The notes: generated by a model not told the origin, from the letters alone. Shown: positions 1 to 64,000, counted from the stretch's first letter. The stretch is 64,000 nt of DNA from Candidatus Atabeyarchaeum deiterrae (GCA_037310415.1 CP147780.1:1152001-1216000), one strand, 5' to 3'. Numbers and translations: made by a program.

Positions 1-196
1 TACGGGGCTTCCTCCGTTCCTACCAAAGAAGTGGAAAATTACCTCGCCTATAAAAAGCTTTTTTGTTCAGACAAGAGCATAATAGAATATGCTACAAGCC
101 AAGATCGTTATGCAGTTATTTGGTTCCCTTGCATTAACTACATGTAGTCTATCCAAACAACTATTAAATACTATAGCTCCTTTGAAAGATGGTATC

Positions 197-712
197 ATGG
201 GGAGCGCACAGAAAATGACACACAGCCAAAGCGATCTTACACTGGAGTCAGTGCAATCAGGTAAAGAACTCAGCGAAATTAGCAGACTCGCACTAGAGAC
301 GGGAAGCGAAGAAGATGAGATCAATGAAACAATCAAGCGTGACAAGATCTTTGTGGCAAAGAGAAAAGGAAAAGTTGTTGGCTTCCTCTCCTTGATGATG
401 TGTAACGATGAAAAGACCGTAGAAGTAAGCGGGCTAGCGGTGAAAGCGGGGGAGAGAAGGAGAGGCGTCGCCAAACTGCTCATCAGGCACGCTGAGAAGT
501 ACGCTATCGACAGAAATGCAAGGAAGCTGGTTGTCAGAACAAGCAATGACAATATCCCTGCCCTCACATTATATCAGAAGGAAAGATTCAAGATGACTGG
601 AGTCAAGATAGGGAAAATGGTTGAGCATCATGGCGCAGAGTTAACGGGCTGGCAAGGCATACCTGTTAGAGACGAAATAGTTTTGGAAAAGCAAGTTAGC
701 CAAAATGGATGA
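197..712 (+). CDS. GNAT family N-acetyltransferase
   Basis: Acetyl-CoA motif LAVKAGERRRGVAKLLI and NIPALTLYQKERF. The ORF track opens at 89, but ATG 197 or 215 is a more plausible start. Confidence 0.85.
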   Translation: MGSAQKMTHSQSDLTLESVQSGKELSEISRLALETGSEEDEINETIKRDKIFVAKRKGKVVGFLSLMMCNDEKTVEVSGLAVKAGERRRGVAKLLIRHAEKYAIDRNARKLVVRTSNDNIPALTLYQKERFKMTGVKIGKMVEHHGAELTGWQGIPVRDEIVLEKQVSQNG

Positions 713-762
713 GAACGCCACAGTTTGATGTTTGGGTACTTCCTGGGAAGTGAGTGTGAAGA

Positions 763-1557
763 TTGCCGAAGATCGAGATTAACGGAGTGAAGCTACACTA
801 CGAAGAATCTGGCAAAGGTGATCCATTGGTCATGGTGCATGGCCTTGGTGGAACCATTTTTGACTGGACTATGCAGATCCCATACTTCTCCAAGACACAC
901 CACGTTGTTGCAGTTGAAATGCGCGATCATGGAGAATCAGACAAGTATACAGGGTCTTACGATATCAAGATGTTCTCTGAAGATGTGGCGGAACTTGCAA
1001 GGAGGCTTCGCCTCGGCAAAGCGGTCTTCTTTGGTATCTCTATGGGCGGAATGATAGTGCTGGACCTTGCGCTTGACCATCCGGCTATTGTTGAGGCTTT
1101 GGTTCTGGCTGATACGCAACCAGGTCTAAGCGAGGAAACCATAAAGGCGGGGCTAGAGATGGTCTCAATGAGCCAGAAGATGACGGGGGAGGAACTAGCC
1201 AAGGCGACAATGAGTTTCAATTTCAGTCCCGAATTTATCGATACTCATCCAGATGTCGTTGAGCAGGCGATCAAGATATCAGACGCAAGAGATCCATCAT
1301 CAACTTTTCGCGCCGCTGAGGGGCTCGTCAAATTCGATGTCAAGAAAAGGTTGAAGGAAATCAAGGTTCCGACACTCATCGCTAATGGTGAAGATGACCA
1401 AGTGATACCATTGAATGTGGCAAAGCGCCTTAGAGACAGCATCAAAGGCGCGAAGCTTGTTGTTCTACACAAGGGAAGACATATGGCGATTATTGAAAAG
1501 GCGGACGAATTCAACTCGGCAGTCTCGAGTTTCCTTAGAGAAATCAAGAAGAGGTAG
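763..1557 (+). CDS. Alpha/beta-fold hydrolase (3-oxoadipate enol-lactonase-like)
   Basis: HGLGG oxyanion motif, GISMGG nucleophile elbow, GEDD acid, GRH catalytic His; TTG start. Confidence 0.9.
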   Translation: MPKIEINGVKLHYEESGKGDPLVMVHGLGGTIFDWTMQIPYFSKTHHVVAVEMRDHGESDKYTGSYDIKMFSEDVAELARRLRLGKAVFFGISMGGMIVLDLALDHPAIVEALVLADTQPGLSEETIKAGLEMVSMSQKMTGEELAKATMSFNFSPEFIDTHPDVVEQAIKISDARDPSSTFRAAEGLVKFDVKKRLKEIKVPTLIANGEDDQVIPLNVAKRLRDSIKGAKLVVLHKGRHMAIIEKADEFNSAVSSFLREIKKR

Positions 1558-1626
1558 GACTGTTCAATGTCCTGATAAGATCTCTGTTTAGCAAGAGAAG
1601 ACGCTTTTGGAGAAGGACCTGGCGTT

Positions 1627-2541
1627 TTACTCTCTTTTGATTCCGTAGTACTCGTAGAATCCCCCTTTACTTCCAACTTTGACTCTGGGGTTTCCCAGAA
1701 AACCAGATTTTACAAGCTTCTTAAGAGTCAGAGGTGGAGCATAGTGAGGGTCACCCAATTCGGCGAACAAATAGCTGGATATGTGTAGAAGCGTGTCAAG
1801 CCCGATGAAATCAGACAGTTCAAAAGGTCCCATCGGCCAATTGAAAGCCATTTTCGACATGGCATCGATTTCCTTGATATTGGCCACTCCTTGCTCGAAG
1901 AGTCTCACCGCTTCGATGATCCAACTCGCTATGTATCTGGTTGTGAAGAAACCTGGTCCATCATTTGCAGGGATAGGAGTCTTTCCTAGTTTCTTGCTTA
2001 GATCCATCACTATGCCGTAAGTCTCGTCTGATGTGAGCGCTCCTCTTACAATTTCAATTAGCTTCATTACTGGAGGTGGATTGAACCAGTGCATCCCGAT
2101 TACTTTGTCAGGTCTATTTGTTACTGATGCTATGTCTGTCACCATTATTCCTGACGTGTTTGATGCGAGAATTGTCTGTGCTGGACACAGTCCGTCGAGC
2201 TGTTTGAAGATTCTCTTTTTGAGCTCGAGATCCTCCGGCGTAGCTTCGACTACGAGATCTGTGTCTTTCACAGCCTCTCTCATGTCTGTTGTGGTCTTGA
2301 TGCTTGAGAATGTGGCTTCGAGTTTCTCCTTGGTTATTTTTCCTTTGTCGAGTGCCCTGCTTAGGCTTAATTTGATCTTTTCAAGCCCCTTGGTTACAAG
2401 CTCGTTTGTCAAGTCGGTCATGTATACCTTATAGCCTTCCCTGGCGCATACCTCTACAATTCCAGCACCCATTATTCCTGCGCCCAGAACTGTGATCTTC
2501 TTCAAGTCTTCAAGTCTCAATTCCAAATCAACCTTCCACAA
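1627..2541 (-). CDS. 3-hydroxyacyl-CoA dehydrogenase
   Basis: GAGIMGAG Rossmann motif, ASNTS, GMHWFNP, PMGPFELSDFIGLD. Exact start uncertain. Confidence 0.92.
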   Translation of the reverse strand: MWKVDLELRLEDLKKITVLGAGIMGAGIVEVCAREGYKVYMTDLTNELVTKGLEKIKLSLSRALDKGKITKEKLEATFSSIKTTTDMREAVKDTDLVVEATPEDLELKKRIFKQLDGLCPAQTILASNTSGIMVTDIASVTNRPDKVIGMHWFNPPPVMKLIEIVRGALTSDETYGIVMDLSKKLGKTPIPANDGPGFFTTRYIASWIIEAVRLFEQGVANIKEIDAMSKMAFNWPMGPFELSDFIGLDTLLHISSYLFAELGDPHYAPPLTLKKLVKSGFLGNPRVKVGSKGGFYEYYGIKRE

Positions 2542-2666
2542 TCGACTCGCATCTTACACTGAAACTTCGCACACGACGGGGTTACTTCTTGACGATTAAT
2601 GGTCACGGGTCCCTCCTATTTAAGGAATGACAAGAACATCAGTTGCAAGCGACAACGAAATGCCTA

Positions 2667-3464
2667 CTATGCAATTCCTACTACTCTCCCGATCTGCTTC
2701 TCATCGATTCCAGCAATTATTTCATGCAGCCAGTCAGTTGCTTCTTGGTATTTCTTCTGCAAATCGTTTTCATCCTTGACGAAGTAAAGATGCATTAGCT
2801 TCTCGATAATGTCAGAAGGAAGCTCATAATGAATGTAGCGCATCACAAAGTCATGGTGGAAAGGATTGTACTTCATTCTAAGAATCTCAGTCAGAGTGCT
2901 CAACGTGATTCTAAAATAGTAGTCAAAGGCTTCCAGATAGTTACTTCTGTTAATCTCCTTCGGCACGTAATTGTTGAAGAGATCGACCCTTGCTTTGAGT
3001 CTCTCCAGTCTTTCGCCCAGTATCTTCAGTAATGCATCCTTGTTCAAAGTCGGAATATTGATCTGGTCGGATTTATTGAAGTGGAATACAACCTTGCCAT
3101 GTATCTGTGGCTCGAGGAACTTGTCGGGGCAACTTCTCTGTAGAATGGCAAGATCGATAAGGAGATACTCACTCACTTCCTTCAATCTATAGAATGCTTG
3201 GTAGACTCCTGGTCCATGCAAAAAAGGTGGCACATACTTGCGTTCTATAGGTGACAAGGATTCTAGGACACTTTCGACAACAAGAAAAGTATCCTCTGCC
3301 TTCTTGTCATCAACCACCAAATACAGATCGATATCAGACCACTTGTCCACACGCCCAAAGGCTGCTGCGCCACCTTCCCAAAATGCCTGCACGAATTTGA
3401 GTGGTTCTACAGCATCAACAAGGGTTTTGATTATTGTCTCCCGGCTCAACTTTTCTCCATTCAT
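2667..3464 (-). CDS. Pol-beta-type nucleotidyltransferase with helical C-terminal domain (LinB/aminoglycoside NTase-like)
   Basis: WEGGAAAFGRVDKWSDIDL matches the G[SA]x7-10DxD NTase signature; third Asp in IDL; helical C-terminal half. Confidence 0.75.
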   Translation of the reverse strand: MNGEKLSRETIIKTLVDAVEPLKFVQAFWEGGAAAFGRVDKWSDIDLYLVVDDKKAEDTFLVVESVLESLSPIERKYVPPFLHGPGVYQAFYRLKEVSEYLLIDLAILQRSCPDKFLEPQIHGKVVFHFNKSDQINIPTLNKDALLKILGERLERLKARVDLFNNYVPKEINRSNYLEAFDYYFRITLSTLTEILRMKYNPFHHDFVMRYIHYELPSDIIEKLMHLYFVKDENDLQKKYQEATDWLHEIIAGIDEKQIGRVVGIA

Positions 3465-3685
3465 AGCTGTTCACCCAAAGACAGTTTCACTTTCTCCTTG
3501 CCAAAATCACTCTTATTAACATTCAAAGCTCCGTCTGAATAGCAGATTCGAGACATTAGTGAAGCTAATAACGGTCACATCTTAATAATACTAGACAAGT
3601 AGAAGAAGGCGAACTGCAAGAAATTCGATTATACTTTTCGAGAGTTAGAACAGTAGTTGTTGGCGAGATGAGGAAGGGATAAAAA

Positions 3686-4609
3686 ATGACGGATTATAAG
3701 GAATTAGTCTACGAAAAGAAAAACATGACTGTTAGGGTAACGATAAACCGACCCGAAGTCTATAACGCTTACAGTACAAACACCTTGAAGGAACTGGCAC
3801 AAGCTTTTGATGGCATTTCTGACGATGACTCGGTTGGAGTTGCAGTCCTAACTGGGGCAGGTGAGAGAGCCTTCTGCACAGGCGGAGATGTTAAAGAGTA
3901 CGCCAACGTCTATCAGAAGGCACCTCATCGCTACTGGAATTATATGGTGACTTTCGACAAAGCTGTGTCAAGCATAAAAAACTGTAGGGTTCCAGTTATA
4001 GCAAGAATCAATGGCATTGCAGCGGGCGGGGGCAATGAACTCCATCAGGCATGTGATCTCTCAATAGCCTCTGAGAACTCAAAGTTTCTACAAGTAGGTG
4101 TTAGAGTCGGAAGCGTAGCAGCTGGAGGAGCAACCCAGTGGCTTCCGATCTTAATTGGGGACCGAAGAGCAAGGTGGATGCTGTATACAACTGATGAGGT
4201 CGACGCGAAAACTGCGGAACAATGGGGGCTAGTCAATAAGGTTGTCCCCTACAAAGAGCTTGATGCAGCCGTCGAGGATGTTTGCAGCAAAATACTCAAC
4301 AAATTCCCAGAATGCTTGAGGTACACGAAGGTGCAAACGAACTTCTGGAAAGATCTGGCCTGGAACAATACTGTTCAACACGCTAGAGACTGGCTTGCAT
4401 TGCACATGGGATCGGCTGAAGCTATCGAAGGAATGCAGGCGTTCGTCGAGAAAAGGCCAGCAAACTACATGAAGCTCAGAGAGAAGCTCGCCAAAGGAGA
4501 GCCTGCCGAGTTTCCATGGGGTTCGCTAACATCATCATGTCCGAAGTGCGGCGCAAAGAATCTGCCTCAGCAATTCAAGTTCTGTGGTGTATGCGGTGGG
4601 AAACTGTAA
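3686..4609 (+). CDS. Crotonase-family ring hydrolase (Oah/BamA- or MenB/BadI-like) with C-terminal zinc ribbon
   Basis: AFCTGGD and GGGNE crotonase motifs; KFPEC..AWN..RDWLALHM resembles Oah; ends CPKCG-x10-CGVCG. Confidence 0.8.
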   Translation: MTDYKELVYEKKNMTVRVTINRPEVYNAYSTNTLKELAQAFDGISDDDSVGVAVLTGAGERAFCTGGDVKEYANVYQKAPHRYWNYMVTFDKAVSSIKNCRVPVIARINGIAAGGGNELHQACDLSIASENSKFLQVGVRVGSVAAGGATQWLPILIGDRRARWMLYTTDEVDAKTAEQWGLVNKVVPYKELDAAVEDVCSKILNKFPECLRYTKVQTNFWKDLAWNNTVQHARDWLALHMGSAEAIEGMQAFVEKRPANYMKLREKLAKGEPAEFPWGSLTSSCPKCGAKNLPQQFKFCGVCGGKL

Positions 4610-4860
4610 TTTCGTCCATCAACACATCTAACTTTTTTGAGTCATCCTGTTCGCATAGACAAAAGGTGGATCTCGAAAGACATCAGTGAGAAAGAGTGAT
4701 CACATCCAACTCTCAATGCGGTGAGGCGCGTTGATTTCAGCAGATGAGTAAATAAACTTTTTGTTTCTCCTCGAAGTTTTCGCTAATCGATCTCTCTCTG
4801 TGTGGCTGTTTTTAGAAAGTCTTAAAAGAAACAAAATGAAAGAGCATTGATTGACCGAAG

Positions 4861-6363
4861 ATGTTTGCGAAGCAACTCAAGTGTATCTACTGCGGAGAAG
4901 AGTATGACATTCCGCGGAACGGGGAAGATCCGAGACTGAACAATAAGTTAATGTGTCCTAAATGTGCGAACATTCACAAATGGACCTACGGGTCACTAGA
5001 TGTAGTCTATGATTATGATGAGATCCGCGACAAAGTTGACCTAGACAAAATCTTCGACTTTGATACCCCTGTGGACACAATGTGGGGATTCAAAGATCTT
5101 CTTCCGATTTGGTCGCAACCCGTTTGCTTGGGCGAAGGTGACACACCATTCTACACATGCCAGAGGGTATGTGAAGAGCTCGACGTATCCAACCTTTACT
5201 TGAAATATGAAGGAGCTAACCCAACAGGATCCTTCAAGGATAGAGAATCATCTGTCTGTGTTTCGCGTGCTCTTGAAATAGGAGCTAAGGGCGTCACTTG
5301 CATATCGTCTGGCAACGCGGCAGGTTCATTAGCTGCATATGCTTCAAGAGCTGGAGTGAAATGCTTGGTGTTCACTCCAAGCAGCGCTTCTCCTGAGAAA
5401 ATGACCCAGATAGGTATATTCGACGCTGAACTGATCGCCGTAGATGGTATCTTTGAGGACGTATGGGAACTCATTAACCGAAACGCAGCCAATACTGGAG
5501 ACGATCAAATCTCAAAGCTAGCAAACCTTACGTACCAATACTACTATGACTGCAATGCGGCTCTTAACCCGTATCGAGTCGAGGGAGACAAGACCGAGGC
5601 ATATGAGATATACCGCAATTTGCAGAATATACCTGACTGGGTTGTAGTTCCAACAGGGAATGGCAGCAACCTTGCAGGCATCTGGAAGGGCTTCAAGGAG
5701 ATGTTCAATCTCGGGATCATAAACAGATTACCTAAACTTATATGTGTCCAGGTGAAGGGAGGCGACCCGATAGCCAAAGCATTCGAGCAGAAAAAAGACT
5801 CCTCTGTTAGGGTGGAGAATCCACCAGATTCCATAGCAGAAGGAATAGTTGCAAGGGACTGCTACGATGCCACCAAAGCTCTTCGCGCGTTAAGGGAATC
5901 AGGTGGTGTAACAGTCGCCGTTGACGACCTCGAGGTTATCGAGTATATGGAGTTGCTTGCAGGAAAAGAAGGCGTATTTGTTGAACCAACGTCAGCGACA
6001 ACGCTGGCTGCTGTTGGAAAACTAAGGGAGACGTACGCTATAGAGAAAAGCGACAAGATTGTTTGCGTACTTACTGGCTCAGGGCTGAAAGCAACCAAGG
6101 AAGTAATGGTCAAGTGCAAGAAAGAAGTGAGGCCAGTAGACAAAGTCAAGAAATCGGACTACATTACGCTAATCAAAGACATCGCAAAAGTCGCTAAGAA
6201 GCAATTCCCAACGATAACGATACCTTTAGCAAGCGACTTGCTGGGACCACCAGAGGCTGCTGCAAAGCCAACCAATGGGAACGCAGGGAAGGGGGGCTCA
6301 GCGAATAGCTCATCAAATCATTCCAAGCAGAAAGAGAACAATAGCAATAAGACCAACTCCTAG
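4861..6363 (+). CDS. thrC: Threonine synthase (PLP fold II) with N-terminal Zn finger and low-complexity tail
   Basis: LGEGDTP, NPTGSFKDR (PLP Lys), SSGNAAGS, PTGNG, EPTSA, LTGSGLK. Confidence 0.88.
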   Translation: MFAKQLKCIYCGEEYDIPRNGEDPRLNNKLMCPKCANIHKWTYGSLDVVYDYDEIRDKVDLDKIFDFDTPVDTMWGFKDLLPIWSQPVCLGEGDTPFYTCQRVCEELDVSNLYLKYEGANPTGSFKDRESSVCVSRALEIGAKGVTCISSGNAAGSLAAYASRAGVKCLVFTPSSASPEKMTQIGIFDAELIAVDGIFEDVWELINRNAANTGDDQISKLANLTYQYYYDCNAALNPYRVEGDKTEAYEIYRNLQNIPDWVVVPTGNGSNLAGIWKGFKEMFNLGIINRLPKLICVQVKGGDPIAKAFEQKKDSSVRVENPPDSIAEGIVARDCYDATKALRALRESGGVTVAVDDLEVIEYMELLAGKEGVFVEPTSATTLAAVGKLRETYAIEKSDKIVCVLTGSGLKATKEVMVKCKKEVRPVDKVKKSDYITLIKDIAKVAKKQFPTITIPLASDLLGPPEAAAKPTNGNAGKGGSANSSSNHSKQKENNSNKTNS

Positions 6364-6411
6364 TTACGAATGAAACAGATCGCTCGTCGCGTTGTCTCCC
6401 CGATATTGGCT

Positions 6412-7953
6412 TCAGTAAGTTGGTCTATCTGGACCTTTTTCGGGAAAGACTTCTTTCACACAAGATTCATGAATATTCTCTGTTTGCTGCAAAAGAGTTT
6501 CGCCCTTACAACTGTACGAAGGTGCCAAAGGAAGCATATTGTAGTGGCTGGCAAGAGCTTGTTGATAGGCGCCCACATCAAGTACCATGAGAACATCACC
6601 TTTGTCGGTTCTCGGTAGCATCCTAGGTCCCGTTCGGTCGCGTCCCCATGCAAACACATCCCCGGAGTCACAGGCTATTCCACCTATATTGTACCAGTCC
6701 CTAAGGGGTTCACTTATCTTTGACGCGTTGAGCACCTCAAACCACTGCTGCAAGAGCACAATATCATGCGCATCCGTCATAGCACTTCCGTCTGTGATGA
6801 TCCACTTGTTTGACCCCTTCAACGATCCTTTGTACTTATTTTGCACGTCAAACACATCTGTTACGGACAGCAGGAGCGCAGTGGAGTTAGCTGTCAGCCA
6901 CCTTCCGGGCTCGATACATAACGTAGGGTAGTCATACCCTTTCTCTTCACAGTTCTCCCTGAATGCAGTAATTACTTTCAATCCGTACTGTTCGACATTA
7001 TAGTTTGACCAGAACTCTCCATACGCCTTCTTATCCAGCGGTCGGGTCTTAACGTACTTGACTGCAATTCCCCCACCTATGTTCACCTGATCAATGTGAA
7101 CGTTCAGTCTTCTCTCTAGTTCAATTAGGTTTGATAACAAGACAGGGACCTCGCCCCTTGTTTTGCTATTGCTTCGAGTTCCTGCGACTGCATTTATGTC
7201 AGATATCTGTGATCCTATGTGGCAATGTAGCTGGCGTATCTTCATCGGACTGTTGAAGTCTCTGATCTCTTTGACAACCGTCTCGAGTTGACCGAGAGGG
7301 ACGCCAAACCTTGAGTAGCCAGCTCCTGTTGCCAAATCCTCGGACGTCTTAGGTGTAATGCCAGGGTTGACTCGAACACCGACACTCAGATCTCCTCCCA
7401 TTCTCTGCGCGATCTTGGCCGCGAATCTAACCTCCTCAATCGAGGACAAGTTTACAATTACATCATACCCCTCTCTGGATTGGAGACCAAATGCGGCTTC
7501 GATCAGCGACTCTTTGTATGGGCGCTGAGCGTAATGTTTAGAGACACCGTTACAGACAATGCGGATAAGAGGATTCTTGCCACCCTTCTCCTTGAGTACG
7601 TTCAGTGCGAAGAAGAGTTCATGAATGTTAGTTACTTCAATGCCGTAACCTTGACCAACAATGCTGCCGACTACTGCATGAAGGAAGTTCGCTTTAGTTG
7701 CATAGAATGGATGAAATTTCCCGGGATAAGTCTTGAATGATTCAACGAGACGCTTAGCGTTCCTTACAATCTGGTCAAGATCGACGATGTAACATCTGGT
7801 ACGATGCTCATGAGCAAAGTCAAGTACATTCGAACCACCAAAAGCTAAAGTTCCACTGGAGGTGACTCGGCAATTATCACTCAGATCCTGTTTGCCAACG
7901 TAATTCGACGGGTTGACACTGCAAACTGGATCAATGGAAATACCTCGCGCCAA
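6412..7953 (-). CDS. lysA: Diaminopimelate decarboxylase-like PLP fold III decarboxylase
   Basis: YATKAN (PLP Lys), SRFG, HCHIGSQI, NIGGG, EPGR, CDSGD, GAY..YN. Confidence 0.75.
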   Translation of the reverse strand: MARGISIDPVCSVNPSNYVGKQDLSDNCRVTSSGTLAFGGSNVLDFAHEHRTRCYIVDLDQIVRNAKRLVESFKTYPGKFHPFYATKANFLHAVVGSIVGQGYGIEVTNIHELFFALNVLKEKGGKNPLIRIVCNGVSKHYAQRPYKESLIEAAFGLQSREGYDVIVNLSSIEEVRFAAKIAQRMGGDLSVGVRVNPGITPKTSEDLATGAGYSRFGVPLGQLETVVKEIRDFNSPMKIRQLHCHIGSQISDINAVAGTRSNSKTRGEVPVLLSNLIELERRLNVHIDQVNIGGGIAVKYVKTRPLDKKAYGEFWSNYNVEQYGLKVITAFRENCEEKGYDYPTLCIEPGRWLTANSTALLLSVTDVFDVQNKYKGSLKGSNKWIITDGSAMTDAHDIVLLQQWFEVLNASKISEPLRDWYNIGGIACDSGDVFAWGRDRTGPRMLPRTDKGDVLMVLDVGAYQQALASHYNMLPLAPSYSCKGETLLQQTENIHESCVKEVFPEKGPDRPTY

Positions 7954-8102
7954 ATTGGTGCCATTCCCCCAGTCTCATGTTTGAGCGCTACAATTATTAC
8001 ATGCCGTATGAAACAATAGAAGATGGCTACTACCTTATAAGAAGAAGAGTGGCAGACCAGTGGGTTTCCCCTTGCTCATAGCACGTGGGAGGTTTCCAGC
8101 TA

Positions 8103-8834
8103 ATGAGAGTCATACCAGTCATGGATCTTCTTGGAGGGAAGGTCGTACACGCCAGAAAAGGTGAGAGAGAGAAGTACCAGCCTGTTAAGAGTATACTGGC
8201 TTCGACCGCAGATCCAGTTGAGGTAGCCACCGCATTTCACAGGCAGTTCAAATTCAAGGAACTCTACATAGCAGACCTGGACGCAATTCAGGGAGGGAAG
8301 GTTGCCATCGAGGGCATAAAGGCGATTAGTAAATCCACCTCAATGGAACTAATGGTAGATGCGGGGGTCAACAACCCTGATTCCGCTCACGTAGTCAGAG
8401 AGGCTGGAGCATCAAGAGTAATTGTAGCAACTGAAACTCTGATAAGTCTCAACGCGCTGACGGTGATGATTGAAGCGGTTGGAAGAGGGCGGATAATATC
8501 AAGTCTTGACGTAAAGCAAGGAAAGGTTCTTGGCAAGTCCCCTCAGATTAGAGAATTATCTCCAGTGAAGGCAGCTAGAGTCCTTGAGAAGATAGGAGTC
8601 ACCCAACTCATAGTTCTTGAGTTGACAAAAGTCGGGAGCGAATCAGGTGTAGACAGGAGTTTGGTGGAGTCGATCATCAGTGCTGTCAGAATACCCATCA
8701 TAACGGGTGGCGGCGTCAGAAACATCGACGATTTGATTGAACTCAAGGAGATTGGAGTTGACGGAGCACTTGTTGCGACATCGCTTCACAATGGATCTTT
8801 AAGTCCTGAAAATGTTCGATCTCTACTCCTATAG
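8103..8834 (+). CDS. HisA/HisF-related TIM-barrel protein (type associated with methanofuran/H4MPT C1 gene sets)
   Basis: VIPVMDLLGGKVVHA..GERE.YQP, LYIADLDAI, DAG, GGGVR, ALVATSLH. Confidence 0.8.
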   Translation: MRVIPVMDLLGGKVVHARKGEREKYQPVKSILASTADPVEVATAFHRQFKFKELYIADLDAIQGGKVAIEGIKAISKSTSMELMVDAGVNNPDSAHVVREAGASRVIVATETLISLNALTVMIEAVGRGRIISSLDVKQGKVLGKSPQIRELSPVKAARVLEKIGVTQLIVLELTKVGSESGVDRSLVESIISAVRIPIITGGGVRNIDDLIELKEIGVDGALVATSLHNGSLSPENVRSLLL

Positions 8835-8980
8835 CCGAACCTCTTTTCGAATGAAATCACTTCGAGTTGAGCGGTGATAGCAGACCATCCACTTCTTCCA
8901 GCGAGTGGTGACTATTTATGTGGCTTCAACTTAGAATCAGGCTATAACCACATTAGAACACAGGAATCAAAGGGAATGAT

Positions 8981-9604
8981 GTGGAGGTTGAAGGCACGAA
9001 AGGACCAAGAGTATTCTCTATAACGGGAGTACACGGATCGGGCAAGACCACAGTCTACAATTCTCTGAGGAACATATACGGTGACAAACGCAACTGGATC
9101 TTCATGCCTGAGAGAACAGGTCGTCCGCCCTACTCTTTTGGATCCAAGGATCCTGAGGTAGCCTTCAGAGCGGAACTCTGGTACTTCAATCAGATGCTGA
9201 GGAGAAATGAGCTGATTCGAAGCTATAATGAGAATGAATTGACTATTGTCTGCGACAGGAGTCCGATTTGCGTCTTGGCGTACTCCTATGCTCTCTGCTC
9301 AAGCGAAGACTTCAAGACCATCCGTAACCTGTACTCAGCCGTGGATTGGCACGAAAACGTAGTATTCTATCTTGAAATGAATCTGGAGAGCGCAGAAAAG
9401 AGACTCACATCGGGGCGAAGGAGAAATCTCGAAAAGTGGAATGAAAAAGATCGAGTCTATATACTAAAGGTCTTGGATGGCTACGAACGGGCGTTCAAAG
9501 AGATCAGGCAGACCAGATCACTAGACTTGATTAGAATACCCAACGGAAATGTTTCACCGAAAGAAACAATTCATCGCATGAACATGGAGATTCTTGCACC
9601 ATAG
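8981..9604 (+). CDS. P-loop nucleoside/nucleotide kinase (dTMP/deoxynucleoside kinase-like)
   Basis: Walker A GVHGSGKTT, DRS motif, LID-like RRR segment. Confidence 0.75.
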   Translation: MEVEGTKGPRVFSITGVHGSGKTTVYNSLRNIYGDKRNWIFMPERTGRPPYSFGSKDPEVAFRAELWYFNQMLRRNELIRSYNENELTIVCDRSPICVLAYSYALCSSEDFKTIRNLYSAVDWHENVVFYLEMNLESAEKRLTSGRRRNLEKWNEKDRVYILKVLDGYERAFKEIRQTRSLDLIRIPNGNVSPKETIHRMNMEILAP

Positions 9605-9748
9605 CGAAAACCCTTAAAAGTTAGGAACGGAGAGAGGAACTTAGGATTAGGGTCAACACCAGACTTCTTAAAATCAACGCGATTGGAACTCCGATTACTG
9701 ACCTCAACAAGAAACAAAGGGATGGAATGAAATGGGGGTAAGAAGTTA

Positions 9749-9943
9749 ATGGCCAAGATCAAGAGATATGTCCGATGCCCTGAATGCGATGAGCTTCTCC
9801 TTCTGACAATAGACGATAAAGTTAGAACTGACAGGTGGCCTCTGAAATTAGAAGGTACGCATAAGGAGCATGGCTACGTCGTCTATCTTGACTCGCAATA
9901 CGCCATCACAGAGGTCAAAAAGAAAACCGGCAAAACCCAATAA
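9749..9943 (+). CDS. Small Zn-binding hypothetical protein (64 aa)
   Basis: CPEC ... HKEH (C2H2-type ligand set) followed by VYLD; purine-rich leader; TATA-like CTTAAAAG near 9613. Confidence 0.7.
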   Translation: MAKIKRYVRCPECDELLLLTIDDKVRTDRWPLKLEGTHKEHGYVVYLDSQYAITEVKKKTGKTQ

Positions 9944-9997
9944 TCGTTAGCCAGTTCACACTGCGATTTGCAGTGATCAGATCTGACTTCCTGCTTC

Positions 9998-10044
9998 CGA
10001 AAGGTTTTTATTGCATTTCGTGATATTACGAAAGCTTTTTTAAT
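9998..10044 (+). promoter_or_regulatory. Two tandem archaeal BRE-TATA-like elements
   Basis: CGAAAGGTTTTTAT at 9998-10011 and CGAAAGCTTTTTTAAT at 10029-10044; no protein ORF directly downstream. Confidence 0.55.
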
Positions 10045-10067
10045 GGGTGTTCTGACATCTATAATCA

Positions 10068-10265
10068 GTGGAGTGCAGGGATGAAGGGATAGGCTGGAGG
10101 CGGCGATTGACCTCGTGTTTTTTCTCCCCTAATGGGTTTTTCAGCAGATAGATACTACCTCCCCCATTTCCGCGCGAGGTCCGCTAAAACCTCCAGCAAG
10201 CATGTATGACTTTTCTCCTTTGCTAGGCCATTATCGAATGAGGGGGCAGACTGATCCATTTGCCT
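10068..10265 (+). ncRNA. Candidate structured non-coding RNA of unknown family
   Basis: Nested helices 10093-10100/10190-10197, 10102-10105/10182-10185, 10109-10117/10173-10181 and 10131-10136/10163-10168, with G-U pairs on the + strand; 3' hairpin 10245-10264; promoter ~25 nt upstream. Ends are approximate. Confidence 0.45.
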
Positions 10266-10419
10266 TACGTGTGGGCATGGCTCGTTTTTGCGCATGTATG
10301 TTTCTGGCAGGTTTTTACTTGAGATCATGGTTTAAATAGTAGAACCATGGAGAAATCATTTTATCTCCCGGATGATTACGTTGATAGCTGTGATGGCATC
10401 TCAATCTGGTGGTGATCCC

Positions 10420-10863
10420 ATGGCTTTCAAGAATATTCTAGTCGCCGTAGACGGATCTAGGGAATCGGACAAAGCAATCGAGGTAATAGTCGAGCTTGCA
10501 GCGAAACTGGGCGCGAAGGTAACGTTTCTGCATGTTGTGAACACGCCTGACTTGGGCGATACTTCTCTATTGAGTGAGAAACCTGAGAAAGCTCTTCGCG
10601 ATTCATTAGTGGAAGCGGGAAAGAAGATCTTAGCGAAGGCCTCAGAAACTGCTAAGCGAAAAGGAGTCTCGGCAACCGAGAAGATAAGTTATGGATATCC
10701 GTCGGATACAATTGTGAGAGAAGCTTCCAGTTTGAACGTTGATTTGATCGCTATGGGCTCGAGAGGAAGAACCGGGGTAACGAGAATCGTGCTCGGAAGC
10801 ACTGCAGAGAAGGTCCTGCGATGGTCAAGTGTCCCCGTTCTTATAATGAAGGATCAGACGTAA
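10420..10863 (+). CDS. Universal stress protein (UspA family)
   Basis: ILVAVDGS, DLIAMGSRG, LGSTAEKVLR; ATG 10420 follows GGTGA. Confidence 0.93.
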   Translation: MAFKNILVAVDGSRESDKAIEVIVELAAKLGAKVTFLHVVNTPDLGDTSLLSEKPEKALRDSLVEAGKKILAKASETAKRKGVSATEKISYGYPSDTIVREASSLNVDLIAMGSRGRTGVTRIVLGSTAEKVLRWSSVPVLIMKDQT

Positions 10864-10942
10864 GTCAGAGAGTCATAATTACCAACATAGAAAAGATGCA
10901 AGGGGTATGTGAGCAACAGCAAATTCTTGTAAGGAGTGCGAG

Positions 10943-11644
10943 TTGGAAATGACACCAGCTGACAAGAGTAGTGCAGTGGAAAAAGTTGCTAATGCGGTTG
11001 CCAACCTTGACCTTGAACATGTTAAGAGCATTGTCCAGGAAGCATTGGACGCAGGCATACCGCCTTACGAGATAGCCGCAAAGGGTCTCGGCAAGGGAAT
11101 GGATATTGTTGGAAAAAGGTACGAGAACCATGAATACTTCTTGCCTGAACTTGTTGTAGCAGGCGAAGTTATGTACGCAGGATTGGATGTGGTCAAGCCG
11201 CTCCTGAAAGGAAAGAAGGATGAGAGTAGAGGCGTAATAGTGGCTGGGACAGTTGAGGGGGACATCCACGACATAGGCAAAAACCTCTTTGTCACCCTCG
11301 CCACTGCGGCGGGCTTCGAAGTGTACGACCTAGGAAGCGACGTATCACCAAAGAAATTCGTCGAAAAAGTCAAGGAAGTCAACGCAAACGTCCTAGGTGT
11401 ATCAGCTCTCATAACAACAACGATGGATAAGATGAAAAACGTGATAGATGAACTGGAGAAGATAGGCATCCGAGACAAAGTCAAAGTAATCGTTGGAGGC
11501 GCCCCCCTGACTGAAGGTTTTGCCAAGAAAATAGGGGCAGATGCTTTTGCTCCCGACGCACTCGACGGAGTTAGACTATGCAGACAATGGATCGAACAGA
11601 AGACAAAGTCAAAGGAGAAGGCGGGAGCGTCCAAGAAGAAATAG
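10943..11644 (+). CDS. Methyltransferase cognate corrinoid (B12-binding) protein
   Basis: Cap domain YFLPELVVAG, DxHxxG motif GDIHDIGKN, SAL, VGGAP. Confidence 0.93.
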   Translation: MEMTPADKSSAVEKVANAVANLDLEHVKSIVQEALDAGIPPYEIAAKGLGKGMDIVGKRYENHEYFLPELVVAGEVMYAGLDVVKPLLKGKKDESRGVIVAGTVEGDIHDIGKNLFVTLATAAGFEVYDLGSDVSPKKFVEKVKEVNANVLGVSALITTTMDKMKNVIDELEKIGIRDKVKVIVGGAPLTEGFAKKIGADAFAPDALDGVRLCRQWIEQKTKSKEKAGASKKK

Positions 11645-11675
11645 TTAAAGAGACCATCGCAAGTCTAGTTGGTTT

Positions 11676-12455
11676 GTGATGAAAAACATCCGCCGCACGA
11701 AAATAGTGAGAATTAAGGAAGGCAACCCATCTGTTGTTGACGACGAGGTTATAGTTGACACTTTTCTAAGCGTCTCACTGAACGGGAAGCATATTACCTC
11801 TTTTATCTGCTCTTCAGGATTTGAAGAAGAAGCTGCCATAGGATACCTGTTCTCAACCGGTATCTTGTCTTCATTCAGCCTCGTAAAGAAGACATCCCAC
11901 AAGGGCTACGACGTAGACGTGCAGACAATGGAACCTGTCTCAGTACCTGACTTAAACGCAACCTTGATAACTAGTGCATGTGGTGTACCTGAAGAGTGGC
12001 TGAAACTCAAGAAAGGATTCAAGCTTCCCAAAGTCGAATCCGACCTGAGGGTGAAATCAACAGCGATTCTATCGGCGATGAGACAACTGAACGAATCGAG
12101 CGAGATTTTCAGAAAAACAGGGGGAACTCATGCTGCTGCGCTCTTCAAGCAGGACGCAACACTAATCTTCAGCGTCGAAGACGTCAACAGGCATGTAGCC
12201 ATAGATAAGGTAATAGGCAAAGCATTAATGATGAAAACTGATCTGCTAAACAGCTTCTTAGCAAGCACAGGGAGACTAGCAAGTGACATGGTTGTCAAAG
12301 CCGTGTACGCAAGCATACCAGTAGTCGCATCAATAGCTGCGCCTTTTATCTCGGGAATACAACTGGCTGAAACAACAGGCATAACTCTCATAGGATTCGT
12401 GAGAGGAGAGAGAATGAACGTATACTCTCATCCAGAGAGAATCACACCTGACTGA
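11676..12455 (+). CDS. fdhD: Formate dehydrogenase accessory sulfurtransferase
   Basis: TSACG, FRKTGGTHAAA, EDVNRHVAIDKVIG, TGR, LIGFVR. Confidence 0.92.
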   Translation: MMKNIRRTKIVRIKEGNPSVVDDEVIVDTFLSVSLNGKHITSFICSSGFEEEAAIGYLFSTGILSSFSLVKKTSHKGYDVDVQTMEPVSVPDLNATLITSACGVPEEWLKLKKGFKLPKVESDLRVKSTAILSAMRQLNESSEIFRKTGGTHAAALFKQDATLIFSVEDVNRHVAIDKVIGKALMMKTDLLNSFLASTGRLASDMVVKAVYASIPVVASIAAPFISGIQLAETTGITLIGFVRGERMNVYSHPERITPD

Positions 12456-12487
12456 TTAGAAGACGCTCATGCTGGAGGCGGTTATTT

Positions 12488-13444
12488 CTGAGGGAAGATA
12501 TCCTCCATGAAACCTTTGATGGAACATTCCCGTTCGAACCCCATTTCAAGATGATTAATGGATTCAGGATGCACTATGCAGACGAGGGCAAAGGCGAGCC
12601 GATAGTCTGCCTCCACGGCGAACCAACTTGGGGGTACATATATCGCAAATTCATTCCACCCCTTTCGGAAACCAACCGAGTAATCGTGCCAGATCACATG
12701 GGGTTTGGCAAGAGTGATGTCCCACAAAATAAACCCTACACACTGGCACAGCACATAGACAATCTAACGAAGCTACTTCTCGAACTCGATCTAGAAGACA
12801 TAACGCTCGTAGGGCAGGATTGGGGCGGCCCGATCATGTTCGGGTTCGCTGTGAACTATCCCGATAGAGTGAAGCGACTCGTAATAATGAACACTGGGGT
12901 CGGGGTTTACCCGGAAGGTACAAAAACATGGGTTAGCGACATGATAGAGAAGGGAACATATGAGAAGATATTGGGAAACCTAAAGAAGAGCCTCCCCAGT
13001 TTGCTCGCAAGGGGAGTAAGCAAGGGGACAAAGATCACAGAAACCATGATCAAAGCTTACACAGCACCTTTTCCCAACAGAGCCTCCTGCAAGGGCGCCA
13101 TGGCGTTTCCTCTAGATATTCCAGTTGGGAAGAGCCATCCAAGTGCTGGCCTTATGCACAGCATTGTCGAGAGACTTAACCTCCTACGTGATAAGGATAA
13201 GGTCATAATCTGGGGACTACAAGACCCAGTCATTCACAAAATGATTCTCGAGTGGTGGCGTACTACTTTTCCTGGAAGCGAGGTTCACGAGTTGCCCGAG
13301 GCAAGCCATTTCTTGGAAGAAGATGCGCCAGAAAAGATAGCTAAAATCATACAAAAGTTCCTGTTAAAGCTGGATACCCCTACGAAAAGCCTCCAGCTGA
13401 AGACTGGCAACAAACCAGCAAAACAAAGCAAGAGAAAAAGATGA
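12488..13444 (+). CDS. Haloalkane dehalogenase-family alpha/beta hydrolase
   Basis: HGEPTW, PDHMGFGKSD, GQDWGG (Asp nucleophile), ASHFLEED. Family-like sequence TFDGTFPFEPHF lies upstream of ATG 12551, so a CTG start at 12488 is proposed. Confidence 0.85.
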   Translation: MREDILHETFDGTFPFEPHFKMINGFRMHYADEGKGEPIVCLHGEPTWGYIYRKFIPPLSETNRVIVPDHMGFGKSDVPQNKPYTLAQHIDNLTKLLLELDLEDITLVGQDWGGPIMFGFAVNYPDRVKRLVIMNTGVGVYPEGTKTWVSDMIEKGTYEKILGNLKKSLPSLLARGVSKGTKITETMIKAYTAPFPNRASCKGAMAFPLDIPVGKSHPSAGLMHSIVERLNLLRDKDKVIIWGLQDPVIHKMILEWWRTTFPGSEVHELPEASHFLEEDAPEKIAKIIQKFLLKLDTPTKSLQLKTGNKPAKQSKRKR

Positions 13445-13489
13445 TCCCTAGTATGGATCCTGTCGAGTTGGTAATGTGAGCAGATAGAG

Positions 13490-14305
13490 GTGAGCGGAAA
13501 AATGAACTATAATACCATTACCTTAGAAGAGAAAGACCAGGTAGCAAAGATCACTTTCAATAGACCAGAGAAGCTGAACGCGATCAGCCCAGAAGTCATA
13601 TCGGAAGTCAAAGATGCGCTTGAGAAGATAAGGAAAAGCTCATCGCGGGTTGTCATAATCACTGGCGCCGAGATGGAGGGAAAGAGAAAGATGTTCTCTG
13701 CTGGAGCCGACCTTACGAAGAGCGGGATAGACCCATTCTCGCCAAAGTCTGACACGATACGCGAATCGTCACTCCGAGGGCAGGAGATGTGCAATATTAT
13801 CGCAGAGTTCGAGAAACCAGTCATAGCCATGGTAAACGGTCTCGCCTTGGGGGGCGGATGCGAAACACTCCTAGCATGCGACATAGTCATAGCCTCAGAA
13901 ACCGCAGAGATAGGTCTGCCAGAAATAGGTTTAGGCATCATACCTGGATGGGGAGGAACCCAAAGGCTACCCAGAAAAATCAGTCCATCAAAAGCCAAAC
14001 AAATAATCTTCACGGGTGAGAGGATTTCAGCAACGGAGGCCGAGAAGATCGGACTGGTGGATGTTGTAGCTCCGGCAGATAGACTCGAAGACGCAACCAT
14101 GGAGGTCGCAAAGAAGTTGGCTGCTAAGAGCCCTATAATACTGCGGCTTGCCAAAAGAGCAGTGAACCAAGGGCTTGAGACGAGCTTGAAGAGTGGATTG
14201 AAGATCGAGAATGACGCATTTGTCGAATGCTTCTCCACAGAGGACGTGAAGGAAGGAATGCAAGCATTTTTCGAGAAACGCCAACCCAAATTCAAAGGCG
14301 AATAG
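13490..14305 (+). CDS. Enoyl-CoA hydratase/isomerase
   Basis: FSAGADL, ALGGGCE, GLPEIGLGIIPGWGGTQRL; both catalytic Glu present. Confidence 0.93.
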   Translation: MSGKMNYNTITLEEKDQVAKITFNRPEKLNAISPEVISEVKDALEKIRKSSSRVVIITGAEMEGKRKMFSAGADLTKSGIDPFSPKSDTIRESSLRGQEMCNIIAEFEKPVIAMVNGLALGGGCETLLACDIVIASETAEIGLPEIGLGIIPGWGGTQRLPRKISPSKAKQIIFTGERISATEAEKIGLVDVVAPADRLEDATMEVAKKLAAKSPIILRLAKRAVNQGLETSLKSGLKIENDAFVECFSTEDVKEGMQAFFEKRQPKFKGE

Positions 14306-14405
14306 GGGCTTGTCAGTGATTCTCAGAAAGGTATTTATCTTTTCGGACAATTCAATGAATTTACGTTTTGTCTAATGCTTTGGGGATGGAGGGGCTAACA
14401 GGCAG

Positions 14406-15902
14406 TTGAGCCGGAAAGACTCGGTTCTAAGCAAATCAAGCAATCAGGAACTCTTGGGGCTTGCCGAAATAGCGTCGGGAATTCCGATCGGCGGCAAAAC
14501 TAGCAGGGAGACTCTGATTAAGATAATCAAGTACTCCATGAGTATCGAAGAAATAAAGAAGAGAACCAGAGAAATCGGAACGAGATCGCGACATTCTGCA
14601 AATCTGAGGGGCAGAAAACTTCTAGCAGTCTTCTTTGTATCAGCGATTGTGTATAGTAGCCTCTTTATTGGTGCAACTCTGATTTTCAGCGATCTGAGTC
14701 TGAAATATGCAGTAGTGACACCAGCTGAAGAGGAGTGGAGCATTGCATTCGGAAGGACCTACGTATTCTCGGCAGTCACTGCACAGCAGGCTCATGACGG
14801 TGGATTCGTCGTAACCGGAACCGTGAGGAATGAGGAAGGATCAACTGATGCTTTTCTTTTAAGGTTGAATTCGATCGGCGCTGTCCAGTTGAACAAGACA
14901 TATGGAGGACACGATTTCGTCGGCGGATCATTCGCCAAGGAGACATCTGACGGCGGTTATCTCGTAGGAGGTTACACAAATTCCCTCTATGGCAATTGCA
15001 GTCGTGCCTGGCTTGTGAAGACAGACTCAGGAGGGAACATCCGTTGGAATGTGACACTTGGCACAGGAGAAGAATACTATACCAAGTACGCCACTGAGAC
15101 GTCTGACGGCGGGTACGTCGCGATAGGATATGGGTTCGCGTATGGAACAGGAGACATTAGCAATCGCAGTCGCGTCTGGTTTGCCGAGATAAATGCAACT
15201 GGAGAATACCAGTGGGGTCGCTCTTATAGAGTAACCTATGGGGTGCATTCCGCAATGCAGACGTCGGATGGGGGATACATAATCGTCGGAACGGAAATGG
15301 ACGGTCCCTGTCTTCTAAAAATAGATACTGGTGGCAACGTCGAACTCAACATGATATACGCCAACGTCGGATACGAGATATACTCGGTTCATCAAACTTA
15401 TGATGGAGGATACGTCCTTGCAGGAGCCACATTGTCCCAGGCTTGGATTGTCAAAACGGATCCACATGGAAACATTCAATGGGGCAAAACATATGGGGCG
15501 AGTGGAACTGCGCGGGCTCTCTCTGCACTACAAACATTTGATGGAGGATACATCATGGCTGGACACATACACTCGCAGGGTGATGCCGGGAATAGCGCGT
15601 TGCTTATCAAGATGGATCCAGATGGAAACATTCAGTGGAGCAAGACGTATGGGGGAAGTGGAACTGCGTGGGCTTCCTCTGTTCTGCAGATTTCCACCAA
15701 TAGATACGTCGTGGCGGGCGGAGCGGAATCGTCCGATGGAAACACCACTGTATGGATCGCCGAGCTAGCAGTACAGTCACAACCAGTCGGCGCGGCCATG
15801 TTCCTCGTCGTATTTGGTTGCATAACTACACTGTTTGCCAGCTCTCTTATACTTTTGTGGAGAAGAGCGCACATGAAGCAATTCAAAAGAAAGGCTTATT
15901 GA
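14406..15902 (+). CDS. Double-pass membrane protein: N-terminal HeH/LEM-like helical module, TM, ~7-bladed beta-propeller (QTxDGGY repeats), TM
   Basis: About 7 repeats W..TYG..QTSDGGY..AG..W.VK.D..GN; two hydrophobic helices flanked by basic residues; N-terminus 26/51 identical to that of 25748..27001. Confidence 0.8.
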   Translation: MSRKDSVLSKSSNQELLGLAEIASGIPIGGKTSRETLIKIIKYSMSIEEIKKRTREIGTRSRHSANLRGRKLLAVFFVSAIVYSSLFIGATLIFSDLSLKYAVVTPAEEEWSIAFGRTYVFSAVTAQQAHDGGFVVTGTVRNEEGSTDAFLLRLNSIGAVQLNKTYGGHDFVGGSFAKETSDGGYLVGGYTNSLYGNCSRAWLVKTDSGGNIRWNVTLGTGEEYYTKYATETSDGGYVAIGYGFAYGTGDISNRSRVWFAEINATGEYQWGRSYRVTYGVHSAMQTSDGGYIIVGTEMDGPCLLKIDTGGNVELNMIYANVGYEIYSVHQTYDGGYVLAGATLSQAWIVKTDPHGNIQWGKTYGASGTARALSALQTFDGGYIMAGHIHSQGDAGNSALLIKMDPDGNIQWSKTYGGSGTAWASSVLQISTNRYVVAGGAESSDGNTTVWIAELAVQSQPVGAAMFLVVFGCITTLFASSLILLWRRAHMKQFKRKAY

Positions 15903-15977
15903 AGAGCATTTTCCGATAGGATTTAGTACAGCTGTCTTGTTGAAGTCTTCCTGCAACTTTTTCGATCCAGCAAACGA

Positions 15978-16742
15978 TCAGGATCCGATGAACATCAGAA
16001 TCACATTGTTGAAATGCTCTGGCTTTTCGAGCATATTCACATGCCCCGCATCAGGAATGATTTCGAGCTTCGATCCCTTGATGTTCTCGTGCAGGAAATC
16101 TGCCATTGACTGAGTGATGAGTAAATCGTCGGCCCCCCGAATTATCAACGTTGGAATCTTTATGTTCTTTAGTTTTGCACTGAAGTCTACTCCACTCACT
16201 GCTTCATAATCTTGGGCGCCAACCTTAGGATCAGTCTCCAAGTCCTGCTCAACATGCAACTTCACTACGACAGGATTGGCTTTGACAGTCTTTTTGGAGA
16301 ACGACATCGGGGTAAGTTGCTTGACGGCAAACTCATACTGATTACGGTAGAGATCCAGCGCTACCTGAGGGACAAGAATCTTAGCCGCGCTATCGACTAC
16401 AACCAGCTTTTCCAGGAGTTCTGGGTGCTTTAGGCACAACTGTTGAACTACAAGTCCGCCCATCGAGATGCCCACCAGAGTGGCTTTGTCAAGTCCGATT
16501 ACCTTCATGAAACTGGCAACATGGTCAGCGAAACGCTCAATGGTTTGCCTACCTTCAAGTTGCTCTGACTTCCCGTGTCCAGGCAGATCGAGCACTATCA
16601 CCCTGAGTCTATTCGAAAGTCCGGAAAGCTGATTGTCCCATATGCGACGGTCACTCCCTGCACCATGGACGAAGAGCACCGGTTTGCCTTTTCCTTTTGA
16701 ATCGTAATAGGTTTTCAATCCATCAACGTCTGCGAAGGGCAT
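15978..16742 (-). CDS. Alpha/beta-fold hydrolase
   Basis: HGAG, DLPGHG, GISMGG, GADD, AGH; paralogue of 763..1557. Confidence 0.9.
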   Translation of the reverse strand: MPFADVDGLKTYYDSKGKGKPVLFVHGAGSDRRIWDNQLSGLSNRLRVIVLDLPGHGKSEQLEGRQTIERFADHVASFMKVIGLDKATLVGISMGGLVVQQLCLKHPELLEKLVVVDSAAKILVPQVALDLYRNQYEFAVKQLTPMSFSKKTVKANPVVVKLHVEQDLETDPKVGAQDYEAVSGVDFSAKLKNIKIPTLIIRGADDLLITQSMADFLHENIKGSKLEIIPDAGHVNMLEKPEHFNNVILMFIGS

Positions 16743-16876
16743 TTTCAACTCACATCTCAAATTCAATTGGAATTATCTAGTCAATCACTCTGCTCTTAAT
16801 CCTAACTGTTCTCTGCAATGGTTCCTGTGCTAGATGTCTGCACCAACTCAGCACTATGAGCTAGGAAGCTTGCAGA

Positions 16877-18094
16877 TCATTTGAACAGTTTCTCCACTTT
16901 CTCTTTGAAGGTTGTAGGGCAGTTTTCCTCTCTGTATAGGATTTGAAGAAGTTGCTCGATTTTTCCTGCTTCCTTGGCGCGTTTCCATGCATCGGAAATC
17001 AGTCTCTCACCCTCGTAGTAGGTGAACAGGTATGCCCGTAAGAGCGGATCCAGTACAAAACGCATACCTAGCTCTGATTCCTTTTTCTCGTAAGCCCCTT
17101 CCTCTGTGAAGTACTCCTTGGTTTGCTCTAAATCGAGTCGTTTGTCATAGACCATTAACGCAGTATTGACTCTGACTGCACGCCTGAACTTCATTTCAAG
17201 GTCTTCTATCCTATCTTCAGCCATCGATGGTTCCCCAAGAATGAATTTTCTCGAGGTTTCAGCCAATCCTTCAGACATGGTGCATTCAGGAGTGTTGACG
17301 AGAAGAATTGATGATTCCAATTGCTTCTTGCCTAAGTAGAGTTCCATTTCCTTGAGAACGTGCTCGGTATGGTGCCCTGGATATGATTGATGTGTAACAT
17401 GAAGTGGCAACGATGACGAAGTGACAGGCATCTGAATGTTCAGTTCTACGAGTGATTTGTAGTTCCCTAGATATCTGTTGTCTGAGGTCCACGGTCTGTC
17501 TTTGAGTATGCTTAGCTCGACTCGTTCACCAGCAGGAAGATTGAACGATTTCATAGTTTCGTATCGGGCTTCAGTAAGCAAGTTATAGAACAGGTCAACC
17601 AGTCTCTCTCCTGAGATCAGCCTTTTCTTCTTGGATTCGAGAAGCATCTCAGTCAGATTGCCGTGGTACCCCTTCTTCTTTAGCAGAGTCTCCAGCTGTG
17701 TTCTAAGTTCAGATATCTCCTGCTCTTTCACGTCCTTTGGCTCGATATCGAGAGTGCTGCTCACATACTCGCGGTATGGAGCTGTGACACCCATTTTCTC
17801 TCTTGTTGTTGCCTGCAGCGCTTTTACCTGTTTCAACAGAAAAGTTTTCCTCATCTCGTCTATCTGAGCCGAAACAATCTCTTTCTTGAGCTCTTCGAAA
17901 TCTAGGAAGATTTCACCAAGCGGTCGCGAGTGCTCTTTATCCACTTTTTCAATCAATTCCATTGGACCGTAGTAGGAGTCGACAAGATCATTCACATGTC
18001 TGCCAAGTCTCAGACACGCGATCAGATATTTCGAAGAGAAATCGACCGACAAAGCCCCTTGCACCTTCGGCAAGATCAAGGGGGTGAAGAGCAT
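16877..18094 (-). CDS. DUF885-like zincin-fold protein with HQxxPGHH variant motif
   Basis: HQSYPGHHTEH and SEGLAE resemble the HExxPGHH...EGxA motifs; YLFTYYEG. Start uncertain. Confidence 0.6.
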   Translation of the reverse strand: MLFTPLILPKVQGALSVDFSSKYLIACLRLGRHVNDLVDSYYGPMELIEKVDKEHSRPLGEIFLDFEELKKEIVSAQIDEMRKTFLLKQVKALQATTREKMGVTAPYREYVSSTLDIEPKDVKEQEISELRTQLETLLKKKGYHGNLTEMLLESKKKRLISGERLVDLFYNLLTEARYETMKSFNLPAGERVELSILKDRPWTSDNRYLGNYKSLVELNIQMPVTSSSLPLHVTHQSYPGHHTEHVLKEMELYLGKKQLESSILLVNTPECTMSEGLAETSRKFILGEPSMAEDRIEDLEMKFRRAVRVNTALMVYDKRLDLEQTKEYFTEEGAYEKKESELGMRFVLDPLLRAYLFTYYEGERLISDAWKRAKEAGKIEQLLQILYREENCPTTFKEKVEKLFK

Positions 18095-18307
18095 ACGTCT
18101 CTATATAAGAACTCTTCCCAATGCAATGGCGTTCTTTCCATAATTCGTCGATATAATACCTAGCTTTTCAAATTGTGGTTCAAAGTTGGTCAACGTCTCA
18201 TAATCCTTAATAGTTCAGGGATGAGGATCTTAAACAGTCACTACGACGTATGCTCAAAGTCTGCGATTCTCAGTTCTGTGGGTAAAAGTAGAAAGGAAGT
18301 AAGATTC

Positions 18308-20788
18308 ATGCCGAGTAAAACCCCTGATGAGAATCAGGTGGCCAGACTCAGCGTTGTGGCGGATGGAGTCATTGAGGCTTCAAACAGTTGGGAAGTCCTA
18401 AAATTCGATCTTACCACAGGAAAGTTCAGCCTCTATCTGAAGGGTAGAAAGTCTGTTCATGTGCGAGGTGCTTTTGCACGCCTGATCCTGCGTGATGGTG
18501 ATCGGATACAAACAATTGACAAGTGGGCTGAGCGAACATGGGAGAAAGTTGAAAGTGCCAATAGCAGGAGGAGAGGAAAAGAAGCTAGTTTCACTGTCAT
18601 CTGCAAGGGCTCGGCCAACAAGAAGTTGGGGGACTCCATGCTCAAGCTTTCAGTAGAGGTCTTTGCTGACACGCCGATAGTTCTCCTTCGACTTGAGCTC
18701 GAGAATGGCAGCGGCAAACCACTAAACATAAGGGAATTCCAACCCTTAGTCATCCAAAGTGAAACGGGGGGTTCCTGGGATCTGGGTTCAGGCATCAAGA
18801 ACTGGCGGTTACTGAAAAACGGCTACCAGACCTCCAGTCCCTGTTACTCTCTCACTCTCACCGAGCTAGACAAGACGTGTTCAGTCGAACTCTTCAGAAC
18901 CAACTACAACCCTCGCTCAAAATACAACGCCGTTAATGGCGAGTTTGACAGTGAGTGGATGACCGCTTTCAGGGATAACACAACAGGGAATTCTGCAGTA
19001 ATCGGCTTTGTTACCATGAAAGATAATATGAGTCAAATTGACTTCAAGGTGGACGAAAAGGAGACCAAGATAATTGGTCTGCAGGCAAGGTCAGTCTCCG
19101 ACAACATCCTCTGCGACAATGACAAGAGCATTCAGTCCGAGAAACTGCTCCTGGACCTGCAAGGTCCATTATCCGATGGACTTGATCGCTACGCTGACTG
19201 GGTAGCGTCAGAAATGGATGCTATACCCTGGAAGAAAGTTCTAACAGGATGGTGTTCCTGGTACGAATTCTTTGAGAAGATCTCCGAAGAACTGATCTTG
19301 AACGTAATAGACTATTATCGCAAAAATCGCGACAGATATCCAATCGACTACATCCAAGTAGATGATGGCTACTTTAATCACAGGGGCGATTGGACAATTC
19401 CCAGCGACTTGTTCCCACATGGAATGAAATTCATCGCCGACAAAATCAAGGAAGCAGGATTCAAGCCTGGCATATGGCTATCTCCATTCCAGATAAGCGG
19501 AGGATCCAAGATCTTTCAGCAACATCCTGACTGGACTATTAGAGACGAGAAAGGCAATCCCATTGGACATGAATTTGATAGCTCGTTGAAGTACAGTTAC
19601 TACGGCTTGGACTGTACGAACCCTGCTGTCATTGACTGGGTCAAGTCTCTCTTTCGAACAATAACCAAAGAATGGGGTTACGAGTATGTCAAGATCGATT
19701 TCCTCTTCGCAGCAACATTCGATGGTCTGAGGCATGACAAGAACGCCACGAGAGCCCAGGCTTTGAGAAGAGGCTTGGAGGCGATTAGAGAGGCGGTCGG
19801 AGCCAAGGTCCCTGTACTGGGGTGCCTCGCGCCACTTGGACAAGCTATTGGGTTGGTCAACTCGTACCGCGTCTCACCTGACACAGCAACAAGATGGAAA
19901 GCCCCGTGGCCATATGAATGCGGTCCAGCCATGCGTGACACAATGAGAAACACAATTCTTCGATATTTTATGCACAACAGATTTTGGGCAAACGACCCTG
20001 ACTGCGTTATTGCTAGGAGAGGGAAAGATAGATCAGAGTTTTCAAAAGCGGCCGAAATAGAATATCTGTCCAAGGGTGGGACAATAAGCGAAGATGAAGT
20101 CAAGTTCGAAATGACTGTGCTAGCTCTTCTGGGTGGTCCGCTCATCTACTCAGATGATCCTATTCACCTATCACCCGAAAGAGAGAGATATCTGCCCCTG
20201 ATTCTCCCACCATGCCAAGGTAAGGCTAGAATTATCGACCTACTTGAATCAGCTTTACCAAGAATCCTTAACTTGAAGTTTCATGAAGACTACGATAGCT
20301 GGGATCTTGTGGGTCTGCTAAACTGGGATGATTCTCCCGAAGATGCTCAAGTTGATTTCTCAAGGCTGGGATTAAAGAAAGGTGAATACTATCATGTTTA
20401 CAGTTTCTGGGATGAAAAGTACCTTGGCAAAATCAAAGACGTAGTCACAGTGGAGAAGATCCCTGCTCACTCAGCAAGCTTACTCTCAATTCGAAAAGTG
20501 CAGAACAGACCTCAACTCGTTTCCTCAACCATGCACACGACACAAGGAGCAGCCGAAGTTGAAAACGTTACATGGAAAGACAAGGAGAAAACACTTGAGA
20601 TCAAACTGAGACATCCTGGAACAAGAAGCGGAAAGCTCATTGTGCACTTCCCTTCACCATTCAAGTTCAACTCAGTTCTTACCAAGGATGCTAAAGCAAA
20701 TATCAACAGGACCAGCATCGATGGCCCAATATTGACCATCGACTTGACTTTCAAACAATCAGCCGTTGTAATAGTCGGATTCAATTAG
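18308..20788 (+). CDS. Alpha-galactosidase (GH36)
   Basis: GWCSWY, QVDDGY, FPHGMK, PGIWLSPF, YVKIDF, RVSPD, NDPDC; adjacent to a galactokinase. Confidence 0.88.
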   Translation: MPSKTPDENQVARLSVVADGVIEASNSWEVLKFDLTTGKFSLYLKGRKSVHVRGAFARLILRDGDRIQTIDKWAERTWEKVESANSRRRGKEASFTVICKGSANKKLGDSMLKLSVEVFADTPIVLLRLELENGSGKPLNIREFQPLVIQSETGGSWDLGSGIKNWRLLKNGYQTSSPCYSLTLTELDKTCSVELFRTNYNPRSKYNAVNGEFDSEWMTAFRDNTTGNSAVIGFVTMKDNMSQIDFKVDEKETKIIGLQARSVSDNILCDNDKSIQSEKLLLDLQGPLSDGLDRYADWVASEMDAIPWKKVLTGWCSWYEFFEKISEELILNVIDYYRKNRDRYPIDYIQVDDGYFNHRGDWTIPSDLFPHGMKFIADKIKEAGFKPGIWLSPFQISGGSKIFQQHPDWTIRDEKGNPIGHEFDSSLKYSYYGLDCTNPAVIDWVKSLFRTITKEWGYEYVKIDFLFAATFDGLRHDKNATRAQALRRGLEAIREAVGAKVPVLGCLAPLGQAIGLVNSYRVSPDTATRWKAPWPYECGPAMRDTMRNTILRYFMHNRFWANDPDCVIARRGKDRSEFSKAAEIEYLSKGGTISEDEVKFEMTVLALLGGPLIYSDDPIHLSPERERYLPLILPPCQGKARIIDLLESALPRILNLKFHEDYDSWDLVGLLNWDDSPEDAQVDFSRLGLKKGEYYHVYSFWDEKYLGKIKDVVTVEKIPAHSASLLSIRKVQNRPQLVSSTMHTTQGAAEVENVTWKDKEKTLEIKLRHPGTRSGKLIVHFPSPFKFNSVLTKDAKANINRTSIDGPILTIDLTFKQSAVVIVGFN

Positions 20789-20843
20789 ACATATCCATCG
20801 AGAGTCGTGAACTGCAAGTCGTCCAGAGTCGCGCTTCGCTAGG

Positions 20844-22169
20844 TTGATGGTCAACGTGGTAAACTCTTTCAATCGGACTCGCTCTATATTCGCTGCGTCC
20901 GCACCTGGAAGAGCTGACTTCCTAAACACACATCAAGATTACAAGGGGCTACCAGTCGTTCCTGTAGCCTTAGATCTTCGGACTTATATTGTCGCCTCGA
21001 GAACCAACTCACCCGGCATCGTCGAAGTTGTCTCAATGAACCTCAAAGAGAGAGGGGAGAGATTTGAAGACACGTTTGCAATCCAGGATCCTCAGTACTC
21101 CAGGAAGGGATTCTTCGGAAACTATCTCAGAGCGGTAGCAAAAGTAGCCTTATCTTCCGGAAACGGGAAAAGGGCAGTTCAAGAAAAGAACTTTGGTCTG
21201 CACGTCACGATAGAAAGTGAGGTTCCTTTATCCGCGGGATTGGCCAGTAGTGCGGCTCTTGAAGTTGCATTCGCCAAGTTACTGGATACCATCTACCGCA
21301 TTGGACTTGACAAAAAAAGTGTAGCTGAGGCTGCTTACAGGGCTGAGAACGTCGAGCTCGGCATACCATGTGGGCGGCTCGATCAATACGGCTCATCTTT
21401 TGGCGGGATAATACTCCTCGAATGCAAGTTCCCCTACAGAGTCAAACCCATCCCGTTCAAGAGACTATGCTTTGTTGTGGCCGATTCGGGCATAAGACAC
21501 TCGACTGCGGAGATACATCCTCTGAGGCAGTCCGACCTGAACCGTGGATTAGAGCAACTCGTGGAGAACAAATCAGTTCCAAAGAAACTGAAGGCGAATC
21601 TCGGGTTGCACTACAGCGAGGCAAATTGGATAAGACTTTCAGAGGAAGAACTTACACCTTACATCTCAACAATAGAAGAGGTGGCTAAAAAGCGCATCCT
21701 ATTCACTCTTAGAATGCAGAGATCAACAGAGATAGCGTTGAAAGCGATGAAGAAACAACTGAGAGTGAAAAGCATTCTTGAAGAGGCTGAAAAGGTTCCT
21801 GGGATTTCCGAGTTTCTCTCAGGGACAATTGCTGGTAGGTCTAACTCGAGGCTGAAAATACTAGGGCAAGTAATGAACTACCAGCATTCTCTACTTCGAG
21901 ATCTCTATGATGTTAGTCTTCCTGAACTTGAAAAGACCAAGGACGCAATGTTGAAAAATGGGGCTTATGGAGCAAAAATCTCAGGTGCAGGTCTGGGAGG
22001 GAGTCTGATAGGTTTGGTCGACGACAGCAAAAGTGGTCAACGAACGCTCAACGCTGCCCTAGATGCAGGCGCAAAACAGGGATGGGTATCAAGTGTCGGC
22101 GAAGGAGCAAGAATTGAAAATGCCAATCGCAGCAAAATCCGAAAGATCATCAAACTGGAATCAAACTAG
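20844..22169 (+). CDS. galK: Galactokinase-like GHMP kinase
   Basis: SAPGRADFLNTHQDY, PLSAGLASSAA, CGRLDQ, GAKISGAGLGG. Confidence 0.8.
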   Translation: MMVNVVNSFNRTRSIFAASAPGRADFLNTHQDYKGLPVVPVALDLRTYIVASRTNSPGIVEVVSMNLKERGERFEDTFAIQDPQYSRKGFFGNYLRAVAKVALSSGNGKRAVQEKNFGLHVTIESEVPLSAGLASSAALEVAFAKLLDTIYRIGLDKKSVAEAAYRAENVELGIPCGRLDQYGSSFGGIILLECKFPYRVKPIPFKRLCFVVADSGIRHSTAEIHPLRQSDLNRGLEQLVENKSVPKKLKANLGLHYSEANWIRLSEEELTPYISTIEEVAKKRILFTLRMQRSTEIALKAMKKQLRVKSILEEAEKVPGISEFLSGTIAGRSNSRLKILGQVMNYQHSLLRDLYDVSLPELEKTKDAMLKNGAYGAKISGAGLGGSLIGLVDDSKSGQRTLNAALDAGAKQGWVSSVGEGARIENANRSKIRKIIKLESN

Positions 22170-22443
22170 TTCCCCCCCCTCATAACCGTCCCATCCAAGT
22201 AGACAAACACCATCATTTGCATCGTGTATCTACAAGAAGCATGGAGCATCTTTTCACCCTTGGGAAGCCAAGTGCATTTTAGGAGTCCGCGCCAAGACTA
22301 TCCAGAGGAGGGAAACAGTCAGGAAGATCCATGTGGCTCGAACCGCAGAAGGCTGGAGGCAGGCCCCGGGATCTGAGGCGAGGAGTCTGCTTGGAACAAG
22401 GGAAGAAGGGACGACGATCGTATACACCAGATGCGTCTATTCT

Positions 22444-22599
22444 TCAACTCCTTCGCATCTCCTCCGCGGTGAGAATGACTCTCACGTAGAGTACTCCTCC
22501 GCAGTCAGGACAGCTGTGAACCAACTTCCCAAAGTGGTCCCCTCTGCTCCATGCCCACCCATCCACAAGCTCACAAACAAAACACTCAACAGAACTCAC
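22444..22599 (-). CDS. Putative 51-aa CxxC-CxxC zinc-finger protein
   Basis: GTG at 22599 gives MSSVECFVC...HSCPDCGGVLY; the longer ORF-track version looks non-coding upstream. Confidence 0.45.
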   Translation of the reverse strand: MSSVECFVCELVDGWAWSRGDHFGKLVHSCPDCGGVLYVRVILTAEEMRRS

Positions 22600-22833
22600 C
22601 GTCTCAACCCGACCTTCTTTGCATAATTTAGCTATCAAAGAACCCCTAAATCCAACAGAACAACTTCTTAGACAACGCCACGGAAATATAGGGGTACAAG
22701 ACGAAATAGCAAAAAACAAGTCTTCCAATATACTTTTATATCGCTCTTGTCCCAGTAAAGAGTTGCAGTTGAGGAAGGATGTGAGGAGGGAACTGCCTTA
22801 GGTCCCCTTTCAAAGGGGAAACCATGTTTTGGA

Positions 22834-25164
22834 ATGAAAAGTCCGATCGGCACTCAAAGGATTTTGCGCCATCACCTCATATGCGTATGCCTGATCATGA
22901 CTTTCATTATCACATCTTCGCAATATGCCGTTGCCTCAATGCATTCTACTACCCCGACAATCAACACTCCAATCGACAAGAATTCCCCTACTTCCGCCTA
23001 CGGCACTAGCTTCCCCTCACAACAACACCCGGAATCAGTTTGCCCGTCGCCACCCGACGCTCAATATCAGCATATTCGAAGCGCTGACTGGGACGAGTGG
23101 AGATACAACAACGGGACACGCGTGAGGAACATCTACCTCGCACCACGCTACGTCTTCAACCCTCTGAACAACTCCTGGTGCGACTGGCTCCTAGCAAGAA
23201 ACGGGACAGGAATCAGCGTAGCCACAAGTAGAGTGTGCGCATACATAGAGCCAGATGCGATCACCCTCTACACGCAAGACTACGCAGAAGCCGTTGCGAC
23301 GGCACAGCTAGACTGGCCAGCACTTACCTTGTCCAGCAACCCATCTTTATCTGTGAAGCAGAACTCCTCAGGCGTGTATGTAACCGAGAGTTATCCCTCG
23401 TCAAGTGAAGTGAGGGCATCTGTCAACGTCACCTATAGCTTTCTCCCAGGTTCCCCCTTGAAAATAGGATTCCTCGTTAGATGGATGAGCGACACTCCTT
23501 GTAGTGGGCTTCAGATCAATTGGAGAATCTCGTTAGCCAGAGATGGCTACTACACATACGGGGGAAACCTGGCAGGCATCGCCTCTCAAACAAGCGAGGT
23601 GAAGCAACTACTCGCACCGTCAACCAGAACAAATAGCTACCTCGCAATACAATTCTACGACTATAATTGCAGCCAAAGTGATGGTGCCAACAGAAACCTG
23701 TCTAAGTACTTCCTGATGGGAGTGGATTGGAGTGACGCGAAGGGTTCCACCATTCAAGCAGCATTGAACCCAATGGATAGGAGCTTCAAACTAACGTTTG
23801 GAAACTTCACCCTCAACAGAGGCGAAATTACGCTCATAGATCCCACGGTGACGACCCTCCTCGGTTCAGGCGGTGATTCCACTATAGACTCAAGTTCTCC
23901 TGACAGTAATAACGGCTTCGGTTCATCTGCGAGCATCATGGCTTTGCTAACCCGTGATGATTACTACACAGCTAAAATAATCATTTGTAGATTTTACATG
24001 AAGTTTTCGCTGCAAAGTCTCCCCCTGTACTCATCAATATCCTCTGCAAAGATATGCTTGTTTCTCTACGCGACATCGAGTACTGCAAGGTACATCGCTG
24101 CCCACAATGTTCAGAACAATAATTGGAACGAGAATTCAATATATTGGAATGATTGCAACGATCCAGGGGACCCGTATTACTACAATTCCACACCCACATC
24201 AACAATTTCAGTGGGCACAGCAACGCAAAAGTACTACAATTGGAGCGTAACCAGCGATGCCAGGAACGGGTTACTATATGATCAAGGGAAGGCGTTCAGT
24301 GAGTGTTTCAAATACACAGACGAGTCTAATGCTCCAGTTGCACCCAACAGCATCCACAAAAACTTCATAAGCAAAGATGGCGGCTCCCATCTGCCGATCC
24401 TGAGTGTGACCTACACCTACAAGGCGTACGCCGTGCTGATAGGCTCAGGTGGAGACGCGTTAGGCAATTATGCTCGGTTCTATAATGACCTCATGTTTAT
24501 GTACGACACACTCAAGAGCTACTGCTCGTATACTGATTCAGAAATCTACGTTCTATACGCGGACGGCAACACTCCCAGCAGCAATAACTGTTATGATCCA
24601 GGCAATGCGGTTCCTCACGTGAACGTGATAGACTACAATGCGACGAAGGCGGCTCTGCGAACAGTCTTCGCAGACCTAGCTTCGAAATCGGATAACCAGA
24701 CCTTCATTCTAATCTTCATGACGGGACACGGAGACCACACGGAACAAGAATCCTACACAGTAAGCTTCTCGACTTGGGGACAATATATCTGGGATTATGA
24801 ATTTGCAAATGCCACCTACCTCGGCAGGATCACATCGTACGACGCAGAGTGCATCGTCATGGAGCAATGCTACAGCGGAGGGTTCACAATCGACCTCCAG
24901 AATGGCAAGAGGATAATATACACGGCAGTAGATCACAAATCTCCGTCCCATTCCGGTTCTCACAATGGGCACGAGTATGATGAGTTTGCCTACTGGTTCA
25001 CGGATGGTCTGATTCACGGGGACAGGCCCCCCTACGACGGGATCATTAAACTTCATGAAGCGTGGGATTACGCCAACTCTAACGACACACTCGATCGTCC
25101 TGGACCACTGTTTTGGCCACAGAATGGTTTCGACCTTCTCTTCACAGCATGCGGGAGAATCTAA
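22834..25164 (+). CDS. Secreted multidomain protein: beta-rich N-domain, DNRLRE-like domain, C-terminal caspase/legumain-type (clan CD, C13-like) peptidase
   Basis: Signal-like N-terminus; IDPT boundary then DSTID..PDSN.G / WNENSIYWN; YAVLIG, TGHG (His) and EQCYSGGF (Cys) dyad. Confidence 0.75.
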   Translation: MKSPIGTQRILRHHLICVCLIMTFIITSSQYAVASMHSTTPTINTPIDKNSPTSAYGTSFPSQQHPESVCPSPPDAQYQHIRSADWDEWRYNNGTRVRNIYLAPRYVFNPLNNSWCDWLLARNGTGISVATSRVCAYIEPDAITLYTQDYAEAVATAQLDWPALTLSSNPSLSVKQNSSGVYVTESYPSSSEVRASVNVTYSFLPGSPLKIGFLVRWMSDTPCSGLQINWRISLARDGYYTYGGNLAGIASQTSEVKQLLAPSTRTNSYLAIQFYDYNCSQSDGANRNLSKYFLMGVDWSDAKGSTIQAALNPMDRSFKLTFGNFTLNRGEITLIDPTVTTLLGSGGDSTIDSSSPDSNNGFGSSASIMALLTRDDYYTAKIIICRFYMKFSLQSLPLYSSISSAKICLFLYATSSTARYIAAHNVQNNNWNENSIYWNDCNDPGDPYYYNSTPTSTISVGTATQKYYNWSVTSDARNGLLYDQGKAFSECFKYTDESNAPVAPNSIHKNFISKDGGSHLPILSVTYTYKAYAVLIGSGGDALGNYARFYNDLMFMYDTLKSYCSYTDSEIYVLYADGNTPSSNNCYDPGNAVPHVNVIDYNATKAALRTVFADLASKSDNQTFILIFMTGHGDHTEQESYTVSFSTWGQYIWDYEFANATYLGRITSYDAECIVMEQCYSGGFTIDLQNGKRIIYTAVDHKSPSHSGSHNGHEYDEFAYWFTDGLIHGDRPPYDGIIKLHEAWDYANSNDTLDRPGPLFWPQNGFDLLFTACGRI

Positions 25165-25747
25165 CATTTTCTTGCTAGGAAACAGTCGAGACAATATGAT
25201 GTATGTCCAATGACCTTGTCCTTTCAAGTGCAGAGGAAACGAGTAGGAGGCATGAATCACTGGTTGCCACGAGCCAAAGATATCGTAGCCAGTGACCATA
25301 AGGCAATGAGTCAAATCGATTTCACTAACAATCTCAAGAATACAAGGATCCTAATGCTGATAATTCAACGCGCTGATTTTCTACTCTCCGCTTTGCCCAT
25401 GGTGCAGTGCGTCCGAGATGAGCGTAGTCCAAGCTCAAGGCAGTCAATAATGCTTGGCATGTGAACATGGTTGAGAAGCCTAAGACCCTCGATGAAGTGA
25501 CTCTTGGATTTGCTGGAGTCTGATAATCTGCTATGGCGTCCCAAGGAAAGCTGTATCATCCAGCTTCGAACAGCGCACGAGTTCCAATCTTGCTGACTCA
25601 TGAGACATGGCATTTCCTCTTGCGTCCGAGAGAACCCGATAATGAAAACATGACGTTGTGCTTCCCATGCAACAAGATATTTGTATACGTTCACCTAAAG
25701 TCTACTCAGAATGACCAATATGCTTGGTTGGACGGGGGAAAGCTTGA

Positions 25748-27001
25748 GTGGGTCGAAAAGAGCAGTTCCTGAGAAAACTGGAGGACGATGAACTCCTCGA
25801 GTTAGCCAAGATCGCATCACAGACACCAGTCACAGACCGAACGAGCAGAAAAGACCTGCTCAAAATAGTCAAATCATCATTCAGCATAGACGAAATGAAG
25901 GGGAAGACCTGGCAGGCGAGGGAAGCGATCTGGAACCGCCGCAGGCAAAGAAAATCCATCGAGCTTACTCTCACCAAAACTGAGACATCCAGCAAAGTCG
26001 ACGGCAGGAATCTCCCAAGATTAGCTGGCTCGACTTCAGAGATCCCTCCCGGCGGCAGAACAGGTAGGAGTGTGGTGTCGGGGATCGCTGAGCGGTCCCT
26101 CAGCATTGAGGAGAGAAATTCGAAAGCTAAGCAGATTCGCGCAAGAGAGAATAGAAGAACGAAGACGGTAAACCCGTTCCGCACCAGACGACCATTGCTG
26201 ATCTCTGTTGCAGCAATCACAATTGCAGCCACGCTCTTCATGAGTTGGCTGGCGGCTACAATGCCCCCACCACAAGCAGCCTGGAACAAGACGTATGGTG
26301 GAACTGGATACGATGCTGCGCGTTCCGTTCAGCAGACTTCAGATGGCGGGTATATCCTGGCGGGTTACACGTCTTCCTTTGGCGCCGGTGGCTATGACTT
26401 TTGGCTTGTGAAGACTGATGGTAGCGGGAACCAGCAGTGGAACAAAACGTATGGTGGAGCCAGCGATGACGGGGCGCGTTCCGTTCAGCAGACTTCAGAT
26501 GGCGGGTACGTCGTGGCGGGTTACACAACTTCCTTTGGCGCCGGTGGCTATGACTTTTGGCTTGTGAAGACTGATGGTAGCGGGAACCAGCAGTGGAACA
26601 AAACGTATGGTGGAACCGGATACGATTCAGCGCAATCCGTTCAGCAGACTTCAGATGGCGGGTATGTCATGGCAGGAGGCACATTTCTCTCTGGTGCCAG
26701 CTTCGCCGATTTCTGCCTTGTGAAGACTGATGGTAGCGGGAACCAGCAGTGGAATAAGACGTATGGCGGAGCCGTTCACGATTCAGCGTATTCCGTTCAG
26801 CAGACCAGTGATGGCGGGTACATTGTGGCGGGGCTCACGTGGTCCTTCGGTGCTGGTGGTGATGACTTCTGGCTTGTGAAGACTTACGGAGAGAACGGAG
26901 CTGTAGAAAGGACCGCGGTGATTTTCGTCGTAGGCACGGTTGCAGCGGCGGCTTGCATCATTCTCGGTGCTTGGTGGGATGATAAGCAGCGGGCAATATG
27001 A
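25748..27001 (+). CDS. Double-pass membrane protein: two HeH/LEM-like modules, TM, four 52-aa propeller blades, TM
   Basis: Paralogue of 14406..15902; repeats WNKTYGG..QQTSDGGY..FWLVKTDGSGNQQ; two hydrophobic helices. Confidence 0.8.
   Translation: MGRKEQFLRKLEDDELLELAKIASQTPVTDRTSRKDLLKIVKSSFSIDEMKGKTWQAREAIWNRRRQRKSIELTLTKTETSSKVDGRNLPRLAGSTSEIPPGGRTGRSVVSGIAERSLSIEERNSKAKQIRARENRRTKTVNPFRTRRPLLISVAAITIAATLFMSWLAATMPPPQAAWNKTYGGTGYDAARSVQQTSDGGYILAGYTSSFGAGGYDFWLVKTDGSGNQQWNKTYGGASDDGARSVQQTSDGGYVVAGYTTSFGAGGYDFWLVKTDGSGNQQWNKTYGGTGYDSAQSVQQTSDGGYVMAGGTFLSGASFADFCLVKTDGSGNQQWNKTYGGAVHDSAYSVQQTSDGGYIVAGLTWSFGAGGDDFWLVKTYGENGAVERTAVIFVVGTVAAAACIILGAWWDDKQRAI
26282..26885 (+). repeat. Four intragenic 156-bp tandem repeats
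   Basis: Units start at 26282, 26438, 26594 and 26750 and share long identical stretches such as CTTGTGAAGACTGATGGTAGCGGGAACCAGCAGTGGAA. Confidence 0.95.
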
Positions 27002-27334
27002 TGGATCATACTTGCGGTAGATATCCCCATGAGTGCATCGTGCATCAATGCTCGATAATGGGTCGTTGACAAATGGAATGTTGAGTCAAACCTTCTACCG
27101 ATACTTCTCTGACCGACACTTCTGATTCCGCGCAGGTTATCGAGATCCAGGCGTAGACTGCGCTTCCTAACACGGTTGCGAACTCAGGTTCTTGACCCCC
27201 ATTGCTATGAAGTTCTCATATGAGTTTTCACCCTGACAGGAGTGAAACCCAATGAAGAGCTCCTAATGTACTCGCGAGAGAGACGGTGATGATGAAACCC
27301 AAGAACTACAAATGTCCACCTATGACTGCGTAAC

Positions 27335-28240
27335 TCAGGGCCCTGAATCCTCTGGCTCGCAAAGCAGCTTGACTTTATCCTCCGGAGCAGTTAATGAACC
27401 AGAGAATATTAGTTGGAGTGTGAATCTATCGATGGACTTCGGCTTTCTGCTTAGACAATTATCTATGTAAAGAAGAGCCACGTGAAGTCTCCCCAGATCA
27501 GGGATCGTATTCGATTTCTGAATTGCCTCCATCAAGAACTTAACCCAGTCTGAGAAGTGTTGATGGAGAAACCGCTTAAACAGTACGCTTATTGACACCT
27601 TTCTATCAGATGAAAACTCTTCAACAGGATACCCTGGATCTTTCTTCTCATCAAACCCTATCAAGGACTTCCCATTGACGGTAACATTAATAGCTCTAAT
27701 GTAGTTTAGATCATCCGAGTAGCCACGCGGAAGAGTTCGTGTCTTTTCTATGGCATCCTCTTCTCTCTTCACCTGTTTGCGGACTGTCTCCTGTTCAGAC
27801 TTGATCAAGCTATCTAGAACCAACTCGAAGTTCCTGAAATCTATCGTTGAAGCGGTTTTGTCATTCTTAGCTCGCTCCCCATACATTGCTCTGAAAACTT
27901 CACTAATTCTTCTCAACGTTCTGTCCATCACTTTTTCATCATCACTCTTGTCTCCCGCCAGAACGAAAATGAGGTTCCCAAACTCTCGGACCTGCAGCTT
28001 CACATCCTCAGTTGAAAGAGAATACGAAGAACCTATGCGCGCAATCTTCTTGAATTCTCCACTGCTTGTACTTAGCTCTCCCAGAAATGATGTCAGGGCG
28101 CTCATGTAACCAGAGAAGAGCTCATTGCCAACATCGTGTTCTCTATAGTAGCTAAAGACTGACATCCCTGAGTCCCTTGCAATGACCCATAATCCACGGA
28201 TATGGTGCTGGGATTGGGTTGTTTCGGTTGGGCTGGGCAT
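27335..28240 (-). CDS. Longin-like domain protein with unknown C-terminal domain
   Basis: IRGLWVIARDSG.SVF, LFSGYMSALTSFLGEL, LIFVLAG, LRRISEVFRAMY, FRNF: the pattern of Asgard longin-like domains. Confidence 0.7.
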   Translation of the reverse strand: MPSPTETTQSQHHIRGLWVIARDSGMSVFSYYREHDVGNELFSGYMSALTSFLGELSTSSGEFKKIARIGSSYSLSTEDVKLQVREFGNLIFVLAGDKSDDEKVMDRTLRRISEVFRAMYGERAKNDKTASTIDFRNFELVLDSLIKSEQETVRKQVKREEDAIEKTRTLPRGYSDDLNYIRAINVTVNGKSLIGFDEKKDPGYPVEEFSSDRKVSISVLFKRFLHQHFSDWVKFLMEAIQKSNTIPDLGRLHVALLYIDNCLSRKPKSIDRFTLQLIFSGSLTAPEDKVKLLCEPEDSGP

Positions 28241-28475
28241 TTTCCTGCCTCAAATTTGTTTTTCTGTATTTCTTACGGTCTTTCTCTAAGGGTAGAGCGT
28301 ATGGTTTTAGACGTGATATATAAAGTCTGCGTGAGACATTTTACTTTTTTTGGTTTGCATTTTCCTGTTATTGATGCATGTTTCGTGGATTTCAGTGTTA
28401 GCGTTACAGTCTCGGGATTGAACCGAACGAAGCCTGGAAGCTCTCTGGTCATTTTGTCGCATGCGGGCAATTGGT

Positions 28476-30887
28476 CTATGTGTCTCGTCGGTACTCGTGC
28501 GCTAAAGCTACTCTCTTCACATAATCCTTTGGAAGCATCATAAGTGCTGCCAGCGCCAACACTACTATTACTAGTTGAACCGGTATTGGCGTCAAGACGT
28601 TTTGTATGCCAAAAATACACAGAATAGTAGCGAAACACAAATCCAGGAGAAGTGCAGCGAGAAGCGTTTTGCTTGGCTTCGAGTTCCAGAATCTTCTCCT
28701 TTCACGTACTATGAATACGTCCGTTACACCAGTCACCATAAGCATATAGAACACGAAAGTGTGCAGCTGATCAATGCCAAGACTGAAAAACCCAAGGGCT
28801 AGAAACAATCCCGCGAACATCTCAACCAGCACTACTGAGGTTATGGCCAGCGCTGCTTTGGTCATCTTATCAATCTCCCACTTGTCAGGTTGGCGTGATG
28901 AAGTAACGTTGTCTGTGGCAAGTGAAATTGTTATGAAGTCAGTCAGAAATAGCAGTAGTATAAGCTGAGGAGTCGTGGTGACAAGTATCCCGAGAATGAA
29001 GAATGCTGTTGAGAGGAAGACAGACAGTTGAAAGGTCTTAACTATCTTATTGATTATCCATGTGTACATTCTCTGGAATGCTTCTCTCCCAGTCTTAACG
29101 AGATCAACTATCCCTGACAAGCCTTCCTTGGTCAAGACAACACTAGCCGCTGCTCTTGCAGCATCTGTTGCATTCTTAACTGCTGTGCCTACCTCAGCTT
29201 GCTTGAGCGCTGGCGCATCGTTGACGCCGTCGCCCGTCATCCCCACTATGTGCCCATTTGACTGTAGACTCTTCACTATTGTTAGCTTATCCTCTGGGTA
29301 AACTTCAGCAAAAACGTCGCATTTGTCAATCTCTTTTCTGATGCCTTTGCGAACTTTCCCCGTTCGGCACGCCTGCCCACCTATTTTAACTTCATCCGCT
29401 ATGGCGGTTGCTATCGGCGCAATGTCTCCTGTCAACATCTTAACATTTATCCCGAGCGACCTCAGCTCAGCGACAAGTTTACGTGAGTCTCTCCGGGGTC
29501 TATCTGTGATCGGTACAAACCCAGCGATCCTTGTTCGACCTTGCTCCTCGACGGCGACCGCTATTACTCTAAGGCCTCCAGCTGAGAGTTCTTCAACTTT
29601 TCGCCAGTAGATTTTCTTCGTTTCATCATCCACCCCAGCAAGATCCAAGAGTATACGTGGAGCACCCTTCATGACCCGAAATATGTCACCATTTGACTTC
29701 TCCGCTGTCGCCTCGGTTCTCCTCGTCGAGGGATCAAAGGAAGTGAACTTGGTGACTCTGTATCCCTTTCCATCAAGACCTAGGGATCTAGCGTATTTTA
29801 TGATTGCGACATCGATGGGATCCTGTGAAGCCTCTTCGGAGGCCAGCATTGCCAGCAACGCAACCTGACCTCGGTCGAACCCTTTCATTGGAGCTGGTTC
29901 CACGACGGATAACTTGTTCTCAGTTATCGTTCCTGTCTTATCAGTGCACACAGTTGTCATTGTTGCTGCATCCTCTACAGCGGTCATCCTAGTCACAAGA
30001 ACGCCACTTCGAAAGAGTTTCAGGGCACCTACTGCCATTGTAACGGTAAACATCGCTGGTAGGGCTATGGGCACTGAAGAAACAAGTAACATTAGGACGA
30101 AGCTTAGGATCTCTGGAAAACTCAATTCTATGAAGATTGAATAGACCACCACGCAGACTGTTATGACGAAGACTACCAATAATATGTACTTGACGACATT
30201 GGCTATTAGGCTTTCAACATGAGACTTCGCTTTCGCCATCTTCACAAGGGTAATTGTTTTTCCATAGTACGTTCTCGAACCAGTTGAGAATACGAGACCT
30301 TTAGCCTCATTTCTCTTCACAATGGATCCTGCGTAGACAACTCCGCCGGCTCCCTTGTCTGATGGTATTGATTCGCCGGTCAGGGACGACTGATCAACCA
30401 AGATTCGACCTTCGGTGAGTTTCATGTCAGCGGGTATTATGTCGCCATTTCTGAGGCTGACGATGTCTCCGGGCACGATTTCCCTTGTTGGCTTCACAGT
30501 CCATTTTCCATCCCTTAGGACTTTCACGTATGCGACGAGCCTACTTTTCAAGATTTCAACTGCCTGTTCAGATCTCGACTCCTGAGAAAAACCTATGATC
30601 GCGTTCAGAATAAGCAATGCGACAACCAGGAGCATGTTGATTGTCTGGTTGAGAAAGTAGCTCATTGCCGCCACAGCTTCAAGCATCCATGCAGTAGGGC
30701 CCCAAAACCTCCTCAGGAAGGTAATGACGCGGCTTGCCTTTTTTTCTTCTACTTCATTGTAACCATAACTAAAGATCCTTTGGTAAGCCTCTTTACTTGT
30801 CAGTCCTCTCGACGAAGATCTCAGCGTCTTGAATGCTGTTTCGGCGCTAATTGATTCAAGTTTCCTTATGTCACGCTTCATAGTCAA
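28476..30887 (-). CDS. P-type H+-exporting ATPase (P3A)
   Basis: LTGES, PIALPA, DKTGT, KGAP, MLTGD, GDGVNDAPAL, conserved TM6 Asp in LTDFITI. Confidence 0.9.
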   Translation of the reverse strand: MTMKRDIRKLESISAETAFKTLRSSSRGLTSKEAYQRIFSYGYNEVEEKKASRVITFLRRFWGPTAWMLEAVAAMSYFLNQTINMLLVVALLILNAIIGFSQESRSEQAVEILKSRLVAYVKVLRDGKWTVKPTREIVPGDIVSLRNGDIIPADMKLTEGRILVDQSSLTGESIPSDKGAGGVVYAGSIVKRNEAKGLVFSTGSRTYYGKTITLVKMAKAKSHVESLIANVVKYILLVVFVITVCVVVYSIFIELSFPEILSFVLMLLVSSVPIALPAMFTVTMAVGALKLFRSGVLVTRMTAVEDAATMTTVCTDKTGTITENKLSVVEPAPMKGFDRGQVALLAMLASEEASQDPIDVAIIKYARSLGLDGKGYRVTKFTSFDPSTRRTEATAEKSNGDIFRVMKGAPRILLDLAGVDDETKKIYWRKVEELSAGGLRVIAVAVEEQGRTRIAGFVPITDRPRRDSRKLVAELRSLGINVKMLTGDIAPIATAIADEVKIGGQACRTGKVRKGIRKEIDKCDVFAEVYPEDKLTIVKSLQSNGHIVGMTGDGVNDAPALKQAEVGTAVKNATDAARAAASVVLTKEGLSGIVDLVKTGREAFQRMYTWIINKIVKTFQLSVFLSTAFFILGILVTTTPQLILLLFLTDFITISLATDNVTSSRQPDKWEIDKMTKAALAITSVVLVEMFAGLFLALGFFSLGIDQLHTFVFYMLMVTGVTDVFIVRERRRFWNSKPSKTLLAALLLDLCFATILCIFGIQNVLTPIPVQLVIVVLALAALMMLPKDYVKRVALAHEYRRDT

Positions 30888-31066
30888 ATTGCACTCTTTC
30901 TTGACGATGGTGTAACATTACCCGAGTAGCCCAGTATATAAGCAAAGACCTCGGAAAGTTCTTAAAACATCTGCAAGATAACCAACATGAAGATAAGAAA
31001 ACTATCTTCGAATTCATGCCACAGTGGAAGCACGTGCGTAACGATGAAAATGGAGTGTGAAAAAAA

Positions 31067-32482
31067 GTGAGTGAAGATATCGCCCTTTTTGCACTCGACC
31101 GCGCTCAGAAGAAGGATGGCGTCACCTACGCAGAGGTAAGAGCTGAGAAGAGAGTCGGAAATGCAGTCGTGATCAAGAATGCCATGATCGATGCGATAGA
31201 ATATGAGGAAGAAGAAGGTCTGTGTGTCAGGATGCTTACAAACCAAGGCATAGGCTTCGCATCGACAAATACCCTAGCGAAAGATGAAGTCGGAGATCTG
31301 GTTGACACCGCTTTCAAAATGGCGCGGTCATCACGTAGAAAGAACCCAATAGTATTCGCAAAGGAGCAGGGCATCGAAACGAAGTGGGCAATGGAGCAGA
31401 AGATTAAGTTGGCTGATGTTTCAGCCGAGCAGCGTGTGAAAGACATAATTGAGATAGACAACTACTTGCTTTCGATTGGCGTTAACATTCCTGGCAGAAT
31501 CATCCAACTCGCTGATACTGTATCTGAAAAATACATCTGCACCACCGAGGGATCCAGAATATCCTCAGTTCTACCTAGAATCTTTGCAGTTGCATACGTA
31601 ACCATTGAAGAGGACGGGCAAAATGAGATGGCTTACCGAGACTACGGTTACACTGGCGGATGGGAGGGTCTTGAGCAACTAGACATCGGCGAAACACTGG
31701 GAAAAGATGCACTGTCACTTAAGAAAACGATACGAGAAGGAAAGAAGTTACAGGAGGGAAAAATGGATCTCATCTGCGGCCCAGAGGTAACGGGGATAGC
31801 ATCCCATGAATCCTGCGGTCACCCCATGGAAGCAGACAGGATAATCGGACGAGAAATGAGCCAAGCGGGAAAGTCCTTTGTCTCCAAGGATCTACTTGGT
31901 CAGCGGATAGGCTCCGATGTGGTGACAATAATAGATGACCCTACGATTCCTCACAGCTCAGGTTACTACTTGTATGACGACGAGGGCGTGAAGGCAAGGC
32001 CAAGATACCTCTACAAGGATGGACTCATAAATGAGTTCCTGCATAACAGAGAAAGCGCCGCTATTATGGGCACAAGGAGTAACGCCTCCTCAAGATCAGT
32101 TAGCTATGGTCTTGAAGCCATAGTCAGAATGGCTAATACTTATCTAAGGTCCGGTGATTACACAGAAGAAGAGCTACTTGAGGATGTTAAGAAAGGAGTC
32201 TGGATGCAAACATTCAATGAATGGAACATAGACGACACGAGATTCAACCAGAAATACGTTGCACGCGAAGCTTACCTCATAGAAAATGGAGAGCGGAAAT
32301 ATCCAATCAAGAGATGTGTAATCGAGACGACAACGCGCAAATTCTGGAGCGCTGTAGATGCCGTATCAAAGAAATTAGAATTCTCTTCTGCCACCTGCGG
32401 CAAAGGAGATCCAGAACAAGGAATCCCAGTCTTCACAGGTGGACCAACCGCCAGACTTAGGGAGGTGTATCTAAAGCAATGA
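31067..32482 (+). CDS. tldD: TldD metalloprotease, catalytic subunit
   Basis: HESCGH zinc motif, DDEG, RMANT, C-terminal CGKG ligand. Confidence 0.92.
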   Translation: MSEDIALFALDRAQKKDGVTYAEVRAEKRVGNAVVIKNAMIDAIEYEEEEGLCVRMLTNQGIGFASTNTLAKDEVGDLVDTAFKMARSSRRKNPIVFAKEQGIETKWAMEQKIKLADVSAEQRVKDIIEIDNYLLSIGVNIPGRIIQLADTVSEKYICTTEGSRISSVLPRIFAVAYVTIEEDGQNEMAYRDYGYTGGWEGLEQLDIGETLGKDALSLKKTIREGKKLQEGKMDLICGPEVTGIASHESCGHPMEADRIIGREMSQAGKSFVSKDLLGQRIGSDVVTIIDDPTIPHSSGYYLYDDEGVKARPRYLYKDGLINEFLHNRESAAIMGTRSNASSRSVSYGLEAIVRMANTYLRSGDYTEEELLEDVKKGVWMQTFNEWNIDDTRFNQKYVAREAYLIENGERKYPIKRCVIETTTRKFWSAVDAVSKKLEFSSATCGKGDPEQGIPVFTGGPTARLREVYLKQ

Positions 32483-33816
32483 AGCTAATCACTGACGAGC
32501 TTATCGAGAAGACGGAACATGTTGTTGAAAAAGCGAGAAACCTCGGGGCAACGGAAGTCATAGCTGAAGCAGTAGTCTCACGAGACAGACAGATCCGATA
32601 CAGCAATAACCAAATAGACATATCACAGAACTGGCGCGACTTGGGCATCCATTTGGTTCTCACAGTCGGAAAGAAAGTCGTCGCCACGGAAATAAAACGA
32701 TTCGATGACATAGACCAAATGGTTGGGAAAGTAATATCAATCGCGAAATCCTCAAAGGACAACCCCCTCTGGGGCGGATTAGCGAAAGGAGAGTTCAAGT
32801 ACGAGACATCGAAGGCAGATGACGCAATAAGGAAACTGGACGACCCTGCAAAGTATGTGCACAAAGCAATTGACGCTGCCCTCTCAGAGGGCGCCAAGAA
32901 TACAGGTGGAGTGTTGCGGATCGGCGATGGAGACAGCTATCTACTATCCTCTGAAGGACCTAGCGGCTACGACACTGAAAGCTACATTGAATTCAGCATG
33001 AGAGCTTTCACGAATGAGTTATCTTCAGGGCATGCAGTCGAGTGTTCAAGCAGCGTCGCAGATTTCCACCCCGAGAAGGCAGGAAGAAACGCGGCAGAGA
33101 TCGCTAGGAACGCAGAAAAGTTTCCGAGGCAGGAGTTGGAAGAGGGTGCATATGATGTCATCTTCGATCCACTGATTTTTGGAGCGCTCCTAACTGACGT
33201 TGGAGGATCAGCATCTGCATTCATGGCCTTGGCACAGCTCTCTTGCTTCGTAGGCAAAGTTGGACAGAAAGTCGCCTCCGACAAAGTTACAGTGCATGAC
33301 TACGCATCTCCCACATCAATGGGCCATAGAACTTTCGACGATGAAGGAGTCCCGATCAAGAACACGCTACTGATCGATCACGGAGTATACAAGACCTTCC
33401 TTCATAACACATCAACTGCAAAACTGTTCAAGACAGAGACGACAGGAAACGCTGGCATAGTCATGCCAACAGCATTCACGCTGCAAATGGATCCGGGAGA
33501 CTACAAACTGGAAGAGCTGTTCTCGGAGGTCAAGGATGGCTTGTACCTAACAAACACATGGTACACCCGCTTCCAGAACTACATGACAGGGGACTTCTCC
33601 ACAGTCCCAAGGGATGGAGCATTCATTGTCAAAGACGGCGAAATAAAGGCTTCAACTGCAAATCTGAGGATTTCAGACAATCTGCTTAGGGTGCTCCTGA
33701 ATGTCGAAGGTGTAACAAGGGAGAGACATCAGGTACGGTGGTGGGGAGAAGTTGAAATCCCAGCTTTCTCGCCTACAGTGTTATCAAGAAAAGTGAAGAT
33801 CACGAAATCCAAATGA
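32479..33816 (+). CDS. pmbA: PmbA/TldE partner subunit
   Basis: ATGA overlap with tldD; FDDEG, TTGNAG, GDFS; no HExxGH. Confidence 0.88.
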   Translation: MKLITDELIEKTEHVVEKARNLGATEVIAEAVVSRDRQIRYSNNQIDISQNWRDLGIHLVLTVGKKVVATEIKRFDDIDQMVGKVISIAKSSKDNPLWGGLAKGEFKYETSKADDAIRKLDDPAKYVHKAIDAALSEGAKNTGGVLRIGDGDSYLLSSEGPSGYDTESYIEFSMRAFTNELSSGHAVECSSSVADFHPEKAGRNAAEIARNAEKFPRQELEEGAYDVIFDPLIFGALLTDVGGSASAFMALAQLSCFVGKVGQKVASDKVTVHDYASPTSMGHRTFDDEGVPIKNTLLIDHGVYKTFLHNTSTAKLFKTETTGNAGIVMPTAFTLQMDPGDYKLEELFSEVKDGLYLTNTWYTRFQNYMTGDFSTVPRDGAFIVKDGEIKASTANLRISDNLLRVLLNVEGVTRERHQVRWWGEVEIPAFSPTVLSRKVKITKSK

Positions 33817-33909
33817 ACAAAAGACGGAAGGAACTCCGCGCAACCCCTTGGTTTCATCTCAGACGAAAGCAGAAGCTTTAGGAAATCCTTCCCTCACCTT
33901 TCTTGGCGC

Positions 33910-34611
33910 TCACGCATCTTCTGGAGACATTAGGTCCGGTTTGTTAGTCACTATTCCATCGACGCCCATCTCTACCAGTCTTTCAGCTAGGTGTCGGTCA
34001 TCAACAGTCCAGGTAAAAACAAGAATAGATCTCCTATGAGACTCCTCGATCATCTCTTTCGTCAATAACTCATACGCAGGCAGCACATAGTCTGCCTTGA
34101 GTTCAACCACTTTACTCGTTACATGCGGGATCCTCCATGAAAAGATCTGACCCGTTGGAATCTTGGGTTCAAGCTCCTTGACCTTCTTAATGATGTCCGT
34201 CATAAACGAAGTTGCAACCACCTTATCTAACATTTTTTCCTTTTGCAGTAAGTCAACTAACAGTTTCTCGATACCGATTCCCTTGACCTCGATCATGACT
34301 CCAATTGCATCTCTGCTTAATTCCAGTACCTCTTGCAGTGTTGGTATCTTCTCACCTTTGCCCGCATCAAGTCTTCTAATCTCTTTGAGAGACATGTCTT
34401 TAATGCTACCCTTGCCTTTGGTGGTTCGGTCAACCTCTGCATCATGGATGACCACCAGTTGCTTGTCTTTGGTAGTATGGACATCAATTTCAACCATGTC
34501 TGCATGCATATCTATGGCTCTTCTAATGGCTATAATAGTATTCTCAGGCTCGTATGCTGATGCCCCTCTGTGAGCAACTATCTTGTAAGTCTTCATCTCC
34601 CGGGGACTCAC
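33910..34611 (-). CDS. Glycerophosphodiester phosphodiesterase
   Basis: AHRGASAYEPENT, EIDV, HD, IEVK, WTVD, GVDGIVTN. Confidence 0.92.
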   Translation of the reverse strand: MSPREMKTYKIVAHRGASAYEPENTIIAIRRAIDMHADMVEIDVHTTKDKQLVVIHDAEVDRTTKGKGSIKDMSLKEIRRLDAGKGEKIPTLQEVLELSRDAIGVMIEVKGIGIEKLLVDLLQKEKMLDKVVATSFMTDIIKKVKELEPKIPTGQIFSWRIPHVTSKVVELKADYVLPAYELLTKEMIEESHRRSILVFTWTVDDRHLAERLVEMGVDGIVTNKPDLMSPEDA

Positions 34612-34735
34612 CTCTTGTTCTATCGGTTATTTTCTGCAGAAGAAGAGTATGTTTAGTGACTTAAATGGCGCTTGACGACAGGGCGCGGCCAGTTCCTTCT
34701 CGTTACCAGTCCCTTCGGCAGTCTGCACCAAGAGA

Positions 34736-36142
34736 CTACGTTTGGATGCTTACGTCTTGGACTCTGACATACGGAGCGATGACGGAGCCTGCGTAGAGCT
34801 GTGGGCTGTACTTCTCTGCAGTGTTTCCTACTGCATCTATCTTCTTCACGTAGTCAAACATATTTCCGGTAATCCTGAGATCTCGAACAGGTGTGGTCAG
34901 TTCACCATTTTCTATTCTAAGTCCACTCAGTATGACTACGGAGAAAGATCCATCTGGTGTTGCTGTGAAGGCAGGGTCCGATCTGTCGAGGAATAGACCG
35001 TCTTTGACTTCCGCAATGATCTTGTCATTAGGTGCCGTCCCAGGCTGGAACACGACATTGGTTGGGTAGACCCGCGGAAGCCTTCGGTAAGTCCTGTAAA
35101 AGAAATAGTCTACCGTTGGCAGTTCCCACCTAGCACAGTTGCCCGTGCTCTCAGTGGAAGCTATCTTGGCAGTTTGGTTGTCGTGGAGGTAGTTCTTAAG
35201 GATGCCTTTCTCGATCAGAGTTGTTTTCTTGGTAGGCATCCCTTCGTCATCCATCTTGAATGAGCAAAGACCTCCATCAAACGTTCCATCGTCGACCAGA
35301 GTGACAATTGGTGCAGCTACTTGCTGGCCAATCTTCCCCTCCAGCACAGAGGCTTTGTGCTGAACATTGTCTGCGCAGAATGCGTTAGTGAATGAGTATG
35401 TGAAAATCTCTCCGATAGCAGCTGGAGCCATAACCACAGGCATCTTCTTCGGCTCAATATTCTGGGTTCCAAGACCTTTCAGGACTCTTCTTGCAGATTC
35501 AGAGCCAAAGTTCTCTGTGACTGCGGTATTCTTCACCGATCTCGTGACATGGGGGAGTTCGAGTTTTGCCACCTTTTCTCCATTTTTCGCCGATATGCCG
35601 ATTGCCATCCTTGCGAAGCTACCATAGTCTTCAACCTCGAGTCCTTGGGTGTTTACAACCGCGAATCCGTACTTCGAACGACCGAAGAGTGCGTCGTAGA
35701 CAGTCACTCGCTTATCATCAACTCTGGCAACTCCTTTTCTGATTGCTTCAAGATGTGACATCACCTTGTCGGGACCCATCTCAGCGGTATCTTTGTCGAG
35801 AGTCCCAGAAACCTTGGGGTAGTTGCTTGGCTTTTCATGGAAGCTCTCGAGTCCAGCTTGAGGTTCAGCAACCTTCAAGGCACTGCGAGCAGACGATTTC
35901 ACAGATTGATCATCAATGCTACTGAGATAGGCGAATCCTAAGGCGCCACTTCTTATTACGCGGATAGCCGCTCCAACCATTAACTGGTCTCTTGCAGTGA
36001 AGCTGTCTTTGCCGCTGACCTTCTGTATCCTCATAACTAGATTCTCTCTCGACTCAATGTAGACTTCAACCTGGTCAGCACCTTCACCCGAACACATCTT
36101 CATGATTCTTTCAGCCGTAGAAATCAAATCTGTTGAAGGCAT
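34736..36142 (-). CDS. PmbA/TldE family protein (second copy)
   Basis: DDEG..T....LIEKG.L..YLH, STGN, PTN, GSFS. Confidence 0.85.
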   Translation of the reverse strand: MPSTDLISTAERIMKMCSGEGADQVEVYIESRENLVMRIQKVSGKDSFTARDQLMVGAAIRVIRSGALGFAYLSSIDDQSVKSSARSALKVAEPQAGLESFHEKPSNYPKVSGTLDKDTAEMGPDKVMSHLEAIRKGVARVDDKRVTVYDALFGRSKYGFAVVNTQGLEVEDYGSFARMAIGISAKNGEKVAKLELPHVTRSVKNTAVTENFGSESARRVLKGLGTQNIEPKKMPVVMAPAAIGEIFTYSFTNAFCADNVQHKASVLEGKIGQQVAAPIVTLVDDGTFDGGLCSFKMDDEGMPTKKTTLIEKGILKNYLHDNQTAKIASTESTGNCARWELPTVDYFFYRTYRRLPRVYPTNVVFQPGTAPNDKIIAEVKDGLFLDRSDPAFTATPDGSFSVVILSGLRIENGELTTPVRDLRITGNMFDYVKKIDAVGNTAEKYSPQLYAGSVIAPYVRVQDVSIQT

Positions 36143-36189
36143 TGTAAAAACCTCACTCTTATTCCTTCGACTTTTTCTCCGCCTACATC

Positions 36190-37569
36190 CTACCCGATTC
36201 TCAACTCCTTGAATCTAAGGTGAGGACCTGCACCCGAGACTATGTTGGATTCTTCCTCTTCAGTTATTCTGAGTTGGAGAGTATCAAAATCAGATCCGAT
36301 TCCATCCATGTTCTTAAGTTCATCCACAACATCTATGGTGAAGCTTGGTGACGAGACAGGCGAGCTGAGCTGCCCATTCTTTATCAGATATCCTCGTTCT
36401 GCATTACCGCTAACGATGCGTGTCGTGCTGGCACCTGCGAGCCCAGTCAGGTAGATACCTTCCTTGATCCCTTCGAGCATCTCCTCGAACTTGAGATCAC
36501 CTGGCTTCACAATGGTATTGGATATGAACGGACGGGGCGCAAAGAGCGCATTCTGGCTTCTCGCATGTCCCTCAACACCGGCATTGAAAAGGAAAGCAGT
36601 TGTCTTGGAGTGCAAGTAGGATTTCAACACTCCATCCTCCATCAATGTTGTGGGCTTAGCCAGAACCCCTTCCTCGTCATACTTATAGAAGACAGGAAGT
36701 CCAGACGAGGTAGGATCATCATAGACTACTAACGAGTCAGGACCGATTTTTTCGCCAAGTTTACCAGCGAATCCACCAAGCTCAGCCTCGGGAACAAGAG
36801 CAAACTGAGCACAACTCATTAACCCTATGCTTGAAGCCAGAAGCCCAGACAACTTAGTGTCGAGAATTGCCGGGAGTTTTCCTGAAGGTGGCTCCTGAGC
36901 CGAGAGAAGCTCAACGGCATCTTTCGCAACCTGCTGAGACACACTAAGCGGATCAGCCAAGGCCATCAATTCTTGCCCAGCACTTGCGGCAATCCTTCCG
37001 ATGCACCTTGAGATCTTCCCGCCTTCGCGGGCGGTAATAGTTATGCGTAACTCCGTGTATGGATGAGCCTCCTGTATCTTTGATCCGTCTGAATTTACAA
37101 AGAATCGCTCATAAACCTCATCAATATACCTGAAGTTCGAAGACACAACCCGCTTATCAACGGAGCGCGATGCAGAATCGCAAGACAGAATCACTTCCTT
37201 CTTCTCATCGATCGGGATCTCCCTCGGATCGCTGACATCCCCAAGTTTAACGTTGTCCTCAACTGGAGGAGACGGTGCCAATCCCACTCTCTCCTTGATG
37301 CTCGAGCTTCCTGCTTCGGCTATCTTGGTGGCTTTTTCAGCAGCTTGCGACATTGTCTTTTCATCTTCTTGCGTGAAAATCGACAAACCAATCGTGCCTT
37401 TCAAAACCGTGACGCTGCCAGCAAGCTCAATCGAGGGTATTATTCTCTCGACTTTGCCCGTTGTGACCACAATCGTATTGCTATACGTCTTCTGAAGCCT
37501 AATGTTAGCATACTGAGCCTTATGTTTGCTCATGAGTTTGTTGACTGCGGTTTCAAGAACATCTAACAC
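36190..37569 (-). CDS. TldD-like protein lacking the catalytic metal motif
   Basis: TldD-type DDPT, YDEEG, GHAR, PFISNT and GPH are retained; HExxGH is replaced by ASSIGL and the CGK cysteine is missing. Confidence 0.8.
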   Translation of the reverse strand: MLDVLETAVNKLMSKHKAQYANIRLQKTYSNTIVVTTGKVERIIPSIELAGSVTVLKGTIGLSIFTQEDEKTMSQAAEKATKIAEAGSSSIKERVGLAPSPPVEDNVKLGDVSDPREIPIDEKKEVILSCDSASRSVDKRVVSSNFRYIDEVYERFFVNSDGSKIQEAHPYTELRITITAREGGKISRCIGRIAASAGQELMALADPLSVSQQVAKDAVELLSAQEPPSGKLPAILDTKLSGLLASSIGLMSCAQFALVPEAELGGFAGKLGEKIGPDSLVVYDDPTSSGLPVFYKYDEEGVLAKPTTLMEDGVLKSYLHSKTTAFLFNAGVEGHARSQNALFAPRPFISNTIVKPGDLKFEEMLEGIKEGIYLTGLAGASTTRIVSGNAERGYLIKNGQLSSPVSSPSFTIDVVDELKNMDGIGSDFDTLQLRITEEEESNIVSGAGPHLRFKELRIG

Positions 37570-37609
37570 CGGACAACACCTCTGAAACAGATATTCTCCG
37601 AATAGCCCA

Positions 37610-38038
37610 TTACTGAATTCGTGGTGGGCTCCCAGTTAGGATGATCTGCGCTACCCTCTTGGCACGTATTATAAGAAGCGCGAGATTCGCTCTCTTGTCG
37701 GCGAAGATGAATAGAGCCTGCTTTCCCGCTATCTGAACTAGAACCGTGCTGGTATCGGATCGTAGAATCATATTGTCCATCGCTCCCCCGCCAAGTCGAC
37801 CGACAAAGTCAACCGTCGATTTAACTAGATCCCTTATCTCCGATCCGCCTATCTCCATTCTTGATCGGTCCAACAGTGTCCGATACCATTGGTGTATTAC
37901 TTCACCATTCTCATCAACTATAAGGACGGCTGAGACACCAAGCAGCGAGGTGACCTCGGACATGACACCTTCAACATTCACAGTGGATGTCTTTTCAGGC
38001 TCGCGCCCAGGCATTGGAGTACCAAACAACTTACCCAT
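37610..38038 (-). CDS. Roadblock/LC7 (MglB-like) domain protein
   Basis: GVSAVLIVDENGEVI, central helix, strands MILRS/VLVQI/LFIFA, ANLALL helix. Confidence 0.8.
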   Translation of the reverse strand: MGKLFGTPMPGREPEKTSTVNVEGVMSEVTSLLGVSAVLIVDENGEVIHQWYRTLLDRSRMEIGGSEIRDLVKSTVDFVGRLGGGAMDNMILRSDTSTVLVQIAGKQALFIFADKRANLALLIIRAKRVAQIILTGSPPRIQ

Positions 38039-38351
38039 ATCCTCCTTCTAGATGACAACCATTCCAAAACAATAAACGTTCAGTCGCCGAATCATCATTT
38101 CAATTTCGTTAAGCTAAGCGTCTGAGGATGGCTCATACTATCTTCAGCTATTAACATTTATTTTAAGGTTACTATCACAATATGAGGCGTTATTTCTTAG
38201 GATTCTCGCACTCTCATCCGAGGTCAGGATAAAACGAGTATGAAGATCGTTATCCTAGCACACATGTCACAAACGCCTCTTAATGGAAGAGAGGGAGTGC
38301 GAAATAGAGCGTTTTGATCACACGACCGTGGCAAGTCATCTACTCTTTCTA

Positions 38352-39782
38352 TTATAGATCCAGAGAAGCATCATGATATTTCGTGAATATAGACAAAGCT
38401 TTGGCAGCTGAGCCGACGTTCTGGAAGCACGGTATCTCACTTTTCGTGAGTGTCCTTTCCAGTTTGCGAGTCTCCTTCTCGTATCCAATGTCGACCAATG
38501 CTACCAATACTGGTTTTCTAAGAATGAGTCTTATGTGATTCAAACCTTGCATAAGGGTACTCCAGATAATGGAAGGCAACTTGTAGTTCCGAATGTTCTT
38601 TGAATGTGAAACAAGGTAGAGCGGAGCGACTTCCACGATGACTGCATCGATATTTGAATCCTCGCCAATCCTTGTCATAACCTCGCGTAAGATATCAGGG
38701 TTATAGAATGACCCAGCAATATCAATAGGGTTGCTCACACTAGTCCCGACCCCTTGAACGGCCGACCTCAGCGCTTTCTTAGTCTCCTCTGCAAGCCCTG
38801 AAACTTGAAGTCCAGATTGGATAACAGCATCAGTATTCACAACGCTTGAGCCTCCACTGATTGAAACTAGGGCAATGCCTCTACCACGCGAAGGTGGAGC
38901 GAAAAGAAAGAGCTTCGTGGTGCCAATCAGTTCATCAAGTGATTCTACTTCGACAACTCTGGTTTGACGCATCACGGTCTCCCAGATCTCGGTAGACCCC
39001 GCCAGTGAACCAGTATGAGAGGCAACAGCTTTGCTACCTGAAGTAGTTCTTCCACCCTTCCAGACGATTACTGGCTTCTTCGCTGAGGCATTTCTCAGAG
39101 CATCAATCAGTCTCTGGCCATTCTTTGTCCCCTCTAGATAAGCTGCAATAATCTTCGTATCAGGGTCATTTGCCAAGTAGTTGACTAGTTCAGCGTCTCC
39201 AATGTCTACAGCGTTCCCATAAGACACAACCTTGCTGAAGCTTATGCCATGTCTAGGGCCTGCAAGTGTGAAACTTATCGACAGCCCGCCTGACTGAGAT
39301 ATGAAAGAAACTGAACCTAGTCTTTTCGACTGATCGAGGCGGAACGCTAAGCCGCTTCTCGGGCAGTAAACTCCCATACAATTTGGGCCAATCACACGTA
39401 CCTTTCCCTTGGCAGCCTTCAGAATCTGATCTTCGAGCTTCCTGCCTTCCTCACTTCCAGTCTCGCTGAAACCTGAAGAGAATATTGATGCGAACTTCAC
39501 GTTTTTCTCAGCGCAGTCGGCGATTATTCTTGGAACGATTTTGGCGGGAACAGAAACTATCACGTAATCTACCGATTCAGGTATCTCCAGAAGGCTCTTG
39601 TAGAATTTATTCCCTAGTGCTTGGTTTACTGCTGTGTTGACATAGTAAACCAGTCCCTTGAAGTCAGCGTTTTGGATCGAGCGAGCCCAGTAGAAGTTGC
39701 TTTCTCTTCTATCGCCTACAATTGCCAGTGAGCGGGGATTGAATAGCTGATCAAGCGGTTTAGACTCAGTCATTGTAAACAC
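38352..39782 (-). CDS. Acyl-CoA synthetase (NDP-forming), alpha subunit
   Basis: FNPRSLAIVG, SSGFSE, GPNCMG, SQSGG, ASHTGSLAG phospho-His, NPIDI. Confidence 0.9.
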   Translation of the reverse strand: MFTMTESKPLDQLFNPRSLAIVGDRRESNFYWARSIQNADFKGLVYYVNTAVNQALGNKFYKSLLEIPESVDYVIVSVPAKIVPRIIADCAEKNVKFASIFSSGFSETGSEEGRKLEDQILKAAKGKVRVIGPNCMGVYCPRSGLAFRLDQSKRLGSVSFISQSGGLSISFTLAGPRHGISFSKVVSYGNAVDIGDAELVNYLANDPDTKIIAAYLEGTKNGQRLIDALRNASAKKPVIVWKGGRTTSGSKAVASHTGSLAGSTEIWETVMRQTRVVEVESLDELIGTTKLFLFAPPSRGRGIALVSISGGSSVVNTDAVIQSGLQVSGLAEETKKALRSAVQGVGTSVSNPIDIAGSFYNPDILREVMTRIGEDSNIDAVIVEVAPLYLVSHSKNIRNYKLPSIIWSTLMQGLNHIRLILRKPVLVALVDIGYEKETRKLERTLTKSEIPCFQNVGSAAKALSIFTKYHDASLDL

Positions 39783-39937
39783 TGCCTTTGTGATAACGGT
39801 TAATGGGGGTTAAGTTGAGCGAATCTGAAAATCCGCGATGTGGGATTTTCTAGTATCTGAGGAGGTTATGCTTTAAAAATCCTAGCATGTTGGTTCCCCC
39901 ATAGCTTCGAGTTCCACGGAGGAATTCGCTTTAGCGA

Positions 39938-39985
39938 AAACCAAAAAAGTGGGGAATCGGGAAATCGCAAGGTTGTTGCAACCTT
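39938..39985 (-). terminator. Possible terminator (hairpin plus T tracts) after the 40012..41865 gene
   Basis: AAGGTTG/CAACCTT inverted repeat at 39969-39985 followed on the - strand by TTTTTTGGTTTT. Confidence 0.35.
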
Positions 39986-40011
39986 CCCCTATAGACTTAT
40001 TTGAAGACCCA

Positions 40012-41865
40012 TCACCGTTTTCCAAAGAATTTGCCGATAGCTAGCCCGCCGAGGAATGTGATCAAGGCGATCACTGCAAACGCCATACATGACACACCGA
40101 CGTAGAAATATTGTAGCGCTTGGCTGACGCTCAGCGCAAACCACGGTAGTCCAGGTCCATTTATTGTGATAAAGAAGGCAAAGACCGACTCGTACACTAA
40201 GGATACTATCACGAAGAATACTACTGCCCAAGTGATTGTCCTGAAGCCACTGCTCTTTTTGGTCTTTTCATTAAGATATCTGACCAGAAGTATGAAAACG
40301 AGTGCCGATGGAATGAATGCGATGAGAACTGGTACAAATGCTCTTATGATGAAGTCCGTGGCAGATTCGGGGAAGTAGCTTGCCGAGAATTTCCATCCTG
40401 TAAACCAAGTTGCTGCCATGAGGAATACGAAGTATATGCTTATCGAGAGAACTGTGATACCGAGGAACTGTCCTTCGTCTGAGACTGTTCCTTTCACCTT
40501 GTCTCGCCACTTGTAGAATAGCAGAGCCACAAGTATCGCTATGGCGCCCACAACTGTGGTGGCCAAGATTGCGTTCCATGTGACTTCGTCGGAGACTTTG
40601 ACATTCCATGACGAAGACAAAACAGATCTCGAAATATCCTCTGATATGAATGCTGTATCCCTAGCCGTGGCGTAGGACGTTCCTAGATAACTTATGTTGG
40701 CATTTTGAAGATCAAGCTTCGCTTGATCTAGTTGGTCCTTGTAGTCTGCGAGGTAACCCATCTTATTCACTTGAGTTGTTGCTTGAGCGAGTCGTATTGC
40801 TGCCAGGTTGATCCTGTAGATTGCTACTTGCTGAACGGAAAAACTCAGGGAATCGAAGAGAACTGTTCCAGAGGCATCTGATGGAACTTCCCATCCAAGT
40901 AAGGCTGCAACAGTTGGTGCAATAGAGTTCTGATGCTTGGGTTCTGCGTAGACGGCTGGGTTTACTCCTGGTCCTCTGATCAGTAGAGGAACATGCAGCA
41001 CCTCAGGTTCCGTACCGCCGTGACCACCTATGCCAACATGACCATGATCCGCAACGACTACCACTAATGTCTGAGCTAGTATACCCGCTGTTGAGTAGTT
41101 GCCGAGAATCCACTTAATGTAAGTGTCTTCGCTGACTATGGCATTGGCGTACTGAGTGCTTACTGAACCATACTTATGTGCGTACTCATCTGTGTCACTG
41201 AAATGCACGACCATGAACTTTGGCGTATACGTAGTGACAATATGCGATGCGTTGATAGCCACTAGACTATCACTGTAGTAACCCGGGGGGCTGTAGGTAT
41301 GCGTCACCCCATTCGTTGTATTGACGATGGTTGTTGGTTCCCATGGCGTTGAACTCGTGTACGTGACAGAGTAGTTTAGCCAAGGGTTGAACATGTCGTA
41401 CCACCAGCTGCTACCAACGACTGCCGTAGTGTTTGAGTGCCTGATGCAATCAGCCCAAAGCGAATCTCCTTTGAATATTCCTTCGTAGTCATTGCCAATC
41501 ACTTGGCTCTCAGAGGAGTTCACGCCCGAGGTGATTACAGAATAGCCTACCTTGCTGACACTGGTAAGAGTTGAGCATTGAACGTTCGTGTAGTTAGCCC
41601 ATGTTAAGGAGTCGATGTAAGGTTTGTCTGTATTGTAGAAGATATCCGCGCGTACGCCATCCAAGACGAATATTACAGCATATCTTGCGACAGGGGTCAT
41701 TCCCATACCACTGATTGACGAAACTGAGCCAACCGGAACATAGCTATAAGGGTCCACGTAGTGCGTGTAGGTAGAGTATCCATAAAGAATCGTCCCAATG
41801 GATCCCGCTGCGACCGCCGTGAGGAATATTGCGGCGAATACTATTGTGAAAGTTCTGCTTCTCAA
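40012..41865 (-). CDS. Alkaline-phosphatase-superfamily membrane protein (phosphodiesterase/phosphotransferase)
   Basis: N-terminal TM, DGVRAD, H..D.D...H..G, ADHGH..GGHGG metal motifs, about 5 C-terminal TM helices. Confidence 0.8.
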   Translation of the reverse strand: MRSRTFTIVFAAIFLTAVAAGSIGTILYGYSTYTHYVDPYSYVPVGSVSSISGMGMTPVARYAVIFVLDGVRADIFYNTDKPYIDSLTWANYTNVQCSTLTSVSKVGYSVITSGVNSSESQVIGNDYEGIFKGDSLWADCIRHSNTTAVVGSSWWYDMFNPWLNYSVTYTSSTPWEPTTIVNTTNGVTHTYSPPGYYSDSLVAINASHIVTTYTPKFMVVHFSDTDEYAHKYGSVSTQYANAIVSEDTYIKWILGNYSTAGILAQTLVVVVADHGHVGIGGHGGTEPEVLHVPLLIRGPGVNPAVYAEPKHQNSIAPTVAALLGWEVPSDASGTVLFDSLSFSVQQVAIYRINLAAIRLAQATTQVNKMGYLADYKDQLDQAKLDLQNANISYLGTSYATARDTAFISEDISRSVLSSSWNVKVSDEVTWNAILATTVVGAIAILVALLFYKWRDKVKGTVSDEGQFLGITVLSISIYFVFLMAATWFTGWKFSASYFPESATDFIIRAFVPVLIAFIPSALVFILLVRYLNEKTKKSSGFRTITWAVVFFVIVSLVYESVFAFFITINGPGLPWFALSVSQALQYFYVGVSCMAFAVIALITFLGGLAIGKFFGKR

Positions 41866-42392
41866 GTAATGTCGCCCTCCTTGTCTGAGATAGCTTTTCT
41901 AGCTACTCTATTAGGTGTACTACGCTGTCACCTACCCATGCTATAATGGTTACGATTCCCTGGGATTCCAAGATCAGTCGTCCCTTCTCGTTGCATCTAG
42001 CTGGCTGAGATTCTTCAAAATGCATTCTGGCTAGCTCTAGTTTCTACTCCAGAATAATTGATGAGATTTGCGTCAGACTCACGAATGTGAGGCTTGAGTC
42101 TCCCACTTCGAAGATCCGCCAAGCACCGGTGAGGAAATACTAGGAATCGCTCATTCGCTAGCTGAGAACTCAACAAGACATGTGTAAATGGTTCTCAACT
42201 CAATTCAGTTATGAATTCGTTCATGTGGGAGCTAACTTAATGAGTTTGGATGATTCCAAAAAAGTCCCACCAAAGTTGAGTCAGGACTCTCCAATCTCTT
42301 GGAAGCCCCTTCCGGGATCCGTGTGAGACAACTGAATGGGAACGACAGAGATACCTTGAGACTTTCTGACAAAGCTTGGGAGACCCTTCTTC

Positions 42393-42995
42393 TTAGAGCG
42401 CCATTGTCTCCCCTATCTTGAGAATCTTCACTTTGAAACCCTTCTTCTCCGCCTTAGCTTTGAATTCATTTGGATCGGTTTTGATCTGAGGTAATGTGCC
42501 ATAGTGCATCGGAATCGCGAGCTTGGGTGAGATCACCTCTAGGGCTTTGACAGCCTCGTCAGCGTTCATTGTGAAATACCCACCGATTGGAAGTAGCAGA
42601 AGGTCAATGTTTGGTAGTTTCTTCACACCATCAATGTAGGTGTCTCCCAAATGAGCAATCCTCTTACCTTCGAGTTCGAATATATATCCAGTTGGGTATG
42701 GGTCTTGATGATGGCTTGCCGAGATCATTTCTGTGTTAATTCCTTCAACGACTTTCTTGTCTCCAACCTTCATGAAGACAGCCTTCTTGAACTTACAGGT
42801 TGATGGACACACGACTGTGCAGTCAAATCGCTTTGCATCGGCGTGGTCGAAGTGACTATGCGTAACGAGAACAAGGTCAGGTTTTCCTGTGTATTCTGGT
42901 GCTAGTTCATTACCAGAAAAGAACGGGTCAATTAGTATGGTCTTGTTTTGTGTCTTAAACTCAAAACATGCATGACTAAGATAAGTTATTCTCAT
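42393..42995 (-). CDS. Metallo-beta-lactamase-fold hydrolase (UPF0173-like)
   Basis: IDPF, THSHFDH, GDT, LPIGG.FTM, PMHYGT. Confidence 0.88.
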   Translation of the reverse strand: MRITYLSHACFEFKTQNKTILIDPFFSGNELAPEYTGKPDLVLVTHSHFDHADAKRFDCTVVCPSTCKFKKAVFMKVGDKKVVEGINTEMISASHHQDPYPTGYIFELEGKRIAHLGDTYIDGVKKLPNIDLLLLPIGGYFTMNADEAVKALEVISPKLAIPMHYGTLPQIKTDPNEFKAKAEKKGFKVKILKIGETMAL

Positions 42996-43244
42996 GAGTC
43001 GATCTTCTCCTCCAATCTGCAAAATGGCGGCTACTCTGAATTCCCCTGGGTTCTCTTAGCTGCTTTGCAGCATGTATCTTCAGTGTGAACCCACCTATTA
43101 TAAGATTAGTGCCGCTAATCTCATTAGCAGTCTTTTTTACTATGCCTCGTGAATGTACTACGAGACAACGACCAACGTTTAAAACCGACCTTGGCGTCAT
43201 ACAGTAAGCTAGAAGTGGATCACGATTATTGGAGTGACGGTAGA

Positions 43245-46200
43245 ATGTTCAACATGAAGACTGAACCGAGGATCACGGACAACGCTATGAAAGTGCTGGA
43301 GAAGAGATATCTCGCCAGAGATGAGGTCGGCAGAGTGATAGAAACACCTGATGGCATGTTCAGAAGAGTGGCTCACAACATCACCTTGGCCGAGCTCAAA
43401 TACAACCCGAAAGGGGATCTCAGGAAAACTGAGGAAGAATTCCATAAGATAATGAGCAGCTTGGAGTTCATACCGAATTCTCCAAGTCTAATGAACGCTG
43501 GTCGAGAACTCCAGCAGCTTTCAGCGTGCTTCGTTCTCCCTGTCGAGGACTCACTTGACGGGATCTTTGAGACATTGAAATTGACTGCCCTAATTCACAA
43601 GTCGGGAGGAGGAACGGGATTCTCATTCTCTAGATTGCGGCCAAAGAATGATCTCGTGAAATCAACAATGGGTGTCTCAAGTGGGCCTATCTCATTCATG
43701 AAAGTTTTCAATTCTGCAACTGAAGCAATAAAGCAAGGTGGAACCAGAAGAGGCGCCAACATGGGGATCCTCCGCATAGACCACCCCGACATAATCGACT
43801 TCATAACAGTGAAGTCAGACGAAAAAGAGCTAACAAACTTCAACATCTCCGTCGCACTGACAGACAAATTCATGCAATCCGTCGAAAAAGATGAAGAATA
43901 CGATTTGGTGAACCCAAGAGACCGCAAGCCTGTCAAGAAGTTGCACGCAAGAGAAATCTTCAACCTAATAGCCCAAATGGCATGGAGAAGTGGAGAGCCA
44001 GGGATAATATTCCTCGACCGAGTGAACGATGCAAACCCGACACCGAGTCTTGGGGAGATCGAAAGCACTAACCCGTGTGTGGCTGGGGACACTCTGATCG
44101 CCGTTGCCGATGGTAGAAACTCTGTGAAAGTCGCTGACTTAGCTAAAGTGGGGAGTGATGTTCCAGTCTATACATGGTCTGGTGATGGTGTTGTGGTTAG
44201 AATGGCAAGGCATCCAAGGAAAACGAGAAGTGGTGCGAGAATAGTGAAAGTTGGATTCACAGATGGTAGTGTAATCAGATTGACGAGTGACCATAGGGTT
44301 ATGCTTAAAGACGGAAGCTACCAGACTGCTGGCGAGTTGAAGTCAGGCGATAGAATTATGCCATTCAATAAGATCCAGTATTCTGAGAGCGAGGAAAAAG
44401 GAAAGTACTGGTGTGTTCATCAGAACAATGGGGTCTATCATCGAGGAGAGCATAAGTTAATTGCGGAGTATCTCTTGGGAAGGTCTCTCGGCGTTGATGA
44501 GGTGGTTCATCACAGAGATTTTGATACTTTGAAAAACAATTGGGATAATCTGGAAGTCATGAGCGCTGAGCATCATGGTAGGTTGCATGGAGACAGGATG
44601 AAAGGTTTGAACAATCCATATCATAGAGTGCCTTCAGTGAGGCAGAAGCTACTTGTCTCTAGAATGCATTATGGCGAAGACAATGGTATGTTTGGCAGAC
44701 GGCATTCCATTGAGACAAAGAAACTGATTGGCGAGAAGACAAAGGAGAGATTCTCTAAGGGCGAATTCAAAGAGTATTTTAGAGCTTTGATGACTAATGT
44801 TATGCGTGATTCTGATGTAAGAGGGAAGATTAGTGAATCCGCTACGCGACGGTGGCAAAGCAGTCACGTTTTGTCCAAGTGCCCAGTATGTGGAGAAGTA
44901 GTGAGCTATACCAAATCGAAGCCCCAAATCTGTTGTTCCCATTCTTGTTCGAGCATATATCGCTCTTGGAGAGCTAGCGGGGTTAGGGAGCTCAATCATG
45001 TCGTTGAGTCGGTAGAAGATGATGGCCTTGCAGATGTATATAATCTGACTGTTGATGATTATCATAATTTCGCCGTGGTTACGAGGGACTATGTTAGTGA
45101 AAAGGGCAATAAGAAACTCAGTGGAATAGTCGTGGCAAATTGCGGCGAGCAGCCTTTGTTGCCTTACGAGTCATGTAACCTAGGCTCATTGAACTTGTCT
45201 CAAATGTTGGTTAAAGAAGCGAGAAGTGGGAAACTAGTTATTGACTTCGAGAAGCTGGGTGGCGCCGTCAAAGCTGGTGTTCGTTTCCTCGACAATGTGA
45301 TCGACATGAATAGATATCTTGTCAAAAAGATTGAGGAGACAACTCTCGGCAATAGGAAGATTGGCTTGGGTGTAATGGGCTTTGCTGACATGCTCATAGC
45401 ACTCGGTATCCCTTATGACTCCGATGAAGCTGTCGAGACTGCTGAGAAGCTCATGAAATTCATCCACGTGAAGGCTGTAGAGGCTTCAGTGGATCTCGCT
45501 GAAGAAAGAGGTGTGTTCCCCAATTTTGAAAAGAGTGTCTATTATAGAAATGGCCCGAGATTGAGAAATGCGACTCTCACGACTGTCGCTCCTACTGGAA
45601 CCATTTCGATTATTGCTGGCTGCTCGAGTGGGATCGAGCCGCTTTTTGCCCTTGCCTACGTGCGGCACGTACTCGACAAAGCTGATTTGGCCGAGGTCAA
45701 CCCTCTGTTCGAGAAGGTTGCAAAGGAAGAAGGCTTCTACAGCGAAGAATTGATGAAGGAGATCGCAGAGGAAGGTTCAATACAGAATATCCCCGACATA
45801 CCTGATCATGTCAAGCGCGTATTCGTCACTGCGCACGATATTTCACCTGAGTGGCATGTCAGACTTCAAGCAGCCTTTCAGAAACACACTGACAATGCTG
45901 TCTCAAAAACCGTCAATTTTAAGAGCACAGCGAGTGTTGATGATGTCCGAGAAGCCTTTCTCCTGGCATACAAACTCGGATGCAAGGGGATAACGGTCTA
46001 CCGGGACAAAAGCAGGGAGGAACAAGTGTTGACAGTGGGACTACAGAAGGAACCGAAGGAAGAAAAAGACGAGGAACAAACAGAAGAAGAACTAAGAGGA
46101 AAAATAGTGCCGCGAAGCCGACCGCAGATAACCTCTGGAAAAACATACAAAATGATGACTGGATGCGGCAACCTCTACGTGACAATAAACCAAGACGAAA

Positions 46201-46595
46201 AAGGACTATGTGAAGTCTTCACACATATCGGCAAAGCCGGGGGATGCGCTGCAGCTCAATCTGAAGCTGTAAGTAGGATGATCTCACTCGCTTTGCGTTC
46301 GGGTGTGGACGTTGATTCAGTCATAAAACAATTAGGTGGAATTCGTTGCACATCGCCAAGAATAAGCGAGGATGGGACAATAATGTCATGTCCGGATGCC
46401 ATAGGGAAAGCTCTCTCAAAACACATCGGAAAGAAACCTCCAAACAATAGCGGCTCGCTGAGCATGACTGAGCCTCTCGTTAAGGTTGGCGGTGTTAAGG
46501 GCTATGCTGGAGTTTGCCCAGACTGCGGAGAAGTCCTCGAATACATTGAAGGATGCGTCCTCTGCCATTCTTGTGGATATTCAAAATGCCTCTGA
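43245..46595 (+). CDS. nrdJ: Adenosylcobalamin-dependent ribonucleotide reductase (class II) with intein, C-terminal SCPD domain and Zn ribbon
   Basis: PNSPSLMNAG, LSACF, RRGANM, TNP/CGEQPL, CNLGS, APTGTIS, KGITVYR, SCPD, C-terminal CxxC pairs. Confidence 0.95.
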   Translation: MFNMKTEPRITDNAMKVLEKRYLARDEVGRVIETPDGMFRRVAHNITLAELKYNPKGDLRKTEEEFHKIMSSLEFIPNSPSLMNAGRELQQLSACFVLPVEDSLDGIFETLKLTALIHKSGGGTGFSFSRLRPKNDLVKSTMGVSSGPISFMKVFNSATEAIKQGGTRRGANMGILRIDHPDIIDFITVKSDEKELTNFNISVALTDKFMQSVEKDEEYDLVNPRDRKPVKKLHAREIFNLIAQMAWRSGEPGIIFLDRVNDANPTPSLGEIESTNPCVAGDTLIAVADGRNSVKVADLAKVGSDVPVYTWSGDGVVVRMARHPRKTRSGARIVKVGFTDGSVIRLTSDHRVMLKDGSYQTAGELKSGDRIMPFNKIQYSESEEKGKYWCVHQNNGVYHRGEHKLIAEYLLGRSLGVDEVVHHRDFDTLKNNWDNLEVMSAEHHGRLHGDRMKGLNNPYHRVPSVRQKLLVSRMHYGEDNGMFGRRHSIETKKLIGEKTKERFSKGEFKEYFRALMTNVMRDSDVRGKISESATRRWQSSHVLSKCPVCGEVVSYTKSKPQICCSHSCSSIYRSWRASGVRELNHVVESVEDDGLADVYNLTVDDYHNFAVVTRDYVSEKGNKKLSGIVVANCGEQPLLPYESCNLGSLNLSQMLVKEARSGKLVIDFEKLGGAVKAGVRFLDNVIDMNRYLVKKIEETTLGNRKIGLGVMGFADMLIALGIPYDSDEAVETAEKLMKFIHVKAVEASVDLAEERGVFPNFEKSVYYRNGPRLRNATLTTVAPTGTISIIAGCSSGIEPLFALAYVRHVLDKADLAEVNPLFEKVAKEEGFYSEELMKEIAEEGSIQNIPDIPDHVKRVFVTAHDISPEWHVRLQAAFQKHTDNAVSKTVNFKSTASVDDVREAFLLAYKLGCKGITVYRDKSREEQVLTVGLQKEPKEEKDEEQTEEELRGKIVPRSRPQITSGKTYKMMTGCGNLYVTINQDEKGLCEVFTHIGKAGGCAAAQSEAVSRMISLALRSGVDVDSVIKQLGGIRCTSPRISEDGTIMSCPDAIGKALSKHIGKKPPNNSGSLSMTEPLVKVGGVKGYAGVCPDCGEVLEYIEGCVLCHSCGYSKCL
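44076..45140 (+). mobile_element. Intein (355 aa) with HNH homing endonuclease, NUMOD3-like repeats and Cys cluster
   Basis: Splits NP|CGEQ. Block A CVAGDT, block B TSDH, block F VYNLTV..HNF, C-terminal VVAN followed by extein Cys. Internal EHKLIAE..VVHHRD..NN..NL. Confidence 0.92.
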
Positions 46596-46653
46596 CAATC
46601 CTTACTAAGCGCTTCAGTCGTTTTTCGACTTAAGCCAGTATCTTTTCCTACTA

Positions 46654-47535
46654 TCAGAGTACCTTAGTAAACAATAGGTAAACTGCAATTAGCAGCATCG
46701 TTATGCCAAAGACTCGTTCGAGGGCTGAGGATTTCAATCTCTTGGCCACACGAGCCCCAACCTGTGCTCCAACGACGATCCCTATTATGAGGAACAGTGC
46801 ATAGTCATACATCACATTCCCTAACAGGATATGCGTCATCCCACTTGACGTCGACGTGAAGATCATTGTAAACATACTTGTGGCAACTGCCAGATGCAGA
46901 GGCAGACCAGCAATGATCTGCAAAGCTGGGACTATCACGATTCCTCCCCCGATCCCGAACAGGCCAGAGAGGAAACCTGCCAGAAAGAAGAATGGAAGGG
47001 CTGGTAACACCTTTGAATAGTACACGAATTTGTGACCCATTGCATCAATGATTTCAGTTCTTAGCCTATGACCAGAGTAGTCTCGTGTCGCGCTACTTTT
47101 CCTCCTGCTGCGATCTGCAGGGATTGCTTTCTTTTCGTCTCTTGGTCCTACATCCTTGCTTTTCTCTCTGGGGAAGAAAACCATCTTTATTCCGACTATT
47201 AGAAGGGCGATGGCGAATAACAGCGCAAGCTGCGAGGATGCAATGAAATTCGTGGCGTATCCCCCAAGTATTGCTGCTGGAACTGAAAGACTGGCCGCTA
47301 TTATCCCTATCCTGTAGTCGATCCTCTTCTGCCTAAAATATGCAACCGACGCTGAGATAGCTGAGAAGATTATAACGAAAGCACTTGTTCCCACCGCTGT
47401 CTGAGTCCTCAGACCCATGTATGCGAGCATGAATGAGACCATGATGAATCCTCCCCCAACGCCAACTAAGGCTGATAGGACTCCTGTTCCGAGAGCAACA
47501 AGAAGGATGATTAGGGGCAATGTGAGATCAATCAT
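46654..47535 (-). CDS. TauE/SafE sulfite exporter family membrane protein
   Basis: Duplicated GVGGG/GIGGG..VP motifs, AVGTS/AVATS, about 8 TM helices. Confidence 0.88.
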   Translation of the reverse strand: MIDLTLPLIILLVALGTGVLSALVGVGGGFIMVSFMLAYMGLRTQTAVGTSAFVIIFSAISASVAYFRQKRIDYRIGIIAASLSVPAAILGGYATNFIASSQLALLFAIALLIVGIKMVFFPREKSKDVGPRDEKKAIPADRSRRKSSATRDYSGHRLRTEIIDAMGHKFVYYSKVLPALPFFFLAGFLSGLFGIGGGIVIVPALQIIAGLPLHLAVATSMFTMIFTSTSSGMTHILLGNVMYDYALFLIIGIVVGAQVGARVAKRLKSSALERVFGITMLLIAVYLLFTKVL

Positions 47536-47621
47536 AGCAACATCACTCTTCTTACGAAAAGCTTCAACTAGGATATATTCGTATATGTGTCGTCTGATGA
47601 CACAAGGGAAGATGAAACAAG

Positions 47622-48425
47622 ATGAAGAATGAAGGTCTGATATTTGACATCAAGAGGTATTCCCTTCACGATGGTCCTGGTATTCGCACAACGATTTTCA
47701 TGTGTGGATGCCCTTTGACTTGTTGGTGGTGTCAGAATCCCGAAGGTCAGAAACTGGATCTTGAGGATGTTCTCAAAATACGGTACAATAGTAAATCGTC
47801 CCTGACCCACACAAAAGAACTGATTGGCAGAGAGGTTAGTGTCAACGAAGTCATATCTGAGATTGAAAAGGATCGCGTCTTTTATGAGGAATCAGGCGGG
47901 GGAGTCACTTTTTCTGGAGGAGAGCCCTTTACGCAGCATAAGTTCTTGAATGGTCTCTTGGACGCTTGCCAGAAACTCAGGTTTGCCACAGCGCTAGAAA
48001 CATGTGGGTATGCGATCTGGGAGGTAGTAAGAGAAGTCAAGGACAAGATAGACCTGTTTCTCTATGACCTGAAGCTCATTGATGACAGAGAGCATCAAGA
48101 ATTCACCGGTGTTTCCAACAAACTAATATTATCTAATCTGAAAAAGCTGGATCATGAGGGGAAGAACATTATCATTAGGTTCCCAGTCATTCCTGAAATC
48201 ACCGATAAAGAGCAGAGCATCCACGGAATGGTAGAATTCATGAGAAGCCTCAAATCCGTCAGAGAAATCGACCTTCTTCCATACAATAAACTGGGGAAAG
48301 GTAAGTATGAGAAATTGAATCGGTTGAACCGATTGGCACATCTAGAGACGCCATCACCTGAGAGGTTGAACCAATTGTCGGAAAGATTTAAGGTACTGGG
48401 ACTCAAGGTCAAGATCGGGGGCTAA
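47622..48425 (+). CDS. Glycyl-radical enzyme activating enzyme (radical SAM)
   Basis: HDGPGIRT, CPLTCWWCQNPE, GGVTFSGGEP; no ferredoxin insert. Confidence 0.93.
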   Translation: MKNEGLIFDIKRYSLHDGPGIRTTIFMCGCPLTCWWCQNPEGQKLDLEDVLKIRYNSKSSLTHTKELIGREVSVNEVISEIEKDRVFYEESGGGVTFSGGEPFTQHKFLNGLLDACQKLRFATALETCGYAIWEVVREVKDKIDLFLYDLKLIDDREHQEFTGVSNKLILSNLKKLDHEGKNIIIRFPVIPEITDKEQSIHGMVEFMRSLKSVREIDLLPYNKLGKGKYEKLNRLNRLAHLETPSPERLNQLSERFKVLGLKVKIGG

Positions 48426-48428
48426 CCG

Positions 48429-50792
48429 ATGAACGAGCGCATAGCGAAGTTGCGGGAACAGAGTTTGAGAGCCATTCCCACACTGGATCCAGAGAGAGCC
48501 ATGATGCTGACCGAGTTCTACAAAAGCAATGTCGCCGATCGAGTGTCAGTGCCAGTCAAGCGTGCACTAGCTTTCAAATACCTGCTTGAGAACAAGCAAC
48601 TCTGCATAAATGACGGAGAGTTAATCGTAGGAGAGAAGGGAAGAGCCCCAAAAGCAACACCGACGTTCCCGGAGTTATGTACTCACACTTTGAAGAATTT
48701 AGAAATCTTAGATTCCAGAAAAAAGATTCCGTTCAAAGTTGGTGAGGATACCTGGAAGATTTATAGTGACACGATTATTCCCTTCTGGAAGGGTCGGTCA
48801 ATCCGAGACAGAATATTCGAATCAGTTTCTGAGGAATGGAAAGCTGCTTATGAAGCCGGAGTCTTCACGGAGTTTCAGGAACAGCGAGCACCCGGGCACA
48901 CTGTTTTGGGGGATAAGATATACAAAAAGGGATTTGTTGATCTCAAACTGGAAATCCAGCAAGCCATCTCAAGTCTCGACTTCTTTAATGACCCGGAAGC
49001 AGTTGACAAAAGGGAAGAATTGAAAGCAATGGATATTGCCGCGGATGGATTGATGGCCTACGCAGAACGACACTCAAAAGTGTTGAAGGGGTTAGCCGAG
49101 AAAGAGAAGAGCACACAGCGGAAAGACGAATTGCTGAAAATGTCGGAAATCTGCCACTGGGTGCCGGCGCATTCGCCGAGAACCTTCTGGGAGGCACTGC
49201 AATATTACTGGTTTACGCATATTGGCGTAACCACAGAGCTAAACACGTGGGATTCCTTTAACCCTGGAAGACTAGATCAGCACCTATACCCGTTATACGA
49301 AAAAGAGCTCAGCGACGGCGCGTTGACCAAGGAACTTGCCAAAGAGTTGCTGCAAGCCTTTTGGATAAAGTTCAACAACCAACCTGCACCGCCAAAGGTT
49401 GGCGTAACTGCGCAAGAGAGTGCCACCTATACTGATTTTAGCTTGATCAATATCGGAGGGGTGAAGGAAGACGGATCAGATGCCACAAACGAGCTTTCTT
49501 ACCTGATCCTAGACATTGTCGATGAAATGCGACTATTGCAGCCTAGCTCCATGGTTCAACTGAGCAAAAAGACCCCTGACAGTTTGCTTAAACGGGCTAT
49601 CGACATCATAAAGACCGGTTTTGGTCAGCCGTCAGTATTCAACACCGAAGCAATCATTCAGGAAATGCTCCGGCAAGGCAAATCTTTGCAGGACGCCCGA
49701 AATGGCGGATCCAGTGGTTGTGTTGAGACTGGAGCATTCGGAAAAGAATGCTACATTCTGACCGGTTACTTCAACCTCGTAAAAGTACTGGAAATCACCC
49801 TGAACAACGGCATCGATCCAAGAACCGGAAAGCAGATCGGTCTGGAAACCGGTAATCCAACCTCCTTCAGAACTTTTGAAGAGCTTTTTAGCGCATTCGA
49901 GGTACAACTGGATTATTTCATCGACATCAAAATCAAGGGAAACAACATTATTGAAAGACTTTACTCAGAGTACATGCCTTCGCCCTTTCTCTCACTCTTA
50001 ATTGATGATTGCATAGCCAATGGTAAAGATTACAACAGCGGTGGAGCTAGATACAACAGTTCATACATCCAAGGTGTCGGTTTAGGTAGCATAACTGATT
50101 CAATGACTTCGATCAAATACAATGTCTATGACAAAGAACGTGTCAGCATGGAAGACCTTCTCAAGGTCTTGAAAGACAACTTTGACGGGTCTGAGTCTCT
50201 CAGGGAACGTTTTGTCTATGAAACTCCAAAATACGGAAACGACGACGACTATGCCGATCAAATCATGCAGACTATCTTTGAGAGCTACTTTAACGCAGTT
50301 GATGGACGACCTAATACCAAAGGGGGGTGCCATCGGATTAACCTCCTACCCACAACCGTCCATATTTATTTTGGTAGCTTGATAGGTGCCACGCCAGACG
50401 GGAGGAAAAGTGGTGAGCCTCTATCGGAGGGCGTTTCCCCCGTCCAAGGAGTTGACACAAACGGTCCCACCGCCGTCATCAAGTCCGTCTCGAAGATCGA
50501 TCACCTGCGAACAGGAGGAACTCTGTTAAACCAGAAGTTTTCTCCCCATCTTTTGTCAACAGAGGCAGGTATTGACAATCTGCTGCATCTCATCCGAACA
50601 CATTTCCGACTCGACAGCCACCACATTCAGTTCAACGTGATAGATGCTGAAACCCTGCGAGAAGCACAGAAGAATCCCGAAAAATTCAGAGACCTAATCG
50701 TAAGGGTCGCGGGGTACAGTGACTATTTTGTCGACCTCACACCCGAACTACAGAATGAAATCATAAAAAGAACAGAGCATGTAAGCTTCTAG
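48429..50792 (+). CDS. hypD: Glycyl radical enzyme, trans-4-hydroxy-L-proline dehydratase type
   Basis: RVAGYS Gly loop and SGCVE Cys loop; HypD-type segments EQRAPGH, NTWD, ES.TYTDF, YILTGY, LPTT.H. Confidence 0.85.
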   Translation: MNERIAKLREQSLRAIPTLDPERAMMLTEFYKSNVADRVSVPVKRALAFKYLLENKQLCINDGELIVGEKGRAPKATPTFPELCTHTLKNLEILDSRKKIPFKVGEDTWKIYSDTIIPFWKGRSIRDRIFESVSEEWKAAYEAGVFTEFQEQRAPGHTVLGDKIYKKGFVDLKLEIQQAISSLDFFNDPEAVDKREELKAMDIAADGLMAYAERHSKVLKGLAEKEKSTQRKDELLKMSEICHWVPAHSPRTFWEALQYYWFTHIGVTTELNTWDSFNPGRLDQHLYPLYEKELSDGALTKELAKELLQAFWIKFNNQPAPPKVGVTAQESATYTDFSLINIGGVKEDGSDATNELSYLILDIVDEMRLLQPSSMVQLSKKTPDSLLKRAIDIIKTGFGQPSVFNTEAIIQEMLRQGKSLQDARNGGSSGCVETGAFGKECYILTGYFNLVKVLEITLNNGIDPRTGKQIGLETGNPTSFRTFEELFSAFEVQLDYFIDIKIKGNNIIERLYSEYMPSPFLSLLIDDCIANGKDYNSGGARYNSSYIQGVGLGSITDSMTSIKYNVYDKERVSMEDLLKVLKDNFDGSESLRERFVYETPKYGNDDDYADQIMQTIFESYFNAVDGRPNTKGGCHRINLLPTTVHIYFGSLIGATPDGRKSGEPLSEGVSPVQGVDTNGPTAVIKSVSKIDHLRTGGTLLNQKFSPHLLSTEAGIDNLLHLIRTHFRLDSHHIQFNVIDAETLREAQKNPEKFRDLIVRVAGYSDYFVDLTPELQNEIIKRTEHVSF

Positions 50793-50950
50793 GTCCGACA
50801 GAAGTAGCGTTTCCCCGAATTCTGATGTTAAAATAGTTGGGGACGAGCCTTCTAGGCTTGATCTTATTCTTTAAGCGTTTCAAATACTTTTGAAATCAGC
50901 AAACATATTTATCTCCTTCAAGACGTCTCCTGAGACTGAAACCAGAAGTT

Positions 50951-51658
50951 GTGGAGAGATCATTTGTGAAAATAGGGATACTCAGCGATGGGAAATACGG
51001 CGACAGGGCATATGAGAACATCAAACGTAGATTTCCTGTTGAGTGGATTCTGGTTGAACCTCCTGAATCGTCGATTATAGACGACATAAAGTTAGATTTG
51101 CCTACTTGCGATCTGTACATATCTTATCTGAGACATCCTGACATCGTGTTGGCGCTCCTAGAAAAGAGAGTGCCGACAATTCTTGGAGTCAGTTTTGGTC
51201 TCGGCTTTCTAAATCAGGCAAAGAAAGTGTTTGGCAAGATACTCGCGCCTATGACGATGTGTTCCTTGGAAGACACCACAGATGTAAGGGTTTTCAATGA
51301 ATATGCAAGGCTCTACGGAAGACCGAACTTTGATGTTGAGCTTGACGGCGACAGAATCTCTCGCATAGATATTCTACGCGAGTCTCCTTGTGGCTCGACA
51401 AGGGGTGCAGTTGCTGATATTGTTGGTGTGCCTCTCTCAGTTGAAATGATGCAATTTTTCGCTCTAAGAGTCTGTCATTTCTGCCGCGCACCGAGGTTTG
51501 GGAGGACTTGCGATAAGGAGTTCTCTGGTGTTTTACACCTCCATGAATTGCTGAAATCAGTTCTTAGATCCTCACCTGATGCCCAGAAAAGTATTGGCGG
51601 CTATGCAAGCGAAATTGAGACAATGTACTTGGAGAAGCTCAATGCCAAACCAATGTGA
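50951..51658 (+). CDS. DUF166-family protein
   Basis: GKYG.RA, HPD, P..MCSL, FGRP-like YGRP, RESPCGST. Confidence 0.7.
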   Translation: MERSFVKIGILSDGKYGDRAYENIKRRFPVEWILVEPPESSIIDDIKLDLPTCDLYISYLRHPDIVLALLEKRVPTILGVSFGLGFLNQAKKVFGKILAPMTMCSLEDTTDVRVFNEYARLYGRPNFDVELDGDRISRIDILRESPCGSTRGAVADIVGVPLSVEMMQFFALRVCHFCRAPRFGRTCDKEFSGVLHLHELLKSVLRSSPDAQKSIGGYASEIETMYLEKLNAKPM

Positions 51659-51717
51659 GCAAAAAAAAAAGAATCCACAACCAATTTTGATACTGCATCA
51701 GAGAAGAAACTGTTTTC

Positions 51718-52350
51718 TTACGATGCCATCAGTTGCTTTATGTGCTTCACACCCGCTACGGCATCATCAGCATAATCGTCGGCACCGAATTTCTTTGCGG
51801 ACTCCATGTTCAGAGGTGCTCCGCCAACAATCATTTTGACCTTCTTCCTGATGCCAGCTTCTTTCAGCGCTTTGTCTACTATTGCTATTTCTGGAGCAGT
51901 CATCGCAAGGAGAGAGCTCAACGCAAGCACTCTGGCATTTGACTCTTTCATGGTCTTAACAATGTCTTTTTCATTGACATTTGTACCCAAGTCAATGATT
52001 CTGAAGCCAGCTGACATTAACATTGAGACGAGTATGTTTTTGCCGATGTCGTGGTTGTCTCCTTTGACAGTTGCAAGCACCACTGTTTGTTTGTTTCCCT
52101 TTTCTTCTGATTTTAGGTGTGGTTCGAGGATCTTGAATGCCTCTTTCATCGTTTCTCCTGCCAGCACTAGGTCAGTGAGGTAGTATTCCATTGCTTCGTA
52201 TCGTCTTCCTACCTCATCCATACCTTCGGTGAGTGCGTTAAGGATTTCTTGGGAACTTGTCCCCTTATCTAATTCCGACTGGACTGCGCCGGCGATCTCT
52301 TCAGCAGCCAAGTTCACGAGTAGCTTACGGATTGAATCCAATGTCATCAC
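51718..52350 (-). CDS. Methyltransferase cognate corrinoid protein
   Basis: YYLTDLVLAG, GDNHDIGKN, SSL, VGGAP; T10 tract downstream at 51661-51670. Confidence 0.93.
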   Translation of the reverse strand: MMTLDSIRKLLVNLAAEEIAGAVQSELDKGTSSQEILNALTEGMDEVGRRYEAMEYYLTDLVLAGETMKEAFKILEPHLKSEEKGNKQTVVLATVKGDNHDIGKNILVSMLMSAGFRIIDLGTNVNEKDIVKTMKESNARVLALSSLLAMTAPEIAIVDKALKEAGIRKKVKMIVGGAPLNMESAKKFGADDYADDAVAGVKHIKQLMAS

Positions 52351-52508
52351 ATCACCTCAAGAACCACTCGGATAAGTTAGAGCGGGGATGGTCGAGCGAA
52401 ATTTTTCATATGACTACTCGTTGGTTGAGAGTTAAAAAGACTTGCTCAAGTGGAGAACCACCATGTATCTTGAAATATCTGGTTCGCGTAATGAGAGACT
52501 TGGGTGGT

Positions 52509-53681
52509 ATGATGGACGCGCCGACAAGGGTTTTGAAGTCTATGAATCACGAGGAGCCTGATCGAGTGCCTGCTTTCGAGGCTGCTTTCACAAACAATAC
52601 TATCATGGCTCATTACGGTGTGCCTTCTACTGGTGGTCTGACAGGCGGGCTGGATACTATCAAGAACTTGCCAAACAAAGACCAGATAGTGAGAATGGCT
52701 CTGAAAAGCCGTGAGTTTGTCGCCAAGGGACTCGAAAACGGCTATGAGTTCTCTCGCAGAATCAAGTTGGACATCACACTGAGCGTGTCTTCAGTCTTCC
52801 CAAGGAAGGTGCTGGAGGAAGGCTGGATCGACGAGTACGGTCGAATCATGAAACTTGAGAGATATGCAGGCGATGGAACCGTGATTCTGGGATATCACGG
52901 GGGTCATTTCCGTGATTTCAGTGATTATGAGAGCTGGGAGCAACCCGATCCCGCTGACGAGATTCGCCTAACAGGCTTTCTCGCAGGTAGAGACGTGCAG
53001 AAGAAAATGGACAATGAAATTTTCGCGGTTCCCTCTACAGGTGCAATGATGGAATGCACTTGGCAGGGTTTTGGTCTGGAAAGATTCTCAAGACTACTTG
53101 CCCATGGAAAGGAAATCAAGAAAGTGTTCGACGATAGAGGCAAGTTTACTCTCGAGCTGGTAAAGATACTGGCTGAGAATAATGGGCAGATGGTCTTGCT
53201 TTGGGACGATTATGGATACAAGAACGGGCTCTTCATGAGTCCTCGAAATTACCGTACATATGTGTTTCCTTGGCTTAGGCAGATCTGTCAAGCGGCTCAC
53301 AAACATGACTGCAGGATACTACTTCATTCGGATGGCGATCTTCTTCAGATTTTTCAGGACATAATTGACTGCGGGGTTGATGCACTTAACCCAATAGAAC
53401 CTACAACTGCAAATCCAGAGTATGATATCTTCAAACTCCACGAGAAATACGGGGACAAAATAACATTTGTAGGGAACATTAGTCCCATGATGCTCGCGAC
53501 GGGTAGCATAAAGGAAATCGAGGACTACTCCAAGAAACTTATACGTGAGTTGGCCCCCGGAGGGGGATATATTTTCAGTAGCGGTCACAGCATCAATCCA
53601 GCTGTGACTGTGGATCGCTGGCAAGCCGTGATGAAAACCCGTGAGAATTTCGGCAACTACCCGATAAACGTGCCCAAATAG
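52509..53681 (+). CDS. Uroporphyrinogen decarboxylase/MtaA-CmuA-like methyltransferase family protein
   Basis: EPDRVP, DEYG, DDYG....L.MSP, LHSDG, GNI, GGYIFSSGHSI; divergent from a corrinoid gene. ATG 52509 preferred to the ORF-track start. Confidence 0.85.
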   Translation: MMDAPTRVLKSMNHEEPDRVPAFEAAFTNNTIMAHYGVPSTGGLTGGLDTIKNLPNKDQIVRMALKSREFVAKGLENGYEFSRRIKLDITLSVSSVFPRKVLEEGWIDEYGRIMKLERYAGDGTVILGYHGGHFRDFSDYESWEQPDPADEIRLTGFLAGRDVQKKMDNEIFAVPSTGAMMECTWQGFGLERFSRLLAHGKEIKKVFDDRGKFTLELVKILAENNGQMVLLWDDYGYKNGLFMSPRNYRTYVFPWLRQICQAAHKHDCRILLHSDGDLLQIFQDIIDCGVDALNPIEPTTANPEYDIFKLHEKYGDKITFVGNISPMMLATGSIKEIEDYSKKLIRELAPGGGYIFSSGHSINPAVTVDRWQAVMKTRENFGNYPINVPK

Positions 53682-53733
53682 TGCCATGTCTCATCTCTGG
53701 GTTGAATGAGAATCTGATTGCAAAGGTGTTAAT

Positions 53734-55002
53734 GTGTTACGCGTGTTGATTTATGAATATGTTACAGGTGGAGGTTTTCTGGAAAAACCAACCTTCCCCT
53801 CAATCTTGAGCGAGGCATATGCAATATTGAATGCATTGCTCGAAGATTTTTCAGGTAATGAGGGATATGAGACTACTACAATACTGGATAATAGGCTAGC
53901 GGAAAATGCTGAGACGAAAGCCGCCAGAAGGATAGTCCGCATCTCGTCCAATGCTGGACTAGACTTGGCGTTGAAATCTGCTCTATCAGAAGTTGACGCA
54001 GCAATAGTCGTTGCTCCCGAAACCGAAGGGATGTTGGGGAAACTTACGAAAACAGTTGAAGAGAACGGAGGCCCCATTCTACTTGGATCCAATTCAGAGG
54101 CTTTGAAATGTGTTTCAAATAAGAAGACCGCTCTGGAACTGGCCAAGTCGATAGGTACACCTGTTCCTGAAACAGCAAGCGCGTCAGTATCTCAAGGTGA
54201 GAATGCGATTTACGCTCTGGCTCGAGACATCGGTCTACCTGTTATCATAAAGCCTCAGAGCGGCGCTGGCTGTGAGAGCGTCTATGTCATCAATAGCCGC
54301 AAGGACTTGACCAGAATGATCGAGATTGCGGGTGGAATAAGAGGCAATAGGGAACTGCTTGTGCAGGAGTACGTAAAAGGAATAGATGCCAGTGTTAGTG
54401 CCCTTGTTTCCAGAGACGGACACATCACTCCGCTTTCCCTCAATAGGCAACAAGTTGAACTCAAATCCCCAAGTGAGAAAGGCTCCTCCTATCAAGGTGG
54501 CTACACCCCTTTTGATCATCCTTTGTTGTCGGACACCTTCGACTCAGCACGTAAGATCGCTGAAACCGTGCAAGGGCTGAGAGGATACATAGGCATCGAT
54601 TTTGTGTTGACAGACGACAGGCCGGTATTCATGGAATTGAACGCCAGAATCACAACCTCGTATACTGGGTTGTGTCGAGTACTTCGAAGCAATGGAAGAA
54701 AAGGTGTAGCGAAGGCGATTGTAGATGCGTCAACCAAATCTGGGTTGCCCAAGCACATTACGTTCGATGGCTTTGCAGGCTACTCTAAGTTCAAGTTGGA
54801 TCCCAATGCTAGACTTAGTTCAGAGGCGATTCATAAACTATCAACCATGGATTCTGTTCAGTCTCCTCCATTCTTGGAGCAAGAAGGAGAAAAGGAAGTC
54901 TTCTTGGTCAACGTTGGTGCGTCGCTAAGTGACGTTTGGAAAACAAGGTCCCGTAGCGAGGAAAAGATCAGACAGGCAATTACCACTTCTGTAGGAGTTT
55001 GA
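53734..55002 (+). CDS. mfnD: ATP-grasp tyramine-L-glutamate ligase (methanofuran biosynthesis)
   Basis: YEYVTGGG, VAPE, KPQSGAGC, QEYVKG..AS, LNRQ, GYIGID, ELNARITTSY; gene context. Confidence 0.82.
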   Translation: MLRVLIYEYVTGGGFLEKPTFPSILSEAYAILNALLEDFSGNEGYETTTILDNRLAENAETKAARRIVRISSNAGLDLALKSALSEVDAAIVVAPETEGMLGKLTKTVEENGGPILLGSNSEALKCVSNKKTALELAKSIGTPVPETASASVSQGENAIYALARDIGLPVIIKPQSGAGCESVYVINSRKDLTRMIEIAGGIRGNRELLVQEYVKGIDASVSALVSRDGHITPLSLNRQQVELKSPSEKGSSYQGGYTPFDHPLLSDTFDSARKIAETVQGLRGYIGIDFVLTDDRPVFMELNARITTSYTGLCRVLRSNGRKGVAKAIVDASTKSGLPKHITFDGFAGYSKFKLDPNARLSSEAIHKLSTMDSVQSPPFLEQEGEKEVFLVNVGASLSDVWKTRSRSEEKIRQAITTSVGV

Positions 55003-55008
55003 AAGGAC

Positions 55009-56109
55009 TTGAGCAATCGTGTGATTCTTGGTTGGGACATTGGGGGAGCAAATACCAAAGCCTCCCTGGTCGAGTTCAAAGGTGACAAGAAAATCAAAAT
55101 CAAAAGTATCATAAGGTACTTCCCAATCTGGCTTGAAGGCAAAGAGAGGCTGCCGGAGGTACTGAAAGAACTGAAAGAGGAACTGCTCAAGGGTCAGAGA
55201 ATCGACGGCATTGCAGTCACGATGACAGCGGAGCTCTCAGATGCATATTACACCAAACGGGAAGGAGTGAATCATGTTCTAGATAGTCTGATGATTGCCT
55301 TCTCAGACGCCGACTGCGTAATCCGCATAGTGGATGCGAATGCAGATCTTAGAACGGTCGAGGAAGCACGGTCTGGGTATTTGATGGTCGCTGCGGCAAA
55401 CTGGTCTGCAACTGCTTGGTTAGTGGGCAAGCGCTTGAAAGACACTATTCTCCTTGACACAGGTTCAACTACAACGGATATTATTCCGATAAAGGGAGGT
55501 AAGATTGTCGCAGCCGGCAGAACCGATCCTGAGAGACTCGTATCTGGAGAACTTGTCTTTACCGGAGCACTTCGAACACCGATTTCTGCCATAATAGGTA
55601 TTTTGACGTACAAAAACAAGCCTTGTAGAGTTTCTTCTGAGAAGTTTGCTATCTCTGCGGATGTCCACTTGGTTCTTGAGCACATCACTGAGGACGAGTA
55701 CACATGTGACACGGCAGATGGAAGGAGTAAGAGCCAGAAGGACTCCGCTGCTAGGATAGCGAGAGTCATTTGCGCCGACATAGAGATGCTGGCCGATGCT
55801 GAGATAATCCTTCTAGCTAAGAAGATCTATGAAGCACAGCTTGAAACAATTAGCAATGCTCTCTCACAGGTTGCAGACAGACTCTGCATTACAGGCAAAT
55901 CAAGAAGGAACTATCCGATAGCCGTCGCTGGCATGGGACGACGGTTCCTAGCAGCTGAGGCAGCAAGAAAAGTAGGCTTTATGAAGATAATCGACCTTGC
56001 AGATGTTTTGAATGAACAAGGCGCGGCGACAGCCCCTTCGGCAGCAGCCGCGGTTATGTTGAATGAATACCTGACGAAGAAACGAGTAGAAATGAATCAC
56101 ATCCCTTAA
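55009..56109 (+). CDS. mfnF: Methanofuran biosynthesis coupling enzyme (hydantoinase/oxoprolinase-like fold)
   Basis: GWDIGGANTK, TMTAELSD, AAANW, DTGSTTTDIIP, ELVFTG..RT, TADG. Confidence 0.85.
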   Translation: MSNRVILGWDIGGANTKASLVEFKGDKKIKIKSIIRYFPIWLEGKERLPEVLKELKEELLKGQRIDGIAVTMTAELSDAYYTKREGVNHVLDSLMIAFSDADCVIRIVDANADLRTVEEARSGYLMVAAANWSATAWLVGKRLKDTILLDTGSTTTDIIPIKGGKIVAAGRTDPERLVSGELVFTGALRTPISAIIGILTYKNKPCRVSSEKFAISADVHLVLEHITEDEYTCDTADGRSKSQKDSAARIARVICADIEMLADAEIILLAKKIYEAQLETISNALSQVADRLCITGKSRRNYPIAVAGMGRRFLAAEAARKVGFMKIIDLADVLNEQGAATAPSAAAAVMLNEYLTKKRVEMNHIP

Positions 56110-56136
56110 ATTAAGGCAACCAGAACAGTAGGCTTA

Positions 56137-56850
56137 TTGCCTAGTCAGGAAGGATCAGAAGTGAAACGAGTTATTGATGCAGTAGTAAAGATCGGTGGAA
56201 GCGTCCTCCTCAACTGCCGTGATTCAATTAGACCACTTTTTGCGAAGATTGCTGAAATCGCCAAGATATTCAGGTTGGTTGCAACCCCAGGGGGCGGCTC
56301 ATTCGCGGATGAGGTTCGCAGAATCCATAAAGAGTTCGAACTGTCGGATACTACTGTGCATTGGATGGCCATACTAGCAATGGATCAGAATGCTTTCATC
56401 ATAAACCAGTTCTTAGAAGGGTCACACGTTGTTTCCGATGTGAGTGACGCTCGAAGAATCACCAAAGGGCACCGCGTTGCCATTCTTGCGCCATTCAGGT
56501 TGATGCGAAACAGAGATCCCTTACCACACTCTTGGAGTGTCACAAGTGACTCTATTGCAGCCTACGTAGCAAAGTCCATGCGAGCCCGCATGGTTATTCT
56601 CTTGAAAGATGTCGACGGATTGTACACGGATGATCCAAAAAGAGTCATGGATGCAACTCTAATAGAGAAGACGACAGCTAACGAGTTAATCGAGAAGATG
56701 ACCAGACCCACGTGTATTGACAAGATGCTGCCGAAGATACTCAGGAATAGCAGGGTAAGAGTCCACATCGTTAATGGATCGTTCCCCGAGAGACTCGAAA
56801 ATATTCTCAAAGGAGAACCCACAATAGAAACGGTAATACTGCCTTCTTGA
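56137..56850 (+). CDS. mfnE: Amino-acid-kinase family F1-phosphate kinase (methanofuran biosynthesis)
   Basis: VKIGGS, PGGG.FAD.VR, HWMAI.AMDQ, HSWSVTSDSIA, KDVDG. Start may be GTG 56161. Confidence 0.82.
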   Translation: MPSQEGSEVKRVIDAVVKIGGSVLLNCRDSIRPLFAKIAEIAKIFRLVATPGGGSFADEVRRIHKEFELSDTTVHWMAILAMDQNAFIINQFLEGSHVVSDVSDARRITKGHRVAILAPFRLMRNRDPLPHSWSVTSDSIAAYVAKSMRARMVILLKDVDGLYTDDPKRVMDATLIEKTTANELIEKMTRPTCIDKMLPKILRNSRVRVHIVNGSFPERLENILKGEPTIETVILPS

Positions 56851-56862
56851 CTGAGGCCTATG

Positions 56863-57639
56863 TCAAACTACAACTTCTCCCCTTGCTAGGTTTCCCTTCA
56901 AACCAGTATCGGATTCCGTTTCCTTGATGGCATCAATGAGTTCTCGCACCTTCCATCTACTTATTCTGCCACTAACCCGATTTAGACCTTCGCAGACCGC
57001 TGTACGCACGCCGATGACGTCAACCTTGAGTTTGGTTAGGATGCTAACATCCGCCTTCTGAAGTGAACCAGCCAGAGCAGCGGACAATCCTCGGTCATGT
57101 GATCTTTCGACGAAGAGATCTAGATCGGTTGAAGTTAGGAAGTCAAACAGCCTTCTCCCATCCTTCAGTTTTGTGTCAATCATAGCTACGTGAGACCCAG
57201 ATTTCGCAGCAATCTCAGGGATCAAAAGAGGATCAAGGGTTCCAGTTCGTTTCCAGTCAGCGTAAGCAGCTGCGACAACTTTGATGGATGGATCCCACTC
57301 TTTCACAGAACGGACAACGTTACCCATCAGAAACACGGCATCACTGAAGGAACTGGGACCAAGAAGACCAACCTTAACATAGTTCGCACCAACGGCTGCA
57401 GCGCCTAGTGCCGCAAGCGACGCCGTCCCAGGAAGATTGGGAAGGTCACCCAATGTTGCCGAGACCTCGATGTTTCGTGGAACAAGCTTCCTGATCCGTC
57501 GTATGACCCAAGGAAAATTGGCGCCTAGAGATCCTTCAGAGGGGTTCTTGACATCGATTATGTCCGCGCCGCCAGATACTGCCTCAAGTGCTTCATCTTC
57601 GTCCTTTGGTGAGACTAGTAACTTCACTTCTCTGTTCAC
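56863..57639 (-). CDS. mfnB: (5-formylfuran-3-yl)methyl phosphate synthase
   Basis: LLVSP...EA, GGADIIDVKNPSEGSLGANFPW, SATLGD, YVKVG, LAGS, GVR.AVC. Confidence 0.92.
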   Translation of the reverse strand: MNREVKLLVSPKDEDEALEAVSGGADIIDVKNPSEGSLGANFPWVIRRIRKLVPRNIEVSATLGDLPNLPGTASLAALGAAAVGANYVKVGLLGPSSFSDAVFLMGNVVRSVKEWDPSIKVVAAAYADWKRTGTLDPLLIPEIAAKSGSHVAMIDTKLKDGRRLFDFLTSTDLDLFVERSHDRGLSAALAGSLQKADVSILTKLKVDVIGVRTAVCEGLNRVSGRISRWKVRELIDAIKETESDTGLKGNLARGEVVV

Positions 57640-57862
57640 AACCTCGAAATATGCTCTAGGATTCGCCTGTGATCTCCGTCAAACCCACGCATTCCTCACT
57701 CTTAGAGTAATAAAATCGTTACCCTCCTTAAAATCTTATTCTCCCAAAGTATGGGAAGAAATGTGGGTGTCCCTGTGAAATCTCTGACTAGCGTGCTCTC
57801 GGAAATCTTTAATAGCTGGTATCCGAGGAAAATGTCACCATCGTGAGAGGGGTGGAGCTAGC

Positions 57863-58639
57863 TTGAGTCAGAAAACTGAGACTCCAGGTAAAACTAAAGA
57901 CCACATAGGCGTTAGAGCTCACAATCTCTCGAAGCGCTACGGTCGCGTCATGGCATTGAGTGGGCTTAACATGGAAGTGCCTTATGGCCAGATCCACGGG
58001 CTAGTTGGACCCAATGGGGCTGGCAAAAGCACTGCACTCAAGATCCTTTGCGGGATCACGACCCCTACCGAAGGTGTAAGTAGCATAGCAGGTTTTGATG
58101 TTGAAGACGAGCCAGAGAAAGCTAAGGCCAACCTAGGTTACATTCCAGAGGAGTCTTACGGCTACGACGCCCTAACTGTGAGAGAGTTTCTCAGTTTTGT
58201 TACAAGACTATACGACGTACCGCCGAATACCGCGCAGAAGCAAGTCAAGAAATACGTGGGTCAGTTCAAGCTTGAGGAGTATCTCGGAAGGTACATGGGT
58301 GAGTTATCAAGAGGGTTCGCACACCGTGTGGTACTGTGCTCGCTATTCATTCACGAACCAAAGGTTTTCCTCCTAGATGATCCATTCAATAGCCTTGATC
58401 CTTACTCTTCTTGGCTCCTAAAAAAGATCCTAGTCGACAAGCGCAAAGAGGGACGAACCGTGATCTTGGCTACTCACTTGCTCGACATAGCTGAGAAGAT
58501 CTGCGACTCATTCACCGTGCTGGATCGAGGAGTTACTATAGCGAAAGGTACGCTTCAAGAATTTCGCTCCGAGTTGAGGTTGAATTCGCTTGAAGAGATA
58601 TTCCTGAAGCTCACAGAGAAGAGTGAGAGGCTGGGGTAG
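57863..58639 (+). CDS. ABC transporter ATP-binding protein
   Basis: GPNGAGKST, degenerate signature LSRGF, Walker B FLLDDP, H-loop ATH. Confidence 0.9.
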   Translation: MSQKTETPGKTKDHIGVRAHNLSKRYGRVMALSGLNMEVPYGQIHGLVGPNGAGKSTALKILCGITTPTEGVSSIAGFDVEDEPEKAKANLGYIPEESYGYDALTVREFLSFVTRLYDVPPNTAQKQVKKYVGQFKLEEYLGRYMGELSRGFAHRVVLCSLFIHEPKVFLLDDPFNSLDPYSSWLLKKILVDKRKEGRTVILATHLLDIAEKICDSFTVLDRGVTIAKGTLQEFRSELRLNSLEEIFLKLTEKSERLG

Positions 58640-58645
58640 AGCGAC

Positions 58646-60265
58646 TTGAACCAGACTTTACTCCTCATGTCACATGAGCTCAGACTGATGTGGAAAGACT
58701 TCAGATTCTCCGCGAGGAGATCGCTGACTGTAATTCTGATCATTCAAGTTGTCGCTATGGTCGCCGCCATGTATTTCGCTCTAGCAACAATAACGTTCCT
58801 GCTGTTTGATGCCTCGCCAGCGACTGGTGCCGGGTTCATTAACGCTCTTGCGAAGTTGGGTCTAACAGGTACAAGAATCTCTGATCTCCTATACTATTCT
58901 TTGCTGCTGCTTTTTGTTTCCACATTTATAAGAGGGCTCATATCGTCAAGCTTCGGATGGCTCTTCACCAGAGTTGACGAGAGTACAATCATCGCTTCTC
59001 CAGCCGCGCCTCACGCCCTCTATTTGGCCAAGAGATTTAGAAAGTTACTGACCCATATCATGACAGTTACGTTGCTGCTTATTGCCATTTATCCGGTTGT
59101 TACCCGGATCGGCTTCAATGGATTCCATTTGATATTTCTCTTCATTACCTTATTGGCCTTCACAGAGATCTATGGATTGCTTGAAAATGTCACTTATAGT
59201 ATTTCTAGGGGGCTCTTAAAGCCACGCTCTCGTCTTCAGAGAGCCGCCCTGATAATAGCATTCCTTGCTCTCGTATTCTTCGTTGTCGTTCCTCCTTTTC
59301 TTGTGTACTTCCTTGGAGATCCAATCATGTTCATTGCTTACCTTTATCCTCCCTATCTCTGTTCGCGAATACTTGCGCTGAATCTCCCATTTGGCATTGG
59401 CTTCGGGGTCTCTTTACTGGTAATCGACGCTATTCTTTTCCTGATTGTTGCATCCGTCACTGCAAGGTTTGGTTTGAGGAGATGGTCATCTTCCCCCAGA
59501 CTGTCCCAAACGAGAGGAAGCTTCATTCGCCTGAGGAATAATATATTGATGGGGAAGAAAGGGAAGAAACCTGGCGCAGGTCTAATATTCATGAAAGACT
59601 TCTGGACTACAATTCGGAACCCCGCGAAGTTCTTCGTTCCGTTGGCTATCGCCTTTCTTCTCTTCATCTTCGCTTTTCAGCTCCAATTAATGTTTCCAGT
59701 TGCTCCACAACCTCAACTAGCTTCGCAATTTACTGAACCCATTTTTCTCCTATCAACCTACCTAGCGGCTGTGTTCATCTTACCCCCTGCTTGGGATTCA
59801 TTCGCAAGCGAGAGACGTTCACTCTTCATATTGAAAACCGCGCCTATCCACCCAAGCGAGATCGTCAAGGGCAAATATGGTTTTGCGCTATTGAAATCAG
59901 CCTTATACATGGTTCCGATTATAGGCGCTCTTTCAACTTTACTTCCCCATTCTACAGATATCTCCCTCATCGCCTTGGAAGTGACATTAGTTGTGTTAGT
60001 CTCAAATGCGGTTGGTCTTCTCTCAAGCGTGAGCTACCCTCCATCATACCGAGGCGTAGGTCCTCCTCCTTTCCTGATAATCATAGGATTACCTGTGCTT
60101 TGCGCTCTTCTTACGGCACCAATTCCTTTCATACTGATGCTGCCCTACAGTAATGTGATACAATTTGTGCTCCAATCTGGTTTCATGCTACTCTATGTTC
60201 TGTTTATTGTGAGAATTTGTCTCGGCAGAGCGACAAGCTCATTTGTCAGATTGCAGGAAACCTAG
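58646..60265 (+). CDS. ABC-2-type exporter permease (about 12 TM, internally duplicated)
   Basis: Highly hydrophobic; E.....L...P motif in both halves; 6 bp after the ATPase gene. Confidence 0.78.
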   Translation: MNQTLLLMSHELRLMWKDFRFSARRSLTVILIIQVVAMVAAMYFALATITFLLFDASPATGAGFINALAKLGLTGTRISDLLYYSLLLLFVSTFIRGLISSSFGWLFTRVDESTIIASPAAPHALYLAKRFRKLLTHIMTVTLLLIAIYPVVTRIGFNGFHLIFLFITLLAFTEIYGLLENVTYSISRGLLKPRSRLQRAALIIAFLALVFFVVVPPFLVYFLGDPIMFIAYLYPPYLCSRILALNLPFGIGFGVSLLVIDAILFLIVASVTARFGLRRWSSSPRLSQTRGSFIRLRNNILMGKKGKKPGAGLIFMKDFWTTIRNPAKFFVPLAIAFLLFIFAFQLQLMFPVAPQPQLASQFTEPIFLLSTYLAAVFILPPAWDSFASERRSLFILKTAPIHPSEIVKGKYGFALLKSALYMVPIIGALSTLLPHSTDISLIALEVTLVVLVSNAVGLLSSVSYPPSYRGVGPPPFLIIIGLPVLCALLTAPIPFILMLPYSNVIQFVLQSGFMLLYVLFIVRICLGRATSSFVRLQET

Positions 60266-60417
60266 AAATCTGGAGAATTGTAGAACAGAATAAATAGGGA
60301 ATTGCCTTCTAGTAGTGAAATGAGGATATCCACTCACTAGTGTTGTAAACCATGCTCTCATCGAAGAAGAGTTAAGTGGTTGGATGGATTTCTCTAGTCT
60401 AGGAGGATTAGACAACT

Positions 60418-61176
60418 TTGCCTCGAAACAGGAATATTCTTGCGCTTGTAGTTTTCATAGTTTGGTTCTACCTCCTCCTTGCCGTAGTTCTGAACCCTTC
60501 TTTTGTATCCCCGATTGCGCCTAACAATCCAGTCATGCCATTCCTCTCGGCTGAAGCTGTATCCTACTTTTGGCCACTTGTGCTAGTAACTTCGCCAATA
60601 GCGCTTCTCGCAGGGAAGAGACTTGCACGATCGAGTGAGGGTCAGAGAAGGGAAGTTTCACCCGAAGAGTTTGTCCGAATACAAGCCAGAGCTCATAGAA
60701 TGAGCGCTAGGGATAGAGAGAGCACCAGCCGACAAGAGGCGGAGGTTCCTTCTACCGAAGGATCAACTTCTACCAAGGTCAGTGAACCGGCAAGCGCGCC
60801 AACAACAAAAGATGCCGGCACAACCGAAACTGCGGTAGTTCGTCAAAGTGAATTCACGCCACCCCCCTCAAAAACGCGTGCCGCTAAGATGGCGGAACAA
60901 CCTTCGATCTCTGATCGGAACAAGATAACACAGAAAGTGTTAGAGCAGAAGGAGACTGAGACGTCTCTCGAGAACAAGAGGATCGATGAACTCGAAGCGG
61001 AGAAAGGTGCAGTGATGTCCTTGTTAAGCAGATTGGAAGAGATGAAAAGCGCAGAGAATATGAAACCAGAACTATATGAGAAATTGAAGAAAAGGTATGC
61101 GAATGAAATAGAAAGGATCAATGCCAAGATAGAAGAGTTCGCAACCAAGGAGAGTACCAAGGAAAAGGGTACGTAG
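60418..61176 (+). CDS. Hypothetical membrane protein: 2 TM, S/T/P-rich linker, C-terminal coiled coil
   Basis: Two N-terminal hydrophobic helices; charged helical tail LSRLEEM...ELYEKLKKRY; GGAGG upstream. Confidence 0.75.
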   Translation: MPRNRNILALVVFIVWFYLLLAVVLNPSFVSPIAPNNPVMPFLSAEAVSYFWPLVLVTSPIALLAGKRLARSSEGQRREVSPEEFVRIQARAHRMSARDRESTSRQEAEVPSTEGSTSTKVSEPASAPTTKDAGTTETAVVRQSEFTPPPSKTRAAKMAEQPSISDRNKITQKVLEQKETETSLENKRIDELEAEKGAVMSLLSRLEEMKSAENMKPELYEKLKKRYANEIERINAKIEEFATKESTKEKGT

Positions 61177-61371
61177 CGATTTCACGGAACTCGCTTGGTT
61201 TCGAACGCTGACGAGGCATTTTCTTAGGGAAACTACCTCAGAAGTGGTCATGTTCACTTTCTCCTGTCTCCAACAAAGAAATCAACCTGCGAACCACTTT
61301 GTGTTGATTGACCGAGATCATAGAAATACACCGGCACATGATTTGATCGACTACGCAGGGGACTTATTTGG

Positions 61372-61900
61372 TTGAAGAAGACGGCCAAAATAACTTGGTC
61401 GAACTATGTTACGCTCGCAGCTGTCGATTCACTCGTCACCGTATCAGGAGTCTTGGCTGGTATCACCGGCGAGTTGTCTACAAACAAGTCCATCGTAATA
61501 TCTGGTGCGCTAGCTGCCAGCTTTGCTACCGCCGTGGCCTTGTTTTTTGCTGTCTACTTGAACGCAGCTCACGAATCTCGGGCTGATTACCCATTCCCAA
61601 CGTTTCCCACGCCTGGCAGAGCCCTAGCTAAGGCTACCGGGACCGCAGTTTTCGCAGGAATAGTGGGGATATCCATGGTATCGCCTTTCTTCTTCCTTGG
61701 AATAGCGGATGCTTTTCTGTTTTCTGTTTTCAGTTTTCATGAGTCTAGTCTCGCTATCAATCGTAGGTTGGTGCAGAGAAGGGAAAAGAATAAAGAAGCA
61801 GAAACTGATAGCTGCACTTGAAACCCTTAGTTTGGGTCTCGCAGCCATAGTCATAGCACGACTAGTCTCGCTACTAATAGTCGTGGTTGTTTCACCATGA
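61372..61900 (+). pseudogene. VIT1/CCC1-like membrane transporter, frameshifted at a 7-bp repeat tract
   Basis: N-half LAAVDSLVTVSGVLAG..SGALA..A.AL...YL; the C-terminal TM helices continue in the +1 frame (61709..61900); removing 7 bp restores a 173-aa ORF. Confidence 0.72.
61713..61740 (+). repeat. Four imperfect 7-bp tandem repeats
   Basis: TTTTCTG TTTTCTG TTTTCAG TTTTCAT. Confidence 0.9.
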
Positions 61901-62069
61901 GGGTCGTTGTAGTGCCTTCTCGATTCAGGGATTGTTGGAGATAGGCGTGCCTTTCTGCACGTCATCACTCTTATCTCTGATGATTGCTTAACCGTATGTA
62001 GAAGAGGAGAGTGCCCCGGAGATAGCCACAAGGAAAAATAAGGAGACTGGGCGAAGCTCGTATGAAAAG

Positions 62070-63548
62070 ATGCTTGTTGCGGATGCATTCTTTATTATTG
62101 GATGTATTCTTCTCTCTTTTGGGGCAGGTTTCAGTTTCTATCATATCCCAGCCGAGGCCATTGATGATGTCATACCTTTAATCGTTGAGAACAATTACTC
62201 CCAAAACTTTTCAACGTACCTGTCTCCAGGAGACACCTTGTCAATCGGAGTCAAACCCTACGCTGCAGCCAACCTCACTCTGGTCTTGCTTGATCCTGGC
62301 TCCAATCCACTCTGGTCAATTGAGGCAAATTATGCCGGATCCCCTTTGAACTTGACGTACAATGCAGACGGTGCGGGCAACTACATGGTGATCGTTTTTG
62401 AGAACCTCTCAAAATCATCAAACAAACCTGTATACTGTGAAGTTGAAATCATGAGCGTGCTGGCTCCCAGCTCGTCGATCAGACCGTACATCATCTATGG
62501 CATTGTCTTGATCTTAATTGGGTTTGCTTCGGTAGTGTACTCTCGGAAAACTGGTGTAAAAGTCAAAGATGTGGAAGAGTGGCATAATTGGAGGAGCTAC
62601 TTCCTTCCGTCGCTGTTTCTAGCATCCACAATCGGTTTCGCATTGATTTCATCCACCTATCTCAGCATGAGTTACATTCAAGTGTCACCTATGGAATCTG
62701 TTATCTTAGTTGTCTTTCCAGCTCTGAATGTGTTCACACTTTTGTTCGGCATGGGCACGCTTCAAGGCAGACCGCTCCAAATCTTCCGGAAAGCGCTGTT
62801 TGTTGCCATCTTAGCGTGGATTATCATCCCAAGTCTCGTGATGTATCTGATACCATATGTTGTCGCAAGTAACCTCTACAACTGGAATCCAGATCTATTC
62901 GTCAGATCTGTGCAGAGCCTGGCAGGGATGAACTCAGCTCTCTTCGGAATTGAAACCTTGGTCGTTATCGTAGTCATTGCCTACGGTCTATCACTGCAGT
63001 ACAGCAAGCATCGAGTTTATGGTTACATACTCGAAGTTGAGGCTATAGAACCTGGGAACCTTGACAGTCTCATGCGGAGACTTGGAAGTGCACTCGGAAA
63101 GAATAGTCTCGAAGAATTCTTCAAGAAGCTGAGAGAACAAGACCTGGAGACTTCCGTTTTTCTCTACTTCCTGTTATCCGACTACGTTGAATCGGGAGTG
63201 AATTCCTTTACCTACCATGGAGTCATAGCGGATCGAAGGAATGTCTTCAGCAAGGACATATACGAACGGAAACCAGCTGAGAAGATTCTCCGTCCTTTGG
63301 GATATTTAAGAGTCATTGGTGAAGACAGATTCAAGACATTCTCGCTTCAGACTGAAAGACCGTCTGTCAGCCGATTGACAGCCCTCTTCAAGAGCGTCAC
63401 TAAGAGGGACGGCAAGGAAAGCATTGAAAAGTGGGCTGGCGTAAATCTACTGAAAGAAAGGAGAAGAAAGTATTCTGGCTTGACAAAAGAGAAAGGCATA
63501 CTCAACGAAGAGAACCACCATAACGATAAGCGGGTAGAACACAATTGA
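62070..63548 (+). CDS. Hypothetical multi-pass membrane protein with external beta-sandwich (GOLD-like) and cytoplasmic C-terminal domain
   Basis: N-terminal TM; GD.L......LLDP....G.Y.V.F.N beta domain; about 5 further TM helices; charged ~180-aa tail. Confidence 0.7.
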   Translation: MLVADAFFIIGCILLSFGAGFSFYHIPAEAIDDVIPLIVENNYSQNFSTYLSPGDTLSIGVKPYAAANLTLVLLDPGSNPLWSIEANYAGSPLNLTYNADGAGNYMVIVFENLSKSSNKPVYCEVEIMSVLAPSSSIRPYIIYGIVLILIGFASVVYSRKTGVKVKDVEEWHNWRSYFLPSLFLASTIGFALISSTYLSMSYIQVSPMESVILVVFPALNVFTLLFGMGTLQGRPLQIFRKALFVAILAWIIIPSLVMYLIPYVVASNLYNWNPDLFVRSVQSLAGMNSALFGIETLVVIVVIAYGLSLQYSKHRVYGYILEVEAIEPGNLDSLMRRLGSALGKNSLEEFFKKLREQDLETSVFLYFLLSDYVESGVNSFTYHGVIADRRNVFSKDIYERKPAEKILRPLGYLRVIGEDRFKTFSLQTERPSVSRLTALFKSVTKRDGKESIEKWAGVNLLKERRRKYSGLTKEKGILNEENHHNDKRVEHN

Positions 63549-63567
63549 AGGTTGGTGATGAGTTTCA

Positions 63568-64000
63568 ATGATGTCAGATCGGGAGATATTGAAAGCGGTG
63601 GAGAAGGGGGAAGTATCTATCACTCCATTCTCTGCCAAAGAGATGTTAGGTCCTTGTAGCGTCGATCTACACTTGCTTGATGAATTCCGTGTTTTCAAGA
63701 TGGGCCGGGTCGTGGATCCAAAGGGAGACTACTCAAATGAGGAGGTAACTGAATTGATAATAACTAAGGGCCAACCGTTTATAATCGCTCCAGGGCAATT
63801 CACACTCGCAAGCACTGTTGAAAAGATTGCCATATCCAAGGGCATCGCAGCGACCTTGGAAGGCAGATCTTCAATAGCGAGACTCGGGATAATGGTGCAC
63901 GCGGCAGGACTAGTAAACCCCGGTACAGGTCTAACAAAACCATCAAGACTGACGCTTGAGGTGTCCTGCCAGAATAGCAGCCCAATCAAACTTTATCCAG
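63568..64000 (+). CDS. dcd: dCTP deaminase (3' end outside the window)
   Basis: Manual translation (absent from the ORF track): MMSDREIL..SVDLHL..PGQF.LAST.E..LEGRSSIARLGI.VH.AGLVNPG..LTLE. Confidence 0.9.
   Translation, partial: MMSDREILKAVEKGEVSITPFSAKEMLGPCSVDLHLLDEFRVFKMGRVVDPKGDYSNEEVTELIITKGQPFIIAPGQFTLASTVEKIAISKGIAATLEGRSSIARLGIMVHAAGLVNPGTGLTKPSRLTLEVSCQNSSPIKLYP

Follow-up and report, generated by a model that had tools for sequence, protein, structure and literature searches.

A module of about 55-60 amino acids has been shuffled onto the cytoplasmic ends of diverse membrane proteins in Atabeyarchaeia. It is confined to this one Asgard family. Judged by modelled fold and profile comparison, it is a new, lineage-specific family in the HeH (SAP/Rho_N/LEM-fold) superfamily, with the middle helices joined by an extended loop. 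Two genes carrying it lie on the 64,000-nucleotide stretch of the Candidatus Atabeyarchaeum deiterrae genome that was analysed (Table 1), and the module may serve to dock such proteins to nucleic acid or to another protein.

Two propeller proteins with a shared N-terminal module

The N-terminal modules of P0001 and P0002 are identical at 26 of 54 positions without gaps (BLASTP, E 1e-14), which bears out the original prediction of a module common to both genes. Against a profile built from 48 module copies from other genomes and metagenomes, with none from the source genome, gene 1 scores 68.3 bits and the two copies in gene 2 score 70.7 and 27.8 bits. The second copy in gene 2 (residues ~74-134) shares 20 of 52 positions with the gene 1 module (BLASTP, E 9e-7). 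Its score against a profile lacking its own genome (E 3e-6 when all 32,219 ORFs from a six-frame translation of the genome are searched) argues that it is a real but degenerate second module, as had been proposed. Compared with the paralogue P0003 this copy has a dN/dS of 0.54, calculated from few sites.

In P0001 the HeH-like module is followed by a basic linker, TM1, a beta-propeller, TM2 and a basic tail. P0002 has two modules, a basic linker, TM1, about four propeller blades, TM2 and a short tail. The analysis of transmembrane segments and charge thus reproduces the predicted layout.

Table 1. Positions of the two genes and their parts, counted from the first nucleotide of the stretch
Feature	Position	Strand	Basis
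Gene 1 (P0001), 498 aa, TTG start	14406..15902	+	ORF list, translation, TM and charge analysis
Gene 1 module, residues 1-60	14406..14585	+	AF2 pLDDT 87.8, profile 68.3 bits, fold matches
Gene 1 basic juxtamembrane linker, residues 61-71	14586..14618	+	5 Lys/Arg in 15 residues preceding TM1
Gene 1 TM1, residues 72-94, predicted signal-anchor, N-terminus inside	14619..14687	+	Kyte-Doolittle 2.25
Gene 1 external SBBP/DUF5122-type beta-propeller, residues ~100-460	14703..15785	+	ESM Atlas features and structure
Gene 1 TM2, residues 466-484	15801..15857	+	Kyte-Doolittle 2.41
Gene 1 predicted cytoplasmic basic tail, 14 aa, 6 Lys/Arg	15858..15899	+	TM and charge analysis
Gene 2 (P0002), 417 aa, GTG start	25748..27001	+	ORF list, translation, TM and charge analysis
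Gene 2 first module copy, residues 1-60	25748..25927	+	Profile 70.7 bits; BLASTP E 1e-14 against gene 1
Gene 2 second module copy (residues 74-134), degenerate with a Pro in helix 2	25967..26149	+	Profile 27.8 bits, BLASTP E 9e-7
Gene 2 basic juxtamembrane linker, residues 135-149, 6 Lys/Arg	26150..26194	+	TM and charge analysis
Gene 2 TM1, residues 150-172	26195..26263	+	TM and charge analysis
Gene 2 propeller blades, a 156-nt (52-aa) unit repeated 3.9 times in tandem with 81% matches	26282..26884	+	Tandem Repeats Finder
Gene 2 TM2, residues 390-408	26915..26971	+	TM and charge analysis
Gene 2 short C-terminal tail, 9 aa	26972..26998	+	TM and charge analysis

The assigned start codons are supported by many homologues whose reading frame opens with ATG at the corresponding site (MSKKDE, MSQKDD and MGRKDE among them) and by public gene calls and the Atlas record, which place the starts of P0001 and P0002 identically. 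Both open reading frames are as originally described, but the entry at 14406-27001 is not a single locus. P0001 and P0002 are dispersed paralogues with unrelated metabolic genes between them, and no conserved neighbouring partner gene was found around the module genes.

The fusion of the module to an external propeller is real. The ectodomain consists of repeated blades of ~47-52 amino acids in a propeller fold, and it is of the SBBP/DUF5122 type according to its agreement with SBBP/DUF5122 clusters in ESM Atlas features (0.93) and in structure (TM 0.86-0.90 over ~350 residues). The Pfam DUF5122 model reaches only E 0.0074, which is under the cut-off.

The tether between module and membrane is short and basic (~6-25 residues, median about 12). 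Lys/Arg are more numerous on the module-side flank of the transmembrane segment in 44 of 49 members (mean 3.69 compared with 0.65), for N-terminal and C-terminal modules alike, and TM1 of gene 1 has five before and one after. Proteins with a C-terminal module begin with signal peptides. The module is predicted to be cytoplasmic and juxtamembrane and both termini of P0001 and P0002 to be cytoplasmic, a claim supported by the predicted transmembrane positions and the positive-inside flanks. In a cleaved Sec signal peptide the hydrophobic core lies no further than ~30 residues from the N-terminus and precedes a cleavage site; by its position TM1 is unlikely to be such a peptide, starting at residue 72 in gene 1 and 150 in gene 2, behind folded domains.

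Fold and distribution of the module

The AF2 model of the gene 1 module (pLDDT 87.8, pTM 0.70) has four helices (residues 3-9, 13-24, 34-44 and 47-60), of which the middle two enclose an extended loop (25-33) to give a helix-extension-helix within a four-helix unit. The same module helices are seen in the full-length model of P0004. An exhaustive VIA structure search of 48,161 chains is topped by SAP and Rho N-terminal domains, all with Z below 8, a range that the tool rates as weak for small helical units: the FAN1 SAP domain (Z 6.2, rmsd 2.8, 55 aligned), PIAS1 (Z 5.2), rice Siz1 (Z 5.1), Rho residues 1-48 (Z 4.8) and yeast Siz1 (Z 4.7). A second structural comparison gave equally weak values below 8 for FAN1 (Z 6.5), Rho (Z 4.5) and emerin LEM (Z 3.6). 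The neighbours of an independent ESMFold model are Rho/Rho_N clusters (TM 0.72-0.77), and the AF2 model matches Rho_N, SAP and FAN1_HTH clusters in the Atlas.

Profile-profile comparison places the module in the same superfamily (SAP/Rho_N/HeH/LEM, Pfam clan CL0306). The hhalign alignment with 30 segments of the Rho_N family taken from other Asgard genomes is in register over 52 columns (probability 85.8, P 5.4e-6, score 29.6), compared with a mean of 8.5 and a maximum of 14.6 for 200 column-shuffled controls and 10.4 for the reversed profile. Alignments with Asgard SAP segments (P 1.7e-3, probability 15.6) and HeH-hit segments (P 8.7e-4, probability 23.4) are in register and weak. None of the Pfam models for SAP (PF02037), HeH (PF12949), Rho_N (PF07498) and LEM (PF03020) matched the module or anything else in the genome at E<=0.1. 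The SAP and HeH models likewise found nothing in the family members, and the Rho_N model found nothing in the module at E<=1 or, at E<=0.01, among 50 members of the family. The AF2 fold and the Asgard Rho_N alignment support the proposed HeH/SAP/Rho_N class, and fold class and topology taken jointly are very probably correct.

Four basic positions are near-invariant (K4, R34, K39 and K42) and several acidic ones are strongly conserved (E5/E6, D/E36, E48 and E49). The mean net charge is +1.4 (range -4 to +7), which is weakly basic. Conserved helix-cap residues are found at S12/D13, T32/S33 and S46-x-E-E.

Atabeyarchaeia are a wetland lineage of Asgard archaea, and the source genome has four genes that carry the module. 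When 1.84 billion protein representatives were searched with the profile, 51 reached E<=1e-3, 17 of them E<=1e-10. The module is present in all three genomes of the Atabeyarchaeia family and essentially absent from ~396 other Asgard genomes of 32 families, where one 21.8-bit match fell on an ABC ATPase. It is therefore lineage-specific and very unlikely to be an ancestor of LEM2/MAN1.

At least five unrelated membrane scaffolds bear the module, at the N- or the C-terminus: an SBBP propeller between two transmembrane segments; a signal peptide, propeller and transmembrane segment; a signal peptide, unknown beta-rich ectodomain and transmembrane segment; a six-helix polytopic bundle; and two smaller families with 3-4 transmembrane segments. 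Membrane proteins account for 49 of the 53 members examined. That the domain duplicates independently, as suggested earlier, is supported by its mobility among scaffolds and its tandem copies. Many non-propeller membrane proteins and C-terminal positions, absent from the original prediction, also bear it, and thus the propeller is one of several cargoes.

Possible roles at the membrane

The module probably has some role in docking its carriers to a shared ligand. It would then be a common cytoplasmic handle by which diverse membrane proteins are held to one intracellular ligand, most likely nucleic acid (nucleoid DNA or RNA) bound without sequence specificity. The contacts would be made by K4, R34, K39, K42 and the basic linker next to the module, in the manner of SAP/HeH/Rho_N domains. 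P0001 and P0002 might in this way couple an external propeller, which would bind a ligand or a cell surface, to the nucleoid or to RNA on the cytoplasmic face of the membrane. As a whole, this proposal is tentative and falls a little short of an even chance; nucleic acid as the shared ligand, taken by itself, is a possibility held with somewhat less confidence.

The module is weakly basic with many conserved acidic positions, which makes a protein roughly as plausible a ligand as nucleic acid. The HeH-fold class also includes protein binders, since LEM binds BAF and the SAP domain of PIAS1 binds p53. A handle binding one shared cytoplasmic protein without contact with nucleic acid, for instance a cytoskeletal, sorting, vesicle-machinery or chromatin protein, could gather or position diverse membrane proteins. 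It would draw on the same architectural evidence, on the near-neutral charge and conserved acidic residues, and on a lineage-specific distribution that fits co-evolution with a lineage-specific partner. However, no conserved neighbouring gene or candidate partner was found, and the closest sequence relatives are of the Rho_N type, usually taken as nucleic-acid binders, which leaves exclusive protein docking somewhat doubtful.

The module is always juxtamembrane on its short tether with a positive-inside flank, and several of its most conserved polar residues are helix caps and so structural rather than obviously ligand-binding. A ligand-free cap that fixes the orientation of the adjacent transmembrane segment, lends the protein stability or flags it for quality control or turnover could account for this. 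Positive-inside charges alone are normally enough for topology, however, and C-terminal modules come behind a transmembrane segment that is already oriented. The near-invariant surface-type K4, R34 and K42 and the recurrent tandem duplication are also hard to explain without a ligand, and such a cap is distinctly unlikely.

Comparison with known systems

In bacterial ToxR and CadC a single chain comprises an N-terminal DNA-binding domain, a transmembrane segment and a sensor-like domain outside the cell. The predicted layout of P0001 and P0002 mirrors this, with a cytoplasmic and here putative nucleic-acid-binding domain, and would suit a one-component regulator that detects a ligand through the propeller and, still in the membrane, controls transcription directly by binding of its HeH domain to specific promoter DNA. 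ToxR and CadC have an OmpR winged helix instead of the HeH fold, whereas the module proteins include a second transmembrane segment, polytopic cargoes and C-terminal variants with unrelated ectodomains. Module scans detected neither an OmpR-type winged helix nor any other HTH family, no conserved adjacent target operon was found, and HeH/SAP/Rho_N domains are not known to act as sequence-specific regulators, which together make this role very improbable.

The Rho_N-type HeH domains (PF07498) at the N-terminus of ~315-aa proteins from other Asgard families have the same core of helix, extended loop and helix as the module, with a conserved basic residue opening the second helix and then an S-L-x-E-E-E helix. 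Those examined are soluble, unlike the membrane-attached, Atabeyarchaeia-confined module. Transmembrane segments in Asgard Rho_N CheW fusions were only apparent and were rejected as false. Among solved structures the best matches are the four-helix SAP domains (FAN1 residues 462-535, PIAS1 1-65 and the Siz1/SIZ1 N-termini), on which the entire four-helix unit superposes, although weakly by the Z<8 standard (FAN1 Z 6.2-6.5, 55-60 aligned). FAN1, PIAS1 and Siz1 are nuclear and soluble, and the module has no Pfam SAP sequence match.

Lem2/Man1 use their HEH domains to anchor chromatin at a membrane (PMC3337167, from which the defining features of the MSC family were also taken). Like LEM2/MAN1/Heh1-Heh2, P0001 and P0002 have an N-terminal HeH-fold domain and two transmembrane segments flanking an extracytoplasmic domain, with both termini, by prediction, on the DNA-containing side. 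They differ in that the extracytoplasmic part is a large beta-propeller and the tails of 14 and 9 amino acids after TM2 leave no MSC winged helix. The LEM-specific reading of the original prediction is unsupported, or at least weakened. The LEM model was negative in the genome and in module scans, and the emerin LEM domain (6ghd_H) superposes with a weak Z of 3.6 (rmsd 2.6, 41/43 residues aligned, 24% identity). No MSC domain (PF09402) was found in the genome, and BAF (PF02961) gave only a 16-bit match below the 25-bit cut-off, with similar sub-cut-off matches in archaeal control genomes. The reading is further weakened by the nearest relatives being of the Rho_N type in other Asgard archaea and by the restriction of the module to one family.

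That the module proteins are direct forerunners of the eukaryotic inner-nuclear-membrane proteins LEM2/MAN1/Heh, as their shared fold class and architecture and their Asgard host might suggest, is hardly credible given the one-family distribution, the missing LEM, BAF and MSC signatures, and closest profile relatives that are soluble Rho_N-type proteins. The likeness points to analogy rather than ancestry because the lineage distribution of the module is narrow. It is unlikely, though conceivable, that the module genuinely binds the nucleoid or chromatin and that its carriers are the first prokaryotic HeH-fold membrane-chromosome tethers. If so, surface receptors or propellers would be linked directly to DNA at the membrane, and an Asgard archaeon would possess an independent functional analogue of the LEM2/MAN1/Heh chromatin anchors.

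Module copies in the window and the source genome

The two open reading frames of the original prediction were found as described, and their N-termini align without gaps with 26 of 54 residues identical (BLASTP E 1e-14). The second copy proposed in gene 2 was also recovered, at residues ~74-134, where 20 of 52 residues are identical to the module of gene 1 (BLASTP E 9e-7). To guard against circularity, the copies of the source genome were scored with a profile of 48 module copies that all come from outside it. Gene 1 obtained 68.3 bits, copy 1 of gene 2 obtained 70.7 bits and copy 2 obtained 27.8 bits, with an E of 3e-6 when every one of the genome's 32,219 six-frame ORFs is searched. Copy 2 is therefore real but degenerate. 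The six-frame search gives four module-bearing genes in the genome, namely gene 1, gene 2 and the paralogues P0003 and P0004, and no further profile match among the 32,219 ORFs.

The annotated start codons of both window genes are credible: the equivalent residue is ATG in many homologues, and the starts are identical in public gene calls and in the ESM Atlas record. Between gene 2 and P0003, dN/dS is 0.48 for copy 1 and 0.54 for copy 2; with few sites, these values carry no more than that the copies are not obviously decaying. The blades of gene 2 have the look of recent amplification or homogenisation, and with only four blades between its two TM helices the chain may have to pair with another one to close a propeller.

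Features of the window and of other loci, with coordinates where available
Feature	Position	Length	Start codon	Description
Gene 1 (P0001)	14406..15902 (+)	498 aa	TTG	One module; about seven to eight blades
Gene 2 (P0002)	25748..27001 (+)	417 aa	GTG	Two modules
Ectodomain of gene 2	26282-26884			52-aa blade unit in 3.9 tandem copies (81% matches at DNA level)
CBM96 protein	22834-25164 (+)	776 aa		Secreted; CBM96 carbohydrate-binding module
ORF	16877-18094 (-)	405 aa		No Pfam match at E<=0.001
ORF	27335-28240 (-)	301 aa		No Pfam match at E<=0.001
P0003				Close paralogue of gene 2; two modules, about eight blades
P0004		280 aa		Module, then six-helix polytopic domain; no propeller
L013, same-family genome	G001:C1:2803332-2806508	105 aa		Module without TM helix
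L048, other Asgard family	G343:C37:19819-22923, ORF 1411-2409			ABC-transporter ATPase; 21.8-bit match at N-terminus

The interval 14406-27001, originally presented as one locus, is neither an operon nor an island. Unrelated genes lie between and around the two genes, encoding alpha/beta hydrolases, an enoyl-CoA hydratase, a melibiase-type glycosidase, a galactokinase-like GHMP kinase and the secreted CBM96 protein. No recurring partner gene was found in the window, around P0004 or on two metagenomic contigs, where the neighbours are unrelated metabolic genes. Two motifs in the C-terminal region of the CBM96 protein, one with His (..GHGDH..) and one with Cys (..QCYSGGF..), recall peptidases of the caspase fold (legumain/clostripain-like), but the protein matches no peptidase family in Pfam.

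The assignment to a probable Asgard archaeon is supported and can be made more exact as Atabeyarchaeia, and the genome encodes a full-length actin (454 bits, Pfam Actin). Two complete Atabeyarchaeia genomes have been obtained from wetland soil (PMC11291895). The source DNA is present in wetland, freshwater-sediment and soil metagenomes, and the sequencing runs listed with it include no RNA.

Fold and superfamily relationships

The AlphaFold2 model of the module, built from a 54-copy alignment (pLDDT 87.8, pTM 0.70), has four helices (residues 3-9, 13-24, 34-44 and 47-60), the middle two joined by an extended loop (25-33), and the full-length model of P0004 reproduces the module helices. Foldseek with the module model gave no match at E<1 in the PDB. 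When 48,161 chains were searched exhaustively with VIA-align, the top matches comprised the SAP domain of FAN1 (residues 462-535, Z 6.2, rmsd 2.8, 55 aligned), the SAP domain of PIAS1 (Z 5.2), that of rice Siz1 (Z 5.1), Rho residues 1-48 (Z 4.8) and the SAP domain of yeast Siz1 (Z 4.7). A second structural comparison gave FAN1 (Z 6.5), Rho (Z 4.5), the LEM domain of emerin (Z 3.6, 41 of 43 residues aligned, 24% identity) and the SAP domain of DEK (Z 2.6); every Z is below 8, which is weak for small helical units by the tool's own warning, and the fold argument is therefore the convergence on one fold class and not any single score. The structural neighbours of an independent model, that of residues 1-62 by ESMFold in the ESM Atlas, are Rho/Rho_N clusters (TM 0.72-0.77), and the AlphaFold2 model compared with the Atlas found Rho_N, SAP and FAN1_HTH clusters. 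Sequence matches in the PDB to designed repeat proteins and alphabodies were discarded as spurious, arising via short low-complexity stretches only. The predicted module homodimer scores 0.01 (mark 0.42), which counts neither for nor against a dimer.

The domain family escapes current Pfam models: the isolated module segment has no Pfam match at E<=1, nothing relevant to the module was found in 50 family members, and the SAP, HeH, Rho_N and LEM models are negative across the source genome at E<=0.1. Pfam-detectable domains of these types do occur in other Asgard genomes (Rho_N in 32 of 151, SAP in 20 of 201, HeH in 29 of 201). Thirty Asgard Rho_N segments, mostly N-termini of ~315-aa soluble proteins, were aligned, and they have in common with the module the helix-loop-helix and the following 'SLxEEE' helix. 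With hhalign the module profile matches these segments at a probability of 85.8 (P 5.4e-6, score 29.6, 52 columns in register), whereas 200 column-shuffled templates averaged 8.5 and reached 14.6 at most, and the reversed template scored 10.4. The corresponding alignments to the Asgard SAP set (P 1.7e-3) and HeH set (P 8.7e-4) are weak, although their register is correct. Of the HeH/LEM/SAP-like character first proposed, membership of the HeH superfamily is supported by the fold and profile comparisons, while the LEM-specific part is not, the LEM model being negative. We conclude from these comparisons that the module probably belongs to the HeH superfamily, in which it is divergent and stands nearest to Rho_N-type domains, and that it is not specifically LEM-like.

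The module has its nearest detectable relative in the conserved ~315-aa soluble family (L018-L044, family f9 and others). These proteins have an N-terminal Rho_N domain with a 'SLxEEExKEL' helix and only weak DUF7326/DUF6892 matches in the remainder, and 22 of the 25 genomes sampled from one family encode them. In three loci of other Asgard genomes (L026, L046, L047), CheW-like proteins carry a C-terminal Rho_N/HeH domain, that is, a HeH domain appended to a membrane-associated array component. Rho_N proteins from other Asgard families at first seemed to have TM segments, but these were hydrophobic strands within CheW-like domains.

Membrane scaffolds, topology and distribution

Among 1.84 billion representative proteins there are 51 profile matches at E<=1e-3 and 17 at E<=1e-10. 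Architectures were read from profile-matched sequences and from the ORFs of two sister genomes. Most commonly the module is the N-terminus of the six-helix polytopic family; it also stands, in tandem in some cases, at the N-terminus of TM-propeller-TM proteins and at that of two other small families with 3-4 TM helices. At the extreme C-terminus it ends type-I proteins built of a signal peptide, an ectodomain, a TM helix, an Arg/Lys stop-transfer patch and the module, in some of which the ectodomain is a propeller and in others an unrelated beta-rich domain without a Pfam match. Computation on these sequences gives a new HeH-class domain family that has been shuffled, at one terminus or the other, onto five or more membrane scaffolds, with recurrent tandem duplication.

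Apart from weak propeller families, a Pfam scan of 50 family members brought up no known partner domain. The predicted structure of a P0004-family protein (pLDDT 82.6) gave generic helical-bundle or DUF matches in Foldseek PDB and Atlas searches (DUF308, DUF998, DUF4386; TMEM45A E 0.16) and no functional lead. A word-indexed homologue search of longer proteins with a six-copy profile returned the source genome's own proteins only, and a single-protein scan of genome contigs found no relative. The module ORF at L013, also seen as P0045, has no TM helix, and P0018 (59 aa) and P0032 (56 aa) are short stand-alone forms; each may be a soluble form of the handle, a gene fragment or a copy in decay.

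In gene 1 there are five Lys/Arg in the 15 residues before TM1, one after TM1 and six in the tail after TM2, and gene 2 is alike. Over 49 TM-bearing members the mean is 3.69 on the module side and 0.65 on the far side, and the module-side flank is the richer in 44, for N- and C-terminal modules alike; three exceptions include cases in which a weak first helix was missed by the threshold. The tether between module and TM helix is short, typically 6-25 residues, and the C-terminal variants are an independent line with the ectodomain outside and the module inside. The module is predicted to be cytoplasmic and juxtamembrane. TM1 begins at residue 72 in gene 1 and 150 in gene 2, behind a folded domain, and does not match a classical cleaved signal peptide, which the original prediction had named as a possible refutation. 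Computation leaves some possibility of cleavage after TM1.

Each of the three genomes searched from the window's family has the module by the 54-copy profile (6, about 10 and 4 copies). In about 396 other Asgard genomes of 32 families, many incomplete, it was not found, with the exception of the weak match at L048 to an HeH-like N-terminal segment, and among the genomes searched it is restricted to one lineage. An Atlas shape search with the module model has an archaeal (Bathyarchaeota) ABC_tran cluster as its top neighbour (TM 0.66), and membrane-associated ATPases may carry HeH-like caps more widely among archaea.

Possible ligands and comparison with LEM2, MAN1 and Heh

Because the same module recurs on unrelated cargoes, the simplest view is that it would serve as a common handle docking membrane proteins to one intracellular ligand. 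Nucleic acid is the leading, though tentative, candidate, suggested by the fold class and nearest relatives, by the near-invariant basic residues K4, R34 and K42, by a mostly basic position 39 and by the adjoining basic linker; against it, the net charge is near neutral (mean +1.4), acidic positions are conserved and several conserved polar residues are mere helix caps. The same near-neutral charge and conserved acidic positions make a protein ligand about as likely, though doubtful in its own right. That the module has a structural or topogenic role free of any ligand is improbable, and a specific regulator of the ToxR type more so.

If the common handle binds DNA or chromatin proteins, a set of Atabeyarchaeia membrane proteins would be wired to the nucleoid via one reusable domain. 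If its ligand is a protein, a cytoplasmic tag common to propeller proteins, unknown ectodomains and polytopic bundles would suggest that this uncultured Asgard group has a sorting or scaffolding system not yet described. The module is small (about 60 aa), predicted with high confidence and should express easily, so the question is directly testable in vitro and the handle hypothesis cheap to test.

No earlier description of Asgard or prokaryotic HeH/LEM/SAP membrane proteins was found in the literature, and neither SAP domains nor LEM nor propellers come up in the Atabeyarchaeia genome paper (PMC11291895). The domain family and its architecture are real and, within the literature searched, undescribed.

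LEM2/MAN1/Heh proteins have an N-terminal HEH domain and two TMs, with the termini on the DNA side, and overexpressed HEH is reported to have a compacting effect in S. pombe (PMC3337167). The window proteins resemble them in fold and topology only; unlike them they have no MSC domain and a different extracytoplasmic part. In the source genome an MSC domain was not found, nor BAF above the cut-off. Given these differences, the negative LEM and BAF tests and the narrow distribution, it is very unlikely that the module proteins are direct ancestors of LEM2/MAN1/Heh, and the eukaryogenesis angle is weakened. If the module does bind DNA or chromatin proteins, an Asgard lineage would have reached independently a design principle that came into use later at the inner nuclear membrane, a HeH domain on a two-pass membrane protein.
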